Source of the DNA: Escherichia coli
GTDB lineage: Bacteria; Pseudomonadota; Gammaproteobacteria; Enterobacterales; Enterobacteriaceae
DNA length: 64,000 bases
Assembly (NCBI RefSeq): GCF_016026235.1
Contig: NZ_CP065613.1
Reading direction: 5' to 3' (one strand)
Positions 1 to 64,000 of the stretch are shown here, piece after piece. The translations under genes and the position numbers were made by a program. The notes beneath the pieces are model-generated. The model saw only the letters and a list, made by a program, of their open reading frames with translations, had not been told where the DNA came from and ran no database searches. How positions within the stretch are numbered: the stretch's first letter is position 1; each line of letters opens with the position of its first letter.

Positions 1-164
1 ATGCGGGTCATGAAGTTACCAGAACCACTTGAACCAAACAGCGTAGCGGAAGCGCCTGCTCCGAAGGAGGCTCCCATATCAGCGCCTTTACCTTGCTGCA
101 GCATGATCAGACCAACAAGGCCAATTGCCACAATAAGGAAAACTACCAAAAGAGCTTCGTACAT
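1..164 (-). CDS. secG: Preprotein translocase subunit SecG, N-terminal part; gene runs off the window start
   Basis: Minus-strand ATG at 164..162 translates MYEALLVVFLIVAIGLVG...; absent from the ORF track because truncated by the window edge; synteny upstream of glmM. Confidence 0.8.
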   Translation of the reverse strand, partial: MYEALLVVFLIVAIGLVGLIMLQQGKGADMGASFGAGASATLFGSSGSGNFMTR

Positions 165-344
165 AATCAACCTGTTCCTTGCGGAGTTGCCGCGTACCAA
201 TGCTTCAACCAATAAAGCGGGAGTTTTTAATCTTTCCCACTGAAGCGGGTGTGAATACTAACCAAAGCGAATGACCTTCGCAAGGGCAATTTTATCGCAT
301 TGTATCAACTGCGGAAAAAAACAGCAAAACCGATGTGTTCGCCG

Positions 345-370
345 AGAAAAAAGGCGACAATCGCCGCCTT
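345..370 (-). terminator. Rho-independent terminator downstream of glmM
   Basis: Plus-strand aaggcgacaa/tcgccgcctt hairpin at 351..370 preceded by an A-run at 347..350, which gives hairpin plus U-run on the minus-strand transcript. Confidence 0.6.
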
Positions 371-391
371 TTTAGCCAGTTATCTAACGCT

Positions 392-1729
392 TTAAACGGC
401 TTTTACTGCATCGGCGATGCGGTGTGCAAATTCAGTCACCTGCGCTTCGTCTTCGCCTTCCACCATCACGCGAATTAACGGTTCGGTGCCGGATTTACGC
501 AACAGCACACGTCCACGGCTACCCAGCGCCGCTTCAACTTCTGCGGTCACGGCTTTAACTGACTCATGCTCAAGCGGATCGCCGCTACCTGCGGTGTAAC
601 GCACGTTTACCAGGATTTGCGGGAACATTTTCATGCCGCTGCAAAGGTCGTGCAGGCTCATATGGTTACGCGCCATCGCCGCCAGCACCTGCAAACCAGC
701 AACGATGCCGTCACCGGTAGTGGTTTTATCCAGCAGGATCACATGACCGGAATTCTCTGCACCGATACGCCAGCCTTTCTCCTGCATTTTTTCCAGTACG
801 TAGCGGTCACCCACTTTCGCGCGCGCAAATGGAATACCTAACTGTTTCAGCGCCAGTTCAAGCCCCATGTTGCTCATCAATGTACCCACAGCGCCACCAC
901 GCAGCTGGCCCTGACGAAGACCTTCACGCGCGATGATATACATGATCTGATCGCCATCGACTTTATTGCCTTCATGGTCAACCATAATCACGCGATCGCC
1001 GTCGCCGTCGAAGGCAATACCGAGATCCGCTTTTTCAGCCAGCACACGAGCCTGGAGCGCGCGAACGTCGGTAGCCCCCACTTCGGCATTGATGTTTACA
1101 CCGTTTGGCTCACAACCGATAGCGATAACATTCGCTCCCAGTTCGCGCAGCACGTTCGGCGCGATGTGATAAGTCGCACCGTTTGCGCAATCCACCACAA
1201 TCTTCAGTTCACTGAGGCTAAGTTCGTTCGGGAACGTGGCTTTGCAAAACTCGATATAGCGACCCGCAGCATCAACGATACGGCTGGCTTTACCCAGTTC
1301 TGCCGAATCAACACAGCTGATCTCTTTTTCCATTTCCGCTTCGATGGCTTCTTCAACTGCATCCGGCAGCTTAGTACCGTCAATAGAAAAGAATTTAATG
1401 CCATTATCGTAGAACGGGTTATGCGATGCAGATATCACAATTCCGGCCTCTGCGCGGAAGGTACGCGTCAGATAAGCCACGGCCGGTGTTGGCATCGGGC
1501 CAGTGAAGAGTGCGGAAAGGCCCGCAGCCGCCAGCCCCGCTTCCAGTGCTGACTCCAGCATATAGCCAGAAATACGCGTGTCTTTACCAATAATAATCTT
1601 ACGGGAGCCGTGGCGCGCCAGCACTTTACCCGCGGCCCAACCCAGCTTAAGCACAAAATCAGGTGTGATCGGCGCATCCCCTACACGACCACGAATCCCA
1701 TCGGTACCGAAATATTTACGATTACTCAT
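392..1729 (-). CDS. glmM: Phosphoglucosamine mutase
   Basis: ORF track 445 aa, [17 protein letters not shown]... with SASHNP active-site motif; ATG at 1729..1727. Confidence 0.95.
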
Positions 1730-2570
1730 AGCGTTTGTTTTCCTTTGCAGACAGAGTGGCTTCCACCACCCGCATCGCTTCTACGGTTTCTTTGACGTCA
1801 TGAACACGAATGATGTGCGCGCCTTGCATTGCGGCAATGACCGCACAGGCCAGACTACCGCTCAGGCGCTCGGACGGCCCCACGTTCAGCAGCTGCCCAA
1901 TCATCGATTTTCGTGACATACCCACCAACAGCGGCAGGTTGAAATGGTGAAATTCAGCCAGGCGCGCCAGTAATGAATAGTTATGGGAGAGATTTTTACC
2001 GAAACCGAATCCGGGGTCGAGCAACAATTTCTCTTTTGCGATACCCGCCTGCTCGCAACGTGCTATTTGCTCAATAAAGTAGCGATTCACTTCTGCAAAG
2101 ACATCGTCATACTTCGGGGCTTCCTGCATGGTTTTTGGATTTCCCTGCATATGCATCAGACAAACCGGTAAACCGGTTTCTGCAGCCGCCTCCAGAGCGC
2201 CAGGTTCGGAAAGGGAGCGGATATCGTTAATAATGTGAGCGCCAACTTTCGCTGACTCACGGATGACTTCTGGTTTGGATGTATCGACCGAGATCCAGAC
2301 TTCGAAGCGTTGAGCAATTGCCTCAACCACAGGAATAACACGTTGCAACTCTTCTTCAACGCTAACTTCCGCCGCCCCTGGGCGCGTGGACTCGCCACCA
2401 ACGTCAATGATCGTCGCGCCAGCGTTGATCATCAGATTCGCATGTTTCACCGCATCTATCAGCGAGTTATGCGTGCCACCATCCGAAAAGGAATCAGGCG
2501 TGACGTTGAGGATCCCCATTACGTGAGGATGGCTAAGGTCCAGTGAAGTGCCCTGGGCAAAGAGTTTCAT
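1722..2570 (-). CDS. folP: Dihydropteroate synthase
   Basis: ORF track 1722..2636; trimmed to the ATG giving [28 protein letters not shown]..., 282 aa; overlaps glmM start by 8 nt. Confidence 0.93.
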
Positions 2571-2659
2571 GGTGTTATCCCTGGTATGAATTGATAAGAA
2601 AAAACCCCGGAGCACGCCCCGGGGTTTTCGGTACAAATACAGTCATCTGATGCGGGAAC

Positions 2660-4594
2660 TTACTTGTCGCCTAACTGCTCTGACATGGTGTTACCCGGGT
2701 TCGGCGTACGCGGTTCATCAACCGGACGAGGAGCCTTTGGACTACCATTGTCGCCAGAATTGTTAGAAGCGCCTGGTTCTTCCCAGCCCGCTGGCGGACG
2801 TACATCGCGACGTGCCATCAGGTCATCAATCTGCGGTGCGTCGATAGTCTCATATTTCATGAGAGCATCTTTCATCGCATGCAGAATATCCATATTGTCG
2901 GTCAGAAGCTGACGCGCACGATTATAGTTACGCTCAATCAGTGCTTTCACTTCCTGGTCGATGATACGTGCAGTTTCATCGGACATATGTTTCGCTTTCG
3001 CTACGCTACGGCCGAGGAACACTTCACCTTCTTCTTCCGCGTACAGCAGTGGACCCAATTTCTCAGAGAAGCCCCACTGAGTCACCATGTTACGTGCCAG
3101 GTTGGTCGCAACTTTAATATCGTTGGACGCACCGGTAGAAACATGTTCCGGCCCGTAGATGATCTCTTCTGCCAGACGACCACCGTACAGCGTAGAAATC
3201 TGGCTTTCCAGTTTCTGACGGCTGGCGCTGATTGCGTCGCCCTCAGGCAAGAAGAAAGTCACACCCAGCGCACGACCGCGTGGGATAATCGTCACTTTGT
3301 GCACCGGATCGTGCTCCGGCACCAGGCGACCGATAATCGCATGACCCGCTTCGTGGTAAGCCGTCGATTCTTTCTGCGCTTCCGTCATCACCATGGAGCG
3401 ACGTTCCGCACCCATCATGATTTTGTCTTTCGCTTTCTCGAACTCAACCATCGACACAACGCGTTTGTTGCCACGAGCAGCGAACAGTGCCGCTTCGTTC
3501 ACCAGGTTCGCCAGGTCAGCACCGGAGAAACCAGGAGTACCACGGGCAATGATTGCCGCGTCGATATCGGGTGCCAATGGTACGCGACGCATGTGAACTT
3601 TCAGGATCTGCTCACGACCGCGAACATCTGGCAAGCCGACCACAACCTGACGGTCGAAACGGCCAGGACGCAGCAGGGCTGGGTCGAGAACGTCCGGACG
3701 GTTAGTCGCGGCGATAACGATGATACCTTCGTTACCTTCGAAGCCATCCATCTCAACCAGCATCTGGTTCAGAGTCTGTTCACGTTCATCGTGACCACCG
3801 CCCAGACCTGCGCCACGCTGGCGGCCTACGGCGTCGATTTCATCGATAAAGATGATGCACGGTGCCGCTTTCTTCGCCTGTTCGAACATGTCACGAACAC
3901 GGGATGCACCCACACCGACGAACATTTCTACGAAGTCAGAACCGGAGATAGTAAAGAACGGAACTTTCGCTTCGCCTGCAATCGCTTTCGCCAGCAGCGT
4001 TTTACCGGTACCTGGAGGACCGACCATCAGGACGCCTTTCGGGATCTTACCGCCGAGTTTCTGGAAGCGGCTCGGCTCGCGCAGATACTCAACCAGTTCA
4101 GCAACTTCTTCTTTTGCTTCGTCGCAGCCCGCAACGTCAGCAAAGGTCGTTTTGATCTGATCTTCCGTCAGCATGCGCGCTTTGCTCTTACCAAACGACA
4201 TGGCACCTTTGCCACCGCCGCCCTGCATTTGACGCATGAAGAAGATCCAGACACCAATCAGCAACAGCATCGGGAACCAGGAGATGAAGATAGAAGCCAG
4301 CAGGCTTGGTTCTTCAGGCGGTTCACCGACAACCTTGACGTTCTTGGTCAACAGGTTATCCAGTAATTTCGGATCCTGAACCGGAATGTAAGTGGTATAA
4401 CGGTTACTATCTTTCTTGGTAACGTTGATTTCACGTCCGTTGATACGCGCTTCACGAACCTGGTCGTTATTGACCTCTTGTAGGAAGGTAGAGTAATCCA
4501 CCTTACGGCCATTAGACTCGCTGGGCCCAAAGCTCTGGAATACTGACATCAGCACAACGGCAATGACCAGCCAGAGTATTAGGTTTTTCGCCAT
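2660..4594 (-). CDS. ftsH: ATP-dependent zinc metalloprotease FtsH (HflB)
   Basis: ORF track 647 aa; trimmed to [13 protein letters not shown]..., 644 aa; Walker A GPPGTGKT and HEAGH zinc motif present. Confidence 0.95.
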
Positions 4595-4693
4595 GTCACT
4601 CAAGGGATTAACCTCTTATTACAACTGTGTTAAAAACAGCGTCAGGATACTCTATATCCAGCATCTTTCAAACTTTCGTCTGAAATCTCCCGG

Positions 4694-5323
4694 TTAGGGT
4701 TTACGCCCGGTCGCTACAATATACACTTCCCGCGAACGTGCACGAGAAGAGTCCGGCTTACGAACTTTGACCTTCGTAAACAGGGAGCGAATTTCCCTTA
4801 GATACTCATCGAAACCTTCGCCCTGGAACACCTTCACTACAAAACTGCCACCTGGCGCTAATACATCACGACACATTTCTAGCGCCAGTTCCACCAGATA
4901 CATGGCACGGGGGATATCCACCGCCGGTGTTCCGCTCATGTTTGGTGCCATATCGGACATGACAACCTGGACTTTGCTGTCGCCAACGCGCTCCAGCAGT
5001 GCTTTCATCACCAGTTCATCACGAAAATCGCCCTGAAGAAAGTCCACACCAACGATAGGATCCATAGGTAAAAGATCGCAAGCGATGATGCGGCCTTTGC
5101 CGCCAATTTGGGTGACCACATATTGTGACCAACCACCCGGAGCAGCACCAAGGTCGACAACCGTCATTCCCGGTTTAAAGAGTTTGTCACTTTGCTGTAT
5201 TTCATCAAGTTTAAACCAGGCACGGGAACGTAACCCCTTTTTCTGTGCCTGTTGAACATATTTATCGCTAAAGTGTTCCTGAAGCCAGCGGCTGGAGCTG
5301 GCAGAACGCTTCTTACCTGTCAT
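4694..5323 (-). CDS. rlmE: 23S rRNA 2'-O-ribose U2552 methyltransferase RlmE (FtsJ)
   Basis: ORF track 209 aa, [42 protein letters not shown]...; synteny upstream of ftsH. Confidence 0.95.
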
Positions 5324-5448
5324 TTAACTTTCCCATGGGGATAACTCATCGTAACCAATTGCGTAAATTTTTACGCGCCTATTTGGTGATATATGGGAGA
5401 TGGCGGTAGAATGACCCGTTTTCAATCCCAACGTAAGCAAAAAATACG

Positions 5449-5742
5449 ATGAATCTGAGTACTAAACAAAAACAGCACCTGAAAGGTCTGGCACATCCGC
5501 TCAAGCCAGTTGTTCTGCTTGGCAGTAATGGTTTGACCGAAGGGGTGCTGGCCGAGATTGAACAAGCGTTAGAGCACCATGAACTCATCAAGGTGAAAAT
5601 CGCCACCGAAGATCGCGAAACTAAAACCTTGATCGTGGAAGCTATCGTGCGCGAAACCGGCGCCTGTAATGTACAGGTCATCGGTAAAACGCTGGTGCTT
5701 TATCGCCCAACTAAAGAACGTAAAATCTCGCTGCCACGCTAA
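5449..5742 (+). CDS. yhbY: RNA-binding protein YhbY (CRS1/CRM domain)
   Basis: ORF track 97 aa, MNLSTKQKQHLKGLAHPLKPVVLLGSNGLTEGVLAEIEQALEHHELIKVKI... Confidence 0.93.
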   Translation: MNLSTKQKQHLKGLAHPLKPVVLLGSNGLTEGVLAEIEQALEHHELIKVKIATEDRETKTLIVEAIVRETGACNVQVIGKTLVLYRPTKERKISLPR

Positions 5743-5830
5743 GATTATCCTAAAGTTACACACATTTGCTGTGTAAAACGAGGGGTTTTCCGCAGGCAGG
5801 AGAGCAAAATGCCACGCTCTGTTCGTTGAT

Positions 5831-5857
5831 AAAAGGCCGCATAGCGGCCTTTTTCCT
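5831..5857 (+). terminator. Hairpin terminator between convergent yhbY and greA
   Basis: aaaaggccgc-ata-gcggccttttt: GC stem with flanking A-run and T-run. Confidence 0.6.
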
Positions 5858-5897
5858 TTCTTTACAATACATCAACATCTTGAGTATTGGGTAATTC

Positions 5898-6374
<477 letters not shown>

Positions 6375-6621
6375 TTGTTATACCTCTTGAATATTCCTGA
6401 TGGGGCAAGTCTTCACCCACCCCGGCTGTTCGGCCTGCCCGGCATAACTCCTCACCGGGACCAGAAGCAAAAAAATACCGACCCAGGTACAAGTCCCAGG
6501 TCAGCTACAATTCACATTTTGATAGTCATTTTACCCTGAAGTTCCCGAAGGGTCATCGTTTACTTTATAGGGCGTTGCGCCGTAGTATGACGGCTCGATT
6601 CCAGGTTGTTAGCGCGAGATT

Positions 6622-8055
6622 ATGCGATTTTCCAGATTTATCATCGGATTGACCAGCTGTATAGCGTTTAGTGTTCAGGCCGCAAATGTTGATGAGTACA
6701 TTACTCAACTCCCCGCTGGTGCCAACCTTGCCCTGATGGTGCAAAAAGTCGGCGCGTCGGCCCCCGCTATTGATTACCACAGTCAGCAGATGGCGCTGCC
6801 CGCCAGTACGCAGAAAGTGATTACTGCGCTGGCGGCGTTGATTCAACTCGGCCCCGATTTTCGTTTCACCACGACGCTTGAAACCAAAGGCAATGTGGAA
6901 AACGGCGTACTTAAGGGTGACTTAGTGGCGCGATTTGGTGCCGATCCGACGTTAAAACGTCAGGATATTCGCAATATGGTCGCGACTTTGAAAAAATCTG
7001 GCGTCAACCAAATTGATGGCAATGTGTTAATAGATACCTCCATTTTCGCCAGCCACGATAAAGCCCCCGGCTGGCCATGGAATGACATGACACAATGCTT
7101 TAGCGCTCCGCCTGCCGCCGCCATAGTTGACCGCAACTGTTTCTCCGTCTCGCTCTACAGTGCCCCAAAACCTGGTGATATGGCTTTTATACGCGTGGCA
7201 TCTTATTACCCCGTTACGATGTTCAGCCAGGTACGCACCCTCCCCCGTGGTTCTGCCGAAGCGCAATACTGCGAACTGGATGTCGTACCAGGCGACCTGA
7301 ACCGCTTTACGCTAACGGGATGCCTGCCGCAACGTTCTGAGCCGCTCCCGTTGGCTTTTGCCGTGCAGGATGGAGCCAGCTATGCCGGGGCAATTCTGAA
7401 AGATGAGTTAAAACAGGCAGGTATCACCTGGAGCGGAACACTGCTGCGCCAGACTCAGGTTAACGAACCTGGAACGGTAGTTGCCAGTAAACAGTCGGCC
7501 CCGTTGCACGATCTGCTTAAGATTATGCTGAAAAAGTCGGACAACATGATCGCCGATACGGTTTTCCGCATGATAGGCCATGCGCGCTTCAATGTGCCTG
7601 GAACATGGCGGGCCGGGTCGGACGCCGTGCGTCAGATCCTGCGCCAGCAAGCCGGTGTCGATATTGGAAACACCATTATTGCCGATGGTTCAGGGCTTTC
7701 GCGGCATAACCTGATTGCCCCCGCCACCATGATGCAGGTGCTGCAATACATTGCCCAACACGACAATGAACTTAACTTTATCTCCATGCTGCCGCTGGCG
7801 GGCTATGACGGCTCTTTGCAGTACCGTGCAGGTCTGCATCAGGCGGGCGTGGATGGAAAAGTCTCAGCGAAAACCGGTTCGTTGCAGGGGGTATATAACC
7901 TGGCGGGATTCATTACCACAGCGAGCGGGCAACGAATGGCGTTTGTACAATATCTTTCTGGCTATGCAGTAGAACCGGCGGATCAGCGTAATCGCCGTAT
8001 TCCGTTAGTGCGTTTTGAAAGCCGTTTGTATAAAGATATTTATCAGAACAATTAG
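6622..8055 (+). CDS. dacB: D-alanyl-D-alanine carboxypeptidase/endopeptidase DacB (PBP4)
   Basis: ORF track 477 aa, MRFSRFIIGLTSCIAFSVQA signal peptide and STQK active-site motif; TAG stop at 8053..8055. Confidence 0.95.
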   Translation: MRFSRFIIGLTSCIAFSVQAANVDEYITQLPAGANLALMVQKVGASAPAIDYHSQQMALPASTQKVITALAALIQLGPDFRFTTTLETKGNVENGVLKGDLVARFGADPTLKRQDIRNMVATLKKSGVNQIDGNVLIDTSIFASHDKAPGWPWNDMTQCFSAPPAAAIVDRNCFSVSLYSAPKPGDMAFIRVASYYPVTMFSQVRTLPRGSAEAQYCELDVVPGDLNRFTLTGCLPQRSEPLPLAFAVQDGASYAGAILKDELKQAGITWSGTLLRQTQVNEPGTVVASKQSAPLHDLLKIMLKKSDNMIADTVFRMIGHARFNVPGTWRAGSDAVRQILRQQAGVDIGNTIIADGSGLSRHNLIAPATMMQVLQYIAQHDNELNFISMLPLAGYDGSLQYRAGLHQAGVDGKVSAKTGSLQGVYNLAGFITTASGQRMAFVQYLSGYAVEPADQRNRRIPLVRFESRLYKDIYQNN

Positions 8056-8069
8056 TCAAAAAGAAACCC

Positions 8070-8082
8070 CGGCACATGGCCG
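8070..8082. repeat. Target-site duplication, left copy (cggcacatggccg), flanking IS4
   Basis: Identical 13-mer directly abuts both IS4 termini, at 8070..8082 and 9508..9520. Confidence 0.85.
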
Positions 8083-9507
8083 TAATGCCAGTCAGTTAAG
8101 CAACTGACTGGCTCTTTTTCGGGGCTGTGGGGTATTTCCAGGGCCTCTCCTTTACCACTCTCGGGAAGGCCCTTCCCCTTCTCGTCGGTAATTTCACAAG
8201 TTGTCCCATACTTGCAAGATCGCGCATCAGCTCCGGTATACGTCCCGGTGAAGCGCCCTGCAATGTCATCAGCATTCTCATCACCATTCCGCATGATTCT
8301 GAGAAACTCAGTTGATTCGGCCAGTAACCTTTCAGATGTTCCGCCATTTTAATCATCTGATATCTCACCAGATTATAAGCCAGTAAGACACCCCACAGCT
8401 CTTGCTCCACAAGCTCCGGCTTTTTACTTCTCAGCGTCAGCCTGCTCAGTTGCATCGTCTGTTTTATCTCCCTGTATCCCAGTTCGATTTCCCAGCGATG
8501 ACTGTACAGATCCGCCATTTCTCCTCCGGGGAAGCGCATGGCGTCCGTCATCGACGTCAGCAGATGGCAGACTTTTCCTTTGCGCGTCACGGTCAGCAGG
8601 CGGGCTGTCACTTCATTTCCCAGTCCCGGCCACTTTTTTCGTGCCTGCGGGCTGGTTTTCAGCTTCACCAGATGATCGCCTTTACCCAGTTTTCTGAGCT
8701 CTTCATATTGCGCTCCCTTTCTGAGAGGTATCATCCAGTGGCGGTGTTCTCCCGCCAGGCTCCAGGCATTTAACAGTCCCAGTGAGTAATAACCTTTATC
8801 CATTAACGTCAGAGTGTTATCGCCGGTTTGTTCTATAAGTTGCTCAGCAAGCTCATTTTCGCTGTTCTTCATCGTGCCGAAGGCTGCAGCCGTCAGCAGA
8901 TGGCTGGTCAGTTCCATCTGGCAGACCATTTTGACCTGCGGGTAGAGCGCCGGGTTCCCGGCATGTGTCTGGCGGGGAAGGCTGCATCGTTCTCTGGTGT
9001 ATCCGGTGTGCGCCAGAACACACCATCGATGGCCAGCAGGGTCAGGCCGCACCAGTGCGGATGCGGCGTGGCGTTATGCCAGAGCTGCGCTGTTTTCGTG
9101 AACACGCGGCGGACAGCCTCACTTCCCAGGCGCTGGCGGGCCTGAATAACGGCACTGGGGGCAACGAAGGGGCGATTGCCCGGCAGCATGATGTCCAGGC
9201 GATTCACAATCTGGTGAAGAGGTTCTTTACGCTCAAGCGCCATGCCAACAATACACCAGACCATCATTTCGAGGGGAAGACGGCGCTTGCGTAGCGTTAC
9301 AGTACCTGATTCGGCAAGGCAACGAGAGATGAGTTCGGGGTCGAGGTAATCCCCCAGAGAAGTCAGTGGGTTACGCAGAGAATCGTAACGGGATACCAGA
9401 TCAAGAGCCTGTCCAATGTGCATAAAAAAATCCGGAAACAAGTGAGCGTTTCCGGATTCTTACACAGCCACTGGATCGGTCAACTGATCCTTAACTGATC
9501 GGCATTA
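8083..9507 (-). mobile_element. Insertion sequence IS4 (IS4 family), 1425 bp, transposase gene disrupted
   Basis: Termini taatgccagtcagttaag at 8083..8100 and ttaactgatcggcatta at 9491..9507 are imperfect inverted repeats; internal ORFs translate to IS4 transposase InsG; flanked by a 13-bp direct repeat. Confidence 0.92.
8096..9423 (-). pseudogene. insG: IS4 transposase InsG, frameshifted: N-terminal part in one frame, remainder in another
   Basis: ORF 8908..9441 gives MHIGQALDLVSRYDSLRNPL...ENDAAFP then changes frame; ORF 8096..9052 continues [17 protein letters not shown]... to KKSQSVA; frames switch at a G4 run at 8974..8977 (C4 on the coding strand). Confidence 0.85.
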
Positions 9508-9520
9508 CGGCACATGGCCG
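9508..9520. repeat. Target-site duplication, right copy (cggcacatggccg), flanking IS4
   Basis: Identical to 8070..8082; removing the IS and one repeat copy restores the hairpin aaaaccccggc-acatg-gccggggtttt. Confidence 0.85.
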
Positions 9521-9532
9521 GGGTTTTGCTGA

Positions 9533-10720
<1,188 letters not shown>

Positions 10721-11686
10721 TCATTCGCCTGCGCGGGGTTGCGATACCACCGTTGTATGCTTACGTAATCCGCCCCAAATACGATGACCAATGGCGGAAT
10801 ACATCGCGCCCGCAACCACGACAAACGCACCGAGATAACCTAAAAGGTTTAACATCGGTCTGGCGAAGAAATCGGGCCAGGCCAGTGATAAAAGATCTGA
10901 AAAAAACAGCGTAAACAGTGGGGTGAGCGTGATGATCGCGCTCACCTGCGCTGCCTGCCAGCGAGCCATCGCTTCCGCCAGGGCGCCATATCCTACCAAG
11001 GTATTCAGTCCGCAAAAAATTAAACATGCGAGCTGCCAGTGGCTAAGCTGCGCTATCACTCCAGGCTTTGCCAGAGGGAAGAGCGCAATTGTACATAAAG
11101 TGTACAGTAAAAACAGGATCTGCGGTGAGGCCAGCCGACGCAATAAAACCTTTTGCGCCACGCCATAACTCACCCAAACCGTCGCCGCACCGACCCCAAA
11201 GATAACTCCCCAGGTGTAATCGGTGAGCTTTGTAAATATCTCGACCAGACTGGTGTTAAAAAACATCACCAGGCCGCTCAGGAGCATCAATGCCCCTACA
11301 ACCTGAGTGCTGCGCATTTTCTCTTTCAGGATAAATACGCTGGCAACCATCATGCCAACTGGCGAGAGTTGCCCAATCACCTGCGAAGCGGTCGGACTCA
11401 GGTATTGCAAGGATGAGCTGAACAGGATGAAGTTCCCAAACAGCCCGGCGGTCGCCACTGCCAACAAAATCAACCAGCGTGGCTTACGAAACACGCGTAA
11501 TGGCGGCAACCTCTTCTTCACCGCAAGAATGGCACCCAGGCCAATACTCGCCATCAAGAAACGGTAAAACACGATTGTCGGAGGTTCCATCACCTCCAGC
11601 ACCTGCTTCATTGCGATTGGCAACGCCCCCCAGCAAATTGCTGTGGTGAGCGCCAAAAGAATGCCAATGCCTGCCTGCTGCTTCAT
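10721..11686 (-). CDS. yhbE: EamA/DMT-family inner membrane transporter YhbE
   Basis: ORF track 321 aa, hydrophobic multi-pass profile; synteny between obgE and rpmA. Confidence 0.88.
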   Translation of the reverse strand: MKQQAGIGILLALTTAICWGALPIAMKQVLEVMEPPTIVFYRFLMASIGLGAILAVKKRLPPLRVFRKPRWLILLAVATAGLFGNFILFSSSLQYLSPTASQVIGQLSPVGMMVASVFILKEKMRSTQVVGALMLLSGLVMFFNTSLVEIFTKLTDYTWGVIFGVGAATVWVSYGVAQKVLLRRLASPQILFLLYTLCTIALFPLAKPGVIAQLSHWQLACLIFCGLNTLVGYGALAEAMARWQAAQVSAIITLTPLFTLFFSDLLSLAWPDFFARPMLNLLGYLGAFVVVAGAMYSAIGHRIWGGLRKHTTVVSQPRAGE

Positions 11687-11757
11687 ACCGTATTCCCTGC
11701 AAAGCGCATTTGCGGATTAACGTCGCACCATGCGCATTTTTACCGGTTATCGAATGT

Positions 11758-11786
11758 AAAAAGCCCCGCAACGTGTTGCGGGGCTT
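11758..11786 (-). terminator. Rho-independent terminator of the rplU-rpmA operon
   Basis: Plus-strand aaaaagccccgcaacgtgttgcggggcttt; on the minus strand a GC hairpin followed by a U-run. Confidence 0.7.
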
Positions 11787-11812
11787 TCATCCGTTACCGG
11801 GACGCGAAAAAC

Positions 11813-12438
<626 letters not shown>

Positions 12439-12660
12439 TCAGAGTGCGCTATAAATATTCACAATAGGGCGCGAATATTACGCAAAACGCACGCCTTTGA
12501 CAAGTGCTACAGTCAATACACGAAGAAAAAAAACACAACTTGTACGGTAACGTTTATCTGTGCCATTTTTTCAGTACAATCACCCTATATTCCTAACCAT
12601 AAACCCTAAGTTGCCTTTGTTCACAGTAAGGTAATCGGGGCGAAAAGCCCGGCTTTTGCG

Positions 12661-13632
12661 ATGAATTTAGAAAAAATCAATGAGTTAACCGCGCAAGATA
12701 TGGCGGGTGTTAATGCGGCAATCCTTGAGCAGCTTAATTCCGACGTCCAACTGATCAATCAGTTAGGCTATTACATCGTCAGCGGCGGCGGTAAACGTAT
12801 TCGTCCGATGATTGCTGTACTGGCTTCACGAGCTGTTGGCTATGAGGGAAATGCGCATGTCACCATTGCTGCCCTGATCGAGTTTATCCACACGGCGACT
12901 CTGCTACACGACGACGTTGTGGATGAATCAGATATGCGCAGGGGTAAAGCTACCGCCAACGCTGCATTTGGCAATGCCGCCAGCGTGCTGGTAGGCGATT
13001 TTATTTATACCCGCGCGTTCCAGATGATGACCAGCCTCGGTTCGCTCAAAGTGCTGGAAGTCATGTCAGAAGCCGTAAACGTCATCGCAGAAGGTGAAGT
13101 TCTGCAACTGATGAACGTTAACGATCCGGACATCACTGAAGAAAACTACATGCGCGTTATCTATAGCAAAACCGCGCGTCTGTTTGAGGCTGCCGCGCAG
13201 TGTTCCGGGATTCTGGCTGGCTGTACGCCGGAGGAGGAGAAAGGCCTGCAGGATTATGGGCGCTATCTCGGCACTGCTTTCCAGTTGATCGACGATTTAC
13301 TCGATTACAATGCCGATGACGAACAGTTAGGTAAAAATGTCGGCGACGATCTGAACGAAGGTAAACCGACGCTGCCGCTGCTGCACGCGATGCATCATGG
13401 CACACCAGAACAGGCACAGATGATCCGTACCGCCATCGAACAGGGTAACGGTCGCCATCTTCTGGAACCGGTTCTGGAAGCAATGAACGCTTGTGGATCT
13501 CTTGAATGGACGCGTCAGCGTGCCGAGGAAGAAGCAGACAAAGCCATCGCAGCGTTACAGGTGCTCCCGGACACCCCTTGGCGAGAAGCACTCATCGGCC
13601 TCGCGCACATCGCTGTTCAACGCGATCGTTAA
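12661..13632 (+). CDS. ispB: Octaprenyl diphosphate synthase
   Basis: ORF track 323 aa; polyprenyl synthase DDxxD motifs (LLHDDVVDESD and LIDDLLDY). Confidence 0.95.
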   Translation: MNLEKINELTAQDMAGVNAAILEQLNSDVQLINQLGYYIVSGGGKRIRPMIAVLASRAVGYEGNAHVTIAALIEFIHTATLLHDDVVDESDMRRGKATANAAFGNAASVLVGDFIYTRAFQMMTSLGSLKVLEVMSEAVNVIAEGEVLQLMNVNDPDITEENYMRVIYSKTARLFEAAAQCSGILAGCTPEEEKGLQDYGRYLGTAFQLIDDLLDYNADDEQLGKNVGDDLNEGKPTLPLLHAMHHGTPEQAQMIRTAIEQGNGRHLLEPVLEAMNACGSLEWTRQRAEEEADKAIAALQVLPDTPWREALIGLAHIAVQRDR

Positions 13633-13859
13633 TCCCCTCCCCTCATCCCGCGCAGCGCGCGGGATGGTTCCAGTAAATTCCATAAAAACACTTATTCAGC
13701 TCTATAACACCCGAAAAACAGGGCTGTGCATCTTTATATATTCTGAATATTCACACTCTTTACAGGAACTTTTTAGAGCAATAGGCCATCAGGAGTATAG
13801 TGATGCTCGACAGAAGAAGTGTTCTGAATGAAAGCGACTAACTTAAGGAGTGAGGAAAG

Positions 13860-14138
13860 ATGGAAAGTAATTTCATTGACTGGCATCCCGCTGACATCAT
13901 TGCGGGTTTGCGCAAGAAGGGAACGTCAATGGCGGCGGAGTCTCGCAGAAATGGTTTGAGTTCCTCAACGCTGGCGAATGCATTATCGCGCCCATGGCCG
14001 AAAGGAGAGATGATTATTGCGAAAGCCCTGGGAACTGACCCCTGGGTTATCTGGCCATCACGCTACCATGATCCGCAGACCCATGAGTTTATCGACAGAA
14101 CGCAGTTGATGCGTAGCTACACTAAACCGAAAAAATGA
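13860..14138 (+). CDS. sfsB: Ner-like DNA-binding transcriptional regulator SfsB (Nlp)
   Basis: ORF track 92 aa, MESNFIDWHPADIIAGLRKKGTSMAAESRRNGLSSSTLANAL... Confidence 0.9.
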   Translation: MESNFIDWHPADIIAGLRKKGTSMAAESRRNGLSSSTLANALSRPWPKGEMIIAKALGTDPWVIWPSRYHDPQTHEFIDRTQLMRSYTKPKK

Positions 14139-14185
14139 GTGGTCTGGCGGTAGCCCCGCGAACGGGGCTGCCAGCTCTCAGACGA

Positions 14186-15445
<1,260 letters not shown>

Positions 15446-15499
15446 TTAGTTTGTTCTCAGTTAACAATTCATATCCGCTACCGGCGAATCGCCCATAGC

Positions 15500-15754
15500 T
15501 CAAAAGCCGTTCAGTTTGCGATCGCGCGCCCACTCCGCAGGGGTATACGCTTTGATCGACACAGCATGAATGCGGTTATCCGCAATATATTCCATCAGCG
15601 GGCCATAGACCGTCTGCTGTTTTTTAACCCGACTCATGCCGTCAAACAACTCACCCACGGCAATAACCTGAAAGTGGCTGCCATCGCCGGAAACGTGGAC
15701 TTCCTGGAGGGAGAGAGCGTTCATCAACACGCTCTGAATTTCATTATTTTCCAT
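15500..15754 (-). CDS. ibaG: BolA-family acid-stress protein IbaG (YrbA)
   Basis: ORF track 15500..15769; trimmed to the ATG giving [34 protein letters not shown]..., 84 aa. Confidence 0.9.
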
Positions 15755-15873
15755 GGGATCTTCAATCATCAGTTAATAAACCAGCGAAACATCTTAGAGC
15801 AAAGTTGCGCTGGCATAAATAAGCAAAAAGCCTCGCTGATAAATCAGACAAGGCTCGACTTGCAGGCAGGTTT

Positions 15874-15904
15874 GCCGGACAGGCGGTTAACGCCATATCC
15901 GGCC
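15874..15904. repeat. REP-like (palindromic unit) element between mlaB and ibaG
   Basis: gccggacaggcggttaacgccatatccggcc resembles the REP consensus GCCGGATG..CGCCTTATCCGGC. Confidence 0.5.
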
Positions 15905-15913
15905 TGAAAAAAT

Positions 15914-16206
15914 TTAACGAGGCAGAACATCAGCAGGCAAATTATACAATTTCGCCAGGGTATACACTTTGTCGTTTACCCCCTGAAGCGTCACATTGTT
16001 GCCCTGCTTTTTCGCCAGATCGATAAGATGGAGCAGCAGTGCCAGTCCCCCCGTATCCACGCGGGACACACGGCTAAGATCGATGCAGGTAATCCCCTTC
16101 ACCGCTTCCTCACGCATTTCCCAAAGCGGTAGCAGAACGTCCTGATCCAACTCTCCGGATAACGCCAGCGTGTCACCCGTCTGCATCCAGCTCAGTGACT
16201 CGCTCA

Positions 16207-16207
<1 letters not shown>
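15914..16207 (-). CDS. mlaB: Phospholipid ABC transporter STAS-domain protein MlaB
   Basis: ORF track 15914..16303; trimmed to the ATG giving MSESLSWMQTGDTLALSGELDQDVLLPLWEMR..., 97 aa; its start overlaps the mlaC stop by 1 nt. Confidence 0.9.
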
Positions 16208-16860
<653 letters not shown>

Positions 16861-17412
16861 TTATTTCGTTGTACCCACAGGTTCAGTGGTTTCATTATTA
16901 CCTGGCGCAGCAGCTGGCGCATCGCCACTATTCTTATTGTCATCGCCTTTACTACCGTAAAGGAACTGACCAATGAGATCTTCCAGCACCATCGCAGACT
17001 TGGTGTCCTGAATTGTATCGCCATCCTTCAGGATAGCAGTCCCCAGTTCCGGGTCTTCAAAACCGACGTTTAATGCCAGATATTGTTCTCCCAGCAGGCC
17101 GGAAGTACGAATGCTCAGCGAACTGGTATCAGGAATGTGGTTATAACGTTGTTCAATTTCCAGCGTTACGCGTGGCAGATAGGTTTTCGGGTCCAGCGTA
17201 ATATCCGCCACCCGGCCCACAACAACGCCACCAATACTGACCGGAGAGCGCGCTTTCAGGCCGCCAATGTTATCGAACGTCGCATAAAGCGTGTAGGTCG
17301 GTTCAGTACGTATGGACGTCACGTTCGCCGCCTTCAGGCAAACAAACAGCGCCGCCAGTAGTGCTGCTAATAAAAAGATACCCACCCAAATTTCATTTTT
17401 TTTCGTTTGCAT
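16861..17412 (-). CDS. mlaD: MCE-domain phospholipid transport protein MlaD
   Basis: ORF track 16861..17427; trimmed to MQTKKNEIWVGIFLLAALLAALFV..., 183 aa. Confidence 0.93.
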   Translation of the reverse strand: MQTKKNEIWVGIFLLAALLAALFVCLKAANVTSIRTEPTYTLYATFDNIGGLKARSPVSIGGVVVGRVADITLDPKTYLPRVTLEIEQRYNHIPDTSSLSIRTSGLLGEQYLALNVGFEDPELGTAILKDGDTIQDTKSAMVLEDLIGQFLYGSKGDDNKNSGDAPAAAPGNNETTEPVGTTK

Positions 17413-17416
17413 GAAC

Positions 17417-19016
<1,600 letters not shown>

Positions 19017-19225
19017 AATTCACCCTTCGTCTTGCGTTGATTTTCTAAGCATGGCGCTCAATTTAACCTTGAACCCAACATATTTACAGAATATTACCCG
19101 CCGTGGTTAGCGAAAGCTGGCATTTGTTTTACTTTTTAGCCGCATAAAGTCAAAATTAAGAATCCGTTACGGCTTTCTGAAAATCTTCAGCGGACCGGCG
19201 AGTATACCTGAAGAAAGGACGTTAG

Positions 19226-20203
19226 ATGCTTTTAGCTACGGCACTGTTAATTGTTGGTTTACTTTTGATCGTTTACAGTGCCGACCGCCTGGTTTTTGCC
19301 GCGTCTATTCTTTGCCGAACCTTTGGCATCCCGCCGCTGATCATCGGCATGACGGTGGTCAGTATTGGTACATCGTTACCAGAAATCATCGTCTCGCTTG
19401 CCGCGTCTCTGCACGAACAACGCGATTTAGCCGTTGGTACAGCCCTCGGCTCAAACATTATCAATATATTGCTGATCCTCGGTCTGGCTGCGCTGGTTCG
19501 TCCTTTTACCGTCCATTCTGATGTTCTACGCCGTGAATTACCCTTAATGTTGTTGGTCAGCGTGGTGGCCGGTTCCGTACTCTATGACGGACAACTTAGT
19601 CGCAGCGATGGTATCTTTCTCCTCTTTCTGGCTGTGCTATGGCTGCTGTTCATTGTTAAACTTGCACGTCAGGCTGAACGTCAGGGGACTGACAGCCTGA
19701 CCAGAGAGCAGCTTGCAGAGCTGCCGCGTGACGGCGGATTGCCCGTCGCGTTTTTATGGCTCGGCATTGCGCTTATCATCATGCCAGTGGCCACCCGGAT
19801 GGTGGTTGATAACGCCACGGTGCTGGCGAATTACTTTGCCATCAGCGAGTTGACGATGGGTCTGACGGCAATTGCTATCGGAACCAGCCTGCCGGAACTG
19901 GCAACCGCAATAGCGGGGGTTCGCAAAGGTGAAAACGACATTGCTGTCGGAAATATCATTGGCGCAAACATTTTTAATATTGTCATCGTGTTGGGTTTAC
20001 CCGCGCTGATAACGCCAGGAGAGATTGATCCACTGGCGTACAGTCGTGACTACAGCGTGATGTTGCTGGTGAGCATTATTTTTGCGTTGCTGTGCTGGCG
20101 GCGCTCCCCACAACCGGGCCGTGGTGTAGGGGTATTATTAACTGGCGGATTTATCGTATGGCTGGCGATGTTGTACTGGTTATCGCCAATACTCGTTGAA
20201 TAA
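19226..20203 (+). CDS. yrbG: Putative cation/Ca2+ exchanger YrbG (CaCA family)
   Basis: ORF track 325 aa, two repeated GTSLPE alpha-repeat motifs. Confidence 0.9.
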   Translation: MLLATALLIVGLLLIVYSADRLVFAASILCRTFGIPPLIIGMTVVSIGTSLPEIIVSLAASLHEQRDLAVGTALGSNIINILLILGLAALVRPFTVHSDVLRRELPLMLLVSVVAGSVLYDGQLSRSDGIFLLFLAVLWLLFIVKLARQAERQGTDSLTREQLAELPRDGGLPVAFLWLGIALIIMPVATRMVVDNATVLANYFAISELTMGLTAIAIGTSLPELATAIAGVRKGENDIAVGNIIGANIFNIVIVLGLPALITPGEIDPLAYSRDYSVMLLVSIIFALLCWRRSPQPGRGVGVLLTGGFIVWLAMLYWLSPILVE

Positions 20204-20216
20204 CTGGAAACGCATT

Positions 20217-21203
20217 ATGTCGCACGTAGAGTTACAACCGGGTTTTGACTTTCAGCAAGCAGGTAAAGAAGTCCTGGCGATTGAACGTGAATGCCTGGCG
20301 GAGCTTGATCAATACATCAATCAGAATTTCACGCTTGCCTGTGAAAAGATGTTCTGGTGTAAAGGGAAAGTTGTCGTCATGGGGATGGGGAAATCGGGGC
20401 ACATCGGGCGCAAAATGGCCGCAACGTTTGCCAGCACCGGTACACCTTCATTTTTCGTCCATCCTGGTGAAGCCGCGCATGGTGATTTAGGCATGGTCAC
20501 CCCACAGGATGTGGTGATTGCTATCTCTAACTCAGGTGAATCCAGCGAAATCACTGCCTTAATTCCAGTGCTTAAGCGTCTTCACGTACCGTTAATCTGC
20601 ATCACCGGTCGCCCGGAGAGCAGCATGGCGCGCGCCGCAGATGTGCATCTGTGTGTTAAAGTAGCGAAAGAAGCCTGTCCGTTAGGGCTGGCACCGACCA
20701 GCAGCACCACCGCCACGCTGGTAATGGGCGATGCCCTCGCTGTCGCGCTGTTAAAAGCACGCAGCTTTACTGCTGAAGATTTTGCGCTCTCACACCCAGG
20801 CGGCGCACTGGGTCGTAAACTTCTGCTGCGCGTAAACGATATTATGCATACGGGCGATGAGATCCCGCATGTTAAGAAAACGGCCAGTCTGCGTGACGCG
20901 TTACTGGAAGTTACCCGCAAAAATCTTGGTATGACTGTCATTTGCGATGACAATATGATGATTGAAGGCATCTTTACCGACGGTGATTTACGCCGTGTCT
21001 TCGATATGGGCGTGGATGTTCGTCAGTTAAGTATTGCCGATGTGATGACGCCGGGGGGAATACGCGTGCGCCCTGGCATTCTGGCCGTTGAGGCACTGAA
21101 CTTAATGCAGTCCCGCCATATCACCTCCGTGATGGTTGCCGATGGCGACCATTTACTCGGTGTGTTACATATGCATGATTTACTGCGTGCAGGCGTAGTG
21201 TAA
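20217..21203 (+). CDS. kdsD: D-arabinose 5-phosphate isomerase KdsD
   Basis: ORF track 20196..21203 starts at TTG; trimmed to the ATG giving MSHVELQPGFDFQQAGKEVLAIERE..., 328 aa; SIS plus CBS domains. Confidence 0.94.
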   Translation: MSHVELQPGFDFQQAGKEVLAIERECLAELDQYINQNFTLACEKMFWCKGKVVVMGMGKSGHIGRKMAATFASTGTPSFFVHPGEAAHGDLGMVTPQDVVIAISNSGESSEITALIPVLKRLHVPLICITGRPESSMARAADVHLCVKVAKEACPLGLAPTSSTTATLVMGDALAVALLKARSFTAEDFALSHPGGALGRKLLLRVNDIMHTGDEIPHVKKTASLRDALLEVTRKNLGMTVICDDNMMIEGIFTDGDLRRVFDMGVDVRQLSIADVMTPGGIRVRPGILAVEALNLMQSRHITSVMVADGDHLLGVLHMHDLLRAGVV

Positions 21204-21223
21204 AGATTCAAGGATAAACAACA

Positions 21224-21790
21224 ATGAGCAAAGCAGGTGCGTCGCTTGCGACCTGTTACGGCCCTGTCAGCGCCGACGTTATAGCAAAAGCAGAGAACAT
21301 TCGTCTGCTGATCCTCGATGTCGATGGCGTACTGTCAGATGGCCTGATTTATATGGGCAATAATGGCGAAGAGCTGAAAGCGTTCAATGTTCGTGACGGT
21401 TATGGCATTCGTTGTGCGCTCACCTCTGATATTGAAGTCGCTATCATTACTGGGCGAAAGGCTAAACTGGTAGAAGATCGTTGTGCCACATTGGGGATCA
21501 CTCACTTGTATCAGGGGCAGTCAAACAAACTGATCGCCTTTAGCGATCTGCTGGAAAAACTGGCGATTGCCCCGGAAAATGTGGCTTATGTCGGCGATGA
21601 TCTCATCGACTGGCCGGTAATGGAAAAAGTGGGTTTAAGCGTCGCCGTGGCCGATGCGCATCCACTGTTGATCCCGCGCGCCGATTACGTGACGCGCATT
21701 GCTGGCGGTCGTGGCGCAGTGCGCGAAGTTTGCGACTTATTACTCCTGGCGCGGGGCAAACTGGATGAAGCCAAAGGGCAATCGATATGA
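21224..21790 (+). CDS. kdsC: 3-deoxy-D-manno-octulosonate 8-phosphate phosphatase KdsC
   Basis: ORF track 188 aa, ...IRLLILDVDGVLSDGLIYMGNNGEELKAF..., HAD phosphatase. Confidence 0.95.
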   Translation: MSKAGASLATCYGPVSADVIAKAENIRLLILDVDGVLSDGLIYMGNNGEELKAFNVRDGYGIRCALTSDIEVAIITGRKAKLVEDRCATLGITHLYQGQSNKLIAFSDLLEKLAIAPENVAYVGDDLIDWPVMEKVGLSVAVADAHPLLIPRADYVTRIAGGRGAVREVCDLLLLARGKLDEAKGQSI

Positions 21791-22362
21791 GTAAAGCCAG
21801 ACGTTGGGTTATCATTGTGCTATCACTGGCGGTTCTGGTGATGATCGGCATTAATATGGCCGAAAAAGACGATACCGCCCAGGTGGTCGTCAACAACAAT
21901 GATCCCACCTATAAAAGCGAGCATACGGACACGCTCGTCTATAACCCAGAAGGGGCACTAAGCTATCGATTGATTGCTCAACACGTTGAATATTATTCCG
22001 ATCAGGCCGTTTCGTGGTTTACGCAGCCGGTACTTACCACGTTTGATAAGGATAAAATCCCGACATGGTCCGTAAAAGCAGATAAAGCCAAGCTGACCAA
22101 TGACCGGATGCTCTATTTATATGGACACGTTGAAGTCAACGCACTTGTGCCGGACTCTCAACTTCGCAGAATCACGACGGATAACGCGCAGATCAATCTG
22201 GTGACGCAGGATGTTACCTCTGAAGACCTCGTCACGTTATACGGAACAACATTTAACTCCAGCGGTCTGAAAATGCGCGGCAACTTACGCAGCAAGAACG
22301 CCGAGCTGATTGAAAAGGTTAGAACATCCTATGAAATTCAAAACAAACAAACTCAGCCTTAA
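21787..22362 (+). CDS. lptC: LPS export system protein LptC
   Basis: ORF track 191 aa, MSKARRWVIIVLSLAVLVMIGINMAEKDD...; ATGA overlap with the kdsC stop. Confidence 0.94.
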   Translation: MSKARRWVIIVLSLAVLVMIGINMAEKDDTAQVVVNNNDPTYKSEHTDTLVYNPEGALSYRLIAQHVEYYSDQAVSWFTQPVLTTFDKDKIPTWSVKADKAKLTNDRMLYLYGHVEVNALVPDSQLRRITTDNAQINLVTQDVTSEDLVTLYGTTFNSSGLKMRGNLRSKNAELIEKVRTSYEIQNKQTQP

Positions 22363-22888
22363 TCTTGTGCTTGCCAGCTCACTTCTGGCCGCCAGCATTC
22401 CGGCATTTGCCGTAACCGGAGACACTGATCAGCCGATCCACATTGAATCGGACCAGCAATCTCTTGATATGCAAGGCAACGTGGTTACCTTTACCGGTAA
22501 TGTCATCGTCACCCAGGGCACCATCAAAATTAATGCCGACAAAGTGGTCGTTACCCGTCCGGGTGGCGAACAAGGTAAAGAAGTGATTGACGGCTACGGT
22601 AAACCGGCAACGTTCTACCAGATGCAGGACAACGGTAAACCCGTTGAAGGTCACGCTTCCCAGATGCACTACGAACTGGCAAAAGATTTTGTCGTTCTGA
22701 CGGGTAATGCTTATCTGCAGCAGGTCGATAGCAACATTAAGGGCGATAAGATCACTTACCTGGTGAAAGAGCAGAAAATGCAGGCTTTCAGCGACAAAGG
22801 CAAGCGCGTAACCACCGTTCTGGTGCCGTCGCAGCTGCAGGACAAAAACAACAAAGGCCAGACCCCGGCACAGAAGAAGGGTAATTAA
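22331..22888 (+). CDS. lptA: LPS export periplasmic protein LptA
   Basis: ORF track 22310..22888; trimmed to the ATG giving MKFKTNKLSLNLVLASSLLAASIPAFA..., 185 aa; overlaps lptC by 32 nt. Confidence 0.94.
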   Translation: MKFKTNKLSLNLVLASSLLAASIPAFAVTGDTDQPIHIESDQQSLDMQGNVVTFTGNVIVTQGTIKINADKVVVTRPGGEQGKEVIDGYGKPATFYQMQDNGKPVEGHASQMHYELAKDFVVLTGNAYLQQVDSNIKGDKITYLVKEQKMQAFSDKGKRVTTVLVPSQLQDKNNKGQTPAQKKGN

Positions 22889-22894
22889 TTCGTT

Positions 22895-23620
22895 ATGGCA
22901 ACATTAACTGCAAAGAACCTTGCAAAAGCCTATAAAGGCCGTCGCGTGGTAGAAGACGTCAGCCTGACCGTCAACTCTGGGGAAATTGTCGGTCTGCTGG
23001 GGCCAAACGGTGCCGGTAAGACCACCACTTTCTATATGGTTGTTGGCATTGTGCCGCGCGATGCGGGCAACATCATTATTGATGATGACGATATCAGTCT
23101 GCTGCCTCTGCATGCACGCGCGCGCCGCGGTATCGGATATCTGCCGCAGGAAGCCTCCATTTTCCGTCGCCTCAGCGTTTACGATAACCTGATGGCGGTA
23201 CTGCAAATTCGTGACGACTTGTCTGCTGAACAACGTGAAGACCGCGCGAACGAGCTGATGGAAGAGTTTCACATTGAGCACCTGCGTGACAGCATGGGGC
23301 AGTCACTCTCCGGGGGTGAACGTCGCCGTGTAGAAATTGCCCGCGCACTGGCTGCGAATCCGAAATTTATTCTGCTCGACGAACCGTTTGCCGGGGTTGA
23401 CCCGATCTCGGTTATCGACATTAAACGCATCATTGAGCACCTGCGCGACAGCGGCCTGGGCGTGCTGATCACTGACCACAACGTGCGTGAAACACTGGCG
23501 GTTTGTGAACGCGCTTATATCGTCAGTCAGGGGCATTTGATCGCCCACGGCACGCCTACAGAAATCTTACAAGACGAACACGTTAAGCGTGTATACCTTG
23601 GGGAAGACTTCAGACTCTGA
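22895..23620 (+). CDS. lptB: LPS export ABC transporter ATPase LptB
   Basis: ORF track 241 aa; Walker [13 protein letters not shown] signature LSGGERRR, Walker B LLDEP. Confidence 0.96.
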
Positions 23621-23667
23621 TAGGGTAGAAGTTTGCGACGTTTTAGCAGGAGAGTACGATTCTGAAC

Positions 23668-25101
23668 ATGAAGCAAGGTTTGCAACTCAGGCTTAGCCAA
23701 CAACTGGCGATGACGCCACAGCTTCAACAGGCAATTCGTCTGTTGCAGTTGTCGACGCTGGAACTTCAGCAGGAGCTACAGCAGGCGCTGGAGAGTAATC
23801 CGCTGCTTGAGCAAATCGACACTCATGAAGAAATCGACACCCGCAAAACGCAAGACAGTGAAACGCTGGACACCGCCGACGCGCTCGAACAAAAAGAGAT
23901 GCCGGAAGAGCTGCCGCTCGATGCCAGTTGGGACACCATTTACACCGCTGGTACACCATCCGGCACCAGCGGTGACTACATTGACGACGAGCTACCGGTC
24001 TATCAGGGCGAAACGACGCAGACCTTGCAGGATTACCTGATGTGGCAGGTCGAGCTGACACCGTTTTCCGACACTGACCGCGCTATTGCTACCTCTATCG
24101 TCGATGCCGTTGATGACACCGGTTATCTGACTGTCCCGCTGGAAGATATTCTCGAAAGTATGGGCGATGAAGAGATCGACATCGACGAGGTTGAAGCCGT
24201 CCTTAAGCGGATCCAACGGTTTGATCCGGTCGGTGTGGCGGCAAAAGATCTGCGTGACTGCCTGCTGATCCAACTCTCCCAATTCGATAAAACCACGCCG
24301 TGGCTGGAAGAGGCCAGACTGATCATTAGCGATCATCTCGATCTGTTAGCCAATCACGACTTCCGCACTTTAATGCGCATCACGCGTCTGAAAGAAGATG
24401 TGCTGAAAGAAGCCGTCAATCTGATCCAGTCGCTCGATCCGCGCCCCGGGCAGTCGATCCAGACTGGCGAACCTGAGTATGTCATTCCAGATGTGCTGGT
24501 GCGTAAGCATAACGGTCACTGGACGGTAGAACTCAACAGTGACAGCATTCCGCGTCTGCAAATCAACCAGCACTACGCCTCGATGTGCAATAACGCGCGC
24601 AATGATGGTGACAGCCAGTTTATCCGCAGCAATCTGCAGGATGCCAAATGGTTGATCAAGAGTCTGGAAAGCCGTAACGATACGCTACTGCGCGTGAGTC
24701 GCTGTATCGTTGAACAGCAGCAAGCCTTCTTTGAGCAAGGCGAAGAATATATGAAACCGATGGTACTGGCCGATATCGCCCAGGCTGTCGAAATGCATGA
24801 ATCGACGATATCTCGCGTGACCACGCAAAAATACCTGCATAGTCCACGAGGCATTTTTGAACTGAAGTATTTCTTTTCCAGTCACGTCAATACCGAGGGC
24901 GGCGGCGAAGCTTCCTCCACGGCGATTCGTGCGCTGGTGAAGAAATTAATCGCGGCGGAAAACCCAGCGAAACCGTTGAGCGACAGCAAGTTAACCTCTT
25001 TGCTGTCGGAACAAGGTATCATGGTGGCACGCCGCACTGTTGCGAAGTACCGAGAGTCTTTATCCATTCCGCCGTCAAACCAGCGTAAACAGCTCGTTTG
25101 A
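23668..25101 (+). CDS. rpoN: RNA polymerase sigma-54 factor RpoN
   Basis: ORF track 477 aa, [48 protein letters not shown]... and C-terminal RpoN box [10 protein letters not shown]. Confidence 0.97.
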
Positions 25102-25123
25102 CCCAACCGATAAGGAAGACACT

Positions 25124-25411
25124 ATGCAGCTCAACATTACCGGAAATAACGTCGAGATCACCGAGGCACTGCGCGAATTTGTTACAGCCAAATTTGCCAA
25201 ACTTGAGCAATATTTTGACCGAATCAACCAGGTCTATGTTGTTCTGAAAGTGGAGAAAGTCACCCACACCTCAGATGCAACACTGCATGTAAACGGTGGT
25301 GAAATTCATGCCAGCGCGGAAGGTCAGGACATGTACGCTGCCATTGATGGCTTAATTGATAAGCTGGCACGCCAGTTGACCAAACATAAAGATAAACTGA
25401 AACAACACTAA
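25124..25411 (+). CDS. hpf: Ribosome hibernation promoting factor Hpf
   Basis: ORF track 25040..25411; trimmed to the ATG giving MQLNITGNNVEITEALREFVTAKFAKLEQYF..., 95 aa. Confidence 0.94.
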   Translation: MQLNITGNNVEITEALREFVTAKFAKLEQYFDRINQVYVVLKVEKVTHTSDATLHVNGGEIHASAEGQDMYAAIDGLIDKLARQLTKHKDKLKQH

Positions 25412-25528
25412 TTGTCCGGGCAATTAGCATGTGCATGGCGGCCTGTTGTGCGGCACAACGGGCCATTTGTACGGTTAATGCTCCGAGCCTGTTCCACTGT
25501 TTGAGTGGGCAGGTTCTTAGGTGAAATT

Positions 25529-26020
25529 ATGACAAATAATGATACAACTCTACAGCTTAGCAGTGTTCTTAACAGGGAATGTACGCGAAGCCGCGTCCAC
25601 TGTCAGAGCAAAAAACGCGCCCTGGAAATCATCAGCGAGCTGGCGGCGAAACAACTTAGCCTGCCGCCTCAGGTGGTTTTTGAAGCTATCCTGACGCGGG
25701 AAAAAATGGGCAGTACCGGTATCGGCAATGGTATTGCCATTCCGCATGGCAAACTGGAAGAAGATACTCTGCGTGCCGTTGGCGTTTTCGTTCAGCTCGA
25801 AACGCCTATAGCTTTCGATGCCATCGACAACCAACCGGTGGACTTACTTTTTGCCCTGCTGGTGCCGGCAGACCAAACTAAAACGCACCTGCATACTCTG
25901 TCGCTGGTGGCGAAACGTCTGGCGGACAAAACCATCTGCCGCCGTTTACGCGCAGCCCAGAGCGATGAAGAGCTGTATCAAATCATTACGGATACCGAAG
26001 GTACTCCGGATGAAGCGTAG
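25529..26020 (+). CDS. ptsN: Nitrogen-related PTS enzyme IIA (PtsN)
   Basis: ORF track 25505..26020; trimmed to the ATG giving MTNNDTTLQLSSVLNRE..., 163 aa; conserved GNGIAIPHG phosphorylation site. Confidence 0.94.
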   Translation: MTNNDTTLQLSSVLNRECTRSRVHCQSKKRALEIISELAAKQLSLPPQVVFEAILTREKMGSTGIGNGIAIPHGKLEEDTLRAVGVFVQLETPIAFDAIDNQPVDLLFALLVPADQTKTHLHTLSLVAKRLADKTICRRLRAAQSDEELYQIITDTEGTPDEA

Positions 26021-26065
26021 TTATTCGGTAATGTCTCTTTTAGACGTTGTGAGGAGAAACAGTAC

Positions 26066-26920
26066 ATGGTACTGATGATCGTCAGCGGACGTTCAGGTTC
26101 AGGTAAATCTGTCGCCCTGCGTGCGCTGGAAGATATGGGTTTTTACTGCGTGGATAACCTTCCCGTAGTGTTGTTACCCGATCTGGCTCGAACCCTGGCC
26201 GATCGCGAGATTTCTGCCGCCGTCAGCATTGATGTTCGTAATATGCCGGAGTCACCAGAAATATTCGAACAGGCGATGAGTAACCTGCCTGACGCTTTCT
26301 CACCGCAACTCCTGTTCCTGGATGCCGACCGTAATACCTTAATTCGTCGTTACAGTGACACGCGCCGACTGCATCCGCTTTCCAGCAAAAACCTGTCGCT
26401 GGAAAGTGCTATCGACAAAGAAAGCGATCTGCTGGAGCCTCTGCGTTCGCGAGCGGATCTGATTGTCGATACCTCAGAAATGTCCGTTCACGAGCTGGCA
26501 GAAATGCTGCGTACCCGTCTGCTGGGTAAACGTGAACGCGAACTGACCATGGTCTTTGAGTCTTTCGGCTTCAAACACGGTATCCCTATCGATGCAGATT
26601 ACGTCTTTGACGTGCGCTTCTTGCCGAACCCGCACTGGGATCCGAAACTGCGTCCAATGACAGGTCTTGATAAGCCTGTCGCCGCGTTCCTCGACCGCCA
26701 CACAGAAGTACACAATTTTATCTACCAGACGCGAAGCTATCTTGAGCTATGGTTACCTATGCTGGAAACCAACAACCGTAGCTACCTGACGGTCGCCATT
26801 GGTTGTACCGGCGGGAAGCACCGTTCGGTGTATATTGCAGAGCAACTGGCTGACTACTTCCGCTCGCGCGGTAAAAACGTCCAGTCACGCCATCGTACGC
26901 TGGAAAAACGTAAACCATGA
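26066..26920 (+). CDS. rapZ: RNase adaptor protein RapZ (YhbJ)
   Basis: ORF track 284 aa, [33 protein letters not shown]..., Walker A. Confidence 0.95.
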
Positions 26921-27189
26921 CCGTCAAGCAAACTGTTGAAATCACAAACAAGCTGGGCATGCATGCCCGGCCTGCAATGAAGCTGTTTGAATTAATGCAG
27001 GGTTTTGACGCTGAAGTGCTGTTACGTAATGACGAAGGCACCGAGGCTGAAGCCAACAGCGTTATTGCGCTGCTGATGTTGGATTCTGCCAAAGGGCGGC
27101 AGATTGAAGTTGAAGCGACCGGTCCACAGGAAGAGGAAGCACTGGCCGCCGTTATCGCCCTCTTTAATTCTGGTTTTGATGAAGATTAA
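26917..27189 (+). CDS. npr: Nitrogen-related phosphocarrier protein NPr (PtsO)
   Basis: ORF track 90 aa, [26 protein letters not shown]..., HPr-like; ATGA overlap with rapZ. Confidence 0.94.
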
Positions 27190-27335
27190 TCTTCATCACT
27201 TTGACATACAACTCCCTTCAAACTCCCCCCGACAATAAGAAAATCACGTACTGAAATCGTTCTCAATCAACGTCAATTGTACATTTCGTGCGCTTTTTAC
27301 TTTCAGAAGAACCTTAAGAAAACCTTAAGAAGCAT

Positions 27336-27352
27336 TGTTTAGGTTTCGTTTA
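27336..27352 (+). promoter_or_regulatory. Candidate PhoP box upstream of yrbL
   Basis: tgtttaggtttcgttta matches the (T/G)GTTTA-N5-(T/G)GTTTA direct-repeat consensus, about 50 bp upstream of the yrbL ATG; yrbL is a known PhoP-regulated gene. Confidence 0.5.
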
Positions 27353-27402
27353 AGTTAATCGACCATACTGGAGATCGTCAGAAAATATTTCCAGGAGATG
27401 GC

Positions 27403-28035
27403 ATGATTCGCTTATCTGAACAAAGTCCCCTGGGCACCGGAAGACATCGGAAATGTTATGCGCATCCGGAAGATGCCCAACGCTGTATCAAGATTGTCTA
27501 CCATCGTGGCGATGGTGGCGATAAAGAGATCCGTCGTGAGTTAAAGTACTACGCGCATCTTGGTCGCCGGTTAAAAGACTGGAGTGGAATACCGCGCTAT
27601 CACGGTACCGTTGAGACGGATTGCGGAACCGGTTATGTCTACGATGTGATTGCCGATTTTGACGGCAAGCCCTCCATTACGCTGACCGAATTTGCTGAAC
27701 AATGCCGTTACGAAGAAGACGTTGCACAACTGCGCCAGTTACTGAAACAGCTGAAGCGTTATTTGCAGGATAACCGTATCGTGACGATGTCGCTGAAGCC
27801 GCAGAATATCCTCTGTCACCGCATTAGTGAGTCAGAGGTTATCCCCGTCGTCTGCGACAACATTGGTGAAAGCACATTGATTCCACTGGCGACCTGGTCA
27901 AAGTGGTGTTGTCTGCGTAAGCAAGAGCGGTTGTGGAAACGATTTATCGCCCAACCGGCGCTGGCTATTGCCCTGCAGAAAGATCTGCAACCTCGTGAGA
28001 GCAAAACGCTGGCCCTCGCTTCGCGCGAAGCTTAA
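27403..28035 (+). CDS. yrbL: PhoP-regulated kinase-like protein YrbL
   Basis: ORF track 210 aa, [39 protein letters not shown]... Confidence 0.88.
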
Positions 28036-28760
28036 TCCAGCTGGTGTTGTTGCATAAACGGCTCACCGCCTAACTGATACATCTGCCGTAAAATCCACGC
28101 CTGACGGCTGCGCACGTAGCCCGATGGCGCGGAGACTTTGAAACGAAGTGGATTAGGTAATACAGCTGCCAGTAAGGCAGCTTCCGATCGGGTAAGTTTG
28201 CTCGCGGGTTTGTGGAAATAACGTTGTGCCGCAGCTTCGACGCCAAACACACCGTCGCCAAATTCGGCGATATTCAGGTAAACCGTCAGGATACGCTTTT
28301 TGCTCCAGACAGTTTCTATCCCCAGCGTTAATCCGGCTTCCAGCCCTTTTCGAACCCAGCTACGCCCATCCCATAAAAAGAGATTTTTGGCTGTCTGTTG
28401 AGAAATCGTTGAAGCACCGCGAATACGGTTTTCATTGCGCTCATTGTGCGCCAGGGCTTTCTCAATGGAAGCGACATCAAAGCCCCAGTGCTCAGGAAAT
28501 TTCTGATCTTCTGCGGCAATCACCGCCAGTCCCATCCACGGCGAGATTTGATCCATACTGACCCAGTCAGAATGTGCCACGTAACGAAAATTGCCATGCA
28601 GCCAGGCGCTGACCTGTCGCTCGACCATTACCGCTGAGAAGGGAACAGGCGCAACGCTAAACAACGCGATGCCCCCGCCCCAGTAAACGGCGAGGACAAC
28701 CATTAACCGCAGAAGAAAACGGCGAACAAAACTAAACACCGTTAAGCGGCTTTTACTCAT
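28032..28760 (-). CDS. mtgA: Monofunctional peptidoglycan glycosyltransferase MtgA
   Basis: ORF track 242 aa, ...[14 protein letters not shown]...[15 protein letters not shown]..., transglycosylase motifs. Confidence 0.94.
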
Positions 28761-29410
28761 TCAGCCAGAACCAGCACACGGGCAACCAGCTTATCAATGC
28801 CGCTCGCCGCTTCTGCAATGTTCTGCGCCAGCATATATGCTGGGGTGGTGACAATCTTATTGTCTTCATCAACCACGATATCATCGACAGGACACGGCAC
28901 ATGCTCCGCGCCCATCTCTTCCAGCACTTCTGCGGTATCGATATCAGTACCGATGGTCAAACGCAGCGGGAAATCGAAAATTTTCGGCAGCATCGCCGGG
29001 GCAATACACATAAAACCAAGCGGTTTTCCGGCCTGATGCATCGCTTGTGCCAGCGCCTTTAATTCACGGTCAACGGTGCATTCGCGACCAAGACTGGCAA
29101 AATTACTTAAATTCTTTGCCGCGCCAAACCCCCCCGGCACAATCAACGCATCCAGTTCAGCGGCATCGGCCTGGGCCAGAGGACGGATTTCACCGCGCGT
29201 TATTCGTGCCGCTTCAATCAGCACATTGCGCGTATCCGTCATCGCTTCGCCAGTTAAATGATTGATAACATCAACCTGCTGCTTATCAGGTGCAAAGCAG
29301 ACCGCCTGCGCACCGCTGCGTGAAATAGCTAACAACGTCAACACCGCTTCATGAATTTCAGAACCGTCATAGACGCCGCATCCGCTCAGAATTACGCCAA
29401 TTTTCTTCAT
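28757..29410 (-). CDS. elbB: DJ-1/PfpI-family glyoxalase-like protein ElbB (YhbL)
   Basis: ORF track 28757..29419; trimmed to [27 protein letters not shown]..., 217 aa. Confidence 0.92.
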
Positions 29411-29527
29411 TGTGATCATCCTTTCGCAATTGACTGAAACACATTAATTTTTTTAATAAAAATGGTACGCATCACACATTTAACTGATTCATGTAACAAA
29501 TCATTTAAGTTTTGCTATCTTAACTGC

Positions 29528-29648
29528 GTGCGGCCTGAAAAACAGTGCTGTGCCCTTGTAACTCATCATAATAATTTACGGCGCAGCCAAGATTTCCCTG
29601 GTGTTGGCGCAGTATTCGCGCACCCCGGTCTAGCCGGGGTCATTTTTT
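29528..29648 (+). ncRNA. arcZ: Small regulatory RNA ArcZ (SraH/RyhA)
   Basis: Sequence GTGCGGCCTGAAAAACAGTGCTGTGCCCTTGTAACTCATCATAATAATTTACGGCGCAGCCAAG... ends in the hairpin caccccggtctagccggggtc plus T6; lies between elbB and arcB, convergent with arcB. Confidence 0.9.
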
Positions 29649-31976
29649 AGTGGCTTTTGCCACCCACGCTTTCAGCACTTCTACGTCGTGACGCCACTCT
29701 TCTTTCATCTCTTCAATCCATTCACCGACGTTATCTTCCCAGGCAGGAAGGTCAGGAGACTGAATTTGCTGACCCAGCTGTTGCAGATGGCGTAACCCCA
29801 CTGACCCCGCCGCACCTTTAATTTTATGTCCTTCCTCAACAATGCCTTTTTTATCCTGCGCCGTCAGATTCGACTCCAGCACGCTGACATAGCCCGGCAT
29901 CATCTTCTCAAACACCGCTAACCCGTCGGTGATCAGCTTCGGTCCTACAAGTTCGAGATACTGTTCCAGCATGGGAATATCGAGCAATGCTTCTGATTTA
30001 CTGTTCTCTTCTGTCGTCACCGTACTCTCCTCATCATCCTGGGTATCCCAGAATTTCTTGATCATCGCGGTTAGCGCCGGAACAGAAAGCGGCTTACTCA
30101 GCACATCATCCATTCCAGCATTGAGGTACTCTTGTTTGTCTTTCAGCACGTTAGCGGTTAAGGCCACCAGCGGCGGTAAATCCTCTCGCGGATAACGCTT
30201 CGTCAGTTCACGAGAGATATCCAGCCCGGTCATATCTGGCAACTGAATATCCAGTAACACCAGGTCGTATTCGCCCGGTTTAAACATCTCTAGCGCCGCC
30301 TTGCCGGTCATGGCGACATCAACGCTGTTACCTAATTTTTCCAGCACAGAACGCGCGACAATCACGTTCAGTTCAATGTCTTCCACCAGTAGCACATTCA
30401 GCGCCGGTAAAGGCATATCGTCTTCATCAAACGCATCATCGACCTCTTCTGCCACCGACGGTGCGTGGATCGTCAACGTAAAGGTTGAACCTTTGCCCTG
30501 TTCGCTGGTAACCGTAATATCGCCACCCATATTTTTCGCCAGACGACGAGAAACGGCCAGACCAATACCGGTGCCGGTGGCAGGTTTACCGCCATGACTG
30601 TCTTTCACCTGGTAATACATGGCGAAGATTTTATCCAGCTCATCCTGCGGAATGCCGATACCAGAATCTTCCACTTCAAAATGCAGCATATCGCCTTCAT
30701 CGTAGCGCACGCGCACGGTAACCTGGCCTTGCTGGGTGAATTTGACGGCGTTACTGATGAGGTTCCACAGGATCTGCCGTAAACGCGTCCCGTCGGTAAT
30801 GACCTGATGCGGTAATGGCAGCGTAGGCTCCAGGTTAAAGCGCAATCCTTTTTGTTGCGCCTGCAATGCGGAGAGATTTTCCAGATCGGCAAGGAAGCTG
30901 GTGAAATCAACCGGCTGATTATCAAGCTGGACCTTGCGCCGTTCCATCTTATCCATGTCGATAATATCGTTAAAGATATTCCCCAGCGTGACGGCCGAAA
31001 CATGGATAGTTTTGAGATATTTTTCCTGCTCGGCGGTGAGTTCGGTATCCAGCAGAATGCGGCTCAGGCCGACGATACCGTTCAGCGGTGTACGCAATTC
31101 GTGACTGATGGTGGAGATAAACGTCGTTTTGTCGCGGCTGGCCCGTTCAAGCGCATCCTGATACCGCTTACGCTCGGTAATGTCGCGACCAAAGCCCATC
31201 AAACCGTGACGTTTACCCACGCGGTCGTAGTACGGCACTTTACGGATTTCAAAGCAGGCTTTGCGCCCGTCCGGGTAATCCAGCCACTGTTCATAGGTCA
31301 GTGACACATTATGACGGAACACTTTTTCATCGGTTTCAATGACTTTCGCAGCGGCTTCCGGTGAGTAAACATCAGCAGGTTTCAGATGAACCAGTTGTTT
31401 TTCGCTTTTTCCGGTCAGCAGCTCCATCGCGCGGTTACAGCCGGAAAACTCTTTATCTTCGTTACGATAAAAAACCAGGTCGGGTGAAGCATCAAGGAAG
31501 GAACGTAAGAATGAGGATTGCTGCTCGAGCTGAATTTGTGTCTCTTCGCGCTCTTTGATTTCAATTTTCAGTTGGCCGAAGGTTTCCTGCAGTTCTGCTT
31601 CCGCTTTTTCACGAACGGCAATTTCCTGATTTAGCTGGGCAATATTATCTTTTAACTGAACGTTGAGGCTCAAATCGCGCTCGCGCATCTCCTCCAGTTT
31701 TTGCACCAGCCGTGACAGACGTTGTCGTGACTCCTCCAGTTGCTCGACGACCACCGATAGAAAGTAGACCGCCCACGGCGTAATCAGCAAACCAAAGAAG
31801 ATAGAACGAATAACATCAATGCTTTCGACCTGACCATGCAGCACCATGGTTACCGCCATTTGTACCACAATGGCAAGAACGACGAGGGCCAGCGCCAGCA
31901 ACATTGAGAAGCGCACCAGACCTAACTTCATCATCAGGTCAACATAATACTGCGCCAGCAGACGAATTTGCTTCAT
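29640..31976 (-). CDS. arcB: Aerobic respiration control sensor kinase ArcB
   Basis: ORF track 778 aa, MKQIRLLAQYYVDLMMKLGLVRFSMLL...; HisKA H-box ISHELRTPLNG, receiver and Hpt domains. Confidence 0.96.
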   Translation of the reverse strand: MKQIRLLAQYYVDLMMKLGLVRFSMLLALALVVLAIVVQMAVTMVLHGQVESIDVIRSIFFGLLITPWAVYFLSVVVEQLEESRQRLSRLVQKLEEMRERDLSLNVQLKDNIAQLNQEIAVREKAEAELQETFGQLKIEIKEREETQIQLEQQSSFLRSFLDASPDLVFYRNEDKEFSGCNRAMELLTGKSEKQLVHLKPADVYSPEAAAKVIETDEKVFRHNVSLTYEQWLDYPDGRKACFEIRKVPYYDRVGKRHGLMGFGRDITERKRYQDALERASRDKTTFISTISHELRTPLNGIVGLSRILLDTELTAEQEKYLKTIHVSAVTLGNIFNDIIDMDKMERRKVQLDNQPVDFTSFLADLENLSALQAQQKGLRFNLEPTLPLPHQVITDGTRLRQILWNLISNAVKFTQQGQVTVRVRYDEGDMLHFEVEDSGIGIPQDELDKIFAMYYQVKDSHGGKPATGTGIGLAVSRRLAKNMGGDITVTSEQGKGSTFTLTIHAPSVAEEVDDAFDEDDMPLPALNVLLVEDIELNVIVARSVLEKLGNSVDVAMTGKAALEMFKPGEYDLVLLDIQLPDMTGLDISRELTKRYPREDLPPLVALTANVLKDKQEYLNAGMDDVLSKPLSVPALTAMIKKFWDTQDDEESTVTTEENSKSEALLDIPMLEQYLELVGPKLITDGLAVFEKMMPGYVSVLESNLTAQDKKGIVEEGHKIKGAAGSVGLRHLQQLGQQIQSPDLPAWEDNVGEWIEEMKEEWRHDVEVLKAWVAKATKK

Positions 31977-32071
31977 TAGGGAATTCCTTCACGACAACCT
32001 GCCCCAATAATACCCAATTCTGACAGTTACGTTATAAATTGTGTGAGAAATGCGGAATTCCCCTCAACGAC

Positions 32072-33001
32072 CTACTCCGTTGGAGGTAGCCACGGACGTC
32101 CCAGCGCCGATCCCTGTACGCCATGTTCATTCAGATAGCGATCCAGCTCGACCATTCCCGTCCATCGATTTTCGCACCACAGCGGAGCAAGCAGCGTCGG
32201 GCGACGGGCGCTGGCGGAAATGCGGTGGTAGATCACTTCCGGTGGCGTATGGCGAATCATTTCTCCGGCAGTGAGCGTGTAATCCTCCAGTTCAATACCG
32301 TTCAAACGCCCCGCTTCCCAGGCTTTCGCCATAATGCTGCCTTTCACAATATGCAGCGGATGCAGCTTTATGCCGTCCACGCCGGTTTCAACCACTCGCT
32401 CCAGCGTTTGCAAACATTCAGCCTGCCCTTCGCCAGGCAGGCCGACAATTAAGTGGGAACACACCTTCAGCCCGCGCTGACGTGCCAGCTGGGTTGTACG
32501 CTGATAACAGGCAAAATCATGGCCGCGGTTGATGCGATGCAGTGTTTTGTCGTGGGCGGTTTGTAGCCCCAGCTCCAGCCACACTTCGTAACCCTGGTCC
32601 TTATATTCGCAAAGCAGATCCAGCACCGCATCCGGCACGCAGTCCGGGCGGGTACCAACACACAAACCGACAATATTGGCCTGGCTCACCGCCTGCTGAT
32701 ACATAGAACGCAGCACCTGAACTTCCGCAAAGGTGCTGGTATACGCCTGAAAGTAGGCCAGATAGCGTTTAGCGCGGTTAACTAAATTCGCCTGGTGCGC
32801 CAGTTGCTCGGCAATGGAACGATGCTGCTGCGCTTCATCGGCAAACGAGGCCACATTACAGAATGTGCAGCCACCACGCCCGATGGTACCGTCACGGTTA
32901 GGGCAGCTAAAACCGCCGTGCAGCGTCAGCTTATGCACCTTTTGCCCATAACGACGGGTGAGATCACCACCAAACATATTGACTAATTTCTGTAACTGCA
33001 T
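32072..33001 (-). CDS. yhcC: Radical SAM protein YhcC
   Basis: ORF track 32072..33034; trimmed to MQLQKLVNMFGGDLTRRYGQKVHKLTLHGGFSCPNRDG..., 309 aa. Confidence 0.9.
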   Translation of the reverse strand: MQLQKLVNMFGGDLTRRYGQKVHKLTLHGGFSCPNRDGTIGRGGCTFCNVASFADEAQQHRSIAEQLAHQANLVNRAKRYLAYFQAYTSTFAEVQVLRSMYQQAVSQANIVGLCVGTRPDCVPDAVLDLLCEYKDQGYEVWLELGLQTAHDKTLHRINRGHDFACYQRTTQLARQRGLKVCSHLIVGLPGEGQAECLQTLERVVETGVDGIKLHPLHIVKGSIMAKAWEAGRLNGIELEDYTLTAGEMIRHTPPEVIYHRISASARRPTLLAPLWCENRWTGMVELDRYLNEHGVQGSALGRPWLPPTE

Positions 33002-33675
33002 AATCTGATAGACCGCGCCTTGAAAAGAGGCCAAAGCCTGCCATTTTTAGCTCAATTCGGCGATGACCTGGATCAATCGTCCCGGCCTGCTTTTATCAAC
33101 TGCATAATCAATCAAAATTACCGAAATTTCATGCATAATCACATAAATCACTTTTGCTTATCTTGTGTCAGATTTTTTTATCTCCTTATGGATTTTAGGC
33201 AAAAACAGTAGCATGAAACGTCATTACCAATTAAGGCAGTATAAAATGCTGGTTTTCTCGTCAGTTCAAGGCAGGATAAGGGTTAACACGCCTTTATGAC
33301 AGTCAGGAATTGACTGTTTCTCTAACGACTTCCCTTTTAGCCTTAAAGATAAAATCTATTTTAATTTCAGTCATTTAATAAAGAATTTTGCGCTAAAGCA
33401 CATTTCTGTACCAATAAGCTTGCCATTTGACCTGTATCAGCTTTCCCGATAAGTTGGAAATCCGCTGGAAGCTTTCTGGATGAGCAGCCTGCTCATCATA
33501 TTTATGCAGTAATTGAGATCCCCTCTTCACCGTATTAACCGATGCGAAAAGGACAACAAGGGGGCGAATGCGAGGCGCGCGTATGACACGCAAACCCCGT
33601 CGCCACGCTCTTTCTGTGCCCGTGCGCAGCGGTTCGGAAGTGGGGTTCCCGCAGAGCCTGGGGGAGGTTCACGAT

Positions 33676-36600
33676 ATGTTGTACGATAAATCCCTTGAGA
33701 GGGATAACTGTGGTTTCGGCCTGATCGCCCACATAGAAGGCGAACCTAGCCACAAGGTAGTGCGTACTGCAATACACGCACTGGCCCGCATGCAGCACCG
33801 TGGCGCGATTCTCGCCGATGGTAAAACCGGCGACGGTTGCGGCTTGCTGTTACAAAAACCGGATCGCTTTTTTCGCATCGTTGCGCAGGAGCGCGGCTGG
33901 CGTTTAGCAAAAAACTACGCTGTCGGGATGCTCTTCCTGAATAAAGATCCTGAACTCGCTGCTGCCGCACGCCTCATCGTTGAAGAAGAGCTGCAACGCG
34001 AAACCTTGTCGATTGTGGGCTGGCGAGATGTCCCCACTAACGAAGGCGTGCTGGGTGAAATCGCCCTCTCCTCTCTGCCACGCATTGAGCAAATTTTTGT
34101 GAACGCCCCAGCAGGCTGGCGTCCACGCGATATGGAGCGCCGTCTGTTTATCGCCCGCCGCCGCATTGAAAAGCGTCTCGAAGCCGACAAAGACTTCTAC
34201 GTCTGTAGCCTGTCGAATCTGGTGAACATCTATAAAGGTCTGTGTATGCCGGCGGATCTGCCGCGCTTTTATCTGGATCTTGCGGACCTGCGTCTGGAAT
34301 CGGCCATTTGCCTGTTCCACCAGCGCTTCTCCACTAACACCGTACCACGCTGGCCGCTGGCGCAACCGTTCCGCTACCTGGCGCATAACGGTGAAATCAA
34401 CACTATCACCGGTAACCGCCAATGGGCGCGTGCGCGTACCTATAAATTCCAGACGCCGCTGATCCCTGACCTGCACGACGCCGCACCGTTCGTCAACGAA
34501 ACCGGCTCTGACTCCAGTTCGATGGATAACATGCTGGAACTGCTGCTGGCAGGCGGGATGGATATCATCCGCGCCATGCGTCTATTAGTACCACCCTCCT
34601 GGCAGAACAACCCGGATATGGACCCGGAACTGCGTGCCTTCTTTGACTTTAACTCCATGCATATGGAGCCGTGGGATGGCCCGGCGGGCATCGTGATGTC
34701 TGACGGTCGTTTTGCTGCCTGTAACCTCGACCGTAACGGTCTGCGTCCGGCGCGCTACGTCATCACCAAAGATAAGCTCATCACCTGCGCCTCTGAAGTC
34801 GGTATCTGGGATTACCAGCCTGACGAAGTGGTCGAAAAAGGCCGCGTCGGGCCAGGCGAACTGATGGTTATCGACACCCGCAGTGGGCGTATTCTGCACT
34901 CGGCAGAAACCGATGACGATCTGAAAAGCCGCCATCCATATAAAGAGTGGATGGAGAAAAACGTCCGCCGACTGGTACCGTTTGAAGATCTGCCCGATGA
35001 AGAAGTGGGTAGCCGCGAACTGGACGACGACACGCTTGCCAGCTACCAGAAACAGTTTAACTACAGCGCGGAAGAGCTGGACTCCGTAATTCGCGTACTG
35101 GGCGAAAACGGTCAGGAAGCGGTCGGTTCGATGGGCGATGATACCCCATTCGCCGTGCTCTCCAGTCAGCCGCGCATTATTTACGACTACTTCCGCCAGC
35201 AGTTTGCCCAGGTGACTAACCCGCCAATCGACCCGCTGCGTGAAGCGCATGTTATGTCGCTCGCCACCAGCATTGGTCGTGAAATGAACGTCTTCTGTGA
35301 AGCAGAGGGCCAGGCGCACCGTTTAAGCTTTAAATCGCCGATTCTGCTCTACTCCGATTTCAAACAGCTCACGACGATGAAAGAGGAGCACTACCGCGCA
35401 GATACGCTGGATATCACCTTTGACGTCACTAAAACCACGCTCGAAGCGACAGTCAAAGAGCTGTGCGACAAAGCCGAAAAAATGGTACGTAGCGGCACCG
35501 TGTTGCTGGTGCTCTCCGACCGGAATATCGCTAAAGATCGCCTGCCGGTTCCGGCTCCGATGGCGGTTGGCGCGATCCAGACCCGTCTGGTCGATCAAAG
35601 CCTGCGCTGCGATGCCAACATCATCGTCGAAACCGCCAGCGCCCGCGATCCGCACCACTTCGCCGTGTTGCTGGGCTTCGGCGCGACGGCTATTTATCCA
35701 TACCTTGCCTATGAAACGCTGGGCCGCCTGGTAGACACCCATGCGATTGCCAAAGATTATCGTACCGTGATGCTCAACTACCGTAACGGCATCAACAAAG
35801 GCTTGTACAAAATCATGTCCAAAATGGGCATCTCCACCATCGCCTCTTACCGCTGCTCGAAACTGTTTGAAGCGGTCGGTCTACACGATGATGTAGTGGG
35901 CCTGTGCTTCCAGGGGGCGGTCAGCCGCATTGGGGGGGCGAGCTTTGAAGACTTCCAGCAGGATCTGCTGAATCTGTCGAAACGTGCCTGGCTGGCGCGT
36001 AAGCCCATCAGCCAGGGCGGCCTGCTGAAATACGTCCACGGCGGCGAATACCACGCCTACAACCCGGACGTGGTGCGCACGCTGCAACAAGCGGTACAAA
36101 GCGGCGAGTACAGCGACTATCAGGAATACGCGAAGCTGGTTAATGAGCGTCCGGCAACCACGCTGCGCGATCTGCTGGCAATTACGCCGGGTGAAAACGC
36201 GGTCAACATTGCTGATGTTGAACCGGCAAGCGAACTGTTTAAACGCTTCGATACCGCTGCGATGTCTATCGGCGCGTTAAGCCCGGAAGCCCACGAGGCG
36301 CTGGCGGAAGCGATGAACAGCATCGGCGGTAACTCAAACTCCGGTGAAGGCGGTGAAGATCCGGCGCGCTACGGCACCAACAAAGTGTCGCGCATCAAGC
36401 AGGTGGCTTCCGGTCGCTTTGGGGTTACTCCGGCGTATCTGGTCAATGCCGACGTCATTCAGATTAAAGTCGCCCAGGGCGCGAAGCCGGGCGAAGGCGG
36501 TCAGTTGCCGGGTGATAAAGTCACTCCTTACATCGCCAAACTGCGCTATTCGGTGCCCGGAGTGACGCTGATCTCCCCGCCGCCGCACCACGATATCTAC

Positions 36601-38136
36601 TCTATCGAGGACTTAGCGCAGCTCATTTTCGACCTCAAGCAGGTTAACCCGAAAGCGATGATCTCCGTGAAGCTGGTTTCCGAACCGGGCGTAGGCACCA
36701 TCGCGACTGGCGTGGCAAAAGCTTATGCCGATTTAATCACCATCGCAGGCTATGACGGCGGCACCGGCGCAAGTCCGCTTTCATCGGTGAAATACGCAGG
36801 CTGTCCGTGGGAGCTGGGGCTTGTTGAAACCCAGCAGGCGCTGGTTGCTAACGGCTTGCGTCACAAGATCCGTTTGCAGGTCGATGGCGGCCTGAAAACG
36901 GGTGTCGATATCATCAAGGCGGCGATTCTCGGCGCAGAAAGCTTCGGCTTCGGCACTGGCCCTATGGTGGCGCTCGGCTGTAAATATCTACGTATTTGCC
37001 ATCTGAACAACTGCGCAACGGGTGTAGCAACTCAGGATGACAAACTGCGTAAGAACCACTATCACGGCCTGCCGTTCAAGGTTACCAATTACTTTGAATT
37101 TATTGCCCGTGAAACCCGCGAGCTGATGGCACAGCTGGGCGTAACGCGTCTGGTGGATCTGATTGGTCGCACCGACCTGCTGAAAGAACTGGACGGTTTC
37201 ACCGCCAAACAGCAAAAACTGGCGCTGTCGAAGCTGCTGGAGACCGCCGAACCGCATCCAGGTAAGGCACTCTACTGCACCGAAAACAACCCGCCGTTTG
37301 ATAACGGCCTGCTGAACGCGCAGTTGCTGCAACAGGCGAAACCGTTTGTCGATGAGCGCCAGAGCAAAACCTTCTGGTTCGATATTCGCAACACCGACCG
37401 TTCTGTCGGCGCGTCGCTTTCAGGCTATATCGCCCAGACGCACGGCGATCAGGGGCTGGCAGCCGATCCTATCAAAGCGTACTTCAACGGCACCGCAGGC
37501 CAGAGCTTCGGCGTGTGGAACGCGGGCGGCGTGGAACTGTACCTGACCGGTGATGCCAACGACTATGTCGGTAAAGGCATGGCGGGCGGCTTAATCGCCA
37601 TTCGTCCTCCGGTTGGTTCCGCCTTCCGCAGCCATGAAGCAAGCATTATCGGCAACACCTGCCTGTATGGCGCGACCGGTGGTCGTCTGTATGCCGCAGG
37701 CCGCGCGGGTGAACGTTTCGGCGTGCGGAACTCCGGTGCTATCACCGTGGTAGAAGGCATTGGCGACAACGGCTGTGAATATATGACGGGCGGTATAGTC
37801 TGTATTCTGGGTAAAACCGGCGTGAACTTCGGCGCGGGCATGACTGGCGGCTTCGCTTACGTTCTCGATGAAAGCGGCGATTTCCGCAAACGCGTTAACC
37901 CGGAACTGGTCGAGGTCTTAAGCGTTGACGATCTGGCGATCCATGAAGAGCATCTGCGTGGTCTTATCACCGAGCATGTTCAGCATACCGGTTCTCAGCG
38001 TGGTGAAGAGATTCTGGCGAACTGGTCAACCTTCGCCACTAAATTTGCGCTGGTTAAACCGAAGTCCAGTGATGTAAAAGCACTGCTGGGTCACCGTAGT
38101 CGTAGCGCAGCAGAGTTGCGCGTGCAGGCGCAGTAA
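33676..38136 (+). CDS. gltB: Glutamate synthase (NADPH) large subunit GltB
   Basis: ORF track 33568..38136; start placed at the ATG giving [23 protein letters not shown]..., 1486 aa with Ntn Cys; in-frame upstream ATGs at 33568 and 33583 are alternative starts. Confidence 0.93.
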
Positions 38137-39567
<1,431 letters not shown>

Positions 39568-39750
39568 GCTCTGTCCCAGCGCCGCCTCCTCAGAAAAGAG
39601 TCGGCGCTGAAATTCTCCTTTCGTTCTGGAAAGCGCCTCGCATAATCTGAAGAAAACCAATGTAATACGCACATCTGGATTGTTACCGGCAGATGCCCGG
39701 CGTATAGCTGATTCCATTATTCAACACTGCGCCATATAAAGGGAAAGATA

Positions 39751-40878
39751 ATGGAATCGCTTTCAGAGAGAACCTCAACAGGCTACCAGCAAATCCACGA
39801 CGGTATTATTCACCTGGTCGATAGCGCCCGGACGGAAACGGTACGTAGCGTTAACGCGCTGATGACCGCGACATACTGGGAAATTGGCCGACGAATTGTC
39901 GAATTTGAACAAGGTGGCGAGGCCAGGGCTGCGTATGGTGCGCAGCTAATCAAGCGACTATCAAAGGATTTAAGTCTAAGGTATAAGCGTGGGTTCTCTG
40001 CAAAAAACTTACGCCAAATGAGGCTTTTTTACCTCTTTTTTCAACATGTTGAAATTCGCCAGACAGTGTCTGGCGAATTAACACCATTGGGAATTCCGCA
40101 GACACCATCTGCAGAATTCCCATCGGCAAAGATTTGGCAGACGCTGTCTGCCAAATCTTTCCCCCTGCCCTGGTCCACCTACGTCCGTTTACTTTCCGTT
40201 AAAAACGCTGACGCCCGCAGCTTTTATGAAAAAGAGACGCTCCGCTGTGGCTGGTCTGTTCGCCAGCTAGAACGGCAAATTGCGACCCAATTTTATGAGC
40301 GAACACTGCTGTCACATGACAAATCAGCCATGCTGCAACAACACGCTCCTGCCGAGACGCATATTCTTCCGCAACAGGCGATACGCGATCCCTTTGTGCT
40401 CGAATTTCTGGAATTGAAAGATGAATACTCAGAATCCGATTTTGAGGAGGCGCTGATCAACCACCTGATGGATTTTATGCTGGAACTTGGGGATGATTTT
40501 GCCTTTGTTGGTCGGCAGCGAAGGTTACGCATTGATGACAACTGGTTTCGTGTCGATCTGCTGTTTTTCCACCGCCGTTTACGCTGCCTGCTAATCGTCG
40601 ATCTAAAAGTGGGCAAATTCAGCTATAGCGATGCCGGACAGATGAATATGTATCTCAACTACGCCAAAGAGCACTGGACGCTACCGGATGAAAATCCGCC
40701 CATCGGTCTGGTTCTCTGTGCAGAGAAAGGAGTCGGAGAAGCGCATTATGCACTGGCTGGTTTGCCTAACACCGTTCTGGCGAGTGAATATAAGATGCAA
40801 CTACCTGATGAAAAACGACTCGCGGATGAACTCGTTCGAACACAGTCGGTGCTAGAAGAAGGCTATAGACTCCGTTAA
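39751..40878 (+). CDS. yhcG: DUF1016 / PD-(D/E)XK nuclease-superfamily protein YhcG
   Basis: ORF track 375 aa, MESLSERTSTGYQQIHDGIIHLVDSARTETVRSVNALMTATYWEIGRRIVEFEQ... Confidence 0.85.
   Translation: MESLSERTSTGYQQIHDGIIHLVDSARTETVRSVNALMTATYWEIGRRIVEFEQGGEARAAYGAQLIKRLSKDLSLRYKRGFSAKNLRQMRLFYLFFQHVEIRQTVSGELTPLGIPQTPSAEFPSAKIWQTLSAKSFPLPWSTYVRLLSVKNADARSFYEKETLRCGWSVRQLERQIATQFYERTLLSHDKSAMLQQHAPAETHILPQQAIRDPFVLEFLELKDEYSESDFEEALINHLMDFMLELGDDFAFVGRQRRLRIDDNWFRVDLLFFHRRLRCLLIVDLKVGKFSYSDAGQMNMYLNYAKEHWTLPDENPPIGLVLCAEKGVGEAHYALAGLPNTVLASEYKMQLPDEKRLADELVRTQSVLEEGYRLR
40053..40160. repeat. Three consecutive hyphenated palindromes inside the yhcG coding sequence
   Basis: 40053..40079 aattcgccagaca-g-tgtctggcgaatt; 40091..40119 gaattccgcaga-cacca-tctgcagaattc (one mismatch); 40128..40160 aaagatttggcagac-gct-gtctgccaaatcttt; shared CAGACA/TGTCTG core. 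Confidence 0.8.
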
Positions 40879-40893
40879 TTTCAGCGGTTTCGA

Positions 40894-40918
40894 ATTCTGC
40901 AGACACTGTCTGCAGAAT
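40894..40918. repeat. Fourth palindrome of the same family, 16 bp after the yhcG stop
   Basis: attctgcagaca-c-tgtctgcagaat, a perfect 12+1+12 palindrome, near-identical to the copy at 40091..40119. Confidence 0.8.
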
Positions 40919-40937
40919 CTTTAAAACGAACTAAGTT

Positions 40938-42270
<1,333 letters not shown>

Positions 42271-42274
<4 letters not shown>

Positions 42275-42960
42275 AGCACCGCCTTTTTCATCGCTGTGTT
42301 GTACCACTGACAAATGTGTTCAAGACGCGTAATGGCAGAACCGACCGTCACCGCCCACGCGCCGTGGCGCATCGCATCAGCCGCCTGAGCAGGCGTGTTG
42401 TAACGCCCTTCGGCAATCACCCGACATCCGGCGTCGCTCAACCTTTTCACCAGCGTCAGATCCGGCTCTTCTGGCGTTTCAGGCGTGGTATAGCCAGAAA
42501 GCGTAGTGCCAATAATTTCGGCTCCCAGTTTTTGGCATGCCAGGCCGTCTTCCGGCGTTGAGCAGTCGGTCATCGCCAGTAAACCGTGATGATGAATACG
42601 TGCCAGCAGCGTTTCAACAGGCACCGGACGCGGGCGGTCGGTGCCGTCAATGGCGATAATGTCCGCGCCCGCCTGCGCCAGCGCATCGACATCTTCAATA
42701 TAGGCCGTGATGCGTACCGGAGAATCCTCCAGATCGCGTTTCACAATTCCAATAATCGGCACGCTCACCACCGCACGCGTGGCTTGCAGATTTGCCACAC
42801 CTTCGATGCGAATGGCAACCGCGCCCGCCTGCTCTGCCGCTAATGCCATGGCTGCGACGATTTCGGGTTTATCGAGCGGGCTGTCAGGAACCGGCTGGCA
42901 GGAGACAATCAGGCCACCGTTAGCAGCGATTTTTTGATCCAGTTGTGCAAGTAACGACAT
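42271..42960 (-). CDS. nanE: N-acetylmannosamine-6-phosphate 2-epimerase NanE
   Basis: ORF track 42271..43002; trimmed to [29 protein letters not shown]..., 229 aa. Confidence 0.94.
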
Positions 42961-43007
42961 ACATCTTCCCTTAGCGAAAGGCCCGGTACATAGACCGGGC
43001 AACAGGA

Positions 43008-44498
43008 TTAACTTTTGGTTTTGACTAAATCGTTTTTGGCGCTGCCAAATGGCACGGCACCGCTAAATGGTTTGCCGTCGATAGCGTCATGAGTACGCAA
43101 TGCTTCCGGGCGCAGCCAACGCTGAACGCGGGAAGGCATATCCAGACCAATCAGCAGGATCACCACAAATGTCAGACTGAACGAGAGCGATGCCAGCGCA
43201 GTACCCAGATCCAGACGTTGAGCGATCAACGCGCCGATGATTGGGGCCAGTGCACCGCCCAATGCGCCAACGTTGTAGGTAAAGCCCAGGCCCGCTGCAC
43301 GCTGGTCGGTATCGAAATAACCGCCAATCAGTTTTGGTAAGATCCCGGCGATCCCTTGTCCAAGCATTTGCTGGAAGAACAGTAACAGACCGAGCACCCA
43401 GACGTTTGCACCGCCAATCGCAAATACCGGAATAATCAGCAGCTGCGAGGCCAACAGACTACAAACGTACGCTTTGCGGGTTCCCAGCCAGTCACCGAGG
43501 AAGCCACCGACGCAGCACCCCACCGCCGCGCCAAAGCCACTAAAGAACAGCACATTGGCGACAGTATGCGGGTTATAAGCCAGATCGGTTTTCAGATACG
43601 TTGGCAGCAGCGCCTGAATCGGCCATGAGTAGAGGAAAGCAAACAACACGACCACCATCAGCATTACGCCAGTTGGCCAGCGTTTGCCCGTACTCTGCAC
43701 CATAAAGCTGATAAAGATTGCGGCGCATAACAGCCCAAGAACAGCGACGATCGCGGCATTTTGCAGGTTACCGGCGAAGCAGAACCACAGCGCAGTAGCC
43801 GCCGCCAGTGTCATTACGATATTGGCAATGGGATGTTCACCACGGTAGAGAATATCCACCATTGTGCGTACTGGTGCTTTACCTGCGTGTTTCTCTTTCC
43901 AGTCTTCCGCTTCCGGGATGTTTTTACGCAGCCAGAGAGCAAAGATGATTGGCAAAATGCCGATAAAGAACAGCGCACGCCAGCCCCAGACCGGAACCAC
44001 CAGGCTGTAGACCTGAGCGGCAACGACGGCCCCCACAGAGAAGCCTGAAATCAGAAAGCCACTGGCTTTGTTACGCAGATGTTTTGGCCAGCTTTCAATG
44101 ACATAGGTGGCGCTGGAACCGTATTCACCCGCCATCCCCATGCCGATGACCAGACGAGCGATAAACATGGTGATGTAGCCTGGCGCAAAGCCGCAGGCCA
44201 GCGTCCCGGCCGAGAAGAGAACGATGCTGGTGACCATTGCCAGACGACGCCCGTAGCGGTCACCCATAGCGCCGAGCATCAGGCCGCCGAACCAGCGAGA
44301 GATAAAGGCTGCGGAGATCAGACTTGCCGCCTGCACCGTCGTCAGCCCGAATTCACCTTGTACTTCGGTGAGTACCAGGGCGATTAAAACGAAATCAAAA
44401 CCGTCAAGCAGATATCCCAACCAGGCAGCGGAAAATGCCCGCCATTGTGCACGATTGAGATGGCGATACCACGGGATATTCTGGGTTGTAGTACTCAT
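43008..44498 (-). CDS. nanT: Sialic acid transporter NanT (MFS)
   Basis: ORF track 43008..44528; trimmed to [36 protein letters not shown]..., 496 aa. Confidence 0.94.
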
Positions 44499-44569
44499 TG
44501 TGAGTCTCCCGCGGTGGGCGATGCCCACACGCTTTGGTATGAAAATTGTAGGGTACAGATGCGTTTATT

Positions 44570-44600
44570 TCCCCTCACCCGGTAGGGGCGAGCGAGGGGA
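44570..44600. repeat. GC-rich imperfect palindromic intergenic repeat, copy 1 (nanA-nanT spacer)
   Basis: tcccctcacccggtaggggcgagcgagggga; a second copy tcccctcaccctaaccccagaggagcgagggga at 62415..62447. Confidence 0.6.
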
Positions 44601-44606
44601 AACAAC

Positions 44607-45500
44607 TCACCCGCGCTCTTGCATCAACTGCTGGGCCAGCGCCTTCAGTTCTGGCAGATATTTTTCATCTACCGGACCAAACGGTTTGCGGCACAGCGGC
44701 ACAGAAACAACATCCATATAATGCAGAACAGTTTTCAGGCCGCGGAATACGCCCGTTTTGATCAGTAAATCAATGACTTTATTGCACTCAGTTTGCAGTT
44801 TCTGCGCGGTCTGGATATCGCCTTCTTTCAGCGCCTTCACGATCCCCTGATAGCGCCAGCCCATGATATTGTAAGTACTGCCGATACCGCCGTCTGCGCC
44901 CGCCAGCAAGCCGGAAGCGAAGATTTCGTCGTAACCGTTATAGAGCACCAGATCAGGATGTTCACGACGGATCTGTTCCATCTGATAGAGATCGCCAGAG
45001 GTCTGTTTCAGCGCGCCGACACCAGGCAGCGTAACCAAGGTGTTGATCTGATCCAGGGTCAGTTTTACCCCGCTCAGGGCTGGAATGTTGTACACCACCA
45101 TCGGCAAACCATCCGCCGAATCAATAATTGCCCGATAGTGATCGCAGTGTTCTTCAAAGCTGAAAGGATAGTAGAACGGTGTGACGGCGGAGACGGCATC
45201 GAAGCCATAACGTTTAGCCGATGCCGCAAGTTGTTGGCTTTCGGCGGTGCTGACGCAACCGACGTGGGCGATGAGTTTAATCTTACCTTTCGCCTCTTCG
45301 GCGACGATTTCCAGTACCTGTTCACGCTCGGAAAGGCTTTGTACAAAGGCTTCGCCGGTCGAACCACCCACGTATAAACCGTCAATGCCCTGCTGAATAT
45401 TGAACTGAACCAGGCGGCGCAGACTCGCTTTATCCAGTGCTTGTTGTTGATCAAAAGGAGTCAGGAGTGCAGCCATTACGCCACGTAAATTCGTTGCCAT
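44607..45500 (-). CDS. nanA: N-acetylneuraminate lyase NanA
   Basis: ORF track 297 aa, [52 protein letters not shown]... Confidence 0.96.
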
Positions 45501-45535
45501 AAATACCTCTGAAGTGATGCTTGTCTGATAAACGA

Positions 45536-45558
45536 TATACCTTTATACCTGTTATACC
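45536..45558 (-). promoter_or_regulatory. NanR operator: three GGTATA direct repeats in the nanA promoter
   Basis: Minus-strand reading GGTATAACAGGTATAAAGGTATA (plus-strand tatacctttatacctgttatacc), located between nanR and nanA. Confidence 0.65.
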
Positions 45559-45621
45559 AGATCAATTAAGCAACACCCCATACAGAAAGCTTATAATGCG
45601 ATCTGCTTCACTAAAGTGGCA

Positions 45622-46413
45622 TTATTTCTTTTTGTTGGTGGTCTGACCGAAGGCGTGCCAGGTAGCAGAGACGCTGTTGAGATGCGATTGCAACGCACGA
45701 TCGGCTTCGTCAGGATCGTGGCGGCGGATCGCGTCAACGATCGCAATATGCTGTTGATAGCTAACGTTGTTATGCTCGTGCAGAGCCTGATCAGCCACGG
45801 TTGGACGTGCGGCGATCAGCCAGTCGAGCAGGGCAACGTGGATCGCCATGAAGATTGGGTTACCTGGGATCTCCGCCAGCACGCGGTGGAAATCAACGTC
45901 TGAGCGAATGAATGCCGCGTTGTTATCCAGCGACTGACTGTTGATTTCCAGTGCTTTTGCCAGCAAATCGATTTGCTCATCGGTGGCGTGTTCAGCCGCA
46001 TAGCGCACCAGGCTGGATTCAAAGAACAGACGTAATTGTTCGAAATGGGCAATCCCACCAGGATGAGAAAGGAAATCTTTCGCCATGCCGGAAAGCTCGC
46101 CGATGATGGTGTCCGCAGAAGGACGTGAGACGCGGGCACGTTCGCCGTTGTTTATTTGCACCAGACCTTTGCGTTTTAACGCTGCCAGCGCTTCACGCAC
46201 CGAAGGACGCCCAACGTTAAAGAACGCCATCAGTTCGCGTTCAGACGGTAATTGTTCACCTTCGCCAAATTCACGACGGCGGATCATCTGTTCCAGCTCT
46301 TCTTCCACCATTTCGGAGAGTTTTTTACGCGCCAGCGGGCGGCTACGCAAGTTGCGACCAATTGCAGGTGAAGAATCTTCGGTTTGCGAATCAAATGCGT
46401 TCATAAGGCCCAT
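45622..46413 (-). CDS. nanR: GntR/FadR-family transcriptional repressor NanR
   Basis: ORF track 263 aa, [61 protein letters not shown]... Confidence 0.94.
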
Positions 46414-46792
46414 TCTGTAAGGTCAGTGTGATTAACATCATCAGTGACATCCTATCACAGGATTGAAAGTAGGGGAAAATGGCAGGGTTTTCTCTTTGTG
46501 CCTCATCATTACCATAATTAACGGAATAATTAACTATTGCGAAAAATTAATGTAACGCAGATAAAAACATCCCGATTGAATTATTTATAAGACTATTCAC
46601 GAGCATTATGAATATTATGAATGTGTTCTTACAAAATAATCATAAGCACATATTTTTTAATGAAAAATCACCTCACCTACAATTAAAAACACGACATCAG
46701 CACCATAAATAGACTTGCAAAAAATATAACATCATTGTTTTCAATCTGCCGTTGATGGGATTGACCGTTTTCTTTTGACACGGAGTTCAACA

Positions 46793-48160
46793 ATGTTCGG
46801 CATAATTATATCTGTCATCGTATTAATTACGATGGGCTATTTGATCCTGAAAAACTACAAACCTCAGGTGGTGCTGGCTGCCGCAGGTATCTTCCTGATG
46901 ATGTGCGGTGTCTGGTTAGGGTTCGGTGGTGTACTCGATCCCGCCAAAAGCAGCGGCTACTTGATCGTCGATATTTATAATGAAATCCTGCGCATGCTGT
47001 CCAACCGCATTGCCGGATTGGGGCTGTCGATTATGGCGGTGGGCGGTTATGCCCGCTACATGGAGCGCACAGGAGCCAGTCGCGCGATGGTGAGCTTGTT
47101 AAGCCGCCCGTTAAAACTCATTCGCTCGCCGTATATTATTCTGTCGGCAACTTACGTCATCGGCCAAATCATGGCGCAGTTTATTACCAGCGCCTCCGGC
47201 CTGGGTATGTTGCTGATGGTCACCTTATTTCCGACACTGGTGAGTCTGGGAGTAAGCCGTCTCTCTGCGGTGGCGGTTATCGCAACCACAATGTCCATTG
47301 AGTGGGGGATTCTGGAAACGAACTCCATTTTTGCAGCCCAGGTCGCGGGAATGAAAATTGCCACTTACTTCTTCCACTACCAGCTTCCGGTCGCCTCTTG
47401 CGTCATTATCTCGGTGGCGATCTCCCACTTTTTCGTGCAACGCGCTTTTGACAAAAAAGATAAAAATATCAATCACGAACAGGCAGAGCAAAAAGCTCTC
47501 GATAATGTCCCGCCGCTCTATTACGCCATTTTACCTGTGATGCCGTTAATCCTGATGCTCGGCTCGCTATTCCTTGCCCACATCGGGCTGATGCAGTCAG
47601 AACTGCATCTGGTGGTGGTGATGTTACTGAGTTTGACGGTGACGATGTTTGTTGAGTTCTTCCGCAAGCATAACTTGCGCGAAACAATGGACGATGTGCA
47701 GGCGTTTTTTGACGGCATGGGTACGCAGTTTGCCAACGTCGTAACGCTGGTGGTCGCGGGTGAAATATTTGCGAAAGGCTTAACGACGATTGGCACTGTC
47801 GATGCGGTTATCAGGGGTGCGGAGCATTCTGGTCTGGGCGGTATTGGCGTGATGATTATTATGGCGCTGGTCATTGCCATTTGTGCCATTGTGATGGGCT
47901 CTGGCAATGCGCCGTTTATGTCATTTGCCAGTCTTATTCCGAATATCGCAGCCGGACTACATGTACCAGCGGTTGTAATGATTATGCCGATGCATTTTGC
48001 CACGACGCTAGCGCGCGCGGTTTCGCCGATTACTGCGGTGGTAGTCGTTACGTCAGGAATTGCAGGCGTTTCGCCTTTTGCGGTGGTGAAGCGGACAGCG
48101 ATCCCCATGGCAGTCGGTTTCGTGGTGAATATGATTGCCACAATCACGCTATTTTATTAA
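46793..48160 (+). CDS. dcuD: Putative C4-dicarboxylate transporter DcuD (DcuC family)
   Basis: ORF track 46775..48160; trimmed to the ATG giving [25 protein letters not shown]..., 455 aa. Confidence 0.92.
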
Positions 48161-48201
48161 GCCATTAAAAGACAAAACAGGCCACCAGGGCCTGTTTTGT
48201 A

Positions 48202-48699
48202 TTACTTAACAACGCGTAATGCCGGTCGACCACCGCGTGGTGGCTGCGGAGGTTCATCGTCAGGATGAGTGTCATCATCGTGATCTGGCTTGTCGCCATC
48301 AATAACCGACATAACGGTTTCGTTGTCTGCCGATGCCTCTTCATCATTCATGATGCTGGCATCTTCATCGTAGGCAGCTTCAGGTTCAAACATCGTGCCA
48401 GCGCCATTTTCACGGGCGTAGATAGCCAGCACGGCAGCCAGCGGCACAGAAACCTGACGCGGAATGCCACCAAAGCGCGCGTTAAAGCGCACCTCATCAT
48501 TCGCCAGTTCCAGATTGCCGACAGCACGCGGCGCAATGTTGAGTACGATTTGCCCGTCACGCGCATATTCCATAGGAACCTGCACGCCAGGGAGCGTCAC
48601 ATCCACCACCAGGTGCGGCGTGAGCTGGTTATCCAGCAACCACTCATAGAATGCACGCAGCAGATAGGGACGACGTGGTGTTAGCTGTGACAAATCCAT
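48202..48699 (-). CDS. sspB: ClpXP adaptor, stringent starvation protein B
   Basis: ORF track 165 aa, MDLSQLTPRRPYLLRAFYEWLLDNQLTPHLVVDVTLPGVQVPMEYARDGQIVLNIAPRAV... Confidence 0.95.
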   Translation of the reverse strand: MDLSQLTPRRPYLLRAFYEWLLDNQLTPHLVVDVTLPGVQVPMEYARDGQIVLNIAPRAVGNLELANDEVRFNARFGGIPRQVSVPLAAVLAIYARENGAGTMFEPEAAYDEDASIMNDEEASADNETVMSVIDGDKPDHDDDTHPDDEPPQPPRGGRPALRVVK

Positions 48700-48704
48700 A
48701 CAGA

Positions 48705-49343
48705 TTAACTCCGGCCCAGACGCATTTCACGTTCTGCTTCAGTTAAAGAAGCAAGGAAAGAGTCACGCTCAAAGACGCGGGTCATATAGCCTTTCAGCTC
48801 TTTCGCACCCGGGCCGCTGAACTCGATACCCAGTTGCGGCAGACGCCACAGCAGCGGAGCAAGGTAGCAATCGACCAGGCTGAACTCATCACTCAGGAAG
48901 TACGGCTTCTGACCGAAGACCGGCGCAATCGCCAGCAGTTCTTCGCGCAGTTGCTTACGTGCGGCATCTGCTTCAGAAGCTGAACCGTTGATGATGGTGT
49001 TCATCAGCGTGTACCAGTCTTTTTCGATGCGATGCATGTACAGACGGCTTTCACCGCGAGCTACCGGGTAAACAGGCATCAGTGGCGGATGCGGGAAACG
49101 CTCATCCAGATATTCCATAATGATGCGAGATTCCCACAGGGTCAGCTCACGATCCACCAGGGTCGGAACGCTCTGATTCGGGTTGAGGTCAATCAGATCC
49201 TGAGGCGGATTGTCCTTTTCCACGTGTTCGATCTCGAAACTTACACCTTTCTCAGCCAGCACAATGCGGACCTGATGGCTATAGATGTCAGTAGGACCGG
49301 AAAACAGCGTCATTACCGAACGTTTGTTGGCAGCGACAGCCAT
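48705..49343 (-). CDS. sspA: Stringent starvation protein A (GST-like)
   Basis: ORF track 212 aa, MAVAANKRSVMTLFSGPTDIYSHQVRIVLAEKGVSFEIEHVE... Confidence 0.96.
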   Translation of the reverse strand: MAVAANKRSVMTLFSGPTDIYSHQVRIVLAEKGVSFEIEHVEKDNPPQDLIDLNPNQSVPTLVDRELTLWESRIIMEYLDERFPHPPLMPVYPVARGESRLYMHRIEKDWYTLMNTIINGSASEADAARKQLREELLAIAPVFGQKPYFLSDEFSLVDCYLAPLLWRLPQLGIEFSGPGAKELKGYMTRVFERDSFLASLTEAEREMRLGRS

Positions 49344-49675
49344 GAAAACCTCCAGGTATAGTCAGAATTTTTACTGCTACCAGCCACCAGGTGGCCAGTC
49401 AGAAGTTGTGTTACCCAGTAAGGAACGACTCTCTTTGTTCGAAAATCAAACAAAAAATGAGCAATACCCGACATTTGGGCAGAAAATTGGATGATAGTTT
49501 ACCAGATTTTGCGACCTTTGTGGTGAGTCGATGCCGGAAATGGGGAAAAAGAGATGCGCTTTAGTCTGAAATAGTTGACTTAGTCCCTTATTGGCGATGT
49601 GGTTTTTGTTTTACCTGTCTGTCAGGTGGCAGCAAAAAGCAACATTCCAGTTTTTACGCTGATTCAGATTTTAGC

Positions 49676-49706
49676 CATAAAAAAACCCGCCGAAGCGGGT
49701 TTTTTC
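49676..49706 (-). terminator. Rho-independent terminator downstream of rpsI (hairpin usable in both orientations)
   Basis: Plus-strand ataaaaaaacccgccgaagcgggttttttcg: GC stem with GAA-type loop, A-run on one side and T-run on the other. Confidence 0.7.
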
Positions 49707-49737
49707 GAAAATTGTTTTCTGCCGGAGCAGAAGCCAA

Positions 49738-50133
<396 letters not shown>

Positions 50134-50145
50134 CTATAATCCCGA

Positions 50146-50661
<516 letters not shown>

Positions 50662-50792
50662 CTACCCCTTCGAATAGCCTATGCCAGCACACAAAAAGTT
50701 TTGGGAAAAAAACTTTCTTGTAACGTGGGGTCGCAGGATTATAGAGAAGTCGGGGTCAAAGATCGACCCCTTTTTGTGATTTGTGGCAGGTT

Positions 50793-51920
50793 TTAACCCG
50801 CCAAATGCTCGCGCTTCAGATACTCTTCGCTTTGCATCTCTTGCAGACGTGACAGGCAACGCTGGAACTCAAACTTCAGCCGCTCACCCTGATAAATTTC
50901 ATACAGCGGCACTTCTGCACTCACCACTAATTTGACATGGCGCTCGTAAAACTCATCCACCAGCGCAATAAAGCGCCGCGCTTCACTCTCCATCAACCGC
51001 GTCATAACTGGTACATCAAACAACATGACCGTATGAAAGAGGCGTGAGAGCGCAATATAGTCATGCTGACTGCGGGCGTCGACGCACAGCGTAGTAAAAG
51101 AGACCGCCAGCGTCTGGTTCTCGACGCCCATTGTCGCTAATGGCCGATGGTTGATTTCTAACGTCGGTGAATTTTCTCGTTTCCCCCCCGCCAGCGCCAA
51201 CCATAGTTTATCCATTTGCGCCCGGGTTTCATCGTGGAGTGGCGAAAGCCACAGATGCGCCTGAGTGAGTGTACGCAGTCGATAATCAACACCAGCGTCC
51301 ACGTTCATTACATCACAATGCTGTTTAATGGCATCGATTGCAGGCAGAAAACGCGCACGTTGCAGGCCATTTCGATAAAGTTCATCCGGCGGAATATTTG
51401 ACGTCGCTACCAGGGTAATACCGCGGGCGAACAGGGCTTTCATCAGACCGCCAAGTAGCATGGCGTCGGTAATATCAGAAACAAAAAATTCGTCAAAACA
51501 GAGCACGTCAGTTTCGGCTTTAAAGCGATCGGCAATAATTTCCAGCGGATCGGTCTGCCCCTGTAAGGCAGTTAGCTCTTCGTGCACCCGCAGCATAAAA
51601 CGGTGAAAGTGCAGGCGCTGTTTCCGCTCTCCCGGCAGGCTTTGATAGAAAAGGTCCATCAGCCAGGTTTTCCCGCGTCCTACACCGCCCCACATATATA
51701 AGCCACGCACTGGCGTATGCTTTGTGTCTTCGCGTTTACCCCACAGCTTACCGACCCGCGCCATTAGCCCACTCGTCCTGGGGGCTGGTGGCGTGCTATT
51801 GATGAGTTCCTGATAAATAATTTCCAGGCGGCTGACGGCCTCTTTTTGAACGTCGTCGGGTTGATGGCTGCCTTCATTGAGCGCCTTCAGGTATTGCGAT
51901 GTTGGGGTAACGCTTTGCAT
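50793..51920 (-). CDS. zapE: Cell division ATPase ZapE (YhcM, AFG1-like)
   Basis: ORF track 375 aa, MQSVTPTSQYLKALNEGSHQPDDVQKEAVSRLEIIYQELIN...; Walker A GGVGRGKT. Confidence 0.92.
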   Translation of the reverse strand: MQSVTPTSQYLKALNEGSHQPDDVQKEAVSRLEIIYQELINSTPPAPRTSGLMARVGKLWGKREDTKHTPVRGLYMWGGVGRGKTWLMDLFYQSLPGERKQRLHFHRFMLRVHEELTALQGQTDPLEIIADRFKAETDVLCFDEFFVSDITDAMLLGGLMKALFARGITLVATSNIPPDELYRNGLQRARFLPAIDAIKQHCDVMNVDAGVDYRLRTLTQAHLWLSPLHDETRAQMDKLWLALAGGKRENSPTLEINHRPLATMGVENQTLAVSFTTLCVDARSQHDYIALSRLFHTVMLFDVPVMTRLMESEARRFIALVDEFYERHVKLVVSAEVPLYEIYQGERLKFEFQRCLSRLQEMQSEEYLKREHLAG

Positions 51921-52113
51921 GATCTTATTGTTATTCCTTGAATAATCGGTGCGCCGTTGTTCACGGTTGACGAAAAAAAGGCCGTTCTACACTACGCGAT
52001 ATGCAGTCGGGATTCCACTTCTGTGGAATTAACGGTTATAGTGGCATAATCAGCCGCAGGCATGGAGCCTGAAGCCAACACCCTACGGAAACAAAAGACA
52101 ACGGGAGATGTTC

Positions 52114-52512
52114 ATGACCTGGGAATATGCGCTAATTGGGTTAGTCGTCGGCATCATTATTGGTGCTGTGGCCATGCGTTTTGGTAATCGTAAACTACGC
52201 CAGCAACAGGCGTTGCAGTACGAACTGGAAAAGAATAAAGCTGAACTGGACGAGTATCGCGAAGAGCTGGTTAGCCACTTTGCCCGCAGCGCGGAATTAC
52301 TGGATACCATGGCGCACGACTATCGCCAGCTGTATCAGCACATGGCGAAAAGCTCCAGCAGCCTGCTGCCGGAACTGTCTGCTGAAGCAAACCCGTTCCG
52401 TAATCGTCTGGCAGAGTCTGAAGCCAGCAACGATCAGGCACCGGTGCAGATGCCTCGCGACTATTCTGAAGGCGCATCCGGCCTGCTGCGTACTGGCGCG
52501 AAGCGCGACTAA
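52114..52512 (+). CDS. zapG: Inner membrane protein ZapG (YhcB)
   Basis: ORF track 52108..52512; start placed at the ATG giving MTWEYALIGLVVGIIIGAVAMRFGNRKLRQQQ..., 132 aa; an in-frame ATG two codons upstream is an alternative. Confidence 0.88.
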   Translation: MTWEYALIGLVVGIIIGAVAMRFGNRKLRQQQALQYELEKNKAELDEYREELVSHFARSAELLDTMAHDYRQLYQHMAKSSSSLLPELSAEANPFRNRLAESEASNDQAPVQMPRDYSEGASGLLRTGAKRD

Positions 52513-52665
52513 TTTATTTTTCGGGCGCAGCCATTGCGCCCTCCTCTTCTCTCCCTCCCCGACTATCATTTAATCTGGTGTCTCATTGTTAGCCGTCTGA
52601 AAATTCAATAACATCAAACTGTTTTGAATCTCTTTTCTTATCATTCAGGTACGAGAGCAGGAATA

Positions 52666-54033
52666 ATGAAAAAACAAACCCAGCTGTTGAGTGCATTAGC
52701 GTTAAGTGTCGGGTTAACTCTCTCGGCGTCATTTCAGGCCGTCGCGTCGATTCCAGGCCAGGTTGCCGATCAGGCCCCCCTCCCCAGTCTGGCTCCAATG
52801 CTGGAAAAAGTGCTTCCGGCAGTGGTGAGCGTACGGGTGGAAGGAACGGCCAGTCAGGGACAGAAAATCCCGGAAGAATTCAAAAAGTTTTTTGGTGATG
52901 ATTTACCGGATCAACCTGCACAACCCTTCGAAGGTTTAGGCTCCGGTGTCATCATCAACGCCAGTAAAGGCTATGTGCTGACCAACAACCATGTGATTAA
53001 TCAGGCACAGAAAATCAGTATTCAGCTCAATGATGGGCGCGAGTTTGATGCAAAACTGATTGGTAGCGATGACCAGAGCGATATCGCCCTGTTGCAAATT
53101 CAAAACCCGAGCAAATTAACGCAAATCGCTATTGCCGACTCCGATAAATTGCGCGTCGGTGATTTTGCCGTGGCGGTCGGTAACCCATTTGGCCTTGGGC
53201 AAACCGCCACCTCTGGCATTGTTTCCGCATTAGGACGCAGCGGGTTGAATCTTGAAGGTCTGGAAAACTTTATCCAGACAGATGCTTCCATTAACCGCGG
53301 TAACTCCGGCGGTGCACTGTTAAACCTTAACGGTGAGTTAATTGGCATCAACACTGCAATCCTTGCGCCTGGCGGCGGGAGCGTCGGAATTGGATTTGCC
53401 ATCCCCAGTAATATGGCGCGAACACTGGCGCAGCAGCTTATCGACTTTGGTGAAATCAAACGCGGTTTGTTAGGCATCAAAGGCACCGAGATGAGTGCCG
53501 ATATCGCCAAAGCCTTCAACCTTGACGTGCAGCGTGGCGCGTTTGTCAGCGAAGTGTTGCCAGGTTCTGGCTCGGCGAAAGCGGGCGTCAAAGCGGGCGA
53601 TATTATTACCAGCCTCAACGGCAAACCGCTGAATAGCTTTGCTGAGTTGCGCTCTCGTATCGCGACCACCGAGCCGGGCACGAAAGTGAAGCTTGGCCTG
53701 CTACGTAACGGCAAACCACTGGAAGTAGAAGTGACGCTCGATACCAGCACCTCTTCGTCGGCCAGCGCTGAAATGATCACGCCAGCGCTGGAAGGTGCAA
53801 CGTTGAGCGATGGTCAGCTAAAAGATGGCGGCAAAGGTATTAAAATCGATGAGGTTGTCAAAGGAAGCCCAGCTGCTCAGGCTGGCTTGCAAAAAGACGA
53901 TGTGATCATTGGCGTCAACCGCGATCGGGTGAACTCGATTGCTGAAATGCGTAAAGTGCTGACGGCAAAACCGGCCATCATCGCCCTGCAAATTGTACGC
54001 GGCAATGAAAGCATCTATCTGCTGATGCGTTAA
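52666..54033 (+). CDS. degQ: Periplasmic serine endoprotease DegQ
   Basis: ORF track 52624..54033 starts at TTG; trimmed to the ATG giving MKKQTQLLSALALSVGLTLSASFQAVA..., 455 aa; GNSGGAL active-site motif, two PDZ domains. Confidence 0.95.
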   Translation: MKKQTQLLSALALSVGLTLSASFQAVASIPGQVADQAPLPSLAPMLEKVLPAVVSVRVEGTASQGQKIPEEFKKFFGDDLPDQPAQPFEGLGSGVIINASKGYVLTNNHVINQAQKISIQLNDGREFDAKLIGSDDQSDIALLQIQNPSKLTQIAIADSDKLRVGDFAVAVGNPFGLGQTATSGIVSALGRSGLNLEGLENFIQTDASINRGNSGGALLNLNGELIGINTAILAPGGGSVGIGFAIPSNMARTLAQQLIDFGEIKRGLLGIKGTEMSADIAKAFNLDVQRGAFVSEVLPGSGSAKAGVKAGDIITSLNGKPLNSFAELRSRIATTEPGTKVKLGLLRNGKPLEVEVTLDTSTSSSASAEMITPALEGATLSDGQLKDGGKGIKIDEVVKGSPAAQAGLQKDDVIIGVNRDRVNSIAEMRKVLTAKPAIIALQIVRGNESIYLLMR

Positions 54034-54122
54034 TGTCGTAAACCGGGCATCAGGCTGACGTGTGATGTCCGGTTAACTCGTGGTATGCTGCTGCCGTTCC
54101 CTTTTTTAATGACGCCTCCATC

Positions 54123-55190
54123 ATGTTTGTGAAGCTCTTACGTTCCGTTGCGATTGGATTAATTGTCGGCGCTATTCTGCTGGTTGCCATGCCTTCGCTG
54201 CGCAGCCTTAACCCGCTTTCCACTCCGCAATTTGACAGTACCGATGAGACGCCTGCCAGTTATAATCTGGCGGTTCGCCGCGCCGCGCCAGCGGTGGTTA
54301 ACGTTTACAACCGTGGTTTGAACACCAACTCTCACAACCAGCTTGAGATCCGCACCCTGGGATCCGGTGTAATCATGGATCAACGCGGTTATATCATCAC
54401 CAATAAACACGTCATCAACGACGCCGATCAGATCATCGTCGCCTTACAGGATGGACGTGTATTTGAAGCATTGCTGGTGGGATCTGACTCTCTAACCGAT
54501 CTGGCGGTACTTAAAATTAATGCCACTGGCGGTTTACCTACCATTCCAATTAATGCACGTCGCGTACCGCACATTGGCGACGTGGTACTGGCGATCGGTA
54601 ACCCGTACAACCTCGGGCAGACCATTACCCAGGGGATTATTAGTGCCACGGGTCGAATCGGTCTGAACCCGACCGGGCGGCAAAACTTCCTACAAACCGA
54701 TGCTTCCATTAACCACGGTAACTCTGGCGGCGCGCTGGTGAACTCGCTGGGCGAACTGATGGGCATTAACACGCTGTCGTTTGATAAGAGTAACGATGGC
54801 GAAACGCCGGAAGGTATCGGCTTTGCGATTCCTTTCCAGTTAGCAACCAAAATTATGGATAAGCTGATCCGCGATGGTCGCGTGATCCGCGGCTACATTG
54901 GTATCGGCGGACGCGAGATCGCACCACTGCACGCGCAGGGCGGTGGTATAGATCAACTGCAAGGGATCGTGGTTAATGAAGTGTCACCTGACGGCCCGGC
55001 GGCGAATGCGGGTATTCAGGTCAACGATCTGATTATTTCGGTGGATAACAAACCGGCCATCTCTGCTCTGGAGACGATGGATCAGGTGGCGGAAATTCGC
55101 CCTGGTTCGGTGATCCCGGTTGTAGTGATGCGTGATGATAAGCAGTTAACGCTGCAGGTCACCATTCAGGAATATCCGGCAACCAATTAA
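54123..55190 (+). CDS. degS: Envelope-stress sensor serine protease DegS
   Basis: ORF track 355 aa, MFVKLLRSVAIGLIVGAILLVAMPSLRSLNP...; GNSGGAL motif, one PDZ domain. Confidence 0.95.
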   Translation: MFVKLLRSVAIGLIVGAILLVAMPSLRSLNPLSTPQFDSTDETPASYNLAVRRAAPAVVNVYNRGLNTNSHNQLEIRTLGSGVIMDQRGYIITNKHVINDADQIIVALQDGRVFEALLVGSDSLTDLAVLKINATGGLPTIPINARRVPHIGDVVLAIGNPYNLGQTITQGIISATGRIGLNPTGRQNFLQTDASINHGNSGGALVNSLGELMGINTLSFDKSNDGETPEGIGFAIPFQLATKIMDKLIRDGRVIRGYIGIGGREIAPLHAQGGGIDQLQGIVVNEVSPDGPAANAGIQVNDLIISVDNKPAISALETMDQVAEIRPGSVIPVVVMRDDKQLTLQVTIQEYPATN

Positions 55191-55206
55191 GTCGAGTGCT
55201 CAAAAC

Positions 55207-55236
55207 AAAAACCGGAGTCTGTGCTCCGGTTTTTTA
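55207..55236. terminator. Bidirectional hairpin terminator between convergent degS and mdh
   Basis: aaaaaccggagtctgtgctccggtttttt: stem ccggag/ctccgg flanked by an A-run and a T-run. Confidence 0.7.
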
Positions 55237-55251
55237 TTATTCGCTAATCAA

Positions 55252-56265
<1,014 letters not shown>

Positions 56266-56561
56266 TTACAATGACCACATCTCAAGAATGTGTAGTCACG
56301 CAAGTTTAGCGTTTATGCATTTAATTGCCGTAATCAGGAACCTAACTTACGTAATTAACAGTCGCTTATGCATTAGCGCAACATTCCAACAGGTGGTGAC
56401 AATATACCCTACCGTTCAGCCAAAACAACATCAATTTGATAACAATTAATTTACTTTTAAGCAGAATTTGCATGCCGTGACGCAGGCATGTTTCTCAATA
56501 ACGAAATTTGATAAAATCCCGCTCTTTCATAACATTATTTCAGCCTTCTTCAGGGCTGACT

Positions 56562-56600
56562 GTTTGCATAAAAATTCATCTGTATGCACAATAATGTTGT
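56562..56600 (+). promoter_or_regulatory. Tandem ARG boxes (ArgR autoregulatory operator) upstream of argR
   Basis: tttgcataaaaattcatc and tatgcacaataatgttgt match the ARG box consensus TNTGAATWWWWATTCANW, 3 bp apart, about 25 bp upstream of the argR start. Confidence 0.55.
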
Positions 56601-56621
56601 ATCAACCACCATATCGGGTGA

Positions 56622-57095
<474 letters not shown>

Positions 57096-57459
57096 TCTCT
57101 GCCCCGTCGCTTCTGGCGGCGGGGAAAATGTTGCTTATCCCTCTCAACCCCCTGCTTTCCCCTGCGATTAATTTAACGAATAGTGCGTTTTACTGCGACA
57201 TGTCATTCACACAATGAATACATACGGTAAAAAAAGCACATTATGCAAAATTCATTATCTAATTGAAAATACTAGAATTAAAAATAAATAACCGTGTTTT
57301 TAATTCTTTTTTGTTATTAAAATTCACATTTTTAACACTTAGTATCAACTGAAACAGTTAGCGTAGTATTAATTAGCTCAATAATTAGTGTATACTTGAT
57401 TTTGTGATAAGGGTCACGAAACAAAGACCCAGCAAAAAGATTATGTTGAGGTAAATATC

Positions 57460-57723
57460 ATGAAAATCAAAACCACTGTTGCTGCATTAAGCGTACTTTC
57501 TGTTCTCTCTTTCGGTGCATTCGCTGCCGACTCCATTGATGCTGCACAAGCACAAAATCGTGAAGCAATCGGGACCGTATCCGTAAGTGGTGTGGCGTCT
57601 TCGCCAATGGATATGCGTGAAATGCTGAACAAAAAAGCGGAAGAGAAAGGCGCAACGGCCTACCAGATTACTGAAGCTCGTAGCGGTGACACCTGGCACG
57701 CTACGGCTGAACTGTACAAATAA
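57460..57723 (+). CDS. yhcN: Stress-induced periplasmic protein YhcN (DUF1471 / YdgH-BhsA family)
   Basis: ORF track 87 aa, MKIKTTVAALSVLSVLSFGAFAADSIDAAQAQNREAIGTVSVSG..., signal peptide. Confidence 0.9.
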   Translation: MKIKTTVAALSVLSVLSFGAFAADSIDAAQAQNREAIGTVSVSGVASSPMDMREMLNKKAEEKGATAYQITEARSGDTWHATAELYK

Positions 57724-57750
57724 ACCCTCATCGTCTTGTCCGACGATATT

Positions 57751-57777
57751 GCCCCCGGTTCGGGGGCTTTTTTTTGC
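57751..57777 (+). terminator. Rho-independent terminator downstream of yhcN
   Basis: gcccccggttcgggggc followed by tttttttt. Confidence 0.75.
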
Positions 57778-57778
57778 G

Positions 57779-58051
57779 CTAATGACGAACATTAAAACGC
57801 AAATGCCCTTCCAGCTCTTCCTCTGCCTCATCAAACAGCAATATTAACGCGCCAAAACGGCGACGCGTTTTCTCTCCCAGATGAACAAATTCAATCTCAA
57901 GTGGTAGCGGCAGGACATCGTTCATTAACACATCCCATAGTGAGTCGAGATCGCGTACCTTATCTTTCGCCAGACCAAAGGTTTGGCTAAAGTCACGATA
58001 AAAATCCTCCGGACTCTCAATCTCATCAAAATCAAAGGTATAAATATTCAT
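57779..58051 (-). CDS. yhcO: Barstar-like protein YhcO
   Basis: ORF track 90 aa, [58 protein letters not shown]... Confidence 0.88.
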
Positions 58052-58142
58052 CTGTTGCCACCGTCACGTTTCGCGGCGAGTTCTGCCGTGCATCGCTAAG
58101 TATAGCCATGAAAAAACCGACGCTTTTGGCGTCGGTTTTGAC

Positions 58143-60110
58143 TTAACTATCAGTCAACGCATGTTGATACTTATGGAGCATCCCCGCCAGCCGATGTACC
58201 GGTTCCGTCACCTGCGGTGGCGCTTGCCAGATGCGTAGCTTTTCCTGGTAGATTTCAAGTTCTTCCAGCAACTGGCCAAAGTACCGGCGACGTTTATCAT
58301 CGCTACGGGCAGATATCACATGGTCTGCTGTGCGGCGCATTTGTCGGTGAAACGCCGATAAATCCTCGTTAACCGGGATCGGCGCATCACGCAGGCGCTG
58401 GTGCGCGATAATCATCGTCAGCGCCAGGCGAAATTTCGGCAAATCCCCTGGGAACTTATTCATCAGCAAAAACAGCTGCTGATAAAGTGCCGGGAGGTGG
58501 TTCTCTTTACGACGTGCCACATTGGTAGTCATCGCGGAAACAGCGGCAGAAACAAACTGATTAAGCAGTACACGTCCAGTCCTGTCGCGCGATTTATCCC
58601 GCACCAGCAAAATAACGGTGAACGCGAGCACACAGCCGACGATTTGCCCTAATGCGCTGTCGAGAAACTGACTGAAATGGAAAGTCATCGGGTTATCAAG
58701 CACGATAATATTTATGGTGCTGGCCAGTGCCCCCATCGAGCCCAGTCGCCGTTTCTGTACTTCTATACCGAGGAAGAATCCCAGCACTGCCAGGCTAATA
58801 CACAGCAGCAACATGGTCTGTTGGGTATTAGGGATAATCACCAAAAAGTAAAGCAGCCCTAACGGCAGCGCTGCCAGCGTCCCGTAGATAAAGTCGATCG
58901 CCACCATGCGTGGATTCGGCAAACGCATTGCCAGTGACGTCACTACCGCAATCATCACCATTGCACCACTGCCGGAAGTCCAGCCCGTCCACAGCCAGAA
59001 AAGCGTGCCCAGAATGCAGGAAAGTGTGGTTCGCCAGAAGTTAACCATCGCATGATGACGTTCGGCTGACTCTACTTTGACTTCCGGTTCGCCTTGCAGG
59101 ATCTCTTCTTCGGTGGCGTTGATTTTTGTGTTACTGATAACGCCGCGCTTGAGAAGCTGATAACGCGTTGCCGCCGCGACCCAGCTATAAATGGTGACAG
59201 GCGTTTCCCGTTCCCCGGTCCAGGCGATAACTCTCCGCAGGCGTTTGAGCTGCTTGTGAACGTCCTGCGCGGTTTCTACCGGCGTATCAAAAAATTCGCG
59301 GAAAGTATCAGTGATCAATTCTGGGCGCGTATTCTGAATAAGATAAGTTTCGCAGGATTGGGTAATCAGCGTCAGCGATAGCGTATTGATCGCTTTTAAA
59401 CGTCGATTGGCCCGCGCCCAGCGGGAAGATTCCATATTCAGATTGCTGCGCATGCCTTGTAGCGCCGTGGTGCGTCGAACCAGGTCGCCCCAGGCCTTAT
59501 CAACAATCTCGCCATCACCATGTTTGATGCATAATTGCATTAGTTGATATTGCGCCACCAGCAAACTTTCCAGCTCTCGATCCACTTCTTGTTTGATCGA
59601 TCGCGGAGAAAAGAGCAGATCCGCCATAATCGCACACACAATACCGATAACGATCTCGCTACAACGTTCGACGGCAAACTGCGGCGTAAGAAGCGGTTCC
59701 GGCTGAATGGTGATCACAATGATCAGCGCGGTATAACCAGCCAGCCCCCACGCATACGAGTTTTCTATTCGTACCAGCGAGGATATCCAGGTACAAAAAC
59801 CGGCCCAGATACAGCACACCAGAATCATCAATAATGGTGCGCGGATCATCGCAATGATGATCACCAGTCCGGCAATACAGCCAATAAATGTGCCGATGAT
59901 GCGCAAAAAGCCACGATAGCGAATAGCGCCAGAATACGGTTCACCTCCCGCAGCAAAGGCCGGACCGGCAGCAACAATCGCCGCTGTCAGTACCGCCCAG
60001 CGTGGCGTTTCCAGCTGGAAGTGAAAGCCAACAAACAGCGCCAGTACAATGGCGGTCGCCAGTTTTACCGCAAAGCGAATATGTTGGTTAGCAATGGAGA
60101 AAATACCCAT
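58143..60110 (-). CDS. aaeB: p-Hydroxybenzoic acid efflux pump subunit AaeB
   Basis: ORF track 655 aa, [61 protein letters not shown]... Confidence 0.93.
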
Positions 60111-60115
60111 CGTGA

Positions 60116-61048
60116 TTAACCAAACTCACGCAGGCGATGGGCCATTTTACGGAAGAACGAATCCTGGCTTTCGTCGCGATCTTGTTTGCCAGTGACCACC
60201 ACTGTAGCAGTGGTGCCCGCAGGCCAGATGTTCTCTTGCTGGTTGTCGAGACGAATACGAACCGGAACACGTTGCGCCAAACGCACCCATTCAAGGTTAG
60301 AGTCGATGGTCGCCATCCCTTTGTCGTCACGCGTGCTGCTGGCGTTGGTGACCCCAGCGGCAACACTATCAACAGTCCCTTTCAGCACTTTGTTACTGCC
60401 AAGCGGCGTGATCTCTGCACGATACCCAGGGCGCACCCCTTCCAGCTTAGTTTCTTCCATATAGGCCAGTACATAGAAAGAGTTCTGTTTCACCAGCGCA
60501 ACCGCCGTTGATCCACGAGTAATAAACTCACCGGTATAGACATTGAGGTTGGTCACCCAGCCATCCGCTGGCGCGCGGATCACCGTGCGTTCAAGATCCA
60601 GTTTTGCCAGATCGCGGGTCGCCTGCGCTTTCGCTAACTGATGCAGAACAGTTTGTAGTACGTTGTTGGCCTAGTCGATCTCTTCGCGAGACATCACCTG
60701 CACACCGAGACGGTTACGACGTCCGGCCTCCTGGCGTTTCTCCTGTGCCAGTACCTGATAATAAGCAACATCGGCTTGCGCTTCCTCAAGCGCCTTTTGA
60801 TAGCGCGGCTGGTCGATGGTGAACAGTACCTGTCCTTTTTTCACCAGCTGGTTATCATGAACATTCACCTGGGTAATGAGTCCAGAAACGTCCGGCGCGA
60901 TCGCAACGACGTCAGCGCTAAAGCGCGCGTCACGCGTCCACGGGGATTCGGTGTAATAGACCCAGGCATTAAAAATTGCGATGAAGGCCAGAATGACTAA
61001 TACGACCGTGATGGCCGTACGGGAGAATTTTCTTATTAGTGTTTTCAC
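60116..61048 (-). pseudogene. aaeA: p-Hydroxybenzoic acid efflux pump membrane-fusion subunit AaeA, interrupted by an in-frame amber codon at codon 126
   Basis: The 933-nt frame (311 codons) is intact except for TAG at 60671..60673 on the minus strand; ORF track splits it into 60671..61048 ([26 protein letters not shown]...SREEID) and 60116..60583; same-frame translation between them reads [38 protein letters not shown]. Confidence 0.85.
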
Positions 61049-61055
61049 TTCAACC

Positions 61056-61259
61056 TCAAACGAACAGTCGCGATATCAAATAAAACAAGCAGCAATAGAG
61101 CGCGGTGTTGAACAACGCCGGATGCCAGACAAAGTCGTAGATACCTGTTGGCACAAGTACCCGGCGCACCAGCCAGAAAATCGCCAGTGATAAAAGCAAT
61201 TCAAAAAATATCGGTGGGAAGGACAGCCCAAACACCACGATAACGGGAAACAGACTCAT
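61056..61259 (-). CDS. aaeX: Small membrane protein AaeX
   Basis: ORF track 61056..61328; trimmed to the ATG giving [50 protein letters not shown]..., 67 aa. Confidence 0.9.
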
Positions 61260-61441
61260 GTTGACCTTGGTTGTATAGAGAGAGCAGGCGTTATTATTTT
61301 CAGCATCTGTCGCCGCAGAGAAGGGCATGGAAAGCCGGGCGAGAGCAACATTGCTGTAGATTGATATTTAATATATTAGCGTAACTGTTATGCTGTTATC
61401 TATATTATGTGATCTAAATCACTTTTAAGTCAGAGTGAATA

Positions 61442-62371
61442 ATGGAACGACTAAAACGCATGTCGGTGTTTGCCAAAGTAGTTGAATTTGGCTCTTTTAC
61501 CGCCGCCGCCAGACAGCTACAGATGAGCGTTTCGTCCATCAGTCAGACGGTGTCAAAACTGGAAGATGAGTTGCAGGTAAAGCTGTTAAACCGTAGCACA
61601 CGCAGCATTGGCCTGACCGAAGCCGGTAGAATTTACTACCAGGGCTGCCGTCGTATGCTTCATGAAGTGCAGGATGTTCATGAGCAACTGTATGCCTTCA
61701 ATAACACCCCCATCGGGACGCTACGCATTGGCTGTTCTTCAACTATGGCACAAAATGTTCTCGCCGGGCTGACAGCCAAAATGCTGAAAGAATACCCAGG
61801 TTTGAGCGTCAATCTGGTTACCGGAATTCCAGCCCCCGACCTGATTGCCGACGGTCTGGATGTGGTGATCCGCGTCGGCGCGTTGCAGGATTCCAGCCTG
61901 TTTTCCCGCCGTCTTGGCGCGATGCCAATGGTGGTGTGCGCCGCGAAAAGCTATCTCACACAATACGGCATACCGGAAAAACCCGCCGATTTAAGTAGCC
62001 ATTCATGGCTTGAATACAGCGTGCGGCCCGACAATGAATTTGAACTGATTGCACCGGAAGGGATCTCGACTCGCCTGATCCCGCAAGGGAGATTTGTGAC
62101 TAATGATCCGATGACGCTGGTGCGCTGGCTAACGGCGGGTGCCGGGATCGCCTACGTGCCGCTGATGTGGGTGATCAACGAGATCAATCGTGGGGAGCTG
62201 GAGATCCTGCTGCCGCGTTATCAGTCAGATCCACGCCCGGTTTATGCGTTATATACCGAAAAAGATAAGCTGCCGCTGAAGGTACAGGTCGTGATCAACT
62301 CGCTGACGGATTATTTTGTTGAGGTCGGTAAATTGTTTCAGGAGATGCACGGGCGCGGGAAAGAGAAGTAA
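61442..62371 (+). CDS. aaeR: LysR-family transcriptional activator AaeR
   Basis: ORF track 309 aa, MERLKRMSVFAKVVEFGSFTAAARQLQMSVSSISQTVSKLEDELQVKLLNRSTR..., LysR HTH. Confidence 0.94.
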   Translation: MERLKRMSVFAKVVEFGSFTAAARQLQMSVSSISQTVSKLEDELQVKLLNRSTRSIGLTEAGRIYYQGCRRMLHEVQDVHEQLYAFNNTPIGTLRIGCSSTMAQNVLAGLTAKMLKEYPGLSVNLVTGIPAPDLIADGLDVVIRVGALQDSSLFSRRLGAMPMVVCAAKSYLTQYGIPEKPADLSSHSWLEYSVRPDNEFELIAPEGISTRLIPQGRFVTNDPMTLVRWLTAGAGIAYVPLMWVINEINRGELEILLPRYQSDPRPVYALYTEKDKLPLKVQVVINSLTDYFVEVGKLFQEMHGRGKEK

Positions 62372-62414
62372 TTCATATTGTACTGTTACGTTGTACAAAC
62401 CTGTGCCAACGGGT

Positions 62415-62447
62415 TCCCCTCACCCTAACCCCAGAGGAGCGAGGGGA
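62415..62447. repeat. GC-rich imperfect palindromic intergenic repeat, copy 2 (aaeR-tldD spacer)
   Basis: tcccctcaccctaaccccagaggagcgagggga shares both arms with the copy at 44570..44600. Confidence 0.6.
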
Positions 62448-62498
62448 CCGTTCGTGCACGTAGAAAGATTAATTATCCTACTGAAAATAATGAAATTA

Positions 62499-63959
<1,461 letters not shown>

Positions 63960-64000
63960 TTAGTTACTGCAGTAGAGGATTTTTTACGGCTGCCGGATGC

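Follow-up and report, generated by a model that had tools for sequence, protein, structure and literature searches.

BoxC repeats of Escherichia coli were first described next to envM/fabI and have been known since the 1990s. To our knowledge, no function has been assigned to them in 30 years, nor do we know of a transposase or binding protein associated with them. According to Holder et al. 2015 (PMC4666352), who renamed it TMECO (triplex motif of E. coli), the BoxC motif had meanwhile been published a second time under the name of potential intrastrand triplex (PIT) elements. Table 1 of that study comprises 23 TMECO copies in strain MG1655, which carry either a TTA loop (type A) or a CCG loop (type B), and 22 BoxC sequences were reported by Petrillo et al. 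2008 (PMC2267715); all of these 22–23 K-12 copies are intergenic. BoxC/TMECO elements measure roughly 36–50 bp and are composed of three G/C-rich blocks. Single strands of full-length TMECO can fold in vitro into a hairpin plus a third strand, as evidenced by CD and NMR, and the same authors refer to 'degenerated TMECO sequences' and to a 'palindrome effect', i.e. partial loss leaving stable stem-loops (PMC4666352). Published tests of PIT/BoxC elements revealed polymerase arrest in vitro and no effect in vivo, neither promoter nor terminator activity, and no bias in the functions of neighbouring genes (PMC4666352). A complete element (TTCCCCTCACCCTAACCCTCTCCCCAGAGGGGCGAGGGGACCGT) was found by direct reading of the MG1655 fabI-ycjD spacer and is listed as no. 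9 among the TMECO copies of PMC4666352 (Table 1). The full BoxC layout consists of three similar G/C blocks (CCCCTCACCC, loop, CCCTCTCCCC, loop, GGGGCGAGGGG). Some 160 nt from the full BoxC of the fabI-ycjD spacer, the stop codon of MG1655 ycjD (DUF559) is overlapped by a BoxC-like two-block hairpin (CCCTCGCTCTTTCAGGGAGAGGG; locus L002, 21397–21419), indicating that BoxC relics can reach into coding 3' ends.

REP/PU sequences and the BIMEs built around them resemble BoxC in being GC-rich imperfect palindromes of intergenic or intercistronic location at gene 3' ends, which are transcribed into stem-loops without U-tract. They differ from BoxC in representing an unrelated sequence family, and BoxC copy number is about ten-fold lower. 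REP sequences are known to shield the mRNA upstream of them against 3' exonucleases, malE-malF being an example, and those close to stop codons have been linked to trans-translation. Palindromic repeats are known to build up at the 3' ends of genes whether or not they have a function. A third system for comparison are operons with differential decay, in which 26 out of 34 stabilised upstream segments end just past a stable hairpin without U-tract (Dar and Sorek 2018, PMC5927463).

The window, i.e. the whole 64-kb stretch of E. coli DNA analysed here, harbours two related units. Copy 1 (44570–44600, 31 nt; TCCCCTCACCCGGTAGGGGCGAGCGAGGGGA) is read on the minus strand within the nan mRNA and locates to the 108-nt spacer between nanA (44607–45500, minus strand; stop codon at 44607–44609), encoding N-acetylneuraminate lyase with 100% identity to MG1655 NanA, and nanT (43008–44498, minus strand; ATG at 44498), encoding the sialic acid transporter; both cistrons, nanA upstream and nanT downstream, were assigned from the open reading frame list and annotation. 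Copy 2 (element 62413–62455, plus strand; core 62415–62447, 33 nt; TCCCCTCACCCTAACCCCAGAGGAGCGAGGGGA) lies in the 127-nt spacer between aaeR on its left (61442–62371, plus strand) and the convergent tldD on its right (62499–63944, minus strand), both taken from the open reading frame list. It is a BoxC of type A with TAA loop and the C-rich strand on plus; copy 1 is a type-B-like two-block relic. The MG1655 RefSeq annotation marks no feature in either spacer. A sequence-only reading had described both units as intergenic, near-identical and foldable into a GC stem, and direct reading at these positions as well as folding-energy calculations agree with its first and third statements. The second holds for the 11-nt arms, which are identical, and was overstated for the units as a whole: their centres (9 and 11 nt) are unrelated, and copy 1 aligns better with published type-B BoxC (scores of 34.5–37) than with copy 2 (27.5). 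Even the common GAGCGAGGGGA arm has two origins, a CGAG-type duplication of GGGGCGAGGGG in copy 1 and a G-to-A substitution in copy 2. The joint pattern TCCCCTCACCC-N8-16-GAGCGAGGGGA occurs at two sites in the 64 kb, considering both strands, namely at copies 1 and 2, and is expected 0.00 times (100 dinucleotide-preserving shuffles); the single 10–11-mer arms of the units are not significantly enriched in the window, which applies to either arm.

Both units are very probably decayed BoxC (PIT/TMECO) copies that have lost the middle block. They thus represent an ordinary, already known feature, neither a new repeat family nor a demonstrated regulator. With full BoxC they share the blocks CCCCTCACCC and GGGGCGAGGGG, the TAA (type A) or CGG (type B) loops, the flanking consensus, the strictly intergenic location and membership in a family dispersed over about 12–28 places per E. 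coli genome; they differ in possessing two instead of three blocks and a length of 31–33 instead of 36–50 nt. An nhmmer profile constructed from 21 published BoxC copies, from which the aaeR-tldD locus itself had been excluded, retrieved copy 2 as best and copy 1 as second match in the window, and no others. Copy numbers were taken from BLAST place counts and the literature, the pattern search being confined to the 64-kb window. A 61-nt query around copy 2 matched at a median of 12 and a maximum of 23 places per genome and was found in 5,425 of 5,426 complete E. coli genomes; for the full-length MG1655-type 67-mer, a median of 16 and a maximum of 28 BLAST places per E. coli genome were obtained. 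The proposal of a dispersed intergenic family is borne out by these counts. The family is multi-copy and both loci are kept in >99% of the 5,426 genomes, rather than forming an isolated pair at unconserved orthologous sites, the outcome that had been named as speaking against a repeat family. What does not stand is the novelty of that family, since BoxC was among those that the earlier reading itself had proposed for comparison. Likewise, the literal pattern CCCCTCACCC(N8-14)GAGCGAGGGG suggested for a genome-wide search is matched by 0 of the 22 published BoxC copies; rather than the consensus of the family, it captures two derivatives that were truncated independently.

Assignment of copy 2 is straightforward. 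Its profile match (33.3 bits, E=2.2e-9) covers model positions 2–50 with one 6-nt gap, and its MG1655 ortholog is TMECO no. 14 (3,390,494–3,390,529), at distances of 44 nt to aaeR and 53 nt to tldD (PMC4666352), and eco:13_BoxC in the other published list (PMC2267715). Alignment with the MG1655 spacer revealed a 6-nt deletion and two substitutions within the element. The deletion junction falls at 62427/62428 (versus positions 16507–16512 of the MG1655 locus L003), the missing sequence being ACCCTC or an equivalent register flanked by the direct repeat ACCC...ACCC. Of the middle block, only GGGG is left. Different E. coli genomes carry different forms of the aaeR-tldD locus. The window-type 61-mer is identical in 1,408 E. 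coli records, at least 95% identical in 2,491 and 80–90% identical in 2,718; the corresponding numbers for the MG1655-type 67-mer are 924, 2,035 and 2,838. The 80–90% band is read as the respective other allele, because that is the identity expected from two mismatches combined with a 6-nt gap. Both alleles accordingly appear to be common in E. coli, with about half of the 5,426 genomes apparently resembling each.

Additional spacers from other enterobacteria were collected by a DegQ-anchored contig scan, which yielded six nanA-nanT and eight aaeR-tldD spacers among the matches listed, and by NanA look-ups, which contributed five further nanA-nanT spacers. Many of the matches listed in the DegQ-anchored scan were DegP paralog loci, and E. 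fergusonii, Salmonella and any E. coli representative were absent from them. In E. cloacae, the aaeR-tldD spacer (L006, 21170–21275) carries an inverted BoxC pair, one member of which is degenerate. REP-like pairs occupy the spacer in Citrobacter and Pseudocitrobacter, and terminator-like hairpins in Mangrovibacter and Rosenbergiella. Judged from these sequences, the aaeR-tldD spacer is apparently a site colonised repeatedly by different palindromic elements. In E. albertii, the region after aaeR (L004, 20395–21365) is devoid of BoxC; a degenerate REP-like sequence is present there, and the ≥900 nt that come next are not tldD but other sequence, so that either a rearrangement or an insertion has affected the locus.

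In copy 1, the middle block is wholly missing. The profile match is borderline (10.5 bits, E=0.03) and of ambiguous register. The best global alignments were obtained with the type-B BoxC elements eco2, eco10 and eco17, extend into the ATTT...GGGGAAA flanks and contain a 12–13-nt internal gap as well as a 3–4-nt duplication. Because the blocks are self-similar, three derivations align about equally and are not distinguishable; copy 1 could be a type-B element minus its middle block or a collapsed pair. Its MG1655 counterpart (3,372,648–3,372,674) is included in neither the PMC4666352 nor the PMC2267715 list, the older catalogues of ~32 copies lying outside this comparison. The nanA-nanT spacer is identical between the window and MG1655. 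Its 59-nt core is carried by 5,408 of the 5,426 E. coli genomes, identically in 4,418 and with at least 95% identity in all 5,408, and the remainder of the spacer is equally conserved within the species. The E. coli variants of the hairpin affect the base of the stem only (a T insertion and a G-to-T change) and are uninformative. Outside E. coli, a variant of the same relic resides at the nanA-nanT site of E. albertii and a BoxC-like two-block hairpin at that of Kluyvera cryocrescens. The 200-nt spacer of Pseudocitrobacter faecalis contains one BoxC of type A and one of type B, inverted relative to each other, with flanks that can be aligned to those of E. coli.

The sequence-only reading had also set the units apart from REP/PU, which is corroborated here: their arms are CCCCTC/GAGGGG, and the REP core GCCGGATG...CATCCGGC is absent from both on direct reading. 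REP-like cores stand out clearly in orthologous spacers of other genera, where they were recognised by the REP consensus; the two spacers considered here are occupied by REP-like elements in Citrobacter, Enterobacter, Yokenella, Klebsiella, Superficieibacter and Pseudocitrobacter. ERIC/IRU (~127 bp) and RSA (~152 bp) elements were discarded on account of the 31–33-nt size of the units and their unique flanks, which align to single-copy sequence of MG1655. Searches of the window against Rfam at the gathering threshold retrieved neither BoxC unit, and permissive scans of both spacers gave chance-level matches only (E of 1.9 or more). The two Rfam families detected in the window are ordinary features of E. 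coli, namely the greA leader (6470–6591, minus strand, 124.9 bits) and the ArcZ sRNA (29528–29635, plus strand, 120.8 bits).

On the RNA level, copy 1 forms a hairpin (44566–44604, minus strand) with a perfect stem of 16 bp and a 7-nt loop (UGUUUCCCCUCGCUCG/CCCCUAC/CGGGUGAGGGGAAAUA), which starts 2 nt past the nanA stop codon. On the mRNA strand it has a folding energy of -25.1 kcal/mol (z=-4.96), with 0 of 200 shuffles being as stable; the opposite strand reaches -17.6 kcal/mol and is less stable because three of the pairs are G-U. Copy 2 folds with -20 to -23 kcal/mol (z about -2.2) on either strand. Four stem differences exist between E. coli and E. albertii; pairing is kept in all of them, one being two-sided (G-U to C-G) and three one-sided. 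In a covariation test the nan hairpin was not significant (244 of 500 shuffles as good), with only four distinct sequences available. In most of the 12 species that were compared, a stable GC-rich stem-loop starts within about 14 nt of the nanA stop codon; it derives from BoxC in three genera and is REP-like in six.

Several further features were noted in the nan region. The nanA-proximal half of the spacer is a variable slot, filled by REP-like palindromes, in place of the BoxC relic of Escherichia, in Citrobacter, Enterobacter, RIT691, Yokenella, Klebsiella aerogenes and Superficieibacter (slot spacers: L005, 1893–2008; L007, 3606–3666; L010, 3429–3536; L085, 2395–2457; L087, 2395–2531; L088, 2395–2500). 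The nanT-proximal half is conserved in most genera examined, the exceptions being Citrobacter sp. FP75, Enterobacter sp. Bisph1, RIT691 and Yokenella. A second hairpin, unrelated to copy 1, is located in the nanT leader (44511–44532, minus strand; RNA GCGUGUGGGCAUCGCCCACCGC) directly 5' of the nanT Shine-Dalgarno sequence (44505–44510) and is preceded by the conserved UUCAUACCAAAGCG. It is conserved in seven genera with variable loop (98% of cells paired), and its variants comprise G-C to A-U in Salmonella and G-U in K. aerogenes. Covariation was not significant (148 of 500 shuffles as good), and no Rfam family matched. This hairpin may represent an element of nanT translation or processing. 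Finally, a strong RNA 3' end resides 45 nt inside nanA (window about 45455, minus strand; MG1655 3,373,531) according to Term-seq data (Adams et al. 2021, supplement), a hint that nan transcripts are terminated prematurely or processed near the start of the operon.

Other explanations of the two units concern their origin, their structure on the DNA level and their effect on transcription. Copy 1 might not derive from BoxC at all and could instead be a GC-rich hairpin of separate origin, or what is left of a different element, sharing CCCCTCACCC and GAGGGG with BoxC by chance. Its borderline profile score, its absence from both published lists and a centre unrelated to that of copy 2 point in this direction. 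Yet the joint two-arm pattern is expected 0 times by chance, the type-B features (CGG/CCG loop, ATTT...GGGGAAA flanks) are present, full BoxC elements with alignable flanks occupy the orthologous position in Pseudocitrobacter, and similarity to REP or to any Rfam family is lacking, so that a non-BoxC origin is considered improbable. It is still more doubtful that either unit acts as an intrastrand triplex DNA motif causing local genome instability, as proposed for full-length TMECO. The polymorphism of aaeR-tldD within E. coli is in line with reported instability of TMECO loci (PMC4666352). However, a three-block regular expression that matched full elements in MG1655, Enterobacter and Pseudocitrobacter loci matched neither window copy, and the TMECO/PIT triplex definition (C-block, G-block, G-block, stems ≥6 nt) does not apply to them; as two blocks remain, neither copy can form the BoxC triplex, but a plain hairpin only. 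Moreover, the nanA-nanT copy is among the most stable sequences sampled (at least 95% identity in 5,408 genomes), and in vivo footprinting in the original study revealed no protection (PMC4666352). The least credible alternative, which we regard as extremely unlikely, is an intrinsic terminator or attenuator that partly stops transcription at nanA-nanT and at the ends of aaeR and tldD. Stable GC-rich stems at gene 3' ends would agree with such a role, and an attenuating structure in the nan operon had been suggested from sequence. The tails past the stems (AAAUAAAC and AACAACUC; AAAUAAACGCAUCUG after copy 1 on the mRNA strand) are against it: no U-tract follows either stem on either strand, and the stems are therefore not terminators. 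Terminator scans returned zero terminator-like sites at 44300–44800, and one at 62200–62700 that lies inside tldD and none at copy 2. The published tests of the family likewise revealed no terminator activity (PMC4666352), and a Rho-inhibitor-sensitive 3' end of tldD is listed at MG1655 3,390,148 (minus strand; published table), about 350 nt beyond the BoxC element, which suggests that tldD transcripts read through it.

The alternative deserving most attention holds that the nan stem-loop has been exapted as an RNA element: it would be under selection, block 3' exonucleases after cleavage or downstream termination, stabilise the nanA segment and thereby raise the NanA:NanT ratio. Alternatively, the hairpin could slow translation termination of nanA, which is conceivable because it starts only 2 nt from the stop codon. 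Three points are not obviously explained by passive persistence, namely the invariance of the core across 5,408 genomes, the pairing-keeping differences in E. albertii and the stem-loops past the nanA stop across species, which in most genera examined belong to unrelated palindromic repeats (BoxC-derived or REP-like). To these may be added the strand-specific stability of the hairpin (-25.1 vs -17.6 kcal/mol). Against selection, the whole spacer is equally conserved within E. coli, and covariation is not significant (244 of 500 shuffles, four distinct sequences). Furthermore, template switching in quasi-palindromes can produce clusters of palindrome-perfecting changes without selection. With differentially decaying operons, the nan operon shares a stable stem-loop without U-tract directly downstream of the first cistron, and most stabilised segments (26 of 34) do end at such hairpins; it differs in that the 47 positives found among the 390 operons of the differential-decay analysis, nan being one of the 390, do not include it (PMC5927463), and in that no 3' end is documented at its hairpin. 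The Term-seq tables searched contained no 3' end in the nanA-nanT spacer, which is weak evidence because the nan operon is poorly induced in the media used, and published work ascribes no regulatory activity to PIT/BoxC (PMC4666352). Weighing both sides, exaptation is regarded as possible, albeit rather unlikely. If the hairpin had any effect, it would most likely be that of a modest barrier to 3'-to-5' exonucleases favouring the nanA segment, as known for REP in malE-malF; we consider a measurable effect of this kind on the nanA segment rather unlikely. Transcript stabilisation by the nan hairpin, the other role suggested from sequence, is at most a possibility. A more far-reaching version, which we deem quite unlikely, would view the site past the nanA stop as a selected 'hairpin slot' filled in each lineage by whichever palindromic family is active, with the BoxC relic exapted as REP equivalent that adjusts, relative to nanT, how stable nanA mRNA is or how its translation terminates. 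The slot may then be filled by BoxC in Escherichia, Pseudocitrobacter and Kluyvera, and by REP-like elements in Citrobacter, Enterobacter, Yokenella, Klebsiella and Superficieibacter.

The reading preferred here, i.e. decayed BoxC copies lacking the middle block, would entail the following course of events. A stretch of 6 nt (ACCCTC) flanked by short direct repeats of ACCC would have been deleted from copy 2, and about 12–13 nt from copy 1, which in addition would have acquired a small CGAG-type duplication; deletions and duplication probably reflect replication slippage between the element's own short repeats. The remnant, consisting of an outer block and its imperfect complement, would form a plain GC-rich stem-loop. 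Such relics would survive chiefly as passive passengers of permissive spacers at the 3' ends of genes and, where transcribed, would be expected to fold without terminating transcription.

Beyond correct annotation, the significance of these findings is slight, as BoxC was re-found and one of the two loci had already been catalogued. Published BoxC counts understate the footprint of the family, because two-block relics such as the one in nanA-nanT escape triplex- and HMM-based catalogues. The coexistence of three-block and two-block alleles at aaeR-tldD versus the near-invariant nan relic offers a contrast that can be used to test the third block as driver of instability. If it were true that the nan hairpin affects the expression of nanA or nanT, this would be the first function for a BoxC-derived sequence.

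Follow-up and report, generated by a model that had tools for sequence, protein, structure and literature searches.

A C-to-T change at a former Dcm site leaves an amber codon in aaeA, the adaptor gene of the AaeAB efflux pump, in a lineage of Escherichia coli

The classical amber hotspots of lacI, described by Coulondre, Miller and colleagues in 1978 and by Lieb in 1991, are reported to be CCAGG sequences that turn into CTAGG when the deamination of 5-methylcytosine escapes Vsr repair. Dcm methylates CCWGG, and deamination of the methylated base leaves a T:G mismatch (CTWGG/CCWGG) that is normally repaired by Vsr (PMC2715241). The allele described here, aaeA Q126am, has in common with the lacI hotspots the change of CCAGG to CTAGG and the in-frame conversion of CAG to TAG; whereas the lacI hotspots were found in laboratory mutants, aaeA Q126am is a natural, lineage-wide allele of a chromosomal efflux gene, at a site that is a candidate hotspot. 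The gene concerned, aaeA (yhcQ) of E. coli, encodes the membrane-fusion (periplasmic adaptor) subunit of the AaeAB pump, and both AaeA and AaeB are needed for efflux, as Van Dyk et al. reportedly found in 2004. AaeAB exports 4-hydroxybenzoate and other aromatic carboxylates under the control of AaeR (PMC11481567; PMC4132294).

The window, by which we mean the whole 64-kb stretch of DNA that was analysed, carries on its minus strand (61048..60116) a frame of 311 codons, which is interrupted by one internal stop at codon 126 and closes with the usual TAA. The frame begins with GTG and reads through 125 sense codons, a TAG (plus-strand 'cta' at 60671..60673), 184 sense codons and the TAA, and it appears in the ORF list as two ORFs of the same frame, one of 125 aa (60671..61048) and a remnant of 155 aa (60116..60583). 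In 5,425 of 5,426 complete E. coli genomes it aligns without a gap, over 933 of 933 bases and with a best identity of 99.6%, to a gene annotated as 'aaeA: p-hydroxybenzoic acid efflux pump subunit AaeA'. A preliminary description of this DNA had read the locus as a full-length aaeA of 311 codons with one TAG and no frameshift, which would be translated into 125 residues; the translation and the gap-free alignment agree on the frame, and the size of the product is borne out by the translation, by the ORF list and by the presence of the exact fragment in the public protein collection. Sequence, synteny and domains all identify the locus as aaeA. The window gene shares with E. coli aaeA the 99.6% identity over 933 bases, the neighbours and the HlyD-family domains, but differs in having TAG where codon 126 is CAG, in its broken frame, and in a substitution, A118V, that sets it apart from other alleles compared. 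Since the intact 310-aa frame is lacking, the gene is filed as a pseudogene and not as a functional member of the family. The features of the locus are listed in Table 1.

Table 1. Features of the aaeA locus. Positions are those of the window, except that the window-only changes are given on the scale on which the amber change lies at 376.
Feature	Position	Strand	Basis
aaeA pseudogene: 310 sense positions plus terminal TAA, GTG start, broken at codon 126	60116..61048	-	Sequence, translation, 99.6% ungapped identity, HlyD-family membrane-fusion domains with Gln restored
Amber codon TAG (codon 126), derived base T at gene position 376 (window 60673)	60671..60673	-	Translation, allele alignments
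Translated N-terminal fragment, 125 aa: cytoplasmic tail, membrane anchor, first lipoyl/barrel-sandwich half, about half of the helical hairpin	60674..61048	-	ORF list; Pfam BSH_RND, HH_AAEA_pHBA; Biotin_lipoyl_2 residues 48-79
Untranslated 3' remnant, codons 127-310 plus stop, with coding capacity for the remainder of the hairpin and for the beta-barrel domain	60116..60670	-	PF25963 Beta-barrel_AAEA; HlyD_3 residues 156-239
Missense A118V (GCG to GTG), eight codons upstream of the stop	60696..60696	-	Allele comparison
Former Dcm recognition site: CTAGG now, CCAGG in orthologues; mutated base is the inner, methylated cytosine	60670..60674	-	Aligned contexts
aaeX, first operon gene, intact, 100% identical to reference	61056..61259	-	Gene comparison
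aaeB, inner-membrane transporter, 655 aa, intact; ATG 5 nt after the aaeA TAA, weak Shine-Dalgarno-like sequence	58143..60110	-	
aaeR, divergent LysR-type activator, intact	61442..62371	+	
Window-only change, A118V	353		
Window-only change, Q126amber	376		
Window-only change, synonymous	507		
Window-only change, in aaeB	1727		

For the domain assignment, Pfam was applied both to AaeA with Gln restored at codon 126, on which CusB_dom_1, HlyD_D23, Biotin_lipoyl_2 (residues 48-79) and HlyD_3 (156-239) were found, and to the two fragments, of which the 125-aa product carries PF25917 and PF25878 (barrel-sandwich and hairpin) and the remnant PF25963 (the AaeA beta-barrel). Codon 126 interrupts the helical hairpin, at a point that follows the first lipoyl half (48-79) and precedes the HlyD_3/beta-barrel part (156-239). 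Translation would end after residue 125, and the resulting stub should keep the membrane anchor; missing half of the alpha-helical hairpin, the returning lipoyl half and the beta-barrel, it would provide no periplasmic adaptor for AaeAB. From this domain layout we infer that the AaeAB-mediated efflux of p-hydroxybenzoate and other aromatic carboxylates would be lost. The first in-frame starts after the stop are a GTG at codon 156 and an ATG near codon 200, and a protein restarted at either of them would have no anchor, so that reinitiation cannot rescue the function.

That a supE-type suppressor tRNA, or natural readthrough on a substantial scale, lets the cell decode the amber codon and produce useful amounts of AaeA is extremely improbable. 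In E. coli, tRNA-Gln is known to read UAG as a near-cognate codon, which would put the wild-type Gln back, though in trace amounts only, and aaeB, aaeX and aaeR have all remained intact; these intact neighbours are, however, equally well explained by a recent mutation. Suppressor alleles are laboratory rarities, the stop is conserved in no orthologue, and a search of the 64-kb window found no tRNA gene.

The operon context around the pseudogene is as expected, with aaeR divergent, aaeX upstream of aaeA, aaeB 5 nt downstream, and then yhcO and yhcN. Ahead of the ATG of aaeB stands GAGTTTGGTTAATCACG, a weak ribosome-binding site. Because aaeB starts only 5 nt past the aaeA stop and has such a poor site of its own, its translation is probably reduced through the loss of translational coupling. 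A compositional test of the 560-nt untranslated tail of aaeA revealed no stretch rich in C and poor in G (C/G never above 1.16), and a scan of its coding strand revealed nothing resembling a terminator; we therefore do not predict polarity of a strong, Rho-dependent kind.

The ancestral state of codon 126 was examined using 41-mer probes centered on this codon, for which any 28-base megablast seed must span the central base; a longer probe of 61 bases had been uninformative, its megablast seeds being interrupted at A118V and T133. Three CAG probes, one for each common form of the adjacent codon 127, matched 3,812, 1,103 and 192 genomes, together 5,107 of the 5,426 complete E. coli genomes, while about 320 genomes with other variants inside the probe were left unscored. 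The three corresponding TAG probes gave zero matches in the same 5,426 genomes, which indicates that codon 126 is not a programmed recoding site, and in a scan of the GTDB species-representative genomes the TAG allele was likewise absent. Codon 126 is CAG in the orthologues examined except for an AAG at locus L014, whose assembly has broken frames in most of its genes. In alignments with the nearest alleles, the window differs at this codon solely by T in place of C at gene position 376 (window 60673). On these alignments the stop is derived from CAG (Gln), and what the preliminary description had offered as one candidate for the ancestral codon is thereby upheld. Nor do orthologues carry the same codon under another annotated start or end: besides the lack of any match to the TAG probes, aaeA is annotated at full length in all the listed matches from complete E. 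coli genomes.

As to whether the TAG is a real allele, the exact 125-residue product was found on 21 contigs of NCBI and of the SRA-derived Logan assemblies, including one of 4.56 Mb, and has been deposited as STM05342.1 (E. coli). One contig that NCBI likewise labels E. coli, NJNB01000016.1 (GCA_002466675.1), which occurs in 6 samples, is 100% identical to the window over 57671..64000, that is, over 6,330 bases. A sequencing or assembly error, with CAG in the living strain, a possibility left standing by the preliminary description, is effectively excluded by the identical truncated product on 21 contigs and the identical 6.3-kb contig, and its probability is next to nil. A single-base difference is indeed the commonest kind of assembly error and TAG occurs in no complete RefSeq E. 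coli genome, but an independent assembly agrees with the window at every one of the 6,330 bases. In addition, the 63 complete genes of the window were compared with those of PapRG-04-4, and internal stops were found only in aaeA and indels in none; since the 62 other genes are free of both stops and indels, the assembly of the window is not error-prone. The genome is not in general decay. Five loci with the 155-aa remnant ORF (L010, L011 and L014-L016) were not used as evidence, as most genes there have broken frames and the assemblies were treated as error-prone.

Other elements of the window are recorded here for completeness. An IS4 of 1,425 bp (8083..9507), absent from the reference strain, lies in the dacB-cgtA (obgE) intergenic region and is flanked by a direct repeat of roughly 13 bp, CGGCACATGGCCG. 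This copy is one G short near 8973 relative to intact IS4, which splits the transposase into ORFs of 177 aa and 318 aa, and is thus probably inactive. Rfam identified the greA leader (RF01769, 6470..6591, minus strand, 124.9 bits) and the small RNA ArcZ (RF00081, 29528..29635, plus strand, 120.8 bits), the latter adjoining arcB, and no further family above threshold in the window.

The age of the mutation can be approached by comparison with FDAARGOS_943 (locus L001), which has CAG at codon 126 and differs from the window at only 5 sites over the 3.5 kb from aaeX to yhcO (57779..61259). Four of the 5 differences are peculiar to the window among eight aligned sequences (Table 1), and all four are G:C to A:T changes. 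The A118V substitution is common to the window and locus L004, and is found in no other aaeA allele compared. The aaeA knockout is young, and no other gene of the operon has decayed. FDAARGOS_943 does not rank with the best matches when the surrounding 24 kb are compared, and the closeness of the aaeX-aaeA-aaeB-yhcO block to this strain and of the flanks to other strains is a sign of mosaic ancestry. Elsewhere in the window, gltB and gltD (33676..39567) show 97.4% and 96.8% identity to PapRG-04-4, against 99-100% for most other window genes, and the divergence involves few amino-acid changes; this stretch has the look of a segment that recombination brought into a mosaic chromosome. The closest complete RefSeq E. 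coli genomes reach no more than about 99.4% identity over 24 kb, and the source lineage is sparsely represented among finished genomes.

With respect to the origin of the mutation, the wild-type sequence GACCAGGCC has become GACTAGGCC in the window, and the base changed is the inner C of a Dcm site, the wild-type context GAC CAG GCC containing CCAGG and that of the window CTAGG. Within aaeA there are 81 sites at which one base change gives a stop and 30 nonsense paths by G:C-to-A:T change, of which only 5 lie at Dcm-methylated positions (codons 29, 60, 106, 126 and 295). In the mechanism that we propose, the 5-methylcytosine at the inner position of CCAGG would have deaminated spontaneously to thymine and escaped very-short-patch (Vsr) repair, and the resulting C-to-T change would have turned Gln-126 from CAG into TAG, as at the classical lacI amber hotspots. 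Since the change hit the inner C of CCAGG, a Dcm site, deamination of 5-methylcytosine is the most likely origin; it is the best inference and may be called probable, a good deal short of certain. The genes dcm and vsr are located outside the 64-kb window. When the transition spectrum over the 64 kb was taken from BLAST alignments of the window to PapRG-04-4, its best relative over this length, no enrichment at the inner C of CCWGG was observed (3/368 versus 410/32,278, Fisher p = 0.64), and a general Dcm signal is thus not supported. A hotspot role of the Dcm site at codon 126 itself is plausible from the sequence context.

The same TAG at codon 126 was found at three other loci (L008, L009 and L013), of which the aaeX-yhcO haplotypes show 52-63 differences from the window; L007 and L012 belong to the same haplotype group yet have CAG. 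The preliminary description mentioned neither this second occurrence nor the Dcm site. The product of the L013 type (P0046) occurs on 683 contigs and was named from Shigella boydii 3594-74 and S. flexneri CDC 796-83. This Q126am allele of the S. boydii / S. flexneri CDC 796-83 clade (EFW61444.1, EGI96053.1, EIQ07401.1) resembles that of the window in the codon affected, the TAG and the 125-aa length, but differs from it in a haplotype with 61-63 differences over the 3.5 kb, in having A118 and not V118, and in an insertion sequence between aaeR and aaeX, all of which mark it as an independent, probably older event. The insertion, at about 359..1587 of L008 and L013 and with transposase ORFs of 121 aa and 301 aa, constitutes a second lesion, in the control region of the operon. 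In L007 and L012, single-base indels occur in aaeA just downstream of codon 126, an insertion at 402 (CP027484.1) and a deletion at 381 (SRR7451570), each of which may be a frameshift or an assembly error.

The presence of the same TAG elsewhere, together with the mosaic nature of E. coli loci, here with an aae region like FDAARGOS_943 between flanks like other strains, raises the possibility that the TAG was imported from a Shigella-type allele through a short gene-conversion tract and did not arise as a new mutation. The four-gamete pattern with sites 220 and 399 indeed calls for either two independent mutations or a conversion tract of <180 bp, a limit set by the FDAARGOS-type bases that the window retains at both sites. 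Given also the 52-63 sites over 3.5 kb at which the window differs from the Shigella-type haplotype, and given the greater simplicity of a fresh C-to-T change at a site prone to mutate, import is highly improbable, and independent mutation is favoured over a conversion tract.

In order to survey other amber alleles, the exact N-terminal fragments ending before other CAG codons were looked up in the collection and examples were fetched. At the Dcm codons 60, 106 and 295, amber alleles were present on three, two and two haplotypes, respectively, and at the non-Dcm codons 73, 102 and 98 on three, two and one. Counted as collection blocks with a longest contig of >=5 kb, numbers which reflect clonal spread and genes cut at contig ends and not independent events, the Dcm codons 60, 106 and 295 gave 34, 48 and 20, and the control non-Dcm CAG codons 14, 4, 11, <=3, 0, 0 and <=1. 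As proof of a hotspot, recurrence is weakened by the non-Dcm codons 73 and 102, which also carry TAG on two or three haplotypes, so that recurrence alone does not single out the Dcm sites. The loci fetched from public E. coli assemblies (L018-L033) have the amber at codons 60, 73, 98, 102, 106 or 295, in all cases by a change of CAG to TAG. Evidently aaeA is often lost in public E. coli assemblies.

Such frequent loss leads to the question of whether the loss of aaeA was selected, for example because intracellular 4-hydroxybenzoate (4-HB) is kept to compete with antimetabolites that mimic it, or because futile proton-driven efflux is avoided. We regard selection as unlikely, even though nonsense alleles at many aaeA codons recur on different haplotypes and one of them is widespread in a clade of Shigella (683 contigs). 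In a delta-aaeB mutant, inhibition by the antibiotic DHB takes a several-fold higher dose (PMC11481567), and it has been proposed that the proton-motive force is drained by futile cycles of efflux (PMC4132294). On the other hand, public assemblies have been sampled so deeply that any nonsense change that can occur should turn up among them, Shigella is generally prone to accumulate pseudogenes, CAG is retained at codon 126 in at least 5,107 of the 5,426 complete genomes, and aaeA is annotated at full length in all the matches listed. A more specific proposal, that the in-frame CCAGG sequences at codons 60, 106, 126 and 295 are mutational weak points at which the AaeAB 'relief valve' for 4-HB is switched off repeatedly, and sometimes to advantage, in E. 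coli and Shigella, is distinctly unlikely. If it were true, the amber allele would mark a recurrent adaptive loss and not neutral decay, the gain being either 4-HB kept against antibiotics that mimic it or proton-motive force saved.

Taking these observations together, we hold with a probability of roughly 0.9 that aaeA is a recent pseudogene of an ordinary kind that all sequenced members of its lineage share and that originated from a single C-to-T change of Gln-126 (CAG) to amber (TAG), with deamination at the Dcm site as the most likely origin, efflux presumably lost and the translation of aaeB probably lowered. A literature search on aaeA, Shigella and pseudogene found no paper, and it appears that no publication has dealt with this particular allele; sequences of the truncated proteins had already been deposited. 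The finding represents no new kind of system, but a natural example of the textbook amber mutation of CCAGG to CTAGG, and the identical change is wide in a Shigella clade. Annotations of this lineage should list aaeA as a pseudogene. Hypersensitivity to p-hydroxybenzoate and related aromatic carboxylates is predicted for the strain, which may possibly be less sensitive to 4-HB antimetabolites such as DHB.
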